A stretch of DNA of 37,891 bases from Candidatus Thorarchaeota archaeon (lineage in GTDB: Archaea > Asgardarchaeota > Thorarchaeia > Thorarchaeales > Thorarchaeaceae). The notes under the pieces were generated by a model, which saw only the letters and a list, made by a program, of their open reading frames with translations, made no database searches and was not told where the DNA came from. The stretch is from the NCBI GenBank assembly GCA_048884785.1, contig JBHLQM010000028.1, positions 1 to 37,891 of the forward strand, given 5' to 3'. The position numbers and the translations under genes were made by a program. Shown here one piece after another: positions 1 through 37,891 of this stretch (the stretch's first letter is position 1; every line of letters starts with the position of its first letter).

Positions 1-29
1 TCATACACGGCACTCGCGTCTGATTTCAT
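1..29 (-). CDS. 5' end of a gene running off the window (MKSDASAVY...), directly downstream of the bshA-like gene
   Basis: ATG at 29-27 on the minus strand, preceded by purine-rich GGAGAAAA, 10 nt after the bshA stop. Only 9 codons are visible. Confidence 0.5.
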
Positions 30-39
30 CTTTTTCTCC

Positions 40-1206
40 TCAGGACTTTTGAATTACTTCCTCAAACAGTTTCGCATATTTGGGTACAATCTTGTCTGCA
101 GAAAAGTGCTCCTCAACTCTCTTTCTTCCTGCAAAAGCATACTTCCTTCGAAGTGAGTCATCCTCTAGAAGATCTATTACGGCCTGAGCATATTCTTCCA
201 TTTCAAACCCCTTTGTCACCATCCCATCTTTTCCAGGTCGCACAAGTTCTGGTATCCCGCCAGCTGGAGTGGTCACAACAGGTAATCTACATGACATCGC
301 TTCCAACAGGACAAGAGGCATTCCTTCAAGTGTTGAATTCAATAGAAACATGTCCGCCGAACACATGATTTCCTGCATGTTGCTCTTGATCCCCAGCAAA
401 TGCACATTATTACAGAGGTCTAATGCCTCAATTTTTCTCTCAACCTCAATCCGCGTCGGACCATCGCCTGCAATGATAAGTCTGGCCTTTGGGAAGTGGT
501 CAACTACCACTCGCATAATCTCAACTAGCTCTACCACTCGTTTTACTTCTCTAAAATTCGAGGCATGAAGGAGGACTCTCTCGTCAGGATGGAGTTTCTG
601 TTCGCCATTCTCCTTTCTGAGTGAAACGCAACCACTTTCAACTGTAAGGCAGATTCCTTCAAGGTGTGAGAATTTCTCAATGTCTATGAAGTTTGGGATT
701 ACGTGTATCTCTCTCTCAATGCCAAGTTCTTCATGCGCCTTTCTTCTGAGAAAATCAGAAACTGCTGTTACACCATCGGCCCGCTCTACAGTATGCTGTA
801 CTACCGGTTTGTATGCTGGATCAAGTCCGAGAGTATGTACATCTGATCCGTGTAGTGTGACAACATAGGGAGTCTTGGTAATTTCTCTAGCCATATATGC
901 TGACATAGCATGCGGAATTGCATAATGAGAATGGATTAGATCAAGTTTCGATTCACGCACAGTCTTTACAATCTTAGAGGCAAGAGTCATTGTATATGGA
1001 GGACCCGTGTTTTTGAAGACCGGGTAATCGAAGGAATCCACTAGGTCAACATACACTCCCTGCGTTTGCTCCCACATGAGCGAAAATGGCCGCTGATATG
1101 TGATGAAGTGAATAATGTGTCCCATTCCCGCAAGATGCTGTCCTAGTCTGGTAGCAAGATACCCGGATCCACCAACTGATGGAAATAGATTCACACCTAT
1201 TCTCAC
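40..1206 (-). CDS. bshA: GT4 glycosyltransferase, BshA-like (N-acetyl-alpha-D-glucosaminyl L-malate synthase)
   Basis: Motifs FPSVGGSG..AT.LG, HSHYAIPHA, TLHGSD, HASNFREVKR, EGMPLVLLEAM match BshA. The likely start is GTG at 1206; the ORF extends to 1266. Confidence 0.82.
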   Translation of the reverse strand: MRIGVNLFPSVGGSGYLATRLGQHLAGMGHIIHFITYQRPFSLMWEQTQGVYVDLVDSFDYPVFKNTGPPYTMTLASKIVKTVRESKLDLIHSHYAIPHAMSAYMAREITKTPYVVTLHGSDVHTLGLDPAYKPVVQHTVERADGVTAVSDFLRRKAHEELGIEREIHVIPNFIDIEKFSHLEGICLTVESGCVSLRKENGEQKLHPDERVLLHASNFREVKRVVELVEIMRVVVDHFPKARLIIAGDGPTRIEVERKIEALDLCNNVHLLGIKSNMQEIMCSADMFLLNSTLEGMPLVLLEAMSCRLPVVTTPAGGIPELVRPGKDGMVTKGFEMEEYAQAVIDLLEDDSLRRKYAFAGRKRVEEHFSADKIVPKYAKLFEEVIQKS

Positions 1207-1314
1207 GCTATTCCGCCTAGATTGGTCGATATCATTTATCACCTTTAAGCCAAATGGTCTGTACAATTCGCAGTCTGCAAACCTTGATTAGATGGGGGTA
1301 TGGTATGCAGATGC

Positions 1315-1983
1315 ATGAAGAATTCGGACAGTCCATCAATTCTGGTTATTTGTGCCCATCCTGATGACGAATGTATTGGAGCCGGCGGCACAATAGCGGT
1401 GCATTCCTCGATGGGAATTCCAGTTGATGTTCAATGTCTGACGGCAAATCAAATCCGAAAAAAAGAGCTTGAGGCAGCCTGCAAAGAACTTGGAGTGAGG
1501 AAAGTCTATTCCAGTATCAGGGATGATTTTGCATTAGATATGTCACTCACCAAGGAGGTTGCGAACGTGATACTTGAGTCACGGCCAGCCATTATTATTA
1601 CACATTCCCCTGATGACTACAATCAAAATCATGTCATTTGTTGTCAGATTGTAGAACAAGCGGCAGAGTGGGCTTCTCATAAAACTGTCTATGAAAACGC
1701 TCATCGCGTTGAGCGCATCTACCATATGGAAATTAATACGCTCTTCTCTCATCCAAATGTGATGATGGATATCTCCGGTTCATATGACCGCGCTCTGAGT
1801 GCTCTTCTCAAGTATAAAACGCAGATAGCAAAATCTGATGGGTTTTACACTAAGCTATATGATGCAAGAACGCGCCTACGAGGGGTTCAAAGTTCATGCG
1901 GACGTGCTGAAGCGTTTACAGTAAAAGTGCCCTATCATGCAGGACCGTTCTATGAGAAAAACAGTGCAAAGAGCCTATTCTGA
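1315..1983 (+). CDS. PIG-L/LmbE family de-N-acetylase, BshB-like
   Basis: AHPDDE..GAGGT metal motif, R..E...AC..LG and C-terminal AEAF. Divergent from bshA. Start is 1315 or 1300. Confidence 0.8.
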   Translation: MKNSDSPSILVICAHPDDECIGAGGTIAVHSSMGIPVDVQCLTANQIRKKELEAACKELGVRKVYSSIRDDFALDMSLTKEVANVILESRPAIIITHSPDDYNQNHVICCQIVEQAAEWASHKTVYENAHRVERIYHMEINTLFSHPNVMMDISGSYDRALSALLKYKTQIAKSDGFYTKLYDARTRLRGVQSSCGRAEAFTVKVPYHAGPFYEKNSAKSLF

Positions 1984-2370
1984 AGTTCCCGTTGCACCAT
2001 CGGCCTTTGTTCGTCTTGCAGCAAGAAGGGCTTTCAACTCTCCCATCATACTCATTCCACCGCCTGCTGGCTTTGGAGAGGGGGCCTTTGCAACAGGCGC
2101 TGATGCCATCCCGGGAGCAGCATCTGCTGCAGCAGATGGTCCTACAGTGGCTCCAGAAGCTATTCGATTAGCAAGAGAGTCCATCCTGGATTCTAGTGCG
2201 CCTATCCTTGAGTCAAGATCTTCAATATTCTTTTCCAGGCTTCCAAAAGCGTCGATGAGCTTGCCAGTAATTATGCTTACAACCTCACCAAGTTGCCTCA
2301 GCTTTTCCTCGGTAGGGTCTTTGAGTGCCCACTCAAACTCTTCCATAATGAAATCTTCATCATCGCCCAT
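1975..2370 (-). CDS. Small coiled-coil protein with an acidic N-terminus, Ala/Pro linker and C-terminal VASP-FAB/WH2-like helix
   Basis: 131 aa. Regular 4-3 heptad L45/I49/L52/I56/L59/M63/L66/I70. C-terminal GGGMSMMGELKALLAARRTKA. Confidence 0.75.
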   Translation of the reverse strand: MGDDEDFIMEEFEWALKDPTEEKLRQLGEVVSIITGKLIDAFGSLEKNIEDLDSRIGALESRMDSLANRIASGATVGPSAAADAAPGMASAPVAKAPSPKPAGGGMSMMGELKALLAARRTKADGATGTSE

Positions 2371-2441
2371 TTCTTGCGCCTCTGGTCATCTAGATTTTGA
2401 AGTTTTTTTGCTATAAAGCTTGTCTGCATTAGCGATTTTCC

Positions 2442-3833
2442 TCATGAGATTGTCACGAGTGCCTGAACAACCTTTTGTGAGATTTCGAGAATTTCCCTCA
2501 CTCTTTCATCCGAGCTCGCTTCACAAGTTATTCTAATTACTGGTTCTGTTCCGGATGGGCGAACCAAAACCCAACCATCTGAGAGTGATATTCCCAATCC
2601 ATCCACAGTTATGACCTCTCTGACATCACTCATTGCTTTTGGCAATTCCTGCTCGAGTGATTTCATTACTTGATTTTTCTTGTCACTTGAAACAGGAATC
2701 TTTGTCTTAAGAAGTGGATATGTTGGGATTTCAGCAATGAGTTCCCCGAATGACCTGTTTGTCTTGGCCATCAGTTCAAGAACCTTACAAGCGGCTAAGA
2801 ATGGTTCAGGTGCTAGATGGAATTCGGGAAACAAGAAAACACCGCATGCTTCCCCCCCATGAACAGCTTTCAGTTCATTGAGTTTAATGGCTACCTGAAT
2901 ATCTCCAACTGGTGTTCTAATAGTATTGCCCCCTGCTTTCTTCACAACCTCATCGAGTACTTTTGAGCTATCCACGGTGGTCACAATTGTCTTTGAAGAG
3001 CCTGCTGTCAGGATCTCTTTTGCAAATAATGCGATTGTCCTATCTCCCCTCACAACCTCGCCGGTTTCAGAAACAAAAACCACTCTATCGGAATCACCAT
3101 CATGCGCGATACCAAGGTCTGCCGCTGTTTCTTTCACCATACTAATCAGATCGCCAAGCGTCGCTTCCTCGGGTTCGGATTTTCTTCCTGGAAAGTGACC
3201 ATCAAGTTGCCCGTTTATTGTAATCACCTTGCACCCAAGTCTCTGCATGAGATATGGCGTCAAGACACAAGCCGCTCCATTTCCGGGATCAACGACCACT
3301 TTGAAATTCTTGCCCTCTATGGCGGCTCTATCGCAATTCTCCAGAAGGGATTGAATATGCTTCTCCACCGCCGTTTCGAGGTGACTAACAGAACCAATCG
3401 CATCCCAGTTTGCAACTTGGAACTCTTCCGAGTAGAAAATTCTCTCAAGCTCTGCTTCCATCTCAGGTGTGTATCCCATTGAGTTGGAGTTCCAGAACTT
3501 AACACCTGTGTACTCTGGAGGATTATGTGAGGCAGTGACCATAACTCCTGCGGAGAATGGTGGCTCTGATGCCGCTACTGTGAACGCTAGAGTAGGTGTA
3601 GGGATGATACCTACATCAACAACATCTATTCCTGTTGATACAATCCCTGCGGTGAGTGCGTCTGACACCATGCGTCCAGTAGTTCTTGCATCCCGACCAA
3701 TTACAACTGTACCTTTCTTCAGATATGTGCCCAGAGTCTTCCCTAGCTTCAATGCCATGTCCAGATTGAATTCTGTGCCGTAGACCTTTCTCACTCCAGT
3801 AGTTCCAAAGAGTTTTCCTGCCATGATGCTCAC
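2442..3833 (-). CDS. glmM: Phosphoglucosamine mutase / phosphomannomutase (alpha-D-phosphohexomutase)
   Basis: LFGTTGVR, TASHNP phosphoserine loop, DGDSDR metal loop, GGEA, VRPSGTEP. Substrate specificity is uncertain. Confidence 0.85.
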   Translation of the reverse strand: MSIMAGKLFGTTGVRKVYGTEFNLDMALKLGKTLGTYLKKGTVVIGRDARTTGRMVSDALTAGIVSTGIDVVDVGIIPTPTLAFTVAASEPPFSAGVMVTASHNPPEYTGVKFWNSNSMGYTPEMEAELERIFYSEEFQVANWDAIGSVSHLETAVEKHIQSLLENCDRAAIEGKNFKVVVDPGNGAACVLTPYLMQRLGCKVITINGQLDGHFPGRKSEPEEATLGDLISMVKETAADLGIAHDGDSDRVVFVSETGEVVRGDRTIALFAKEILTAGSSKTIVTTVDSSKVLDEVVKKAGGNTIRTPVGDIQVAIKLNELKAVHGGEACGVFLFPEFHLAPEPFLAACKVLELMAKTNRSFGELIAEIPTYPLLKTKIPVSSDKKNQVMKSLEQELPKAMSDVREVITVDGLGISLSDGWVLVRPSGTEPVIRITCEASSDERVREILEISQKVVQALVTIS

Positions 3834-3926
3834 CGCGCATCATGAACTCTACCTAGAAAAAGATGTCTGCATGAGCGGGATAGTTCTATATGCCTTAGCT
3901 CTTCCTCAGAATTGAGGTCCATCACT

Positions 3927-4724
3927 ATGCCATTCTTCGAATATCACGGAGCAAAGATGCATTATGTGGATATTGATCAGAGCGAAGAACCCAGCAATGG
4001 ATTGCCATTGGTCTTCATACATGGGGCCGGCTCTTCTATGATGATCTGGACTCTGCAGCTGCTTGAGTTTCGCAAGAGGCATCGTGTGATTGCATTGGAT
4101 CTTTATGGCCATGGAGATTCTGAGGATATTGAACGACCTCCAGACATTGAGAAGGGGTTCTCTAGGCAGCTTGCGGCTCTCCTGGAGCATCTTGAACTTC
4201 AGGAGTATGTCTTGATTGGCCATTCAATGGGCGGTGGTGTAGTAATGTCATACGCCCTAGAGAACAGAGATCCAAGACCCAGCGCTCTTGTTCTGGTTGG
4301 CACCTCCTCTGACCTCGACCTTTCCAAGATTGCCTTGGGTCTAGCAATTGAAGCATTTGAGGACCATTCACCAAAATATGACATCAAGGATTTAGATGAC
4401 GACTTCAAAGTTTTCTCTCTCGTCAACTTCCAGCAGAATGCAACCAAGTTTCAAGCAAATACTATCTTGAAAGACCTTCAAGCCTGCAATAACTTCGACA
4501 TCACTCCTAGGCTCAATGAGATCACAATCCCGTCACTTGTTCTCGTGGGAGAAGATGATGACATTATCACTCCTCGCCGAGCAAAGCAGCTCGAAATGGC
4601 CCTCCCGCGAGCAGAGTTTGCCATTGTAAGGGGAAGTGATCACTCTCCAATGGTTGAGTCTCCTGACATCTTCAATGACATCCTCAACAAGTTCCTGCAT
4701 TGGGTTGAGAAAAACGGAAATTAG
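3927..4724 (+). CDS. Alpha/beta hydrolase
   Basis: FIHGAG oxyanion loop, GHSMGG nucleophile elbow, GEDD acid, catalytic His in GSDHS. Confidence 0.9.
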   Translation: MPFFEYHGAKMHYVDIDQSEEPSNGLPLVFIHGAGSSMMIWTLQLLEFRKRHRVIALDLYGHGDSEDIERPPDIEKGFSRQLAALLEHLELQEYVLIGHSMGGGVVMSYALENRDPRPSALVLVGTSSDLDLSKIALGLAIEAFEDHSPKYDIKDLDDDFKVFSLVNFQQNATKFQANTILKDLQACNNFDITPRLNEITIPSLVLVGEDDDIITPRRAKQLEMALPRAEFAIVRGSDHSPMVESPDIFNDILNKFLHWVEKNGN

Positions 4725-4830
4725 CAACTGAAATCTAAATCAAACGAAACCTTATTAGAGCCGTAGGACTTATCGCAGAATAAGATACCGAACCGCCTAC
4801 TGCGGTGAACCTTCGAAGGATGAAATGCAA

Positions 4831-5379
4831 ATGAGCAGCAGCTATGATTATCTCTTTAAGGTCGTCGTACTGGGAGAGGGCGCAGTAGGCAAGACAGCAG
4901 TCGTCACCCGATTCTCCCACGGTTTCTTTCGCACCGACTATAAGACGACAATTGGCAGCCAGTTTGCTGTGAAGAATATCGACGTTAGCACAAGCGCGGG
5001 TGACAGGGTTACTGTGAAGCTGCAGATTTGGGATGTGGCAGGACAGTCCCGATTTCAGATTCTGAGGCCAATGTACTACAGAGGTTCAAGTGGTGGCGTG
5101 CTTGTCTATGATGTAAGTCGAAGACGAACATTCATTGTACTTGAGGAATGGCTGGCTGAGCTTGAGAAAGCAGTCGGCAAGAAGATACCATTAGTGCTAG
5201 TAGCAAACAAGACCGATCTTCCTGACCGTGTGGTAGAGCCAGCTGAAGGGCGGGAGTTTGCAGATAGGCATGAGATGCCCTATATTGAGTCATCTGCAAA
5301 GACTGGTGAGGGCATTGTGGATATATTTGATCGACTTGGAAGAACCCTTGTGGAAAAGCGTGCTTCAAGTGATGAATGA
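4831..5379 (+). CDS. Rab-like small GTPase (Ras superfamily, eukaryotic signature protein)
   Basis: YDYLFKVVVLGEGAVGKT (G1), TIG (G2), WDVAGQ (G3), NKTD (G4), SSAK (G5), plus RabF-like IGSQF, KLQIW, RFQIL, YYRGS and LVYDV. No C-terminal Cys. Confidence 0.93.
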   Translation: MSSSYDYLFKVVVLGEGAVGKTAVVTRFSHGFFRTDYKTTIGSQFAVKNIDVSTSAGDRVTVKLQIWDVAGQSRFQILRPMYYRGSSGGVLVYDVSRRRTFIVLEEWLAELEKAVGKKIPLVLVANKTDLPDRVVEPAEGREFADRHEMPYIESSAKTGEGIVDIFDRLGRTLVEKRASSDE

Positions 5380-5406
5380 GAGTTCCTCAGAACATTTTTC
5401 ATTGGA

Positions 5407-6024
5407 GTGGACTCTAGGCATAATCTCGATGTGTTGGAAATGGTAGACCCAAACGAACTATATCCAGTCAACACATTTTCCGCTATTGCTTGGGCACTTG
5501 ATTATTACTTCAAGAAAGATACAAAACACAAGCGGCCGGGTGTTGTTGAGCTCACCTTTCCCTCTGGTCAACATAAAGAACGCCTTCAAAAAAAGGGTGA
5601 GCATGAAATAACAGTCTGGTATACAGAGAGGAGCATTCACATCAGATCTCGATGTCTATATGACAAGAAGTGCGATTTCAATAGTGAAAGGATAGGCGCC
5701 CGTGACAGGGACAAACTCAAGGAGCTTGGTTGGGAAGGAACCGACTCTCGCGCATTCTTCAAGTCAGTGACCAAGTGGCTATTGAAATTGAATCTTGACT
5801 ATGTAACATTCATTAGAGCACTGGTCACAGTCTGCGATAGAAAAGTTGAGATCCCCCTCACAACCAAGTATGGCCGCACGTTTCAGAAGTTTGATGAATA
5901 CAGAAGAAACCGATGGCCGGAGGACGCAAAGCCTGATGACAAGCCTCGTTTTCTTGAAGAGGTTCTTGTCCGTGTCTGTTTTTGGATTCAGTCTGCATCT
6001 GAGGTCGGAGCCTTAAAGGAATGA
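5407..6024 (+). CDS. Hypothetical soluble protein downstream of the Rab-like GTPase
   Basis: 205-aa ORF (alternative ATG at 5440) filling the gap between co-oriented genes. Protein-like composition, no recognised motif. Confidence 0.75.
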   Translation: MDSRHNLDVLEMVDPNELYPVNTFSAIAWALDYYFKKDTKHKRPGVVELTFPSGQHKERLQKKGEHEITVWYTERSIHIRSRCLYDKKCDFNSERIGARDRDKLKELGWEGTDSRAFFKSVTKWLLKLNLDYVTFIRALVTVCDRKVEIPLTTKYGRTFQKFDEYRRNRWPEDAKPDDKPRFLEEVLVRVCFWIQSASEVGALKE

Positions 6025-6089
6025 ATGCAATCAAAAGTTCTAAAGCGGACATTCTTCCTTTGGACAGTATATGGGGCTGATATCAGTTC

Positions 6090-7217
6090 ATGAGAATTGG
6101 GTTGTTGATTAATCCTATTGCAGGTATGGGTGGACGAGTAGGTCTCAAAGGAACTGATGGAGTTGTTGAAGAGGCTATCCAACGAGGAGCGGAACCTGTT
6201 GCACACGAACGTGCCTTAGATTTCTTGAATGGTCTGGTATCAGCTTTGCTACCTTCTCAAATTGTAGAAATTCTAACATGCCCTGATGCCATGGGAGAAA
6301 ACGCTGCAAGAGAATCATCCTTGGCATATGAAACAATTGAATATGCTATTGGCTCAGAAACAGATGCTGAGGATACAAAGAACTGTGTTAAACTGCTATA
6401 TGAAGAAGGAATACGCCTTCTGGTATTTGTTGGAGGGGACGGTACTGCCAGAGATGTACTGGACGCAGTCAATGAGTATGACCTGGGAGATTTGCTTGTC
6501 ATAGGAGTCCCATCCGGTGTTAAGATGTACAGCGGGATTTTCGTAGTCAATCCAAAGGATGCGGGCGAAGTCATTCGTCTTATCTTAGAGGGGACTGCAA
6601 CCTCAACGGAGTTCGAGGTCATGGATGCAGATGAGGAAGCCATCAGAGAAGATCGGTTTATCATCAAGCTATATGGATATCTTAGAGGGCCCCTAGTTCC
6701 TGCGCGTTTTCAAGGTGCAAAGCAGGCAAGTCCTGAAACAATTGATGAGAACGAGGCTCAGGAGGCAATTGCCCGATACATCATTGAATCAATGGTTTCT
6801 GATGGCGTCTATATATTGGGTCCTGGAACCACAGTCAAGACCGTGGCACGCATGCTAGGTATGAAGAAGACTACCCTTGGCGTTGATATCTATACAGAGC
6901 AACAGACATACAATGATGTGAATGAGGACACGCTTCTGAGAATTGTAACTTCACCTTCCAAGACCTGGATCATCGTATCTCCTATAGGTCATCAAGGCAT
7001 CCTCTTTGGTAGGGGGAATCAGCAGATTAGTCCAAAAATAATCGATATGGTTGGCAAACAGCATGTGACTGTCATCTCAACCCCTGCTAAATTGCAGGGA
7101 ATCGAGGGCGGCACACTCAAGGTAGATACGGGACAAGAGAGTACCGACAACATGCTGCGGGGTTATATCAGAGTAATCACAGATTATAACGAGATTCGCC
7201 TTGTAAGAATTGAATGA
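6090..7217 (+). CDS. ATP-NAD kinase/AcoX family protein
   Basis: INPIAGMGG.VGLKGTD, GGDGTARD, GVPSGVKMYSG, LFGRGNQQIS. Confidence 0.88.
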   Translation: MRIGLLINPIAGMGGRVGLKGTDGVVEEAIQRGAEPVAHERALDFLNGLVSALLPSQIVEILTCPDAMGENAARESSLAYETIEYAIGSETDAEDTKNCVKLLYEEGIRLLVFVGGDGTARDVLDAVNEYDLGDLLVIGVPSGVKMYSGIFVVNPKDAGEVIRLILEGTATSTEFEVMDADEEAIREDRFIIKLYGYLRGPLVPARFQGAKQASPETIDENEAQEAIARYIIESMVSDGVYILGPGTTVKTVARMLGMKKTTLGVDIYTEQQTYNDVNEDTLLRIVTSPSKTWIIVSPIGHQGILFGRGNQQISPKIIDMVGKQHVTVISTPAKLQGIEGGTLKVDTGQESTDNMLRGYIRVITDYNEIRLVRIE

Positions 7218-7970
7218 GTGTGTGTGAATGTGATTGTTTTGCTGACTGACTTTGGGGAATCAGAATATGTGGGTGTAATGAAAGGCGTAATCCTATCCAT
7301 TGCTCCAAACGAGCAAATAGTGGACTTGACACATGAAATTCCTCCTCAGTCTGTAAGAGAAGGCGCCTGGGTCCTTCTCAAGGCTTTCGAGTACTTTCCT
7401 AAAAATGCAACATTCCTTTGTGTCGTTGACCCTGGAGTTGGTTCCGATAGGGATGCGGTATTTGTAAAGACCAAGAATTACGCATTCATTGGACCTGATA
7501 ATGGTCTGATGTATCCTGCCTGTGAAAAGGACGGAATTTCAAAAGTAACATCGATTGTGGTTGAAGAAGGCTCTTCCAGAACATTTCACGGTCGTGATGT
7601 ATTTGCCAAGGCGGCAGCATACATTGCTTTGAAGCAGAATAACAGGTTACTGGGTGAGTCCAAATCGTCACTTATTGAGCCACTCTATTTTAAACAAGCA
7701 GGACGGATGGGTGAGATTGTTCGAATAGACAGATTTGGCAACATTATAACAAACATTCCTCCGCTTGAAACAACCAAGTATCAACTAGTCGTCGATGACG
7801 ATCGATGGGATATTGAGTTGTTTCCTACCTATGCACTAGGTCCAGACCAAGGACCATTCTTGGTGACTAGCTCATATGGCACACTAGAGATTACCATAAA
7901 GAATGGGTCCGCAAAGAGGGAAATTGTTCTTGAAGTTGGGGCAATAATTTCACTTGAGAAAGATGAGTGA
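7218..7970 (+). CDS. SAM hydrolase / SAM-dependent halogenase family (DUF62)
   Basis: LLTDFG, VVDPGVGS.R, GPDNG, STFHGRD-like RTFHGRDVFA, IDRFGNIITN. Confidence 0.92.
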   Translation: MCVNVIVLLTDFGESEYVGVMKGVILSIAPNEQIVDLTHEIPPQSVREGAWVLLKAFEYFPKNATFLCVVDPGVGSDRDAVFVKTKNYAFIGPDNGLMYPACEKDGISKVTSIVVEEGSSRTFHGRDVFAKAAAYIALKQNNRLLGESKSSLIEPLYFKQAGRMGEIVRIDRFGNIITNIPPLETTKYQLVVDDDRWDIELFPTYALGPDQGPFLVTSSYGTLEITIKNGSAKREIVLEVGAIISLEKDE

Positions 7971-8066
7971 GTCCCTTTGAGAGTCTGCAGATGAGTGTTC
8001 TTGGGAGTATAGGGGTCTACTCATCATGACCGAGAAGTATTCTCTTTAACCCGTTCGGTACGCCTG

Positions 8067-8606
8067 ATGAATACAATGAATTATCGATTGATTCAAACTA
8101 AGAGAGGATACTGTGGCATTCTCTTTGAAAATGAACTCGTCCACCGGATTCTTCAGCCTGATTCAAATCAGAATCTCATGAGGAGAATAGAATCTGACTT
8201 TGCTTTTGCCAAAGCATCAAAGACTGGACTGCAGGAGGTCGCGTCCTTTCTGGTTGATTTTCATGCAGGAAAAGATGTCACGCTATCAATGGAGCATGTT
8301 GATGTATCGCGGTGTACACCTTTCCAGCTCAGTGTTCTGAATGCAGAGCGGAGAATCCCGAGAGGCATGACTGCATCGTACTCATGGGTTGCAAGTAAAG
8401 TCGGGACGAAAGCATTTAGGGCCGTTGGTAATGCTCTTGCCACTAATCCATTCCCCTTTGTTGTTCCTTGTCATCGATCAGTGAGAAACGACGGATCTAT
8501 CGGCAAATATCAAGGAGGTCCTGAGATGAAGCGAAGTCTTCTTGAGATGGAAGGCGTAGTATTCGGTGACAATGGAAGGGTACGAACAGAGTGCATATTG
8601 AGATGA
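8067..8606 (+). CDS. ogt: Methylated-DNA-protein-cysteine methyltransferase (MGMT)
   Basis: RAVGNAL..NP and the PCHR active-site motif; K..LL..EG. Confidence 0.92.
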   Translation: MNTMNYRLIQTKRGYCGILFENELVHRILQPDSNQNLMRRIESDFAFAKASKTGLQEVASFLVDFHAGKDVTLSMEHVDVSRCTPFQLSVLNAERRIPRGMTASYSWVASKVGTKAFRAVGNALATNPFPFVVPCHRSVRNDGSIGKYQGGPEMKRSLLEMEGVVFGDNGRVRTECILR

Positions 8607-8660
8607 ATTCAACTCTATGGAATACTATTGGTTTATGGATGAGCCCTCTCTATTTTGTGC

Positions 8661-9665
8661 CTATGCTCCATAATACCTCTTTAGTATTCTACTCGCCCTC
8701 AGAGTAATCCATTTTGAGGGCTCATTCTTGCTTTCTATCTCGCAGAGCATTTTTCCATTGAAGGTGTTTTTAAGACTCCAAGTCCCGTCAGGATTTTGCA
8801 GCGTTTTCACTAATTCTATTGATTCATTCATTCGATCATCCTTGATGCCCAGTCCAGTCAGAACATCCAGAACTTCCAGAACATCAGACTGATAGAAAAT
8901 AGGAAAGCCAAAACGTTTCCATCCCGCCTTCTCTTTCCTTGTTCCATCTGGTGCTCTAAGGTATTTGAAAATCTGATTCTCAAGAATTATCTCAACTTCT
9001 TGGGTTATGATTCTCTTCAGCTCTTTCGACCTATCGTTTGAAGGGATGTGTGAAAGAGCTTTCAGCATCTTTACTCCGCCCATGAAGCAATTTGCCGGAA
9101 ATACCCCATCAGGATTTATTGGAAATGCCCTACACTTCCAACCTCCTACATCATCAGAGTGATAATCGATCTGAAACTGGATCAGCCGCTGGGTCCTTGG
9201 GTCATTCAGGTAGCCAAAATGAATCAGGTAAAAGAGGATGTTCCCATCATAGCAACAACCATCCTTGACCTCACTAGCGCGTCCTTTCTCAGTTTTTGGC
9301 ATATCTGTCAGAAAATGACCAGAGTTCCGCTGAAACAGAAATACATGCTCGATTACTCTTCTTATTCTATCGGTCGTTGGCATCCCAAACTCAGCTAAAA
9401 TGAGTAAATTGTGTGTGGTTGCAGTATATTTCGGGAGGTAGATATCGCCATAAGATTCCCAATAGCCTTCTGCCTTGAGCGCATTCATCATTGTTCGCAC
9501 ACACTCGGATTCTGGAATATGTGCTTGTGCATCAATGACCTCTGAGTCTGTTTCCTTCTTGTCCAAAATACCCTTCAGGGTCCAATACCTAATACTTGGA
9601 TTCTTGGGGTCGAGTAGCCACTGTAGCACATTTTCAGAGATGCTTGCAGTGGCCATTATGTACAC
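8661..9665 (-). CDS. Alpha/alpha-toroid protein, prenyltransferase/squalene-cyclase-repeat-like, function unknown
   Basis: QW-like repeats (QRNSGHF, DVGGWKC, QNPDGTW) and C-terminal EPSKWITLRA. Confidence 0.65.
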   Translation of the reverse strand: MYIMATASISENVLQWLLDPKNPSIRYWTLKGILDKKETDSEVIDAQAHIPESECVRTMMNALKAEGYWESYGDIYLPKYTATTHNLLILAEFGMPTTDRIRRVIEHVFLFQRNSGHFLTDMPKTEKGRASEVKDGCCYDGNILFYLIHFGYLNDPRTQRLIQFQIDYHSDDVGGWKCRAFPINPDGVFPANCFMGGVKMLKALSHIPSNDRSKELKRIITQEVEIILENQIFKYLRAPDGTRKEKAGWKRFGFPIFYQSDVLEVLDVLTGLGIKDDRMNESIELVKTLQNPDGTWSLKNTFNGKMLCEIESKNEPSKWITLRASRILKRYYGA

Positions 9666-9673
9666 ACCTCAAT

Positions 9674-10978
9674 TCACAGGTCAAAGCCAGTCTTTTTAGA
9701 ACCCCAGGCATCCATCGCCTTTTTCAGCTCATCATGCTCCTTTGCATACTTGCTTACAGGAATCCCCTGCATTTTCGCATCGATTGCCTGTCGAAAGGCA
9801 ATTGCGCCTGCTCGGGGTCCGTCTGGATGCGCATGAATTCCTGCTCCCGTTCCTATCACAATGTCTGGACCTAAGTCATCCATGACCTCCTCAACATGTC
9901 CGGGACTTATTCCGCCACTTGGCATCGGAGCTGTTTGTTCTATATGATGTAGCGGCATAATCATATCATGTGCCATGTGAAGGAATCTCTCTCTGAGCAT
10001 GGGTGCCTTTCCGTATGGTGCAGGGAAGACCGTGATATCTGAGCCGCAGATTCTCGGTAACTTGCCAATGACTATATTGGTCCCGATTCCAATATCTGGA
10101 GAATATGAGATTGCACCTGTGATATCCATGTGAGCAAGAACAGGTACTTTCAGAGATGGGTCCTCACATACATGCTGGAATGCTGAATAGCCAACCGCCA
10201 AGAAATTAATCATTAGACCATTGGCACCTAGCTCTATTGCCTTCTCAGCGTTTTCAAACATCTGTGGGATACTGTCTGTGATATTAACTGTGAATATGGT
10301 CTTCTCTCCTTTCTCTGCATCCGCTCTATCAATCGCCTCCATAAAGAGCGGGATTCTCTCTTGCAGAGTATTGAAACAGGCATTTGCAAGAAGCTCATCA
10401 TCTTTGATGATATCTGCTCCGCCTACTGCGGCTTCAAAACATAGATCAGCACCTACCTTTGCTGATGTATACACGCAGGGTTTGATCATGTTATTGACAA
10501 ATGGACGATTCTTCACACCGAGGAGCTTTCGGAGACCCTTGATTCCAAACTTTGGCCCTTTGAATCCTTTCAACCAACTCTTGGGAAACCTCATGTCTAG
10601 GCATTTTATGGGTCCAAGAGAGATATTGCCAATCACTGTGGACAAAAGCATCGGAATCTGTTGACCGAAGTTCTCCCATGGAAAAGCAACTTGTAAAATA
10701 TAGTGTCGCCTAGTGAGGTCACTCGGTAGACTGTATTCATACTGGGGGACTTCATAGAGTCCAATGACCTTTGCCACATGCCTTTTTCGTACCTCTGCGG
10801 TTTCGCCAGGGACTAATGTCCATGTTCCAGTGCTCTGCTCGACTGCAGCAGCTTGTGCGACTTCCCTTGCATTCATGAAGGGCGGTAGTCGTGCATAGTA
10901 AGTGCAGATCACATAATTCTCAACATCAATTGCATCTGGAAGAGCATCAGGTAGAGCTTCAAGTGGAAGTTTTGCCAT
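9674..10978 (-). CDS. RuBisCO-like protein (form IV)
   Basis: EQSTGTW, GPKFG..G.R, GADIIKDDE carbamylation motif, MPSGG, G.GIHAHP. KPCVY and AHMD replace the KPK and HRA motifs of true RuBisCO. Confidence 0.92.
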   Translation of the reverse strand: MAKLPLEALPDALPDAIDVENYVICTYYARLPPFMNAREVAQAAAVEQSTGTWTLVPGETAEVRKRHVAKVIGLYEVPQYEYSLPSDLTRRHYILQVAFPWENFGQQIPMLLSTVIGNISLGPIKCLDMRFPKSWLKGFKGPKFGIKGLRKLLGVKNRPFVNNMIKPCVYTSAKVGADLCFEAAVGGADIIKDDELLANACFNTLQERIPLFMEAIDRADAEKGEKTIFTVNITDSIPQMFENAEKAIELGANGLMINFLAVGYSAFQHVCEDPSLKVPVLAHMDITGAISYSPDIGIGTNIVIGKLPRICGSDITVFPAPYGKAPMLRERFLHMAHDMIMPLHHIEQTAPMPSGGISPGHVEEVMDDLGPDIVIGTGAGIHAHPDGPRAGAIAFRQAIDAKMQGIPVSKYAKEHDELKKAMDAWGSKKTGFDL

Positions 10979-11161
10979 CTAAATCAACCAAGTAAAATGG
11001 TCACCTAACTGTCTTATTTCCTTTTGGAGAGAAACGCCATATTGTGCTATATATTCTCTTCTTGCGATGATATAGGATTGAAGTGTGTCATAGAGCTGCG
11101 CTTATCAATGAGTTATGCCCCTCGCCTTATCGTGTTGTACTGAGCTCGCAGGTGGAAGCGA

Positions 11162-12760
11162 ATGATTCACATAAGGGATGTAGCAAAGAAAGCTGGTATT
11201 TCTGAAGAATATCTGGAGTTCTATGGGCCTTATATGGCCAAAATGGATCTCAAAATGAGGAAAACTTTGGGCAAGCGCAAAGGGAAACTGATTCTTGTAA
11301 CAGCCACAACTCCTACTCCAGCTGGTGAAGGGAAAACCACTAATTCAATCGGCCTATCTATGGCGCTTAACGCGCTTGGTCACAGCGCTGTCGTAGCGAT
11401 TAGACAGCCTTCTCTTGGACCTGTGTTTGGCGTAAAAGGTGGAGCTGCTGGAGGCGGAAAATCAACAGTCGAGCCATTTGAAAACATCAATCTGCTGTTC
11501 ACCGGCGATTTCCCAGCTATAACCTCAGCTCATAATCTCTTGAGCGCAATGATTGACAATCACATTCATCATGATTTAGATCCTGAAATAGATGTGAGAA
11601 GAGTCTACTGGCCTAGGGCAGTTGACATGAATGACAGAGCATTGAGAAAGGTAATTGTCGGATTAGGGGGCCGGTTTGATGGATTCCCAAGGGAGGACAC
11701 TTTTGTAATCACTGCCGCATCTGAAATCATGGCTATTGTGGGTCTCGCGAATGACTATGAAGATCTAAAGCAAAGGCTCGGTAGCATACTGGTTGCAAGA
11801 ACCATGAGAATGAAGGAGCTATTCGCCCGTGACCTGAAAGCGGAAGGTGCAATGACGGTTCTGCTTAGAGACGCTCTCAAACCCAATTTGGTGCAGACAT
11901 CTGAGGAGACTCCTGCGATAATTCATACTGGACCATTTGCCAACATTGCCCATGGTACTAGCTCGATTATTGGTACAGATATTGCTCTGCGTCTGTTTGA
12001 TTATGTTGTTGTCGAGGCCGGCTTTGGTGCTGATTTGGGTGCCGAGAAGTTCTTCAATATTGTCGCACGTGCAGGGAAGTTCAATGTTGATGCTGCAGTC
12101 GTAATCACTACCATTCGTGCTTTGAAGTATCACGGATATGATGATTTGGAACAGGGATTCTCTAACCTTGACGCTCATATGGATAACATAGAGAAGTTTG
12201 GGGTCCCGGCCGTGATTGCCTTGAATAGATTTCCTGATGATACAGAGGAAGAGATAGCAACTCTTCGGAAATATTGCAAGTCGCGAGGCTGGAGAATGGA
12301 AGTCTCAGAGGTCTTTGCTAAAGGAAGTGAAGGCGGAAAACTCCTCGCTTCAGTTGTGATAGATGCCATTGAGAATAGGAAGAGCAAGCTCAAGTATACC
12401 TATGAACTTGAGGATGATCTGAAGACAAAGATTGAGAAAGTTGCCTGTAATATCTATGGATCGCGAGGCGTGGAATACCAGGCAGGAGCAAGCGGAGTTC
12501 TGAAATCCCTGGAGAAGAGAGGCTATGGTAATCTACCTATATGTATTGCAAAGACTCAGTTCAGTCTATCAGACAACAAAGGCCTTAGAGGACATCCTAG
12601 AGAAGATGTTGCAGAGGTCATGGGTGCTGATGTGAGTAGTGGGGCGGGCTTTGTTGTGGTCTATATGGGCGAAATTAACCTAATGCCAGGTCTGCCTGAA
12701 GAACCATCAGCGCACGGGATGAATCTTGATGCTGATGGTAATATCTCTGGAGTGTTTTAA
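11162..12760 (+). CDS. fhs: Formate--tetrahydrofolate ligase
   Basis: TPTPAGEGKTT, RQPSLGP.FG.KGGAAGGG, HTGPFANIAHG, EAGFGADLGAEKF, CIAKTQFSLSD. Confidence 0.96.
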   Translation: MIHIRDVAKKAGISEEYLEFYGPYMAKMDLKMRKTLGKRKGKLILVTATTPTPAGEGKTTNSIGLSMALNALGHSAVVAIRQPSLGPVFGVKGGAAGGGKSTVEPFENINLLFTGDFPAITSAHNLLSAMIDNHIHHDLDPEIDVRRVYWPRAVDMNDRALRKVIVGLGGRFDGFPREDTFVITAASEIMAIVGLANDYEDLKQRLGSILVARTMRMKELFARDLKAEGAMTVLLRDALKPNLVQTSEETPAIIHTGPFANIAHGTSSIIGTDIALRLFDYVVVEAGFGADLGAEKFFNIVARAGKFNVDAAVVITTIRALKYHGYDDLEQGFSNLDAHMDNIEKFGVPAVIALNRFPDDTEEEIATLRKYCKSRGWRMEVSEVFAKGSEGGKLLASVVIDAIENRKSKLKYTYELEDDLKTKIEKVACNIYGSRGVEYQAGASGVLKSLEKRGYGNLPICIAKTQFSLSDNKGLRGHPREDVAEVMGADVSSGAGFVVVYMGEINLMPGLPEEPSAHGMNLDADGNISGVF

Positions 12761-12779
12761 GTGGAGGTGCCCGGGACGC

Positions 12780-13664
12780 ATGTCTGATGAGAATGGATCG
12801 AAGCCAATCTGTGAAGATAATGTCTTGAAAGGGCGTCGTCTATCAAATCGAATTAGAGACGAAGTTCAGGCTGAGGTGGAACATCTGGTGAGCATCCACG
12901 GAGTCCCTCCAAAACTTGCAACAGTAATTGTGGGTGATGACCCGGGATCTGAGATGTATATTCGAATGAAACATAAAGCCTCCAACAAGGCTGGAATATT
13001 ATCTGAGCACCATGGACTTCCTGAAAACACAAGTCAGGCTGAACTTCTACAGCTAATCAGTCAGCTAAATAATGACAAATCAGTGCATGGAATCCTTGTT
13101 CAACTACCTCTCCCTAGCCATATCAATGAGAAGAAGATTATAGGTGCTATTGACCCCCTAAAGGATGTAGATGGGTTTTCCCCTGCAAACATCTATCGGC
13201 TTTTCTATGGTGATGAGAAACTCAGTGCTGCGACTCCCCACGGTATTGTTGCAATGCTAGATGCCATTGATATGAAGGATTTGTCTGGAAAACATGCTGT
13301 TATTGTTAACAGATCTACTATAGTAGGAAAGCCTCTCATCTTTCTACTACTCAATCGAAATGCAACAGTAACAGTATGTCATTCTCGTACATCAGATCTC
13401 TCCTCATTCACAAAGAATGCAGACGTGCTTGTGACTGCAATTGGGAGACGCAAATCTGAAGAAGATCCATTCTTCATCACCGCAGATATGGTCAAAGAAG
13501 GGGCAGTTGTAATTGATGTTTCCACCCCTCTCGGCGATGTGGATTTTGAAGCAGTTAAGGAAAAAGTTCTGTGTATTACCCCCGTTCCTGGCGGAGTCGG
13601 ACCAATGACCATTGCAATGCTATTGAGAAATGTACTCGATGCATACGAGGCACAACTCGCATAA
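12780..13664 (+). CDS. folD: Bifunctional methylene-THF dehydrogenase / methenyl-THF cyclohydrolase
   Basis: YxxxK (YIRMK), HGILVQLPLP, KDVDG, RS.IVGKP, ITPVPGGVGPMT. Start likely ATG 12780. Confidence 0.95.
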   Translation: MSDENGSKPICEDNVLKGRRLSNRIRDEVQAEVEHLVSIHGVPPKLATVIVGDDPGSEMYIRMKHKASNKAGILSEHHGLPENTSQAELLQLISQLNNDKSVHGILVQLPLPSHINEKKIIGAIDPLKDVDGFSPANIYRLFYGDEKLSAATPHGIVAMLDAIDMKDLSGKHAVIVNRSTIVGKPLIFLLLNRNATVTVCHSRTSDLSSFTKNADVLVTAIGRRKSEEDPFFITADMVKEGAVVIDVSTPLGDVDFEAVKEKVLCITPVPGGVGPMTIAMLLRNVLDAYEAQLA

Positions 13665-13731
13665 GGGAAAATCACAATAGGCTTGAAGTTAACAGCTGAG
13701 AGAGCAAATCAAAGGTTTGGAGTAGCAGATC

Positions 13732-15195
13732 ATGAAGCTGATGAATGGTGCCGATTATATCGAAAGCTTGAGAAAACGCGGTCCTCTGAAGGTCTATATG
13801 CTTGGTGAAAAAATTGAGAATCCTGTTGATCATCCAATCATTCGAGCATCCATCAACTCTGTTGCCCTTACCTATGATTTAGCGCATAATCCTGAATACG
13901 CAGACATGTTGACAGCCACATCATCCATTACGGGTAGTAAAATCAACCGCTTTTGCCATCTGCATCAAAGCACGGAAGACTTGCAGGATAAGGTGAAAAT
14001 GCAGCGAATTTTAGGTCAAAAGAGTGGTACCTGTTTTCAGCGCTGTGTTGGCATGGATGCACTAAATGCCGTTTTTCTAACTACATATGAGGTTGACCAG
14101 CAGTATGGCACAGATTATCATGATAGATTCAAGACATATATCAAGAAGGCAGAGGAGCACGATTGGGTAATCGATGGCTGCATGACGGACCCGAAGGGCG
14201 ATAGAGGAAAGCGGCCATCCGAGCAAAAAGATCCTGATGTATATGTTCATGTCGTCGAACGGAGAGATGACGGAGTTGTAATTCGTGGTGCCAAGGCTCA
14301 TCAGACTGGTGCAGTCAACTCACATGAGCATCTGATAATGCCTACTCTCGCCATGCGGAATGAGGACAAAGACTTTACAATCTGCTGTGCAATTCCTGCA
14401 GACGCAGAGGGAATCACTTACTACTATGGACGCCAATCATGCGACCTTCGCAGGCTGGATGAGAGTAGTGCTGGCGACATTGACTGCGGGAATCCTGTCT
14501 ATGGGGGACAGGAATGCTTGATTGTTTTCGAAGATGTATTCGTACCTACTGAGCGGATCTTCATGAATGGCGAGACAGACTACTGTGCAAGGTTAGTGGA
14601 TACGTTTGCTGCATACCACAGACAGAGCTATGGAGGGTGCAAGGTTGGTGTTGGTGATGTTCTCATAGGTGCAGCAGCCACCATTGCTGAGTATAATGGT
14701 GTTTCAGGAGCATCTCATATCAAAGATAAGATCACTGAGATGACACACCTCAATGAAACCCTCTACTCTTGTGGTATTGCTTGTTCAGCGGCTGGGAGCA
14801 AGACGCCTGCTGGCAATTATCTTGTGGATATTCTCCTAGCTAACATATGCAAACAGAATGTCACTCGATTTCCCTATGAAATATCCCGTCTATTGCAGGA
14901 TATTGCTGGAGGTCTCTTTGTGACCTGCCCGAGTGCCAAAGAGATGGAGAATCCTGAGACCCGAAGAGTAATTGAGAAGTACCTCTCAGGTGCAGAGAAT
15001 GTCAGCACTGAGAACCGGATAAGGATGCTTCGCCTAATTGAGAACTTGACGTTAGGTAGAGCAGCAGTGGGATATCTGACAGAGTCAATGCATGGTGCGG
15101 GCTCTCCCCAGGCTCAAAGGATTATGATTAGTAGACTCTCAGATATTGAGCAGAAAAAACGGCTCGCAAAATCCCTGGCTCAGATAAAGGAATGA
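13732..15195 (+). CDS. abfD: 4-hydroxybutyryl-CoA dehydratase / vinylacetyl-CoA isomerase
   Basis: [4Fe-4S] ligands in TCFQRCVGMD and YHRQSYGGCK; MTDPKGDR; GAKAHQTG; HGAGSPQAQ. Confidence 0.92.
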   Translation: MKLMNGADYIESLRKRGPLKVYMLGEKIENPVDHPIIRASINSVALTYDLAHNPEYADMLTATSSITGSKINRFCHLHQSTEDLQDKVKMQRILGQKSGTCFQRCVGMDALNAVFLTTYEVDQQYGTDYHDRFKTYIKKAEEHDWVIDGCMTDPKGDRGKRPSEQKDPDVYVHVVERRDDGVVIRGAKAHQTGAVNSHEHLIMPTLAMRNEDKDFTICCAIPADAEGITYYYGRQSCDLRRLDESSAGDIDCGNPVYGGQECLIVFEDVFVPTERIFMNGETDYCARLVDTFAAYHRQSYGGCKVGVGDVLIGAAATIAEYNGVSGASHIKDKITEMTHLNETLYSCGIACSAAGSKTPAGNYLVDILLANICKQNVTRFPYEISRLLQDIAGGLFVTCPSAKEMENPETRRVIEKYLSGAENVSTENRIRMLRLIENLTLGRAAVGYLTESMHGAGSPQAQRIMISRLSDIEQKKRLAKSLAQIKE

Positions 15196-15263
15196 AAGGG
15201 CAATCACATGGATATATCCCAAGCCCAAAGCCTTTTCAATAACAACGCTACGAGCCCATCTCG

Positions 15264-16835
15264 GTGGGTCTTGTGAAGATCGTTGAGTGTGTACCCAACT
15301 TCTCAGTAGGTCGTGATAAGAAGCTCATAGATGCACTTGCTGATACAATCAGAGGCATTGAAGGAGTTCGACTTCTTGATGTTGAATTCGATCCCGATCA
15401 TAATAGGTCTGTTTTCACCTTTATTGGCGAGCCGCAAAAAGTAAAACAGGCCGCTTTGAAAGCCGCAGAGCTTGCTGTTGAAAAGATTGACTTGACGAAA
15501 CACGAAGGCGAACACCCAAGAATGGGTGCTGCTGATGTTGTTCCATTCATTCCTCTCCATGGAACTACAATAGGCGAATGCATCGAACTCTCAAAGGAAT
15601 TTGCTGAGGAGTTCTCTCAGAAATGCAATGTCCCTGTATTTCTATACGCGAAATCGGCGACGCGTCCTGAAAGAACAGATCTACCCAATATTCGGGAAGG
15701 TGAATTTGAAGGACTACGTGAGCTAATTGGAAAAGACCCTGCAAAAGACCCAGACTATGGTCCGAAGAAGATACATCCAACTGCAGGAGCCACCGCAACA
15801 GGCGCTCGCAACTTTCTCATAGCAATCAACTTCAATCTAAGCACAGAGGATGTTAAAGTAGCTAAGATATGTGCTGACGCGGTCCGCGGTACAACTGGCG
15901 GGTTTGCCAATGTCCAAGGAATCGGTCTCCACCTTCCTGATAAGAAATGTGCGCAGGTCTCACTCAACTTGACTCATCCAAAGAAGACAAAGATTCACCA
16001 AGTATTAGAGGTCGTAAGAAATGAGGCTAGGAGATTTGGTGCCACAGTCATTGAAACAGAGATTGTTGGAATGGTGCCGCTTTTCGCATTACTTGATGCA
16101 CTCAAGTACTATCTCCAACCCGAAAAGCTAGATGAAAGTATGATTCTTGATCTCTACTATTTAGGAGAAGGGTCCGATCCCACCAAGAAGACCTTCAGAG
16201 AGATGTCTGTGTTTGAATTTGGCAATGAGATTAGGAAGGCAAGAGCCACTCCCGGTGGGGGTAGTGTTGCCGCTGCAATGGGTTCCTATGGAGCGGCACT
16301 TGTGTGTATGGTAACAGGTCTCTCGATATCCGGTCGTAAGTTTGCTGCGATTAAAGAAGAGATGCTTGAGCATCGCCATGCCTGCGAAACCGACCGCGGA
16401 ATACTCATGGATTTGATTGAACGTGATTCTGCAGCTTTTGATGATGTTATGGCCCTCTTCAAGATGCCTGAAGAAACCGATGCTGAAAAGAAGGCGAAGG
16501 AGAAAGCAATCGAGGAGGCTACCATAAAGGCTGCTACAGTCCCCTTGGAAACCATGCGTCACTCGTTAAACTCGATGACACATGCCAAAGCGGCAGCAAG
16601 TAAAGGAAATATCAACACGATTACAGATGCAGGAGTTGCAACACATGCACTAATGGCAGCGATTGACGGAGCTGCACTCAATGTAAGAGTAAATCTGGGC
16701 AACATAAAATCCAAGGACTTTGTTGAAAAGACCGGTAAAGAAATCGAAAAGATTCTGAACGATGGAAGGCACCTCAAGCAGGAGATACTTGAGATCGTTG
16801 AAGCCAGAATGAAAGAGCTATCAGAAGGGAAGTGA
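15264..16835 (+). CDS. ftcD: Bifunctional glutamate formiminotransferase / formimino-THF cyclodeaminase
   Basis: ECVPNFS.GR, DHNRSV.T, HPRMGA.DV.PF, plus C-terminal cyclodeaminase motifs TPGGGSVAA and A.LNV..NL. Confidence 0.94.
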   Translation: MGLVKIVECVPNFSVGRDKKLIDALADTIRGIEGVRLLDVEFDPDHNRSVFTFIGEPQKVKQAALKAAELAVEKIDLTKHEGEHPRMGAADVVPFIPLHGTTIGECIELSKEFAEEFSQKCNVPVFLYAKSATRPERTDLPNIREGEFEGLRELIGKDPAKDPDYGPKKIHPTAGATATGARNFLIAINFNLSTEDVKVAKICADAVRGTTGGFANVQGIGLHLPDKKCAQVSLNLTHPKKTKIHQVLEVVRNEARRFGATVIETEIVGMVPLFALLDALKYYLQPEKLDESMILDLYYLGEGSDPTKKTFREMSVFEFGNEIRKARATPGGGSVAAAMGSYGAALVCMVTGLSISGRKFAAIKEEMLEHRHACETDRGILMDLIERDSAAFDDVMALFKMPEETDAEKKAKEKAIEEATIKAATVPLETMRHSLNSMTHAKAAASKGNINTITDAGVATHALMAAIDGAALNVRVNLGNIKSKDFVEKTGKEIEKILNDGRHLKQEILEIVEARMKELSEGK

Positions 16836-16836
16836 A

Positions 16837-17925
16837 TCATTCCCTCAAGATGGTCAGGGATGCGCCCTTCCCAATCTCAATAGAATACGGCACACCTTCC
16901 GAATCTCTAATTGCCTGTAAAACGTGCTGCTCTTGTCCTGGTGCATACGCGAGCATGGTCCCACCGCCACCACTTCCGTTTATCTTACATCCCAAGGCAC
17001 CAGCTTCAATAGCAGTCTTAATCATCTTCTCGATCTTTGGGGTCGAACGATGTAGCTCATCTCTCAGAATCTCATGATGTTCGTTAAGAAGTGCTCCGAT
17101 TTCCTGTTCATCAGGATTCCTCTTCCGAAGAAGTTCAAATGCCCTCGAAGTTAAATCGCGATTCCGCAACGCTCCCTGAGCCATAAGTGCGGATTGAGTA
17201 GCTCTTGGTCTTAGAACATCGGAAACAGAATCAAAAGAAGTTGCTCTGCGGTCAAAATCGGGTAGTCGACTCTCAATCATCCTGAAGCCTGTTTCAATGG
17301 ATTTTCTAATCTCCCTCAGATCTCCAACTGTGTCCTGTTTCTTTTGGCAGGAATCTCCAATGATAAGTCCTTCAAGTACTGCTGGTAATTGAGTGACTCT
17401 CTGCTCAGAAGTCATTGTCACATGGATGATTCCCCCAAAGGATGATGCAAAATGATCCATCATTCCACCACTCTCCCCGAATCTTGACACTTCTGTTTCA
17501 TACGCATACCGAGCAAGATCCAGACGATTGAACTCATGTCCTGCTATATGGGTGGCAGCTACAACAGAAGCTACGGAGAGAGCTGAGGAAGAAGAGAGAC
17601 CCGCTGCAAGTGGGATATTTCCTGAAACACGAAAATCCCATCCATGACTAGGAATATAGTTCAGGTCTCGAACCACGTTGAAGGCACTTCTCAAATAGTC
17701 TCTCTTATGCCTAGGTGTCAGTAAGGTGTTTAGCGAGAATTCGTCTCTATCGCCTATATCCATGTAATTAATACATATCAAATCGTCATCCCGAGGATTG
17801 GCAATAATCTCTATGTTCAGATTGATTGCAGCCGGGAGAACATCAAGGCCCAGATAATCGCTGTGTTCACCAAAGAGACAGACTCTACCAGGTGCTTGAA
17901 CCCTGAACGGTCTGCTAATTGCCAA
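16837..17925 (-). CDS. galK: GHMP sugar kinase, galactokinase-like
   Basis: PGRVCLFGEHSDY, PLAAGLSSSSA, GGMMDH, GSGGGG. Confidence 0.8.
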   Translation of the reverse strand: MAISRPFRVQAPGRVCLFGEHSDYLGLDVLPAAINLNIEIIANPRDDDLICINYMDIGDRDEFSLNTLLTPRHKRDYLRSAFNVVRDLNYIPSHGWDFRVSGNIPLAAGLSSSSALSVASVVAATHIAGHEFNRLDLARYAYETEVSRFGESGGMMDHFASSFGGIIHVTMTSEQRVTQLPAVLEGLIIGDSCQKKQDTVGDLREIRKSIETGFRMIESRLPDFDRRATSFDSVSDVLRPRATQSALMAQGALRNRDLTSRAFELLRKRNPDEQEIGALLNEHHEILRDELHRSTPKIEKMIKTAIEAGALGCKINGSGGGGTMLAYAPGQEQHVLQAIRDSEGVPYSIEIGKGASLTILRE

Positions 17926-17985
17926 ATTCTTGTCCTCATCTTTTTCGGGTTCTACTTGTCTGTTTAATGTTATCCTATGATTTCT

Positions 17986-18072
17986 CTAACTAAAGCATCG
18001 CTCATTGTGCACCTTCGCCGCGTTCAATGCATCGTCTAGCTCAGCTATCCTGATATTGATTCGCTGTTGCAT
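17986..18072 (-). pseudogene. Possible N-terminal remnant of a GNAT acetyltransferase
   Basis: 28-aa ORF MQQRINIRIAELDDALNAAKVHNERCFS* starts 3 nt after the upstream stop. It resembles the GNAT start I-R-x-A-x-x-x-D-A-x-x-x-A-x-V-H. Confidence 0.4.
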
Positions 18073-18074
18073 CC

Positions 18075-18400
18075 CTATTTCTGCTCAAGAGAGAGCTTAA
18101 TCACAGTTTCGAAATCTTCAGGAGTCACGCCCGGCGAGTCAATGTTGAAGTCCTTGTAGGTTTCTCTCACTCTATTGACTATATCCTCACCTTCAACCGA
18201 TGCCCCGATGAGATTTTCCTCAAGTGTCCTTATGGAGTCCGAGGGGTAAAGGAAGAAGTCACCTGAGAGCACAATGTCGCTAATCTTCTCATGGTCGACG
18301 GTAATTTTTGCCCTCAAAAGGCCTCCGGGAGCTTTGTGATTGGCGGTTCCAATGACGGTGTCAGCAGTGATTCTGACGGTTCTTGCATCATTCCTTGAAC
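18075..18400 (-). pseudogene. Lipoate-protein ligase C-terminal domain (LplB-like); 5' end lacks a canonical start
   Basis: The frame reads ...RTVRITADTVIGTANHKAPGGLLRAKI...ISDIVLSGDFFLYP...LE..L.G. The HKAPGGL motif lies upstream of the first available start (TTG 18317). Confidence 0.65.
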
Positions 18401-18459
18401 ACTTGCGGCCCTCATGCCAACGATTAAATCTCCTCCTACATTCTCATAATTGAACATCA

Positions 18460-19233
18460 ATGATTGAAGCCCTCGGACTGACTAAGAAGTTCAATGAGTT
18501 CATCGCTGTGAATGAACTCTCTTTCACTGTGCAATCCGGTGAGATATACGGTCTCTTAGGACCAAATGGTTCCGGAAAATCTACTACTATGCGGATGCTT
18601 CTCGGACTCCTCAGACCGACTGACGGCACTGCGAGAGTAATGGGCAATGACATCCGAACAGAGATTGTAAAGGCAAAGCGAGTGATGGGCTATGTACCAG
18701 AAGAGCCAACGCTACCAGAGAGGCTTACAGGTTGGGAATATGTCAACTATGTTGGCGACATCTGGAGGATACCGAGAGGTGAGGAACGAGAAGAAGAGAT
18801 TGACGAGCTTCTGACTCTACTGGATATTCGTGATGCCAGCAACGACCTGATTGAGACCTACTCAAAGGGAATGTCAAGAAAAATAGGTCTAGTTGCAGCA
18901 CTAATCCACAAGCCAAAGGTACTCATTCTAGATGAAGTCCAAGCAGGGATTGATCCGAGGGGCGCAGCAACTATCAAAGAAATTCTCAATGGGCTCCGAA
19001 GTCGGGGAGCTACAATTCTAATGTCTACACATGTTCTAGAGATTGCTGAACAGATGTGCGATAGAATCGGTATCATCAATGAAGGAAAAATGATAGCAGA
19101 AGGGACAATGGATGAACTACGTGTGAAGGCAAAGGGACAGACCAGTCTTGAGGAGATATTCCTGGCATTGACTGGCGGGATTGATATGCAGCTCATCGCG
19201 AAGTACTTGGAGGACTCGGGTGCATCAAATTGA
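18460..19233 (+). CDS. ABC transporter ATP-binding protein (ABC-2/exporter type)
   Basis: GPNGSGKST Walker A, YSKGM signature, ILDE Walker B, STH switch. Confidence 0.95.
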   Translation: MIEALGLTKKFNEFIAVNELSFTVQSGEIYGLLGPNGSGKSTTMRMLLGLLRPTDGTARVMGNDIRTEIVKAKRVMGYVPEEPTLPERLTGWEYVNYVGDIWRIPRGEEREEEIDELLTLLDIRDASNDLIETYSKGMSRKIGLVAALIHKPKVLILDEVQAGIDPRGAATIKEILNGLRSRGATILMSTHVLEIAEQMCDRIGIINEGKMIAEGTMDELRVKAKGQTSLEEIFLALTGGIDMQLIAKYLEDSGASN

Positions 19234-20939
19234 GCCTTGCTGACCTGATTTTACTACTCAAACAAGACCTTGCTCAAACATTCAGGGTCAGGAGTGTCAA
19301 AGGTAGGCGAAGTGAGAAGAAGAATCCGCTTCGTCGTCTCATTCTCCCCATCGGGGCTGTCGCAGTGGGTCTTGTCATAGTCTGGGCTATAGTTGCTCTT
19401 GGAGAGGGTCTCTGGCCAGTTGTTGATGATGTTGTACGGAACAATCTTGGGCTCGGAGCAACGATCTTCAATTTTCTCATGATCTTTTCATTTCTCGGCT
19501 CGATAATGATGTCAGCTACAACGGTAGCTAATAGCTCTAGAATGGAATACCTTATGACCATGCCAATCAGCTTGAAGACGCTATTCGCTGAGAAGATGCT
19601 CATTGTAATTCTCTACAACTCGGCGATATGGCTAATCATCGGTACTCCCATCTTTATTGGATTCAGCATCATCTCACCCTACTGGCTATCATTCCTTTCT
19701 GTCCCTGTCTTTATCGGATGCATGCTGGCCTTGGTTAGCTTTGGCGTATCTCTTGGGGGATTGATTGGCCTAGCTGCCTCCAGGTTGGTGGCTGGACGAA
19801 GAATGCTCAAACAGATTGGATACGGTCTCATGAGCGCTATTGGAATAATTGGGGGAACCCTATGGTATGTTTCGATTTACACTGATAGTAGTGGTGCATT
19901 ATTCGACTCGCTTTTCCAGATTGCTGCTCTATTGGGTCTATCCTCAGATATCACTCCGGGTTACTCCATGAGTGTTATTTCCCTTGGGCTTCTCGTGGGA
20001 ACCTCGTTCAAGTTTGTTGAAATTGCCGTGCCAATCTTCTACGCAATTCTTTCAATAGGATTGATTCTTTTGAATGCGACATTGAGTGAGGAGGCGCATT
20101 ATAGCGGTTGGCTTGCAAGTGATTCAAAGCGATCATCAAAGAATGAGATTTCTATTGGGAAGAGAAGATGGGACCCACAACCTTTCAGAAAGATAAAATT
20201 CAATCAGACCGTCAGTGTGTCACTCTGGTACAATCTAGCATCCGTAAGACGCGAGTCTCGCGTGTTCACGCAATACTTACTTGGTCCCATCAGATTCGTA
20301 ATCTTCATTATTCTTCCAGGGTTCATTATCACTGATACCGGCTTTGACTTCGCTGGCTATCTGGTTCTTGCGGCTCTAATTCCGTTTGCCACCTCATATG
20401 GACTATACTTTGCAGGCTACGAAACCGTCTACGAGGGCAAGAATATAATGAATCTACAACTCGCCGCCACGAATATGCAGGATTACATTAAGGGAAAGGC
20501 ATACAGTGCAGTTCCATTTACAGTTATAGCTGGGGCAATAGTATCTTTCGCCATGGCTTTCATTGCGCCTAGTATTGCCTTCTATCTGCCAGCAGTTGTC
20601 ATTTGCCTTGGTTTTCTTACACTCGCATCTGGAGCTATCTCAGCAAATGCAGCAGCAATTGGTGGTGACTTTAAGGCCGAACGGATTATTACCCGACAAC
20701 GTGGATCCGCAGTGCAAATGCCAATTCGTGGATGGTCCATCCTTCGGGCACAGATTATCCCTATGATGCTTGGTTTTGGTGGAGTATTTGGTATCATCTT
20801 GGCTGGTGTCTTTCTGAACCCGTTCTACGCATATATTGCAGTACCAGTCTTTGTGATTCTCTGCTTTGCACTCTTCAACCACTACACGCGAAGTGCGGGT
20901 ATTAAGCTAGCTCAATTAGAGGCCTCAAAGTATCTGTAA
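19230..20939 (+). CDS. Putative ABC exporter permease (multi-pass membrane protein)
   Basis: Roughly a dozen hydrophobic segments, L..MPI-type motif, 4-nt overlap with the ATPase gene. Confidence 0.8.
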   Translation: MSLADLILLLKQDLAQTFRVRSVKGRRSEKKNPLRRLILPIGAVAVGLVIVWAIVALGEGLWPVVDDVVRNNLGLGATIFNFLMIFSFLGSIMMSATTVANSSRMEYLMTMPISLKTLFAEKMLIVILYNSAIWLIIGTPIFIGFSIISPYWLSFLSVPVFIGCMLALVSFGVSLGGLIGLAASRLVAGRRMLKQIGYGLMSAIGIIGGTLWYVSIYTDSSGALFDSLFQIAALLGLSSDITPGYSMSVISLGLLVGTSFKFVEIAVPIFYAILSIGLILLNATLSEEAHYSGWLASDSKRSSKNEISIGKRRWDPQPFRKIKFNQTVSVSLWYNLASVRRESRVFTQYLLGPIRFVIFIILPGFIITDTGFDFAGYLVLAALIPFATSYGLYFAGYETVYEGKNIMNLQLAATNMQDYIKGKAYSAVPFTVIAGAIVSFAMAFIAPSIAFYLPAVVICLGFLTLASGAISANAAAIGGDFKAERIITRQRGSAVQMPIRGWSILRAQIIPMMLGFGGVFGIILAGVFLNPFYAYIAVPVFVILCFALFNHYTRSAGIKLAQLEASKYL

Positions 20940-20940
20940 T

Positions 20941-21663
20941 TCATAGCTTTAGATCGGCGATTTTCTTTCCAACTGGGACTGTGATATCACATTCAAAATA
21001 GAGTCCAATCATAGGAGCTTCAACCTTCACCAGGCTGAAGTCATCTCTTGGACCGCTGTTTATCTCAATCTCAACATCGCCCGATCGACCTTTCTTGATA
21101 TCATAAACAAGGTGAGCGGCATTGAGCACTGCTAAATCATATCCCTTTCCTGTCACACTCGGGATTAGTTTGGCATTGATATTTGGGCCGCTATCAATCC
21201 ATTCCCCCTCATCGACTAGCTCGCATGTGGTTTTCAGGAGTGTGATACCATCTCGCTCCACCTTTCCTACAACAGTGTTCTTCTTCAGGCTCAGGGATAT
21301 TTTGGCAATCTTTCTGGGATATCCCCAGATCTCCCTTCCTGAAGCCAATGCGACATCTGTATTCACATAATTATGAGAAAAGAAGACTCCTACTGCCTCC
21401 TCCTTTTTGTGCGGATCATCAAACATACACTGTGCAAGTATTGCAGATTCCATAAACGGACCAGTTTCAATGCATGGCATCTTGCCAATCATTACTCCCG
21501 CCAGCGGAAGCTGAGATGGTCTAAGAGGTCGTGGTAGGAGATTCTCGAGAGCTCCTTCGGGGGGATAAAAAAGAGCAAGAAATACGCGTGCATCCTTATA
21601 GTGATATGGATGCGCAGGATATGTTGGGCTCGCGATGGGAGTACTGTATTTTCCCATTTCCAA
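20941..21663 (-). CDS. Acetoacetate decarboxylase-like superfamily protein
   Basis: P.Y...PY.Y, LLP.PL, ASGREIWGYPRK. Confidence 0.85.
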   Translation of the reverse strand: MEMGKYSTPIASPTYPAHPYHYKDARVFLALFYPPEGALENLLPRPLRPSQLPLAGVMIGKMPCIETGPFMESAILAQCMFDDPHKKEEAVGVFFSHNYVNTDVALASGREIWGYPRKIAKISLSLKKNTVVGKVERDGITLLKTTCELVDEGEWIDSGPNINAKLIPSVTGKGYDLAVLNAAHLVYDIKKGRSGDVEIEINSGPRDDFSLVKVEAPMIGLYFECDITVPVGKKIADLKL

Positions 21664-21777
21664 ATCACCATTGTCACGGTATCAAGCAGTCTATTGAATC
21701 TGTCGTGAGATTGGATTTCTGCTTCAGCATACTATTCTTTTGGTGGTTTGCACCCTAAATCTGCAGGATGTGTGGTT

Positions 21778-22764
21778 ATGGAACTTGGTTTTGCATGGCA
21801 TCATTCAAAACAGCCTAAGCATGCTAGAAGTGATTTTGAGAACATGCTAGAGAATAATTGCAACTCTGTTCTTATTGCCGCATCTGAAGACGACTTCGCG
21901 TACTGGTACCCCAATCTGATTGAAATAATAGAGGTCGCCAAAGATGTTGGACTAAAAGCCTGGGTCAATTTCTGGGCATTTGGAGGTGTCTTTGGCGGAG
22001 AGCCTCCTTCTGTCTTTCTCCATCATAACCATGGTCATAGACAGATCACCGCTGCATCTCAAGAGAGCGTTCCTGCAGCATGTATCAATCACCCTGAATT
22101 CCGTGAATATTTCCATGGGAAAATGAGCGAACTTCTAGGAGATGTCAGCATTGATGGTGTTTTTCTAGACGAGCCGCATTACTATTTTCTCTTCGACGAG
22201 GCGGAATTCACCTGCACATGTTCTACTTGCAAGACCGCGTATGAGAAACTCAATGGGCATGAAATGCCTCTTCAATATGATGACTCTATTCGAAATTTCC
22301 GTGAAACATCCATGCACCAATTCCTGGTGGAGTCCTGTAAGAAGGTCAAAGAGAGTGCCCGTTCTACAGAGGTCTGTGTTTGCATTATTCCTACAGAGTC
22401 TGTAGGTCTTGGAACTCCGGATTGGGGCAAAATAGCTTCAATCCAAGAAGTTGACATGTTCTCCACGGATCCATATTATCATGTCTTTGGCAAAACCAAA
22501 GAGTGGGCAATCGAAACTGCGCGTAGAACCGTAGATACTGCAAAGAAACACAACAAGAAGAGCCAGCTCTGGCTTCAGATGTTCAGATTGCCAAAAGGAG
22601 AGGAGATGAATGTTGCTTCTCTTGTACAGGAATATGTATCCCTGGGGGTGGATTCTCTATTTGGCTGGTGCTACCTCGCAAATAAGGGGACAACAATTGC
22701 GAGCGACTCTCCAGAGCATCTATGGAAGCTGGTGACTGATGAGTATAGAAAAGTGAGAAAATGA
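21778..22764 (+). CDS. Putative glycoside hydrolase-like TIM-barrel protein
   Basis: AC.NHPEF, DGVFLDEP, and a CTCSTC cluster reminiscent of GH42-like Zn sites; STDPY. Confidence 0.6.
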   Translation: MELGFAWHHSKQPKHARSDFENMLENNCNSVLIAASEDDFAYWYPNLIEIIEVAKDVGLKAWVNFWAFGGVFGGEPPSVFLHHNHGHRQITAASQESVPAACINHPEFREYFHGKMSELLGDVSIDGVFLDEPHYYFLFDEAEFTCTCSTCKTAYEKLNGHEMPLQYDDSIRNFRETSMHQFLVESCKKVKESARSTEVCVCIIPTESVGLGTPDWGKIASIQEVDMFSTDPYYHVFGKTKEWAIETARRTVDTAKKHNKKSQLWLQMFRLPKGEEMNVASLVQEYVSLGVDSLFGWCYLANKGTTIASDSPEHLWKLVTDEYRKVRK

Positions 22765-22785
22765 GAGGAGTCCCTCTCAAATTCC

Positions 22786-23667
22786 CTAGAGCTTCAGTTT
22801 TGTAAAAGCAAATGGCCATATGAACACGCCAATAATTCCCACAATCATATATCTGAGGGCTCTCAGCCAAACTTCGGCAGTCATGAACAAGCTTAGAACC
22901 ATCAATGAACCAATGACTAGTAGAATTCCTATGATTGCCCGGAGAACCAGTTTCCATTTCTGTCCTCCCGTTGGTTCCACTGAAAAGCTCACGTATCGCT
23001 TCTCGAGAGGGAGCCCGATTGCCAGGCCCATTATCACCCCTCCTAGAGCGCCAAAGTTGTCGCCAGGAGGCTGAGGTGCTATGTATGTGAAAATCACAAT
23101 GCCAATGAAACCAAACAATAATAGTCCAAGATAGAGATAGTTTTCCTTGATTCTAGAAAACATCTCGGTGAGTGGCTTTTGAAGATAATATAGGATTAGC
23201 ACAGAAGCTACTCCAATACCCCAGCCAATCAACACATCGCCAAGATAATGAACGCCAAGATAAACTCGTGATATTCCTATTAATGTCGTTAGAACAATCG
23301 CAATAAGAAGCATCCACCAAGTCTTCAATTTTATTGAAAACCACCCAAAGAGAGTTGCAGAGTTCTGAGCATGGCCACTGGGTGTGCTATAGTTTGCGGG
23401 TTCTTCCAAACCTGGGTAGAGATAAGTTGCAGGATCGGGTCTCGGATTTGCTATTGCAAGTTTAACAATGAAATTCAAGGTCAGAGTGAACAGCAGAATG
23501 AACGCTGTTATAATAGACTCTCTCTTGTGGAATGTCCAAAATCCAATGAACACTAACCCGATATAGAATGTTTCCGAGCCAAGCTCGGTGATCAGCTTAA
23601 AGAGCTCTCCCGCCCAAGGCAGGAGATTTCTAAGGTCTAGCGTAATGCTTGGGTCAAAGAACAGCAT
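22786..23667 (-). CDS. PAP2-family membrane phosphatase
   Basis: K......RP (KLAIANPRP), PSGH, SRVYLGVHY..D; multiple TM segments. Confidence 0.92.
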   Translation of the reverse strand: MLFFDPSITLDLRNLLPWAGELFKLITELGSETFYIGLVFIGFWTFHKRESIITAFILLFTLTLNFIVKLAIANPRPDPATYLYPGLEEPANYSTPSGHAQNSATLFGWFSIKLKTWWMLLIAIVLTTLIGISRVYLGVHYLGDVLIGWGIGVASVLILYYLQKPLTEMFSRIKENYLYLGLLLFGFIGIVIFTYIAPQPPGDNFGALGGVIMGLAIGLPLEKRYVSFSVEPTGGQKWKLVLRAIIGILLVIGSLMVLSLFMTAEVWLRALRYMIVGIIGVFIWPFAFTKLKL

Positions 23668-23773
23668 GATTTCCTCCTATGCATGTTAACCTCTTCCGTT
23701 GATATAACCAAGTGAAAAAGATATGCCCTGAAATCAAAGCCTTAAAGAATGAAATGTTTCTGTAGCGAAATGA

Positions 23774-25279
23774 GTGCTGGAAATGGTCTTTGAAAAATTA
23801 GAGCCTAGGATTGTTTGGAGCATCTTTGAGAATGTGTTTACAAAGACCCCAAGAGAATCCAAGAAGGAAGAGAAGATTAGAGCCGTTTTGAAAAAGTGGA
23901 TTGCAGAGGTTTCCAGCTCAAGGAGCCTAAATATAGAGATCAAAGAAGACGATAGTGGCAATATGCTCCTTCGAAAACCGGCAACCCCTGGATTCGAGAA
24001 GTTACCCTCAGTACTTTTGCAGGGCCACTTAGACATGGTATGCGAAACTGGTCGTAAGGGTGGCTTTGACTTCACAAACAAGGCGATTCCAGTTCGCATC
24101 CAGGAAAATGGCGAGTGGGTTGATGCGGATGGAACAACACTGGGCGCTGATAATGGAATGGGCATGTCGCTGGCTCTTGCGCTCATGGTTGATCCTGAAG
24201 TCAAACATGGACCTCTCGAAATCCTGGCAACTGTGGATGAAGAGACCGGACTTACGGGTGCTTTTGCGCTCCAGCCCAAGGAAATTGGTATTATGAGTAA
24301 GCTTCTCATAAACATAGATTCTGAGGATCTTGGAATTATCACGATTGGTTCGGCTGGGGGCGGAGATACGATTTTCACCAAGAAAATTCCCAAAGCCAAG
24401 ACTGCCAAAAACTTCGCATTTAGAAAAATCTCAGTGACGGGTCTTCTGGGAGGTCATTCTGGAGTTGACATTCATCTCCATAGGGGAAATGCAAACAAGA
24501 TCCTCGCCAGAATACTTGCAACTCTGATAGATGAGGTACCCATCGTCATCTGTGAATGGAATGGTGGAGGGAAGAGGAATGCTATCCCGCGTGATTCTAC
24601 GACTGTTTTCGGATACCCCATGAAACGCTCATCGAATGTTGAAGAGATTCTGAAAAAGGCAAGAGAGGAGATTCTCGCTTACTATAAAGCAGACAAAGCT
24701 CCTTTGGAACCTAACCTGAAAATTGATTGGAATGAAACAGACTCATGTGACACATTTTCTCCTGAGGAATCCAAGAAGATCATTCACACATTCCATATCC
24801 TTCCTCATGGTCCTCTAAGATTTTCTCCTGCTATTGAGGACCTTGTAGAAACATCAAACAATGTCGCTGTCATAAACACTGATGACGAAGGGATACATCT
24901 CCAAATGTCTACTCGAAGTAATCTTGACTCAGAGCTTGCAGCGAAGAGGCGAGAGCTTGCATTCATTGGTGAGGACATGGGCTGGAATGTTGAGCAGACC
25001 CGGTCATATCCGGGATGGGCACCAGACCCAACAAACACTTTCCTGAATTTCATTAGGGAAAAATATGAGGAAGTCCTCGGTTCCGACATTGTCGTTAAGG
25101 CAATTCACGCTGGGCTTGAATGCGGAATTCTTGGAGCCGGAATTCCGGGACTGAAAATGGTTTCCATAGGTCCAACAATAAAGAATCCTCACTCTCCGGA
25201 TGAAAAGCTGAAGATTGAGGATGTAGGAATCTTGTATTCTTTTCTCAAGAATGTTCTACGAAATCTGCCAAAAGCCTAG
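23774..25279 (+). CDS. pepD: Aminoacyl-histidine (Xaa-His) dipeptidase, M20C
   Basis: QGHLDMV, TTLGADNG, DEETGL.GA, N.DSED, GGHSG.DIH, IHAGLECG, PHSPDE. Confidence 0.93.
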   Translation: MLEMVFEKLEPRIVWSIFENVFTKTPRESKKEEKIRAVLKKWIAEVSSSRSLNIEIKEDDSGNMLLRKPATPGFEKLPSVLLQGHLDMVCETGRKGGFDFTNKAIPVRIQENGEWVDADGTTLGADNGMGMSLALALMVDPEVKHGPLEILATVDEETGLTGAFALQPKEIGIMSKLLINIDSEDLGIITIGSAGGGDTIFTKKIPKAKTAKNFAFRKISVTGLLGGHSGVDIHLHRGNANKILARILATLIDEVPIVICEWNGGGKRNAIPRDSTTVFGYPMKRSSNVEEILKKAREEILAYYKADKAPLEPNLKIDWNETDSCDTFSPEESKKIIHTFHILPHGPLRFSPAIEDLVETSNNVAVINTDDEGIHLQMSTRSNLDSELAAKRRELAFIGEDMGWNVEQTRSYPGWAPDPTNTFLNFIREKYEEVLGSDIVVKAIHAGLECGILGAGIPGLKMVSIGPTIKNPHSPDEKLKIEDVGILYSFLKNVLRNLPKA

Positions 25280-25285
25280 GTTCCT

Positions 25286-27109
25286 CTATATGCCACTAAG
25301 GTCAAGCCTATCAAGGACTTGCTTTGCTGGTCTACCTGTCTTTCTATCCCATTTTCTGAAATCATACCAAGTCTTCAGTTGCTCTTCCAAATTAGGTACG
25401 TGACCTTCAGTACTTCCCTCAAGGGGTCTTAAGACCAGTTCAGGAAGTTTTTCTTCGGTGACATCATACCCTAGTTTCAGATTCATGAGTCGCATCATTG
25501 TAAAGATTCTTTCACTTGTTAGGACGAACTCTTCAATTGTATAATCCCATCCTGTTGTTAACTTGAACAGCTTGACAATATCCTCTGCAAGAAATGGGTA
25601 GAAACTGCAAATCCCACTTGAGTTATACATTGCCCGAACATTCTGATGTTTTGCGGTGAGGTCTGCCTCATTTGCAAACCTATCCATGCTCTCAATGCCA
25701 ACTGCTTCATTTATCTGTCCCATCTGGACATTATACATATCCGCAGCCATATGGCAAGCTCCACGAGGTGCGGTGGCATAACCCACAGCCAATCCTGAAA
25801 AGCCCCTAAGGTCATGCATTGGAAGATCCATATTCATTACCTGCACAGCAAGGTTACTTGCGCCAAACCTCTCTCCAAAGGCTATACTTCCCTCCGCCAT
25901 CGTTGCACCAATACCATCTTGTTCTGCAATCTTTGTCAATAACGCATCGGCGGCATCTACATCCCCCCATTTCGGAGAAATTCCATCCAGATCCTTAGCA
26001 CTGATTTTTCCCTCATTGAATAGATAGAAGGCAAAGGCAATGATGCTGCCAGCACTTATAGAATCCAGTCCCAATAAATCAAGTCGCTTGGTTAGGAAGG
26101 CAAGACCCTCCAGATTATCATTCATAATCTGTGTTCCCAAGGCCCCTGTCACTTCATATTCAGGTCCCTTGAAAACACCAGTTGCGTATTTTCCATCCTT
26201 TACTTCGATGACTCTTCCGCATCCGATTGGGCACCTAAAACATGCTTTTTTTCCGACTAGAATCTGTTCTCTTACTGTCGTTCCGCTAAGATTGTAAGAA
26301 TCAAAATCTGATACCGTGTGATAACCTGCAGTCAATGAGCCGTACATCATACTCGCCATATCAACATAGCCCGCTGTTCCCAAATCTGAATACATCTTGA
26401 ATGTGGAGTCCTCTTTGTTGTAATCATTCAATTCAGCAGCATACTTGCTCAACTCTTCAGAATCACTGACTGGAATCTTTCTATCAGTTCCATTCACCAC
26501 GATGGCTTTCAGCCGCTTTGAGCCCATAACGGCACCCATTCCAGTTCTGCCTGCAGCACGATGGTGATCTACAATAATACTTGCATATTTGACAAGATTC
26601 TCTCCTGCAATTCCTATCCTTGCGATCCCTGCATTCTTATGTCCTGTTTCATCCTTGAGTATCTGCCATACTTGCTCTGTATCTTTTCCCCAGAGGTGAG
26701 AAGCATCTCTAGCTTCTACTTTTTCATTCTCTATTAGCAAATAGGTCGGCTCCGAAGCCTGCCCGGTGAACATTATCCCATCATAGCCTGCGAATTTGAG
26801 ATCTGCACCGAGATGTCCTCCCACCGTGCTGTATCCATATATGCCTGTAAGAGGTGACCTTGCGCACACACTCATCTTGCTTCCTGTGGGCGTCATAGTA
26901 CCGGTGAAGGGTCCAGTGAGAAATAGGAGGGGGTTTTCCGGTCCTAATGGATTGGTGCTACCATCAATCATATCATAGAGCAATCTGCAGGCAAGTCCTG
27001 CCCCGCCGATGAATTGTCTCTGCAGCTTTTCACTAATAGGTGTCTCCGAATGTTCTCCTGTGTCCAGTGCAATCTTCAAGATTTTTCCTCTATATCCAAG
27101 GGTCATCAC
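25286..27109 (-). CDS. aor: Aldehyde:ferredoxin oxidoreductase family (tungstopterin)
   Basis: RSPLTG, AGYDG, GIAGENLV, AAGR.GMGAVMGSK.LKAI, ACFRCPIGC, GPEYE, RGACH. Confidence 0.93.
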   Translation of the reverse strand: MMTLGYRGKILKIALDTGEHSETPISEKLQRQFIGGAGLACRLLYDMIDGSTNPLGPENPLLFLTGPFTGTMTPTGSKMSVCARSPLTGIYGYSTVGGHLGADLKFAGYDGIMFTGQASEPTYLLIENEKVEARDASHLWGKDTEQVWQILKDETGHKNAGIARIGIAGENLVKYASIIVDHHRAAGRTGMGAVMGSKRLKAIVVNGTDRKIPVSDSEELSKYAAELNDYNKEDSTFKMYSDLGTAGYVDMASMMYGSLTAGYHTVSDFDSYNLSGTTVREQILVGKKACFRCPIGCGRVIEVKDGKYATGVFKGPEYEVTGALGTQIMNDNLEGLAFLTKRLDLLGLDSISAGSIIAFAFYLFNEGKISAKDLDGISPKWGDVDAADALLTKIAEQDGIGATMAEGSIAFGERFGASNLAVQVMNMDLPMHDLRGFSGLAVGYATAPRGACHMAADMYNVQMGQINEAVGIESMDRFANEADLTAKHQNVRAMYNSSGICSFYPFLAEDIVKLFKLTTGWDYTIEEFVLTSERIFTMMRLMNLKLGYDVTEEKLPELVLRPLEGSTEGHVPNLEEQLKTWYDFRKWDRKTGRPAKQVLDRLDLSGI

Positions 27110-27119
27110 AGGTCCTCCA

Positions 27120-28295
27120 TTAGAAGTCTACTTCCTTGCCATCAAACATATACTGGTAGATTTTGCGAATGTCAGCTGCTTCTATGGGCCTCGGAGTCAT
27201 AGTGATGCTCGAATCCATCATCGCGAACTCGACGAGCTGTTCAATGGTTTTATCCAATTTCTTCCTTGTCACTCCAGCCTCGGCGAGAGTCTGTGGGAAT
27301 CCTACTTGCTTGCCTAGCTCACGAATCTTTCTAGTAAACGCTCTGGTTGCTTTCAAATGGTCTTCCTCATTAATGCCAATCAGACGAGCCAACTCCCAGT
27401 AGTGCTTTGCAGTATCAGGCATCCCAGATGCATTGAATTCTATTGTGTAGGGCAAGGCAAGGCCAACACATAGACCATGCTGAAGTCTTAGAACGGAACC
27501 CAAACTATGTCCCATTGAATGGGCAAGGCATGCCTGAGAATTGCCAAAGGACATTCCAGCCAATGCTGCCGCAACAAGCATTTTTTCTCTTGCTTGGAGG
27601 TCTCCAAGGTTGGCAACAGATTTTGGCAACCATTCAAAGACCAATTGAATTGCTTTCAGGCTACAGGCATCTGAGAAGTCGTTTTTCCATACTGAAATGT
27701 AACCTTCAACGGCATGGGTTAAGGCATCCATGCCTGTATATACTGTCATTTTTTCCGGAAGATCTTTGACAAACTCCGGATCAAGAATTGCCAATTCAGC
27801 CATCAATTCTGGATTGGTCGTAGCAAATTTGCGACCGGATTCGTCTTCTCTAACAACAATTGCTCTTGTTATTTCAGAACCAGTCCCTGCAGTAGTTGGG
27901 ATTGAAATTAACCTCGCCTTTTGTTTGAGCCCAAGCACATCGAATGGAGATAGTGCTTCCAGATTCATATCCGGATTCACATAAAGAACCCATGCCGCCT
28001 TTGCAGTATCCATGACACTACCTCCACCTACTGCGATGATAGTGTCTGCACCAACTTCCTGCATCGCTTTGGCTGCACTCTTGACAATTGAAACTCTTGG
28101 ATCGGGTTCCGCATCTTTCCAAACAGAAACCTGCCATCCGTTTCTCTCAAGTATCTTCTTCACTCTTCCAGAATAGCCAAAACCATCAATCACTGAGTCA
28201 GTGATAATAATTGCATTCTCTCCCTTGACCAACTCAAGTTCATCCAGTGCATCCTCTCCAAATGCAACTCGAGGGACATCAAACCACCATACCAT
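27120..28295 (-). CDS. Iron-containing alcohol dehydrogenase
   Basis: GGGSVMD.AK, PTTAGTGSE.T, DALTHA.E, HSMGH, HG. Confidence 0.93.
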   Translation of the reverse strand: MVWWFDVPRVAFGEDALDELELVKGENAIIITDSVIDGFGYSGRVKKILERNGWQVSVWKDAEPDPRVSIVKSAAKAMQEVGADTIIAVGGGSVMDTAKAAWVLYVNPDMNLEALSPFDVLGLKQKARLISIPTTAGTGSEITRAIVVREDESGRKFATTNPELMAELAILDPEFVKDLPEKMTVYTGMDALTHAVEGYISVWKNDFSDACSLKAIQLVFEWLPKSVANLGDLQAREKMLVAAALAGMSFGNSQACLAHSMGHSLGSVLRLQHGLCVGLALPYTIEFNASGMPDTAKHYWELARLIGINEEDHLKATRAFTRKIRELGKQVGFPQTLAEAGVTRKKLDKTIEQLVEFAMMDSSITMTPRPIEAADIRKIYQYMFDGKEVDF

Positions 28296-28378
28296 GCTGT
28301 TTCACTTCCTTGCCATGTAAATGGATGTCTTCCAAGCTACCCAAAAAACCTTGGTCGTTCTTCCTCTTATTTATGCTG

Positions 28379-29497
28379 TCAGGTTTCCTGTTGCCATGGT
28401 ACTAGCTGAGAAACTTCTCTCAGTGTTTTCTGGGCTTCATCTATTATTTTTTCAACTACTTCCTTCACAGAAGGAATGCTCTCTATTCTACCCGTACATT
28501 CGCCTGCGAACATGAGGGCATCTTCGGATTTTCCGTTGATTAAATCGTTGAATCCGTCACGTTCGAGGTTAAGTATCTCTTCATTTGATTCAACTGGTTC
28601 TCCGAGGTAGAATCTCGGGACATCTTCAAGAGTCTGCTCTACAATCTTCTCAGCCCGCGAATTCCTGATAAAGCGCATAGGACCAAAGAGACCTCTCCCA
28701 GTTAGGGTTTGGCGTTCTTCTTTCTCAACTATAGCCTGCTTCCATATTGGTTCAAAGTCACTCTCTTTTGTGGCTATGAAACGTGTGCCCATCTGAACCC
28801 CCTTTGCACCAAGACATAGTGCGGCAGCCAATGTCGCTCCGTCACAGAAACCACCTGCAGCGACAACCGGTGTTTTCACTGCCTTTGCAACAGCTGGAAC
28901 AAGCACCATAGAATGGACTGGATCCCATGAAACGTGAGCGCCGCCTTCGTGCCCTGAGGCCACAATAATATCCGCTCCTGCCTTCTCAGCCTTTCTGGCA
29001 TGGTAAACAGATGGAACAACATGTATCCAGATTAATCCGTGTTTCTTGACCTCGGCCCAAGGAGCAGGATTACCTGCAGATGTCACTAAAACACGAAGCG
29101 TTCGTTCAATATCTGAATCACCTGCTCTTGATTCAATGACCTGCTCAACGAACATCTTGGACGCCAGCATGAACTCAGCGGCCACTGGTACATTGACACC
29201 AAATGATCCTCTTCCTCCTAGTGATTTGGCAACGGTTTCAATCGATTTGCGCAGTATCTCACGGGGCGGGTCGCTTCCGAATAATCTGACTGCATCAATT
29301 GGAGCCGCATCGGGAAGGAGAGTAGCTGCCATCCCTATGCTGCTGATGACACCTAACACACCCGCCTTTGCCGCTGCAATAGCCAACGCTTCAGTCTTAT
29401 ATGGTCCCATTCCGCCTTGCAAAATGGGATACTTGATTCCGAGGATGTCACATATCTCTGTATGAAGCGCGTCCATAGGGACTGTAAGGTGCACCAC
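28379..29497 (-). CDS. Nitronate monooxygenase / FabK-type enoyl reductase family FMN protein
   Basis: LGIKYPILQGGM, EGGAH, VAAGG..D, GA.GVQMGTRF.ATKE. Confidence 0.9.
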   Translation of the reverse strand: MVHLTVPMDALHTEICDILGIKYPILQGGMGPYKTEALAIAAAKAGVLGVISSIGMAATLLPDAAPIDAVRLFGSDPPREILRKSIETVAKSLGGRGSFGVNVPVAAEFMLASKMFVEQVIESRAGDSDIERTLRVLVTSAGNPAPWAEVKKHGLIWIHVVPSVYHARKAEKAGADIIVASGHEGGAHVSWDPVHSMVLVPAVAKAVKTPVVAAGGFCDGATLAAALCLGAKGVQMGTRFIATKESDFEPIWKQAIVEKEERQTLTGRGLFGPMRFIRNSRAEKIVEQTLEDVPRFYLGEPVESNEEILNLERDGFNDLINGKSEDALMFAGECTGRIESIPSVKEVVEKIIDEAQKTLREVSQLVPWQQET

Positions 29498-29522
29498 TTG
29501 AATTTAAGTATGGTATCTAGAG

Positions 29523-29942
29523 TTATTCGTCGAGATACCTGGTTGGAACCTTTTGGGCAGTTGATACTAATTCCGCAGCGGCCTTTGTAGCACGCATGAT
29601 TTTGCCCATGTCTCCACGTGGCAACTTAAACTTCCGAGACATCAATCCTTTGATTGGATCGATTTCCCCAGCAATCAGCCTTTTCCAGTTGGCATAGGTT
29701 CCACTATAGATAAACTCTGGATTATCTCCTGGTTCTGCCATTCTTGCCGTCCTGCACTCTCCATGCCAGAGATCCATATACATCTGCACAGTTTCTGTTA
29801 CTAGCTCCCCATCAGCCTCAACCTCGAAGAAGAAATCGCCCTCCCAAGTCTTGGCTGCTTCTCGATAAGCGTTGTTTTCCTTAAGCAAATCCCAGAATTT
29901 CTTGATCCATTCTTCCGATGCAAAATCAAGTTTGTTCGTCAT
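29523..29942 (-). CDS. SCP2 sterol/lipid-binding domain protein
   Basis: F.S.EW, Y..AA..WEGD, W..L..GEIDPI..LM..K.K...GDM. Confidence 0.85.
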   Translation of the reverse strand: MTNKLDFASEEWIKKFWDLLKENNAYREAAKTWEGDFFFEVEADGELVTETVQMYMDLWHGECRTARMAEPGDNPEFIYSGTYANWKRLIAGEIDPIKGLMSRKFKLPRGDMGKIMRATKAAAELVSTAQKVPTRYLDE

Positions 29943-30064
29943 TATCTATTCGTCTCCTAATAGGACCTATTCGATAATTGAACAGCGTGAAACAAAAGCC
30001 TTCTGGATTTTCATAAACATTCCCACAGAGTAAGCGATATTCTACTGGGTGTTGGTTCCTAGGA

Positions 30065-30715
30065 TCATATTTGCTTCAGCTTGAGACCCATGGCATCAGC
30101 TAGCTGAATCCTCTCTTTCAAATCGCCTATCTCTTGAATTGTATGTGCATCACTTCCGACAGTAAACTCACAGCCAGCATCTCTTGCCATCTCTATGAAC
30201 CATGGAAACTTAGTTTCGTATCTTTTACTCAACTCGATGGCAACATTGTTTTTCGATAGGAGTGCTGCGACAGCCTCTGCATCCTCCTCTCTACATGAGT
30301 TGAGGTATCCATCCCAATGCCCGAGGATATCAAAGTGCCATTGGCTCAGTGCTTTTTGTAATGCACTGCGCCAGGTAATAGAATCCAAAAAGAAGTGGAT
30401 GGAGCCAATCACAAGGTCAAACTGCTCAATACCTCCAGCAACTGGTGCGGGTGACCCATCCGATGCTATGTCAATCTCTGCCGCATCTATTATTCTAAGA
30501 TTTTCAAACACCTTTTGCAGATTAAGTATCTCCTCTCTTCGCTGGTTGATCAACTGTGCGCCTGCTCTCCGACTCCCAAGACAAGGCCAGAAATGGTCGG
30601 CAATCGCTATTGTATCGAGTTGCATCTTGATTGCCTTTGATGCAATCTCTCTTACAGACGCATCTCCGTCAGAGTATGTGGAGTGAATGTGTAGGTCATA
30701 ACGAGGCGAGTCCAT
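30065..30715 (-). CDS. PHP-domain phosphoesterase
   Basis: DLHIHS..SDG, ADH, GSIH, GH, GSDAH metal motifs. Confidence 0.9.
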   Translation of the reverse strand: MDSPRYDLHIHSTYSDGDASVREIASKAIKMQLDTIAIADHFWPCLGSRRAGAQLINQRREEILNLQKVFENLRIIDAAEIDIASDGSPAPVAGGIEQFDLVIGSIHFFLDSITWRSALQKALSQWHFDILGHWDGYLNSCREEDAEAVAALLSKNNVAIELSKRYETKFPWFIEMARDAGCEFTVGSDAHTIQEIGDLKERIQLADAMGLKLKQI

Positions 30716-30784
30716 ATGAGAACTGACTGATTCTAGCCATCTTATAACTCACTCTATCGAAATCACGATGCAAAAGAAATCATA

Positions 30785-30806
30785 GACGGTGGAGCGATCC
30801 ACCGTC
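30785..30806 (-). terminator. Perfect 9-bp stem-loop 14 nt downstream of the surface-protein fragment
   Basis: GACGGTGGA-GCGA-TCCACCGTC, followed on the minus strand by T-rich TATGATTTCTTTT. Confidence 0.6.
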
Positions 30807-30819
30807 ATCGGGTAATGTT

Positions 30820-31225
30820 CTATCTTCGACGCAAGCATATTATCAGCGCGACCACACCCACTGCAAGTATGCCTAGAAACAGCAAACCACCTGCTCCGTC
30901 ACCAGTTGGATTTGTGGGTGTTGTATCGGTTGTCGTCGTGGGTGTAGGTGTCGTACTAGCTGGAGTGAACTGGGTATAGGCTGTATAGACAGGGTCCTGC
31001 TGGATGCGTAGACCATTCCATTCTGGGAATGACACTGCATACCACCACTGGCTACCAGATGCTCCTACCTTGATGGTAATGTTATCATCCAAAGGCGTTG
31101 TTGGCCGCCTCCCACGCCTGTACAATTGGAATTGTGGCAAAAGGCGACATCAGCATTGTGATGACCCAGAGAGTCATGATTACGTTTTTCGATGGGAAAA
31201 TACCTCTTCTATGTATGCTACCCAT
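30820..31225 (-). pseudogene. Split/frameshifted cell-surface protein gene: signal-peptide frame (31225-31085) plus C-terminal anchor frame (ending 30820)
   Basis: Frame A is MGSIHRRGIFPSKNVIMTLWVITMLMSPFATIPIVQA|WEAANNAFG*. The overlapping +1 frame B is ...WWYAVSFPEWNGLRIQQDPVYTAY, a Thr/Pro linker, a TM helix and RRR. Confidence 0.65.
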
Positions 31226-31259
31226 CAGTATTGAAACAGATGTAGGATTGCTCCACAGA

Positions 31260-32867
31260 TTAGAAGAGCTTTTGAATGATTGATTTGAAATGACTTAGGT
31301 TCTCTTCTGGAATTATCCCCTTTTTCTCCCCGTCAATTAGGCTAGTGGCGGTTTTGGCTGTGAGTTGAATGACTTCCAGCTTCTCTTGCAGTTCGTCAAG
31401 TAATGACTGGAACTTTGCGCCTTTAGTCTCTTCAGGAACCACCACAACTCCAAAATCGGCTTGACCTTGGTTAAGAATATCCTGAATTCGTTTTACCGAG
31501 TAATAGGCTGCAACTCCTCCACTTCTATCCCAGTCTTTGACATTGGCAACATCAATGCACAATCTAACAGAACTATCTGCCGTGTGAAGTTTAAGTACTG
31601 CAGTTGCCTGTCTATCGGAAACTCCTTTCGCCATCAGTAGATTTGTTTCTACTCCAAACTCCTTTCCGGCTATCCCTAATGAGCCTGCAGTTGCATTAAT
31701 CACAACAGGCGCAGTCAATTTGATGACATAGTCAGGTTGTTCCTCTAGAGGCTCAGGTTCTCTCTCAAATAGAATGTTGTCTACTCTAGATATCGCGAAT
31801 CGAATTGCCTCTCTTGGATTTCCATTGGAGTGAACAAATGCCTCTTCAACGTCGTCATGAGACAAGGGGAAGATTGGATCTGAGGGCGGATCAATATTCT
31901 GTTCATTCCAGTACTTCTTCATAGTCATTGTGATGAACTCCTCGATATCGTTTCTTGTAAAGTCTCGAAGATGTACTGGGACCTCCATCCTGGATCTTGT
32001 TGGAGGGTCTGCAATCTCGTATATCCTTTGCCATATTTCCGTTAAGCATGAGGCTACAATAATCACATTCTTGCCCTCATTATAGAGCCGCTTTATCACT
32101 TCCAAGAAATGTCTCTCGCCTTCTTCTCCATGGGTGTTGTAGGGTCCCTCCATTTCGTCAATAAAGAAAACCACTGGAATTTCTGATCCCTCAAGCAGCA
32201 GCTTGAGAGTTGCCAAAGTCACGTCATCTTCTTCGAGAATTGTTCTCACATCAAGCTTTTCAATCTCATCATGACTGAGTGCATCTCCAAAGAGCCATCG
32301 TCTTGCAAGGTCGCGGTGAGCTGGATCGAGTCTATATCGAAGTAGAGCTTTAACAACGTCCGCAGAAATCCCTGGATATTCAACAAGCAGCCTCTCAAAG
32401 GCGTAGGTATAGTCATAGATCTCATGTGTGACACCCCTAAGACCACCAAACTTTGTGATTAACATGTCAATAGCATTCTCAAACAGCCCTTCTCCTGCTT
32501 CGTCCACTAGGCATGCATGGAAGTGAAGTGGAACCCGTACTGGGGCTGGAGGTGATGGGACATATACTGCTAGATACCTCCCCTTAGGGAATGATCCCTC
32601 TCTATCCTTCAAAGCCCAGTATAGGTGTGTTTTTCCCATGCCTGATGAGCCTAGTATTGGCTGAAATCTCGGCATTTTATCATCCATGAGAAATCTGAGT
32701 ATCCGGAATATTGCTGCATCAGCCTCTTCATGCGGCCCAGAGATATCAATATGATCTGGAGTGTCGCCTCTAGAAACATATCTCTTCAATGGCGGGTCTT
32801 CTCTCAAGATATCCATGTACAGATGTCTATCAAAATCCTGATTTGGCAGTGCTCTATCCGGCTCCAT
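31260..32867 (-). CDS. P-loop ATPase (AAA-like, distantly BrxD/DUF2791-like) with C-terminal alpha/beta domain
   Basis: GSSGMGKTHL Walker A, FFIDEME Walker B, RRWLFGD.L...E...L.V segment, SR arginine finger, GNPRE. Confidence 0.75.
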   Translation of the reverse strand: MEPDRALPNQDFDRHLYMDILREDPPLKRYVSRGDTPDHIDISGPHEEADAAIFRILRFLMDDKMPRFQPILGSSGMGKTHLYWALKDREGSFPKGRYLAVYVPSPPAPVRVPLHFHACLVDEAGEGLFENAIDMLITKFGGLRGVTHEIYDYTYAFERLLVEYPGISADVVKALLRYRLDPAHRDLARRWLFGDALSHDEIEKLDVRTILEEDDVTLATLKLLLEGSEIPVVFFIDEMEGPYNTHGEEGERHFLEVIKRLYNEGKNVIIVASCLTEIWQRIYEIADPPTRSRMEVPVHLRDFTRNDIEEFITMTMKKYWNEQNIDPPSDPIFPLSHDDVEEAFVHSNGNPREAIRFAISRVDNILFEREPEPLEEQPDYVIKLTAPVVINATAGSLGIAGKEFGVETNLLMAKGVSDRQATAVLKLHTADSSVRLCIDVANVKDWDRSGGVAAYYSVKRIQDILNQGQADFGVVVVPEETKGAKFQSLLDELQEKLEVIQLTAKTATSLIDGEKKGIIPEENLSHFKSIIQKLF

Positions 32868-32964
32868 AATTCTCCCTCAAGGCGTTCCGTAATCGGGTAT
32901 AAACATGGGGCATTATGAACCTTTGTTCGAAGATTACGAATTCAGTGGGAGTTTATCTATCGAC

Positions 32965-33106
32965 TAGAAGTACGAATTAAGGGCAGGATACTTCCAAGTA
33001 TCAGTCTTGTTGACCTCCCGTGTTGCCATCACTGATCGGTAGAATCTTGGGGGTTACTGCCCCTCCAATTGCTCTATTCCACCTCAGTGCGCCATAGAAG
33101 GACGAA
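32965..33106 (-). other. Structured intergenic element (candidate ncRNA, leader or small inserted element)
   Basis: Long imperfect hairpin 33030-33089, short hairpin 32987-33002, flanked by the near-direct repeat TAGAAG(T/G)ACGAA. Confidence 0.35.
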
Positions 33107-33187
33107 AACGATGCAAGCTGATTAGTTCTGATTTATATGCTTTCAATACTAATTAAACACGTACGCCACTTGGAGGGCTTCGCCGCA

Positions 33188-33841
33188 GTGAGCAAGGAAC
33201 TAGTAGGTCAGGTAGTCGACATCCACCAAGAAATGGGATATCAAACACTCACAATTGAAACCCCTAGAGGAGATACCGTCTTTATTCGATACGAGGGGGA
33301 TGTTGCAGGTGTAACACCCTATGTAGGCGGTGTCTACCAGATCACATATTCTGTTGATTCCGGCATCCTTAGAGCAACATTTGTCAAGAAGCCTGAGCCC
33401 GGAAGATATCGGGCTGAATTTGAGCGAGTGGATGACTACCAAGAAGCGCCTCAACCAGCCCCCTCACGTTATGATGCCTATGGTGATTACGCTCCATCTC
33501 GCACGAGCACCTATGCACCAACTCGCAGCGTATCCAAAGGTGTGCGGCCAGACGGCCTATCTCTCATAGCTGTGCTTATGCTGATTGTAGGTATGAGTGG
33601 TCTTTCATTTGGGTTCATTATCATGGCGATACCTTTCATAGCATTAATTGGCATGCTGATTGCAGTATTTGCTGGTTGCGCATTACTACTTGCTTATGGT
33701 CTGTGGACATATCACGAGTGGGCACGGATTGGCATGATTATTGTGGGGGCATTGTTTTGCCTGACAATCGCAGGCATTGTTGTAGGTGTTCCAATTATTT
33801 GGTATCTGGAGCAAAGGCGTATCAAGACCATGTTCTTCTAG
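33188..33841 (+). CDS. Membrane protein with N-terminal beta (OB-like) domain, low-complexity linker and C-terminal TM bundle
   Basis: Likely GTG start 33188 (ORF from 33137). RPDGLSLIAVL is followed by 3-4 hydrophobic helices. Confidence 0.7.
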   Translation: MSKELVGQVVDIHQEMGYQTLTIETPRGDTVFIRYEGDVAGVTPYVGGVYQITYSVDSGILRATFVKKPEPGRYRAEFERVDDYQEAPQPAPSRYDAYGDYAPSRTSTYAPTRSVSKGVRPDGLSLIAVLMLIVGMSGLSFGFIIMAIPFIALIGMLIAVFAGCALLLAYGLWTYHEWARIGMIIVGALFCLTIAGIVVGVPIIWYLEQRRIKTMFF

Positions 33842-34203
33842 GTCTTCTGAGTTGCAGTCGCCACTACATCAATGATTGGCCCGTAAGCAAAACCGGCGAG
33901 CAGAGATAGGAAGTCCTTGAATTCAGATGATAGGTAGATTGCTGAGGAAATGAGCACTCCGAATAATAGTCCTCGAATAATCGCATTGACTAGGTTTTTC
34001 TCAGAGTCGCTCTTGATGAGAACAAGGTCTCCAGCAAATCCAATCACGAGTCCCATAATGACCCGATTGTACCACATACCACTCAGGAAAATCATGTTCG
34101 CTGCATACTGCCCTTCAAGTCTTGCACCTACGCCAATAATACAGAGCACTCCAAGAATTGCTCCGGTGATGGTAGCTATTGCGATTCGTCTATAGTCTAG
34201 CAC
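33838..34203 (-). CDS. Small multi-pass membrane protein
   Basis: 121 aa, about 4 Gly-rich hydrophobic helices, overlaps the upstream gene. Confidence 0.75.
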   Translation of the reverse strand: MLDYRRIAIATITGAILGVLCIIGVGARLEGQYAANMIFLSGMWYNRVIMGLVIGFAGDLVLIKSDSEKNLVNAIIRGLLFGVLISSAIYLSSEFKDFLSLLAGFAYGPIIDVVATATQKT

Positions 34204-34676
34204 AGGATTGTACCCTCTCGACTCTTCTTGTTCCTAAGGCACTCAAGAAGCGCTTCCTTCTTTTCATCTGACATAGATCCCGTTTCTCGCCATTGAACCT
34301 CTCCACTATCATCCACGAGGAGGATCTGAATATCATCCTCACTGTCAATTTCAAGAGCATCCCTAAATGGCTCCTTGTCAATGTATAGCGTTACCGTTCT
34401 TCTTCTTGTTTCTGGATTGGGGATTCCTGCGCGCATTCCTCCATCAATTATGCGTTGGTAGATTCTGTTCATTCCACGAATGGTTGGAAGCTCGTAGTAG
34501 TCCACATTTGATTCTTCACTCACCAGTGTCTCAAGAAATGGGACCCAGCTGTTCACTAGTCTTTGCTGCCACTGTTGAAAGGCAACAATGAGAATGTTGA
34601 ACTTCGCAGGAAGTTCATCGGGAATTGTGACCTTCTCCCCCAAAAGATTGCTACCTGTAACTCTTGGAAACTTCAT
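34197..34676 (-). CDS. Thioredoxin-fold protein lacking CxxC (ATP10-like)
   Basis: FP.V.G.NL.G....IP, VAFQ..QQ..V.SW, LVD..G.V.W...G pattern. Start likely ATG 34676. Confidence 0.65.
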   Translation of the reverse strand: MKFPRVTGSNLLGEKVTIPDELPAKFNILIVAFQQWQQRLVNSWVPFLETLVSEESNVDYYELPTIRGMNRIYQRIIDGGMRAGIPNPETRRRTVTLYIDKEPFRDALEIDSEDDIQILLVDDSGEVQWRETGSMSDEKKEALLECLRNKKSREGTILC

Positions 34677-34760
34677 AAAAATCACCACTTTTACTAACAC
34701 CAAAACACCATATAATATTAACTATTGTTAATATCTAACAGGCATTGGCCTTAGACCCTG

Positions 34761-34932
34761 CAAACGCTTGAGTAGCAGACATCAAACGTTTGAGCATATC
34801 GTCCCACATAACTACCATATCTTCTTTCAACCAAAAGATGAAGATGTCTTTTACGTTCATAATAATGCTTATATATGTTTGATAGTATGTTTGATATGTA
34901 CCAAACGTACCATCAAACACAAACGTTTGATA
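34761..34932. promoter_or_regulatory. Array of operator-like TCAAAC/GTTTGA sites in the divergent intergenic region
   Basis: Palindrome TCAAACGTTTGA 34782-34793; tandem ATGTTTGATA at 34875 and 34887; ATCAAAC at 34912; palindrome CAAACGTTTG 34920-34929; degenerate CAAACGCTTG at 34761. Confidence 0.65.
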
Positions 34933-34946
34933 AATTGGTGAAAATA

Positions 34947-35861
34947 ATGTCTGAACGTACAACTTTCCGAACAATATTCGAAGACCTGAAAGAAAGTCTT
35001 GAAGGGGCTGGCAATCACATGCTGAGCTACTTCCTGGCAAATCTAGGTATGATTGTCTTTATTGTGTTCGCTCTTGCAATAGTTGCAGTCCCGATCCTTG
35101 GAATAATCATTCTCGTTGGTCCCGAAGTTTTAGCTTCCTTGGCACTAAATATGACCGGTTGGTCTCTTACTAATCCATGGAGCTTAACCCTACTTGGCGT
35201 AATTGTAATACTGCCCTTTGTTGCCTTGGGATTCATGTACCTGGGCTCACTCTTCGGAATGAGCAAAGAGGTTGTTGAGACTGGCACAACAAAGGCTGAG
35301 TCTGCTTTCTCATGGCTCCGACACAACTTCCTCTCATTCGCAGGTGCAGGAGTAGTCCTCACTCTGATTGTAGTATTACCTCAGGCTTTAGTAGTAACAA
35401 CCATCTCTTACCTTAACGGATACACGATCACTGGATGGGTGTCCTTTGGGGTATCACTCTTTGTGTTCGTATATTCATTCATCACACTAGGCTTAACCTC
35501 AATGGTTCTGCCAGCCATTGTTAATGGCAAGGGTGTTCAGGATGCGTTTTTCGAGTCATACAAGCTGGCCACCGAGCGTTTTGATCGCGTCTTCGGTGTT
35601 CACACAGCCATTGTTCTTCTCGGTCTCCTCATGTTCTCTCCCATTCTAGGACTCGGCGTTGGTTTCATCCTCTATCCTGCACTCACACTCGCCCCATTAG
35701 TGATGATTGCGATTGCGCTCTGGACGGTATTTGCAGTATTTCTCTGGTTGATTCTCCTCCTCCCAATGAGCTACATCGCCTATACCAGGGTCTATCATGA
35801 CCTGACCGGCGTCACAATCGCTCAGCAGACCCGAACCACTCCCGAGGTACCGATGGTCTGA
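34947..35861 (+). CDS. Multi-pass membrane protein (paralog 1)
   Basis: Start likely ATG 34947. About 6 TM helices. Shares GM.(K/R)E(V/I)VE...T.AE..F.W and GLTSMV.PAI..G..V.DA...S......FDRVF with the next gene. Confidence 0.8.
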   Translation: MSERTTFRTIFEDLKESLEGAGNHMLSYFLANLGMIVFIVFALAIVAVPILGIIILVGPEVLASLALNMTGWSLTNPWSLTLLGVIVILPFVALGFMYLGSLFGMSKEVVETGTTKAESAFSWLRHNFLSFAGAGVVLTLIVVLPQALVVTTISYLNGYTITGWVSFGVSLFVFVYSFITLGLTSMVLPAIVNGKGVQDAFFESYKLATERFDRVFGVHTAIVLLGLLMFSPILGLGVGFILYPALTLAPLVMIAIALWTVFAVFLWLILLLPMSYIAYTRVYHDLTGVTIAQQTRTTPEVPMV

Positions 35862-35935
35862 AATACTACCCATACGAGAGTGGCCTCCTATAATAACTCG
35901 AGGCCACTCTCAAACATCCCACATGGTGAAAAAAA

Positions 35936-36862
35936 ATGTCAATAAAAAACACGAACTCCAAAGTACTCCTGGAGGATCTTAAGGTAAGCTTCAAGTTTGC
36001 CTTCAAGAATGTCATTTCGTTCTTTCTAGGTATTCTTGGAGTCCTTCTCGTCACACTAATTGTTCTTCTTGGTATTGTGCTGATAATCTTTCCATTGCTA
36101 TTTCTCAGTGGAGGACTTGAAGTCTTCATGACGATGGTACTTGATTGGGTTATTAACTACCAGACGATGTCTGGAGCCGCAATGTTTCTCATGATCCTTG
36201 TCATCATTACTCCTATACTTGCACCACTCATGGTCGCAGTGGGAGCGCTCTATGGGATGGGACGTGAGATAGTCGAGAGCGATGGAACTACTGCTGAGGG
36301 TGTCTTTGTCTGGTATAGCAAGAAGTTCATGTCACTTGCCGGTGGCGGACTTATCCAGTTCTTGATTGCGCTTGCTCCCATTGCTGCCGTGGCTATCATC
36401 TTTGGTCCAATCAGTCTTGGACCTTCTCAATTCGGCTTGGTGGCAATTACAGTAGCTGTAATAGCAGTCTATGCAGGTATAATGACCGGGCTGACCTCAA
36501 TGGTCTTTCCTGCGATAATTGATGGACATTCTGTCCTTGATGCAGTGAAGATTTCATTCAGGATGAGCAGAACCTACTTTGATAGAGTCTTCTCTGTCTG
36601 GTTCTCGTTTCTCGGAATTGCTCTCCTTATAGCCTTGCCAATGATACTTCCACCCTTGCTGCAAATCCCGCTTATGAATGCGGGTACTCCTCTACTTGCG
36701 CTATATGCTGGCATAATGGGATTGTTTGATGTATTCATTCTCCTCCCTGCGATGGTGATTGGAATGAGCAGGATCTACTTGATCCTTTCATCAGATAATA
36801 TCTCTGGGTCAGAGCATACGGAGGAGGGCCCATCGGGTATTGGATTTGTTGGAGGTTTGTGA
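35936..36862 (+). CDS. Multi-pass membrane protein (paralog 2)
   Basis: Same motifs as paralog 1, indicating tandem duplication. Confidence 0.8.
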   Translation: MSIKNTNSKVLLEDLKVSFKFAFKNVISFFLGILGVLLVTLIVLLGIVLIIFPLLFLSGGLEVFMTMVLDWVINYQTMSGAAMFLMILVIITPILAPLMVAVGALYGMGREIVESDGTTAEGVFVWYSKKFMSLAGGGLIQFLIALAPIAAVAIIFGPISLGPSQFGLVAITVAVIAVYAGIMTGLTSMVFPAIIDGHSVLDAVKISFRMSRTYFDRVFSVWFSFLGIALLIALPMILPPLLQIPLMNAGTPLLALYAGIMGLFDVFILLPAMVIGMSRIYLILSSDNISGSEHTEEGPSGIGFVGGL

Positions 36863-36865
36863 GAG

Positions 36866-37504
36866 ATGTCTCCCAAGAAAAGAGTGCCGCTGAAAGAAAT
36901 CGAGGTGATTTCAGATCCGAAGGTCATCAAACTCATGATGGAACCTACTCGAGCTGCAATCATCAAGAATCTGGCGGAAGAGCCTATGACTGTCAAACAG
37001 CTGGCTGTTCGACTTGGGAAGAATCCTGGCACGATACTCCATCACATTGAAAAGATGAAGGACCCTAAGATAGGTCTTGTAGTAGAAGTCAGAACTGAAC
37101 AGACACCTACAGGTATCGTTCAGAGATACTACAGGGCCAGAGCGAGAGAATTTCGGCTGGGAATAAAGGATATGATACAGACGGACAGCGGCGTGGCCAA
37201 GTTCGCTGAAGACCGTCTGATGTCGATTGTCAAGTCATTGGCAGTGTTTGGTATCAACATCCCTGAATCACAACGGGGAGAAGCTGCTGAACTGCTGCGA
37301 GAGTTGATTGAACGAGAAAATGATCTCATATCGGAAATTCCGATTATGGATCAAGATGTGCATGATAGGCTCTCCGGTCAAGACAGAAATGATACGACAC
37401 GAATACTGCGAAGATACATTCTCGATCAAGATCCTAGATACGTGGAGCTACGAAGAGAATGGCATAGATTACTTGGTCATTATTTGAAAGGTGTAAAACA
37501 ATGA
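36866..37504 (+). CDS. Winged-helix transcriptional regulator (ArsR-like)
   Basis: PTRAAII..L...PMTV.QLA..LGK..GTI.HHI..M....LV.....wing RYYR. Confidence 0.88.
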   Translation: MSPKKRVPLKEIEVISDPKVIKLMMEPTRAAIIKNLAEEPMTVKQLAVRLGKNPGTILHHIEKMKDPKIGLVVEVRTEQTPTGIVQRYYRARAREFRLGIKDMIQTDSGVAKFAEDRLMSIVKSLAVFGINIPESQRGEAAELLRELIERENDLISEIPIMDQDVHDRLSGQDRNDTTRILRRYILDQDPRYVELRREWHRLLGHYLKGVKQ

Positions 37505-37891
37505 GTTCATACGAAAGAAATAGAACAATGGTGGCCTGCATTGTCGTCTTCATAGTAGTTGTAGGAGCAGCCATTGGAGTAGTTATTCTATTCATGGGTT
37601 CCACGAACTGGAATTGGAATCCTACGGTCCCTCCAAGTAACTGGGACGTAGGTGAAACATTTGAGTTCGAACGAACTGAATCTAGCATGCCACTAAATGT
37701 CACCCTTGATTTCGATGTAGATGTGGGCGGAATTGATTTCAAATTCATAGACGATCCTACACTGCTCTATTATATTGAAATGTGGGTGCCTAACGAAACA
37801 CTGCAGGAGTATGGTGACCCAACCGTTACATACACTTCCAATACAGTAGCATTGGACTATCCTGCTGCAGGAGTGAATGTCACTTTGGGCA
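37501..37891 (+). CDS. Membrane-anchored extracellular beta-rich protein, partial (runs off the window)
   Basis: ATG overlaps the regulator stop. MSSYERNR is followed by a long TM helix and beta-rich sequence (LNVTLDFDVDVGGIDF) with N-x-T sequons. No stop in the window. Confidence 0.75.
   Translation, partial: MSSYERNRTMVACIVVFIVVVGAAIGVVILFMGSTNWNWNPTVPPSNWDVGETFEFERTESSMPLNVTLDFDVDVGGIDFKFIDDPTLLYYIEMWVPNETLQEYGDPTVTYTSNTVALDYPAAGVNVTLG

Follow-up and report, generated by a model that had tools for sequence, protein, structure and literature searches.

Whether an archaeon can make bacillithiol is the question raised by the first genes of a contig from Candidatus Thorarchaeota, a lineage of the Asgard archaea, the prokaryotes most closely related to eukaryotes. 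In bacteria the bacillithiol route runs through BshA, BshB1/B2 and BshC, and it occurs in Bacillus subtilis, B. anthracis and Staphylococcus aureus as well as in Deinococcus, Chlorobiota and Bacteroidota. Mycothiol is made in Actinobacteria by MshA, MshB and MshC.

In a 2020 review, Rawat and Maupin-Furlow pointed to BshA and BshC homologues in Asgard archaea and inferred that archaea may make bacillithiol (PMC7278568, section 13). A 2025 RefSeq survey, however, reported that no archaeon has the bacillithiol pathway (PMC12719100), and because the two contradict each other the point is unsettled in the literature. Low-molecular-weight thiols have yet to be measured in any member of the Asgard archaea (PMC7278568). 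The review gives InterPro hit counts only and is silent on the deacetylase, on how the genes are ordered, on how far the archaeal branch has diverged and on changes in motifs. On Thorarchaeota metagenome-assembled genomes, the nearest homologues carry the GenBank PGAP names 'BshA' and 'bacillithiol biosynthesis BshC'. Both the literature and database annotation already contain the idea of archaeal bacillithiol, but the three enzymes described here all fall in a divergent archaeal branch.

Materials and methods

The window, that is, the whole stretch of 37,891 nucleotides that was analysed, starts at base 1 of the 37.9-kb contig C28. Columns of the BshA alignment were counted as conserved at 85% or more among 116 non-Asgard family representatives. 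BshA trees were built with FastTree and IQ-TREE, and GT4 paralogues of the same genome served as the outgroup. Structural and profile results for the BshC-like protein refer to the orthologue of a genome of the same genus (G004) or to Asgard relatives, not to the cut copy of the window.

Results and discussion

Layout of the locus

Within the window lies the left-hand portion of a cluster conserved in Thorarchaeota, in which a glmM copy, a small ORF and a bshB-like gene are followed by a divergent bshA and then by a bshC-like gene (Table 1). The first-pass annotation had described bshA and the PIG-L gene as divergently paired, which is borne out; their starts lie about 108 nt apart, and from its sequence the region between them is presumed to be a promoter region shared by both genes. 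A further minus-strand gene does begin 10 nt past the bshA stop, with ATG at 29-27, and runs off the window, as had been noted. The glmM-like mutase reported just beyond bshB is indeed a GlmM by its equivalog model, but its position was given not quite exactly, since a 131-aa ORF lies in between. This ORF is also a called gene in another assembly, and its membership of the cluster is uncertain.

The open frame of the glycosyltransferase (40-1266, minus strand) reaches TTG 1266. The true start of bshA is likely GTG 1206, which would give a protein of the length found in the other assembly's gene call and in relatives. For the deacetylase (ORF 1300-1983, plus strand) the start is likely ATG 1315, with an alternative ATG at 1300.

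Table 1. Features at the left end of the contig.
Feature	Position	Strand	Basis
Start of the very probable bshC-like gene (MKSDASAVY..., first 9-10 codons)	1..29	-	Cut by contig end; synteny with G004
bshA, archaeal-type N-acetylglucosaminyl-L-malate synthase homologue (GT4), likely 388 aa	40..1206	-	TIGR03999, PDB 5d00 match, conserved columns, tree
Divergent bshA/deacetylase intergenic region, A/T-rich, TTTAT and TTTAA boxes	1207..1314	.	Sequence read
bshB-like PIG-L/LmbE zinc deacetylase, 222 aa	1315..1983	+	PF02585; relatives 2ixd and 6p2t
131-aa acidic/coiled-coil ORF between deacetylase and glmM	1975..2370	-	Weak DUF7310 match, below cut-off
Cluster-linked extra archaeal phosphoglucosamine mutase (GlmM)	2442..3833	-	TIGR03990, 536 bits (cut-off 439)

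The glycosyltransferase belongs to the BshA family

The glycosyltransferase had been called strongly BshA-like, and correctly so: it scores 371.7 bits against the BshA equivalog TIGR03999 (cut-off 273.7) over model positions 2-374 of 375, and a genome search agrees. Its Pfam domains, Glyco_transf_4 and Glycos_transf_1, are those of a two-domain GT-B/GT4 architecture, and its best solved relatives are four BshA structures, with PDB 5d00 (B. subtilis BshA) at E 2.4e-74. A phylogeny against other GT4 enzymes, proposed earlier as a check, places the protein within the BshA clade, in an archaeal-type subclade (SH-aLRT 97) together with BshA of five other Asgard families. The nearest homologues (75-84% identity) all come from named Thorarchaeota or other Asgard archaea, in agreement with the archaeal host proposed from the letters alone.

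Fifty-three of the 62 conserved family columns are kept. Among the retained motifs are GGSG, HxHYAxPHA, TLHG(S/T)D, SNFRxxK (with R219 and K222) and both Glu of EX7E (E294 and E302). The ESFG motif, present in 101 of 138 aligned sequences, is absent from the window protein and from every Thorarchaeal sequence examined, which read EGMP and keep only the Glu. In S. aureus BshA this motif (residues 280-283) hydrogen-bonds GlcNAc (PMC10361700). Across Asgard families it is changed to EG(M/A)P in f1 and f12 and kept as ESFG in f5, f14, f26 and f27. The N-domain motifs are retained, but two further residues are lost from the acceptor-side domain, namely the conserved Arg of PFRL in all archaeal-type BshA (Ser at position 42 in the window protein) and the His at window position 54 in most of them (Asp in the window protein); the bacterial-type BshA copy of f27 retains both.

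These changes, fixed in the lineage and lying at or near substrate sites, would fit a cluster that follows the same logic to a modified analogue of bacillithiol, with another hexosamine donor such as UDP-GalNAc, a hydroxy acid other than L-malate, or both. A different GT4 enzyme switches its specificity between Gal and Glc through the Gly/Pro position of the ESFG motif (PMC10361700). The score of BshA above its equivalog cut-off and its many retained family columns speak against such an analogue, which we regard as possible but rather unlikely.

The deacetylase

Of the earlier description of the second gene as a PIG-L/BshB-like deacetylase, the PIG-L part stands (PF02585, 74.6 bits), while the likeness to BshB is weaker than was implied. 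Neither BshB equivalog cut-off is reached, the scores being 82.4 against 182.5 bits for TIGR04001 (BshB1) and 62.4 against 195.25 for TIGR04000 (BshB2). Among solved structures, however, the BshB enzymes 2ixd and 6p2t are its best relatives. No better BshB candidate was found elsewhere in the genome. The zinc ligands are kept: in the alignment to 2ixd, H20, D23 and H111 fall on the His-Asp-His ligands His12, Asp15 and His113 of Bacillus BshB (PMC5790435).

The HPDH motif around the third zinc ligand is absent: the window deacetylase reads NQNH (with N108 and N110), and N-x-N-H is found in all five Thorarchaeal orthologues examined. The first His of HPDH presumably has a catalytic role, as in MshB. 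H-x-(D/E)-H stands at this place in the deacetylases of other Asgard families and in bacterial-type copies.

Like EGMP and the missing PFRL Arg of BshA, the N-x-N-H motif counts against bacillithiol itself and fits the analogue. Sister Asgard families that have orthologous BshC-like and PIG-L partners, however, keep both ESFG and H-x-(D/E)-H, so there is no co-variation between the Thorarchaeal changes and their partner enzymes.

A probable bshC-like gene across an assembly gap

The first-pass annotation had guessed that the truncated gene at the contig end may be bshC. A BshC-type gene is very probable, as judged from gene order and residue matches in this and a related genome. Nine residues, MKSDASAVY, are read before the contig ends, and the V-Y among them is spaced from the start Met as in the consensus of the family. 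In G004 the ORF directly after bshA overlaps it by 4 nt; it has 574 aa (L013 1318-3042) and holds a bshC-like gene of 571 aa. The end of a second contig of the present genome, C68 (16800-16928, minus strand), carries the last 44 codons of its bshC-like gene, 72% identical to G004, and beside it lies an aminotransferase gene whose product shares 80% identity with that of the bshC neighbour in G004. Both fragments are oriented as they would be if C68(+) preceded C28(+), so that the gene appears to be interrupted where about 1.55 kb are missing from the assembly, with only its two end fragments assembled here. That the gene of this genome is known from two end fragments only is itself a point against bacillithiol.

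Tests against BshC models gave a graded answer. The G004 protein passes PF10079 ('Rossmann-like_BshC') with 62.2 bits against a gathering score of 27, and a bshC-like gene does exist. It falls under the TIGR03998 equivalog cut-off (71.5 against 265.8 bits), which is passed in 0 of 41 related genomes. A TIGR03998 profile search of the present genome gave no match; the assembly gap accounts for this, and it does not count as evidence that the gene is absent. Scores of the BshB-like and BshC-like proteins so far under their equivalog cut-offs count against bacillithiol and in favour of the analogue.

Structure of the BshC-like protein

A profile of 31 Asgard BshC-like sequences searched against the PDB found only 4wbd, a BshC (E 1.1e-8); phmmer with a single BshC-like protein found nothing there. 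An AF2 model of the orthologue (pLDDT 88.2, pTM 0.89) matched 4wbd (B. subtilis BshC) with E 1e-17 and TM 0.57/0.60 in Foldseek, and with Z 29.3 over 471 residues at rmsd 4.2 in VIA-align. Both the Q-x5-GGP-x5-K and the GPGE-x2-Y motif are retained. Unlike B. subtilis BshC, to which they are only about 16% identical, the archaeal proteins are about 30 residues longer and carry an invariant Cys4 element (C314, C319, C341 and C344), probably a zinc site, where B. subtilis BshC has no Cys.

The second-best structural match of the model is the class I lysyl-tRNA synthetase 1irx (Z 20.0, 303 residues, rmsd 3.3), other class I synthetases reaching Z 12.6 at most. In hhalign the BshC-like profile showed no signal with the LysRS-I of this genome (probability 0.2), so the likeness to LysRS is one of structure only, and the Cys4 element could not be equated with the CxxC element of LysRS-I. 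In contrast to 1irx, the BshC-like protein has no anticodon-binding part but possesses the C-terminal helical region of BshC.

The low identity to B. subtilis BshC and the synthetase as next-best match leave room for a different product, in which the three enzymes would build some other amino-sugar conjugate (a solute, a cofactor or a cell-envelope precursor) in place of a low-molecular-weight thiol, and the BshC-like protein would attach something other than cysteine or would be no ligase. The BshC reaction has never been reconstituted in vitro, even with the bacterial enzyme (PMC5790435), which adds to this possibility. Conservation of the BshC signature motifs speaks against it, as does the distribution of the genes described below, and we consider it improbable. 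We know of no alternative pathway with exactly this trio.

Distribution in Asgard archaea

The trio was surveyed in 201 Asgard genomes (Table 2). In most genomes of the families that bear it, bshA, the PIG-L orthologue and the bshC-like gene are adjacent, and the gene order is conserved across about 40 Thorarchaeal genomes. None of the three genes was found in the 40 f9 genomes, and they are present in only a few genomes of other families. PF10079 is over its cut-off in 92 of the 201 genomes. Occurrence of the trio in nearly the same families is what one pathway would predict, and weighs against the non-thiol conjugate. Family f27 has a bacterial-type bshC-bshB-bshA operon.

Table 2. Genomes with each gene in six Asgard families (counts are from related genomes and so are not independent).
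Gene	f1	f5	f12	f14	f25	f26
BshA	40/43	20/21	16/19	7/7	1/1	2/2
BshC domain	39/43	21/21	17/19	7/7	1/1	2/2
PIG-L orthologue	42/43	21/21	17/19	7/7	1/1	2/2

The trio enzymes form a divergent archaeal-type branch that several Asgard families have in common and that was not recently acquired from bacteria.

Bacterial contamination of the metagenome bin, or a very recent transfer from bacteria, was considered separately. The bin has an estimated contamination of 5.4%, and the f27 operon shows that bacterial-type genes do occur in an Asgard family. For each of the three genes the closest homologues are nevertheless Asgard, the 37.9-kb contig also bears a small GTPase gene (Arf/Ras/Roc families), the gene order is shared among Thorarchaeal genomes, and archaeal-type BshA forms a clade of its own. 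This explanation was rejected as highly improbable.

GlmM, candidate transferases and redox enzymes

The GlmM copy adjoins the deacetylase in all five Thorarchaeal genomes checked, although the copy of one of them (G011) is partial and below the cut-off, and each of the five has at least one further GlmM match elsewhere. The present genome has three TIGR03990 matches over the cut-off. The cluster copy probably supplies GlcN-1-P for UDP-GlcNAc.

Bacillithiol S-transferases occur among DinB/YfiT proteins (PMC5790435). Eleven DinB_2 ORFs in this genome are candidate thiol transferases, and DinB_2 genes are distributed over nearly the same Asgard families as the bsh trio, which again argues against a product that is no thiol. 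On contig C37 a TrxR-like flavoprotein gene adjoins one of the DinB_2 genes.

In this 91%-complete genome Bdr/YpdA is not over its cut-off (best TIGR04018 match 80.5 against 339.9 bits), and neither TIGR04019 (YtxJ/BrxC) nor PF06491 (BrxA/B) has a match. None of the enzymes known to recycle bacillithiol turned up, which counts against bacillithiol and suits the non-thiol conjugate. A GCS2-type gamma-glutamylcysteine ligase (GshA) was not found either.

Comparison with known thiol pathways

The locus resembles the bacterial bacillithiol route in having the same three enzyme families, with bshA and bshB linked as in B. subtilis. At the level of the proteins, BshA passes its equivalog, the deacetylase has the PIG-L fold and zinc ligands, the BshC-like protein has the fold and motifs of BshC, and DinB/YfiT-type candidate thiol transferases are present. 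It differs in its archaeal host, in the bshA-bshC tandem and in a dedicated, linked GlmM copy, as well as in the below-cut-off BshB-like protein with NxNH for HPDH, in the Thorarchaeal BshA with EGMP for ESFG and no PFRL Arg, and in the failure to find Bdr, BrxA/B or BrxC in this genome.

With the mycothiol route it shares the reaction logic, namely GT4 transfer of GlcNAc, a PIG-L deacetylase and a class I aminoacyl-tRNA-synthetase-like cysteine ligase. The window proteins, however, score far lower on the MshA (53.9 against 462.5 bits) and MshB (35 against 224) models, and MshC structures are weak fold matches (E about 0.1) of the BshC-like protein; a mycothiol reading was rejected on the MshA and MshB scores.

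The probable product

We conclude, with a probability of about 0.6, that the product of the cluster is bacillithiol (Cys-GlcN-malate) or a thiol very similar to it in chemistry. The suggestion of the first-pass annotation that this archaeon may make bacillithiol or an analogue thereby gains support from the presence of the trio and the placement of BshA in its family. In the proposed pathway, the extra GlmM would feed GlcN-1-P into UDP-GlcNAc synthesis. BshA, whose family membership is established by profile and tree, would then move GlcNAc from UDP-GlcNAc onto L-malate. The PIG-L deacetylase, recognized by its fold, metal ligands and linkage, would strip the acetyl group to give GlcN-malate, to which the BshC-like protein, with its class I aminoacyl-tRNA-synthetase-like Rossmann fold and its place in the cluster, would add cysteine. 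The resulting thiol would serve the many DinB/YfiT-type transferases of the genome in detoxification; it may also buffer redox or metal, in which case some enzyme outside the bacterial Bdr/Brx set would recycle it.

A more speculative reading, which we put forward tentatively, is that Thorarchaeota, and perhaps every Asgard archaeon with an archaeal-type trio, produce a cysteine-hexosamine thiol not yet described, whose sugar or acid aglycone is unlike that of bacillithiol, and that their Cys4-bearing, LysRS-like BshC is perhaps nearer the ancestor. It is suggested by the fixed change from ESFG to EGMP, the Arg lost from the acceptor domain of archaeal-type BshA and the NxNH of the deacetylase.

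For bacillithiol or a very close thiol, the conserved three-gene set gives a concrete mass prediction (398 Da for bacillithiol itself) that can be tested in the few Asgard cultures and enrichments. Documentation of a complete trio, deacetylase included, settles the genomic side of a contradictory literature. In bacillithiol synthesis the cysteine-adding BshC reaction is the one step still to be solved, and the divergent BshC-like branch, with its probable zinc site and its likeness to LysRS-I, offers a second, independent enzyme for reconstitution. If this protein is nearer the ancestral form, it could help to find the activated-cysteine substrate of BshC.

Architecture of the gene cluster

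The window, 37,891 nt long, starts at the first base of contig C28 of a 3.6-Mb, 158-contig, 91%-complete genome and carries a real, conserved, archaeal-type bacillithiol cluster. As proposed in the first-pass annotation, the glycosyltransferase is BshA-like, scoring 371.7 bits on the NCBI BshA equivalog, whose cut-off is 273.7 (all next-ranking families fall far under their own cut-offs), a deacetylase is divergently paired with it, and a further gene opens just past the bshA stop and leaves the contig. The GTG start of bshA agrees with relatives and with another assembly of the same organism. The glmM gene said to lie just beyond the deacetylase is present, but one ORF intervenes. This ORF is acidic, coiled-coil and Ala/Pro-rich, has only a sub-threshold DUF7310 match, and has its stop within the final 9 nt of the deacetylase gene, which it overlaps. 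The host is archaeal, as had been assumed: BshA is closest, at 75-84% identity, to proteins whose named sources are Thorarchaeota or other Asgard archaea, and the small GTPase gene on C28 supports an archaeal origin of the contig.

Features of the cluster and of related loci
Feature	Sequence	Position	Strand	Remarks
Cut gene	window	ATG at 29		Ten nt past bshA stop; reads MKSDASAVY, then contig ends
bshA (GT4 glycosyltransferase)	window	open frame 40-1266; likely start GTG 1206	minus	388 aa; TIGR BshA equivalog
PIG-L/LmbE deacetylase	window	1300 or 1315 to 1983	divergent from bshA	108 nt between the two
Small ORF	window	1975-2370	minus	131 aa; between deacetylase and glmM
GlmM, archaeal-type	window	2442-3833		536 bits vs cut-off 439
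Small GTPase gene	window	4825-5379	plus	Arf/Ras/Roc Pfam families (other assembly's annotation)
GlmM-equivalog matches, source genome	C113; C20; C28	271-1596; 33177-34502; 2472-3815		All over cut-off
DinB_2 + flavoprotein pair	L017 (C37:30172-31740)	1480-2415 and 2536-3048	minus
Class I LysRS	L028 (C3:97305-98930)	1027-2652	minus
bshC-bshB-bshA operon, family f27	L021	G137:C20:28000-32000		Bacterial-type

Divergence of BshA and the deacetylase

Of the 62 columns with at least 85% conservation among 116 non-Asgard family representatives, the window BshA retains 53. Phylogeny, which had been suggested as a check, places it inside the family, in an archaeal-type group that forms a single clade (SH-aLRT 97). 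Among the changes, EGMP replaces ESFG, a motif that touches GlcNAc in S. aureus BshA and whose Gly/Pro position, in a different GT4 enzyme, decides between Gal and Glc (PMC10361700); the Arg of PFRL is Ser, and His54 is Asp. Among the Asgard families compared, EG(M/A)P was found in f1 and f12 only; the PFRL Arg is missing from BshA of every archaeal-type family and is retained in f27. The deacetylase keeps zinc ligands H20, D23 and H111, which correspond in the Bacillus enzyme to His12, Asp15 and His113 (PMC5790435), and N-x-N-H occurs in all five Thorarchaeota orthologues examined, H-x-(D/E)-H in other families. A modified bacillithiol analogue is a serious, though rather unlikely, alternative for the product of the cluster, which most likely makes bacillithiol or a thiol almost identical to it (probability about 0.6).

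The bshC-like gene across the assembly gap

A search of the source genome with the BshC model gave no match. An ORF of 566-601 aa that aligns to most of this model (E down to 1e-24) is present in 24/24 same-family genomes. The same-genus genome G004 has a 574-aa ORF directly after bshA, overlapping it by 4 nt; this ORF scores above the Pfam BshC N-terminal domain cut-off (62 bits vs 27) but on TIGR03998 gets no higher than 71.5 bits (cut-off 265.8). A search of the source genome with the G004 protein located the last 44 residues of the BshC-like protein (72% identical) on the minus strand of contig C68, right at the contig end; the convergent neighbour there is an aminotransferase that shares 80% identity with the one flanking bshC in G004. 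Orientation and synteny thus connect the end of C68 with the start of C28, with about 1.55 kb of the bshC-like gene in the gap, and the fragment, the aminotransferase synteny and the G004 bshA-bshC order together support the suggestion that the cut gene is bshC. The other public assembly (L016) likewise ends at the bshA 3' end. Both assemblies of the organism are interrupted inside the bshC-like gene or immediately ahead of it; some feature of this 1.5-kb region (strain variation or a repeat) prevents its assembly.

A profile built from 31 Asgard sequences retrieved a single PDB entry, B. subtilis BshC (4wbd; E 1.1e-8). This structure is also the closest to the AlphaFold model (pLDDT 88.2, pTM 0.89), with a Foldseek E of 1e-17, TM of 0.57/0.60 and a VIA-align Z of 29.3 over 471 residues; class I LysRS comes next (Z 20.0), and no other class I synthetase exceeds 12.6. 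B. subtilis BshC and the Asgard proteins have in common the motifs Q-x5-GGP-x5-K and GPGE-x2-Y. Four cysteines, placed by the model on knuckles of a beta-hairpin subdomain, are invariant in all 31 Asgard sequences, whereas the aligned stretch of B. subtilis BshC is without any Cys. Across Asgard families the set is full in f1, f12 and f14, partly lost in f5, f18 and f26, and missing from the bacterial-type f27 copy, so that a putative structural zinc site is more likely than a catalytic one. The class I LysRS of the source genome has a CxxCG knuckle and more Cys in an insertion (C195, C198, C220, C233); homology of the two cysteine elements could not be demonstrated.

Distribution in Asgard archaea

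Among 201 Asgard genomes, which are related to each other so that counts are not independent events, the three genes occur in the same families; f9 had none of them in 40 genomes, and the remaining families gave isolated matches only.

Genomes with each gene, by Asgard family
Gene	f1	f5	f12	f14	f25	f26
BshA over cut-off	40/43	20/21	16/19	7/7	1/1	2/2
BshC N-domain	39/43	21/21	17/19	7/7	1/1	2/2
Window PIG-L orthologue	42/43	21/21	17/19	7/7	1/1	2/2
DinB_2	34/43	20/21	17/19	7/7

In Thorarchaeota the PIG-L gene is followed divergently by bshA and bshC, and in f5 and f12 bshA and bshC adjoin convergently. The compact f27 operon (PF10079, 280 bits) has ESFG and HPDH and is without the four cysteines, and its BshA branches apart from the archaeal type, among bacterial representatives; it is an independent and probably more recent acquisition beside the archaeal-type genes of other Asgard families. 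A GlmM copy adjoins the deacetylase in all five Thorarchaeota genomes checked (that of G011 is partial and under cut-off), each with at least one additional match elsewhere. The cluster-linked copy scores lowest of the three in the source genome, one of which may come from the 5% bin contamination.

Prior knowledge and possible use of the predicted thiol

Bacillithiol genes in Asgard archaea are not new as a basic claim. Rawat and Maupin-Furlow listed 39 archaeal InterPro hits for BshA and as many for BshC, most of them from Asgard archaea, and suggested that archaea may make bacillithiol, a compound undetected in archaea at that time (PMC7278568); a 2025 RefSeq survey placed the pathway in no archaeon (PMC12719100). 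Thorarchaeota homologues carry the GenBank names BshA and BshC. Beyond these, our literature search found no publication tying bacillithiol to Thorarchaeota or Heimdall archaea in substance, and to our knowledge the divergence seen in each of the three enzymes is undescribed.

In the 91%-complete source genome, Bdr/YpdA over cut-off, YtxJ, BrxA/B and a GCS2-type gamma-glutamylcysteine ligase were not found. Bacillithiol and mycothiol S-transferases are among the DinB/YfiT proteins (PMC5790435). The source genome carries 11 DinB_2 ORFs, and the Asgard families with DinB_2 almost coincide with those that have the three genes; DinB_2 was also present in f22 and f13, and a search found it in neither f9 nor f27. 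One DinB_2 gene (170 aa) lies immediately upstream of a 311-aa thioredoxin-reductase-like flavoprotein, which scores 245 bits on the TrxR equivalog, under the cut-off of 343, and is the best, though weak, YpdA/Bdr-model match in the genome. This pair could be a candidate thiol transferase and disulfide reductase serving the predicted thiol.

Follow-up and report, generated by a model that had tools for sequence, protein, structure and literature searches.

Introduction

Asgard archaea possess a eukaryote-like actin as well as profilins and gelsolins, and the latter two are the only regulators of Asgard actin named in the literature. Up to late 2025 the machinery of filament nucleation and elongation in these archaea was regarded as still undiscovered, and no native polyproline ligand of their profilins had been found. 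Elsewhere, oligomerised actin assembly factors with WH2 or proline-rich elements comprise WASP, WAVE and WASH, MIM and IRSp53, and the bacterial mimics BimA, VopL and TARP. Human VASP carries a G-actin-binding site (GAB, residues 223-239), an F-actin-binding site (FAB, residues 259-278) and a tetramerising coil (residues 343-380; PMC10340426), and arcadin-2 binds the hydrophobic groove of crenactin with its last 17 residues (PMC5173319). Proteomes of L. ossiferum and co-immunoprecipitation (co-IP) data for its Lokiactin have also been reported (bioRxiv 10.1101/2025.11.30.690169).

In the present study a gene of a Candidatus Thorarchaeota archaeon was analyzed against this background. The window, i.e. 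the whole stretch of 37,891 nucleotides of contig JBHLQM010000028.1, had previously been interpreted from its letters only, and a 131-aa protein encoded in it was taken as a candidate Ena/VASP- or WASH-like actin regulator with an acidic, tryptophan-bearing head, a coiled coil and a FAB-like helix (the sequence-only reading). It was our interest to compare this protein and its relatives with the systems named above with regard to architecture, conservation, distribution and likely partner.

Results

Gene and surroundings

The 131 codons and their stop form a complete ORF on the minus strand. This is a genuine gene, kept among relatives and preceded by a conserved TATA box of its own; length and quoted sequences were given correctly in the sequence-only reading. 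The following features were located in the window:

1975 to 2370, minus strand: family ORF, 131 aa, with 331 homologues, present in 80 of the 85 genomes of the window's own family (whole-genome searches)
2412 to 2417, minus strand: TATA box TTTATA, 42-47 nt upstream of the ATG, inside a conserved ACAAxxTTTATAGC block
2379 to 2383, minus strand: Shine-Dalgarno-like AGAGG, 9-13 nt upstream of the ATG

In 27 of 30 Thor-family loci the ACAAxxTTTATAGC block lies some 45 nt ahead of the start, and hence the family gene has its own promoter; a GAGG or GGGG element recurs at the distance of AGAGG from the ATG across the Thor loci (30 loci compared). The order of a glmM-like gene, the family gene and a convergent PIG-L-type gene was kept in every one of the 30 Thor-family loci examined. 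In the window the convergent gene, PIG-L/BshB-like (1300-1983, plus strand), overlaps the 3' end of the family ORF by 9 nt (1975-1983). A plus-strand ORF at 1937-2416 (159 aa) was rejected as an antisense low-complexity shadow frame of the family gene.

A Ras/Rab-family small GTPase is encoded at 4825-5379 (plus strand), 2.4 kb from the family gene, and L042 and L044 likewise have related GTPase genes in the vicinity of theirs; given the many such genes in Asgard genomes, the proximity may be due to chance. When longer homologues were sought, a single one was found, the 472-aa database protein P0266, in which the C-terminal half of a phosphoglucomutase is joined to the family protein, probably as a read-through or gene-calling artefact of the conserved pair with the glmM-family gene.

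Protein architecture

AlphaFold2 (AF2), run with a family alignment of 46 sequences, predicted a helix at aa 2-17, a second at 21-71, disorder at 72-105 and a last helix at 106-126, with a mean pLDDT of 70 and values of 82-95 in the long helix. Translated to the window, the parts are:

2320 to 2367, minus strand: N-terminal acidic helix predicted by AF2, aa 2-17, DDEDFIMEEFEWALK, followed by the invariant D18-P19 turn
2158 to 2310, minus strand: long helix and heptad coiled coil, aa 21-71 (helix from AF2, register read from the sequence)
2056 to 2157, minus strand: linker of Ala/Pro/Gly type, aa 72-105, predicted to be disordered (at aa 79-105 the pLDDT is under 50)
1993 to 2055, minus strand: C-terminal helix predicted by AF2, aa 106-126 (pLDDT about 77 in its core)
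2005 to 2049, minus strand: near-invariant FAB-like motif MMGELKALLAARRTK, aa 108-122 (invariant columns, profile match to the VASP FAB)

The motif pointed out in the sequence-only reading, GGGMSMMGELKALLAARRTKA, occupies aa 103-123 (nt 2002-2064), exactly where it had been placed. The clean heptad pattern described there was recovered as well, although its extent of aa ~45-70 was too short, since the predicted helix spans 21-71. Positions a are I49, I56, M63 and I70 and positions d are L45, L52, L59 and L66, and the 3-4 spacing of hydrophobic residues, as read from the sequence, is unbroken from L24 to I70, which amounts to a coiled coil of about 50 residues with the conserved start LGEVVSIITxKL. 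Weak Pfam matches of the protein and its fellow members were to coiled-coil families only. By the classical rule from GCN4 variants, Ile at a together with Leu at d favours a parallel dimer; the pattern found here suggests such a dimer, and in this sense we infer the oligomeric state of the family protein.

The linker of the 131-aa protein contains no run of at least three Pro and no GPPPPP-type profilin-binding motif, and both its length and its sequence vary among homologues. The overall layout proposed before, a coiled coil displaying a conserved helix on a flexible arm, is supported.

Family and conservation

Homologues of similar length amounted to 331 proteins, mostly labelled Thorarchaeota, none of them with a Pfam domain or an informative name. 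NCBIfam and Pfam gave no informative domain for the 131-aa protein, their matches being coiled-coil noise, sequence and profile searches of the PDB retrieved no relative, and matches in the ESM Atlas were Asgard hypothetical clusters only. An exhaustive search of cluster representatives yielded only about a dozen full-length clusters, and the family is hence narrow. It is undescribed, as no description was found in the literature. Its members are recognized by an N-terminal helix, an LGEVV-type coiled coil, a variable spacer and the tail [IM]-[MQ]-G-E-L-K-x-L-[LF]-A-x-R, all of which are present in the 131-aa protein.

The conservation of these features goes far above what chance would give. 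Among 24 Thor-type homologues F12, W14, A15, L16, D18 and P19 are invariant, and so are M109, G110, E111, L112, K113, L115, L116, A117, A118, R119 and K122 of the tail. The invariant blocks of these 24 members read FEWALKDP...LGEVVSIITxKL in the N-terminal part and MGELKxLLAARRxK in the tail; the coiled-coil surface and the linker vary. Across 46 diverse Asgard members L112 is invariant and E111, K113, L115 and R119 are conserved in at least 90%, and W14 is replaced by N, S or F in Asgard lineages outside the Thor order. The tail is the most widely conserved part, with E111, K113 and R119 kept from Thor-type to Loki-type to f14-type lineages, and this conservation of polar residues would fit a protein interface.

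A profile of the tail matched 262 of 400 Asgard genomes, or 73 of the 90 high-quality ones, and lineages without such a match still hold diverged members, e.g. f14 with the tail AQMQGELQSFLARRRA. Orthologues throughout the Asgard archaea, which all possess actin, keep the motif emphasized in the sequence-only reading. The motif occurs once in the window's genome; up to four paralogues of the family were counted in one genome.

Loki-type and other relatives

The four-part layout was kept in 20 Loki-type and other loci. In Loki-type relatives the Ala/Pro spacer is replaced by polyproline (GPPPPP-type) tracts such as GGPPGGPPPPPGGPPGG, which directly precede the tail, and the tail itself reads RPASPVSLRGAIMGELKxLFAKRK. 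The member encoded in the single-contig genome G138 (6.0 Mb) has three GxPPPPPGR repeats and an Asp run at its end. Gene neighbourhoods are of housekeeping type: Thor types have glmM-like and PIG-L genes, Loki types Elf1, Pelota-like and radical SAM genes. The 20 Loki-type loci are syntenic, sharing Elf1-like, Pelota-like and radical SAM genes as well as a 206-aa helical protein, and no actin gene was found near the family gene in any of these 20 loci.

The all-helical 206-aa protein lies directly beside the family gene at 13 loci in two Asgard families (L037:4176-4796, plus; L036:5563-6186, minus; L032:4290-4964, minus), preceding it in one of two arrangements and following it in the other; no Pfam family was found for it, and a search with one query detected no homologue in the window's genome. 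Also adjoining the family gene in Loki-type genomes is an Elf1-type zinc-ribbon protein with an acidic helical extension of 120 residues ending in GFLEF:

L054:741-1361, plus strand: Elf1-type neighbour, with counterparts in L034, L040 and L036

The f8 lineage has long diverged forms (L112:1450-2022, plus; L113:1378-2274, plus), the arm of which is Gly/Pro-rich with repeats such as GFANDIASAASGLKP and SANDIQGIRAGLTKV. These repeats appeared WH2- or GAB-like by eye and were discarded as such, Pfam WH2 giving no match. A beta-eliminating lyase gene precedes both long forms. In genome G128 (L105:907-3059) the family gene (2694-3059, minus) is about 1 kb away from a gene for a 284-aa gelsolin-domain protein (907-1761, minus), with a 112-aa gene in between, a single case.

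Likeness to the VASP F-actin-binding site

The FAB motif quoted in the sequence-only reading was accurate, corresponding to human VASP 259-278 (PMC10340426). A weighted profile of 27 tails was used for comparison. In this comparison, which had been chosen in the sequence-only reading after the likeness was seen, the human VASP FAB scored 23.6 bits. Its shuffles averaged 1.3 +/- 3.2 bits, with no case in 20,000 as high as 23.6, so that by this profile test the claimed resemblance exceeds chance. The best non-family score among 1.1 million windows of the ORFs of the window's genome was 13.5 bits, and by extrapolation about 0.002 windows would be expected at 23.6 bits or more in this background. 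A genuine f14 tail that had been left out of the profile scored 27.3 bits; with FAB at 23.6 and the background at 13.5, the FAB lies within the range of real family tails. The VASP GAB as a control did no better against the profile than its own shuffles (p 0.86). The WASH string quoted alongside FAB was not found in the literature and fell, at 12.4 bits, below the best background window. With FAB as a single BLOSUM62 query the 131-aa protein was the best match of the proteome (42 vs 35 for the next), a non-significant result, as 3 of 40 shuffled motifs gave an equally good best proteome match. What the profile comparison shows is a likeness of motif between tail and VASP FAB, not homology or function.

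Occurrence of the tail on other proteins

Second matches of the tail profile were found inside ORFs of 412-413 aa, the middle of which is an Arf/Gtr1-RagA-type GTPase according to Pfam. Compared by hhalign, their last 90 residues match the family profile over the stretch that begins at the KDP turn and includes the tail (probability 95%, E 3.6e-8). GTPases of this kind are encoded at:

L061:349-1590, plus strand; L062:307-1545, plus strand; L083:262-1599, plus strand; L090:367-1569, plus strand: Arf/RagA-like GTPases of 400-446 aa (413 aa for that of L061) with the same coiled coil, spacer and tail

Besides the 412-413-aa ORFs, the tail is borne by two more GTPases, an LRR protein (with a partial copy), a protein with three copies and a 338-aa long form. 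The three-copy protein (L089:1315-2208, minus; 298 aa) has its N-terminal, internal and C-terminal copies arranged around a Cys-rich segment. As coiled coil and tail also stand at the C-terminus of Arf/RagA-like GTPases, the tail may be seen as a portable docking motif, and we infer that it is a protein-docking site. It was absent from the gelsolin-domain ORFs of six genomes (five Loki-type ones and the window's own) and from the 38.10-kDa Arf GTPase (L066) brought down with Lokiactin.

Actin system and Lokiactin co-precipitation

In the window's genome a single actin gene was found, together with a tandem pair of profilin-like genes and three ORFs with gelsolin domains; a second actin-family gene was not found in it. 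ARPC4 was not found there either, and since the ARPC4 control query matched nowhere, this does not prove absence. The actin gene is located at:

L031:1495-2631, minus strand: the genome's own actin

The profilin-like genes lie in tandem at L052:1447-1839 (plus, 130 aa) and 1945-2310 (plus, 121 aa) on contig C9 of G000, and Pfam gives a profilin score for only one of the two, a weak one that stays under the cut-off (21 bits).

Locus tags of the L. ossiferum data were matched to G138. The two-domain gelsolins are placed as would be expected of tags 02589 and 04136, an ORF of 38.10 kDa fits tag 04696, the Arf that was co-precipitated, and the gene immediately upstream of the family gene, which is Elf1-like, has the monoisotopic mass given for tag 02218 (24.01 kDa). 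From this gene order and the 24.01-kDa neighbour the family gene of G138 is most probably tag 02219. GNAMCCOK_02219, the orthologue so assigned, was quantified in 16 of 16 proteome columns of L. ossiferum; its mean log2 of 18.47 ranks it within about the first 500 entries. Actin, a profilin and five gelsolin-type proteins were enriched in the Lokiactin co-IP (bioRxiv 10.1101/2025.11.30.690169), and GNAMCCOK_02219 was absent among the co-IP rows listed (log2 ratio above about -1.06). This absence speaks mildly against a stable complex with actin; contacts of low affinity or on the filament side could be lost, and 841 rows lie outside the part listed. The Elf1-like neighbour's probable tag, 02218, was modestly enriched with Lokiactin (log2 1.36, adjusted p 0.034).

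Membership in known families

No EVH1 domain of Pfam or NCBIfam and no VASP_tetra match was obtained for the 131-aa protein or the 46 members, WH2 (PF02205) had no match at E up to 10 in any of the 46, and no WH2-bearing PDB chain was found with sequence or profile. The sequence has no LKKT/V-like element as in the G-actin-binding site (WH2-like, KLRK), and a C-terminal acidic-Trp feature of VCA type is absent from the 131-aa protein, whose Trp is N-terminal and predicted to be helical. As EVH1, GAB, WH2 and a C-terminal acidic-Trp feature are missing and the Trp near the N-terminus is confined to the Thor order, membership in Ena/VASP or WASH fails.

Two other motifs were tried and rejected. 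Where the PIP box demands Q-x-x-[LIM]-x-x-[FY]-[FY], the protein reads M-G-E-L-K-A-L-L, and the Q-G-E-L-K-x-L-F of some lineages is still without the two aromatics; the MIM1 pattern (D/E)xxLxxRLxxL(K/R) does not fit the tail.

Discussion

With the gene, its family, the architecture, the conservation, the portability of the tail and its motif-level likeness to FAB established, a mechanism can be proposed. Chains would be paired by the N-terminal helix together with the heptad coiled coil of 50 residues, giving a small oligomeric adaptor, from which each chain would extend a disordered arm of about 35 residues ending in the near-invariant helix, and this helix would serve as docking motif for a highly conserved cellular partner. 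Asgard actin is tentatively put forward as the most likely single partner. The helix would then act in the manner of the FAB of Ena/VASP, or of the helix with which arcadin-2 ends and contacts crenactin. With two or more of these helices tethered to one adaptor, filaments would be tied together, or to whatever is bound by the N-terminal part, and the GPPPPP arm of Loki types could also recruit profilin-actin. The polyproline of Loki types, the genes for actin, profilin-like and gelsolin-domain proteins, the precedent of arcadin-2 and the FAB match were counted for actin; counted against it were the absence from the co-IP rows listed, the non-significant outcome with FAB as a single query, the lack of any PDB, WH2 or VASP match, the lack of polyproline and GAB in the Thor protein, the housekeeping neighbourhood and the tail-less gelsolins of six genomes.

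It is conceivable, if somewhat unlikely, that the same tethered-helix adaptor docks with its tail on a conserved hub other than actin, for instance a regulator or effector shared with Arf/RagA-like GTPases, a trafficking or ESCRT component, or PCNA via a PIP-box-like reading ([QM]-x-E-L-x-x-L-[FL], then basic residues). The tail is common to Arf/RagA-like GTPases, an LRR protein and the three-copy protein, none of which is an actin-binding family, and from its presence on GTPases and other scaffolds an unnamed hub partner was judged about as likely as actin. The housekeeping neighbourhood and an orthologue not enriched with Lokiactin among the co-IP rows listed point the same way, as does the Q-G-E-L-K-x-L-F of several lineages, which comes near Qxx[LIM]xx[FY][FY]. 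However, no search identified a candidate partner, and the polyproline tracts and the FAB-level profile match would be left unexplained. As to PCNA in particular, most members have M and not Q, and L-L or L-F and not two aromatics, and AF2 gives an alpha helix of 20 residues where a PIP box would form a short 3-10 turn; MIM1, as stated above, does not fit.

Quite improbable is a role of the tail as basic amphipathic membrane anchor, comparable to the unlipidated polybasic C-termini of some small GTPases, by which the protein would become a membrane-tethered coiled coil. The position at the extreme C-terminus behind a flexible spacer, found also on GTPases without lipid-anchor motifs, is that of a Ras-superfamily anchor, and a net charge of +3 to +4 as well as a HeliQuest-type discriminant of 1.2-1.7 would agree with it. 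Yet the hydrophobic moment is low (0.18 here, 0.30-0.40 in relatives, 0.33 in the VASP FAB), the Glu is almost invariant, the Thor-type motif has no aromatic residue, and a strict conservation of polar residues is unusual for lipid-binding helices. Both the low moment and the conserved specific polar residues speak for binding to a protein and not to lipid.

The stronger form of the sequence-only reading, in which an acidic-Trp head would activate Arp2/3 as in WASH/WASP-like nucleation-promoting factors, or the protein would be a true relative of Ena/VASP, is largely refuted and very improbable. An acidic stretch with a Trp invariant in Thor-type members and a FAB-like tail do exist, but this Trp sits in the predicted N-terminal helix and not in a C-terminal disordered acidic tail, and gives way to N, S or F in other lineages. 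One actin-family gene and no ARPC4 were found in the genome (the ARPC4 control being uninformative), the quoted WASH string scores below background, and the protein has no WH2, EVH1, GAB or VASP-type tetramerisation domain and a domain order opposite to VASP.

If Asgard actin is the partner of the tethered helix, the family might further be the missing factor of Asgard actin assembly or bundling, i.e. a minimal Ena/VASP-like machine composed of an oligomer, FAB-like helices, profilin-recruiting Loki arms and GTPases coupled to actin. This wider reading is unlikely; if it were true, the EVH2 design would predate eukaryotes or would have been reinvented from the same short motif. If the partner is not actin, the tail would still mark a hub interaction common to the Arf/RagA-like GTPases. 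The family is small, abundant and nearly pan-Asgard and is a candidate for probing whether regulated actin assembly predates eukaryotes, for which a small target, the 131-aa protein or a 20-residue peptide, suffices.

Comparison with known systems

With the EVH2 region of VASP the family shares the combination of an oligomerising coiled coil, a Gly-run, an amphipathic helix and an Arg cluster, and with FAB the same register, [LIM]-M-x-E-[ML]-x-x-[ML]-[LF]-A-x-R-R; the polyproline tracts of Loki-type relatives parallel the proline-rich region of VASP. In contrast to VASP, the family protein has only 131 aa, is without EVH1 and a GAB/WH2 site, and carries an N-terminal coiled coil of ordinary heptad type; the domain order is opposite, and sequence statistics give no homology.

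In the WH2 and proline-rich factors the design principle is the same: chains oligomerise, a proline-rich part follows, and a short helix that binds actin stands at the C-terminus or close to it. The family tail, in contrast, has no LKKT/V element and no PF02205 match in the 46 members, and a central or acidic region is absent.

Arcadin-2 of Pyrobaculum (PDB 5LY3; PMC5173319), like ParR on ParM, has a C-terminal helix beyond a separate body, and this helix is the only actin-contacting element and binds a hydrophobic groove. No sequence relation to arcadin-2 is detectable, however, the contact of arcadin-2 relies on a Trp, and its gene clusters next to crenactin in Thermoproteales, whereas the family gene is not next to actin.

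The C-terminal modules of the Asgard Arf/RagA-like GTPases share a truly homologous coiled coil, spacer and tail with the family; there they are appended to a GTPase domain, whereas the family protein stands alone with its own N-terminal helix.
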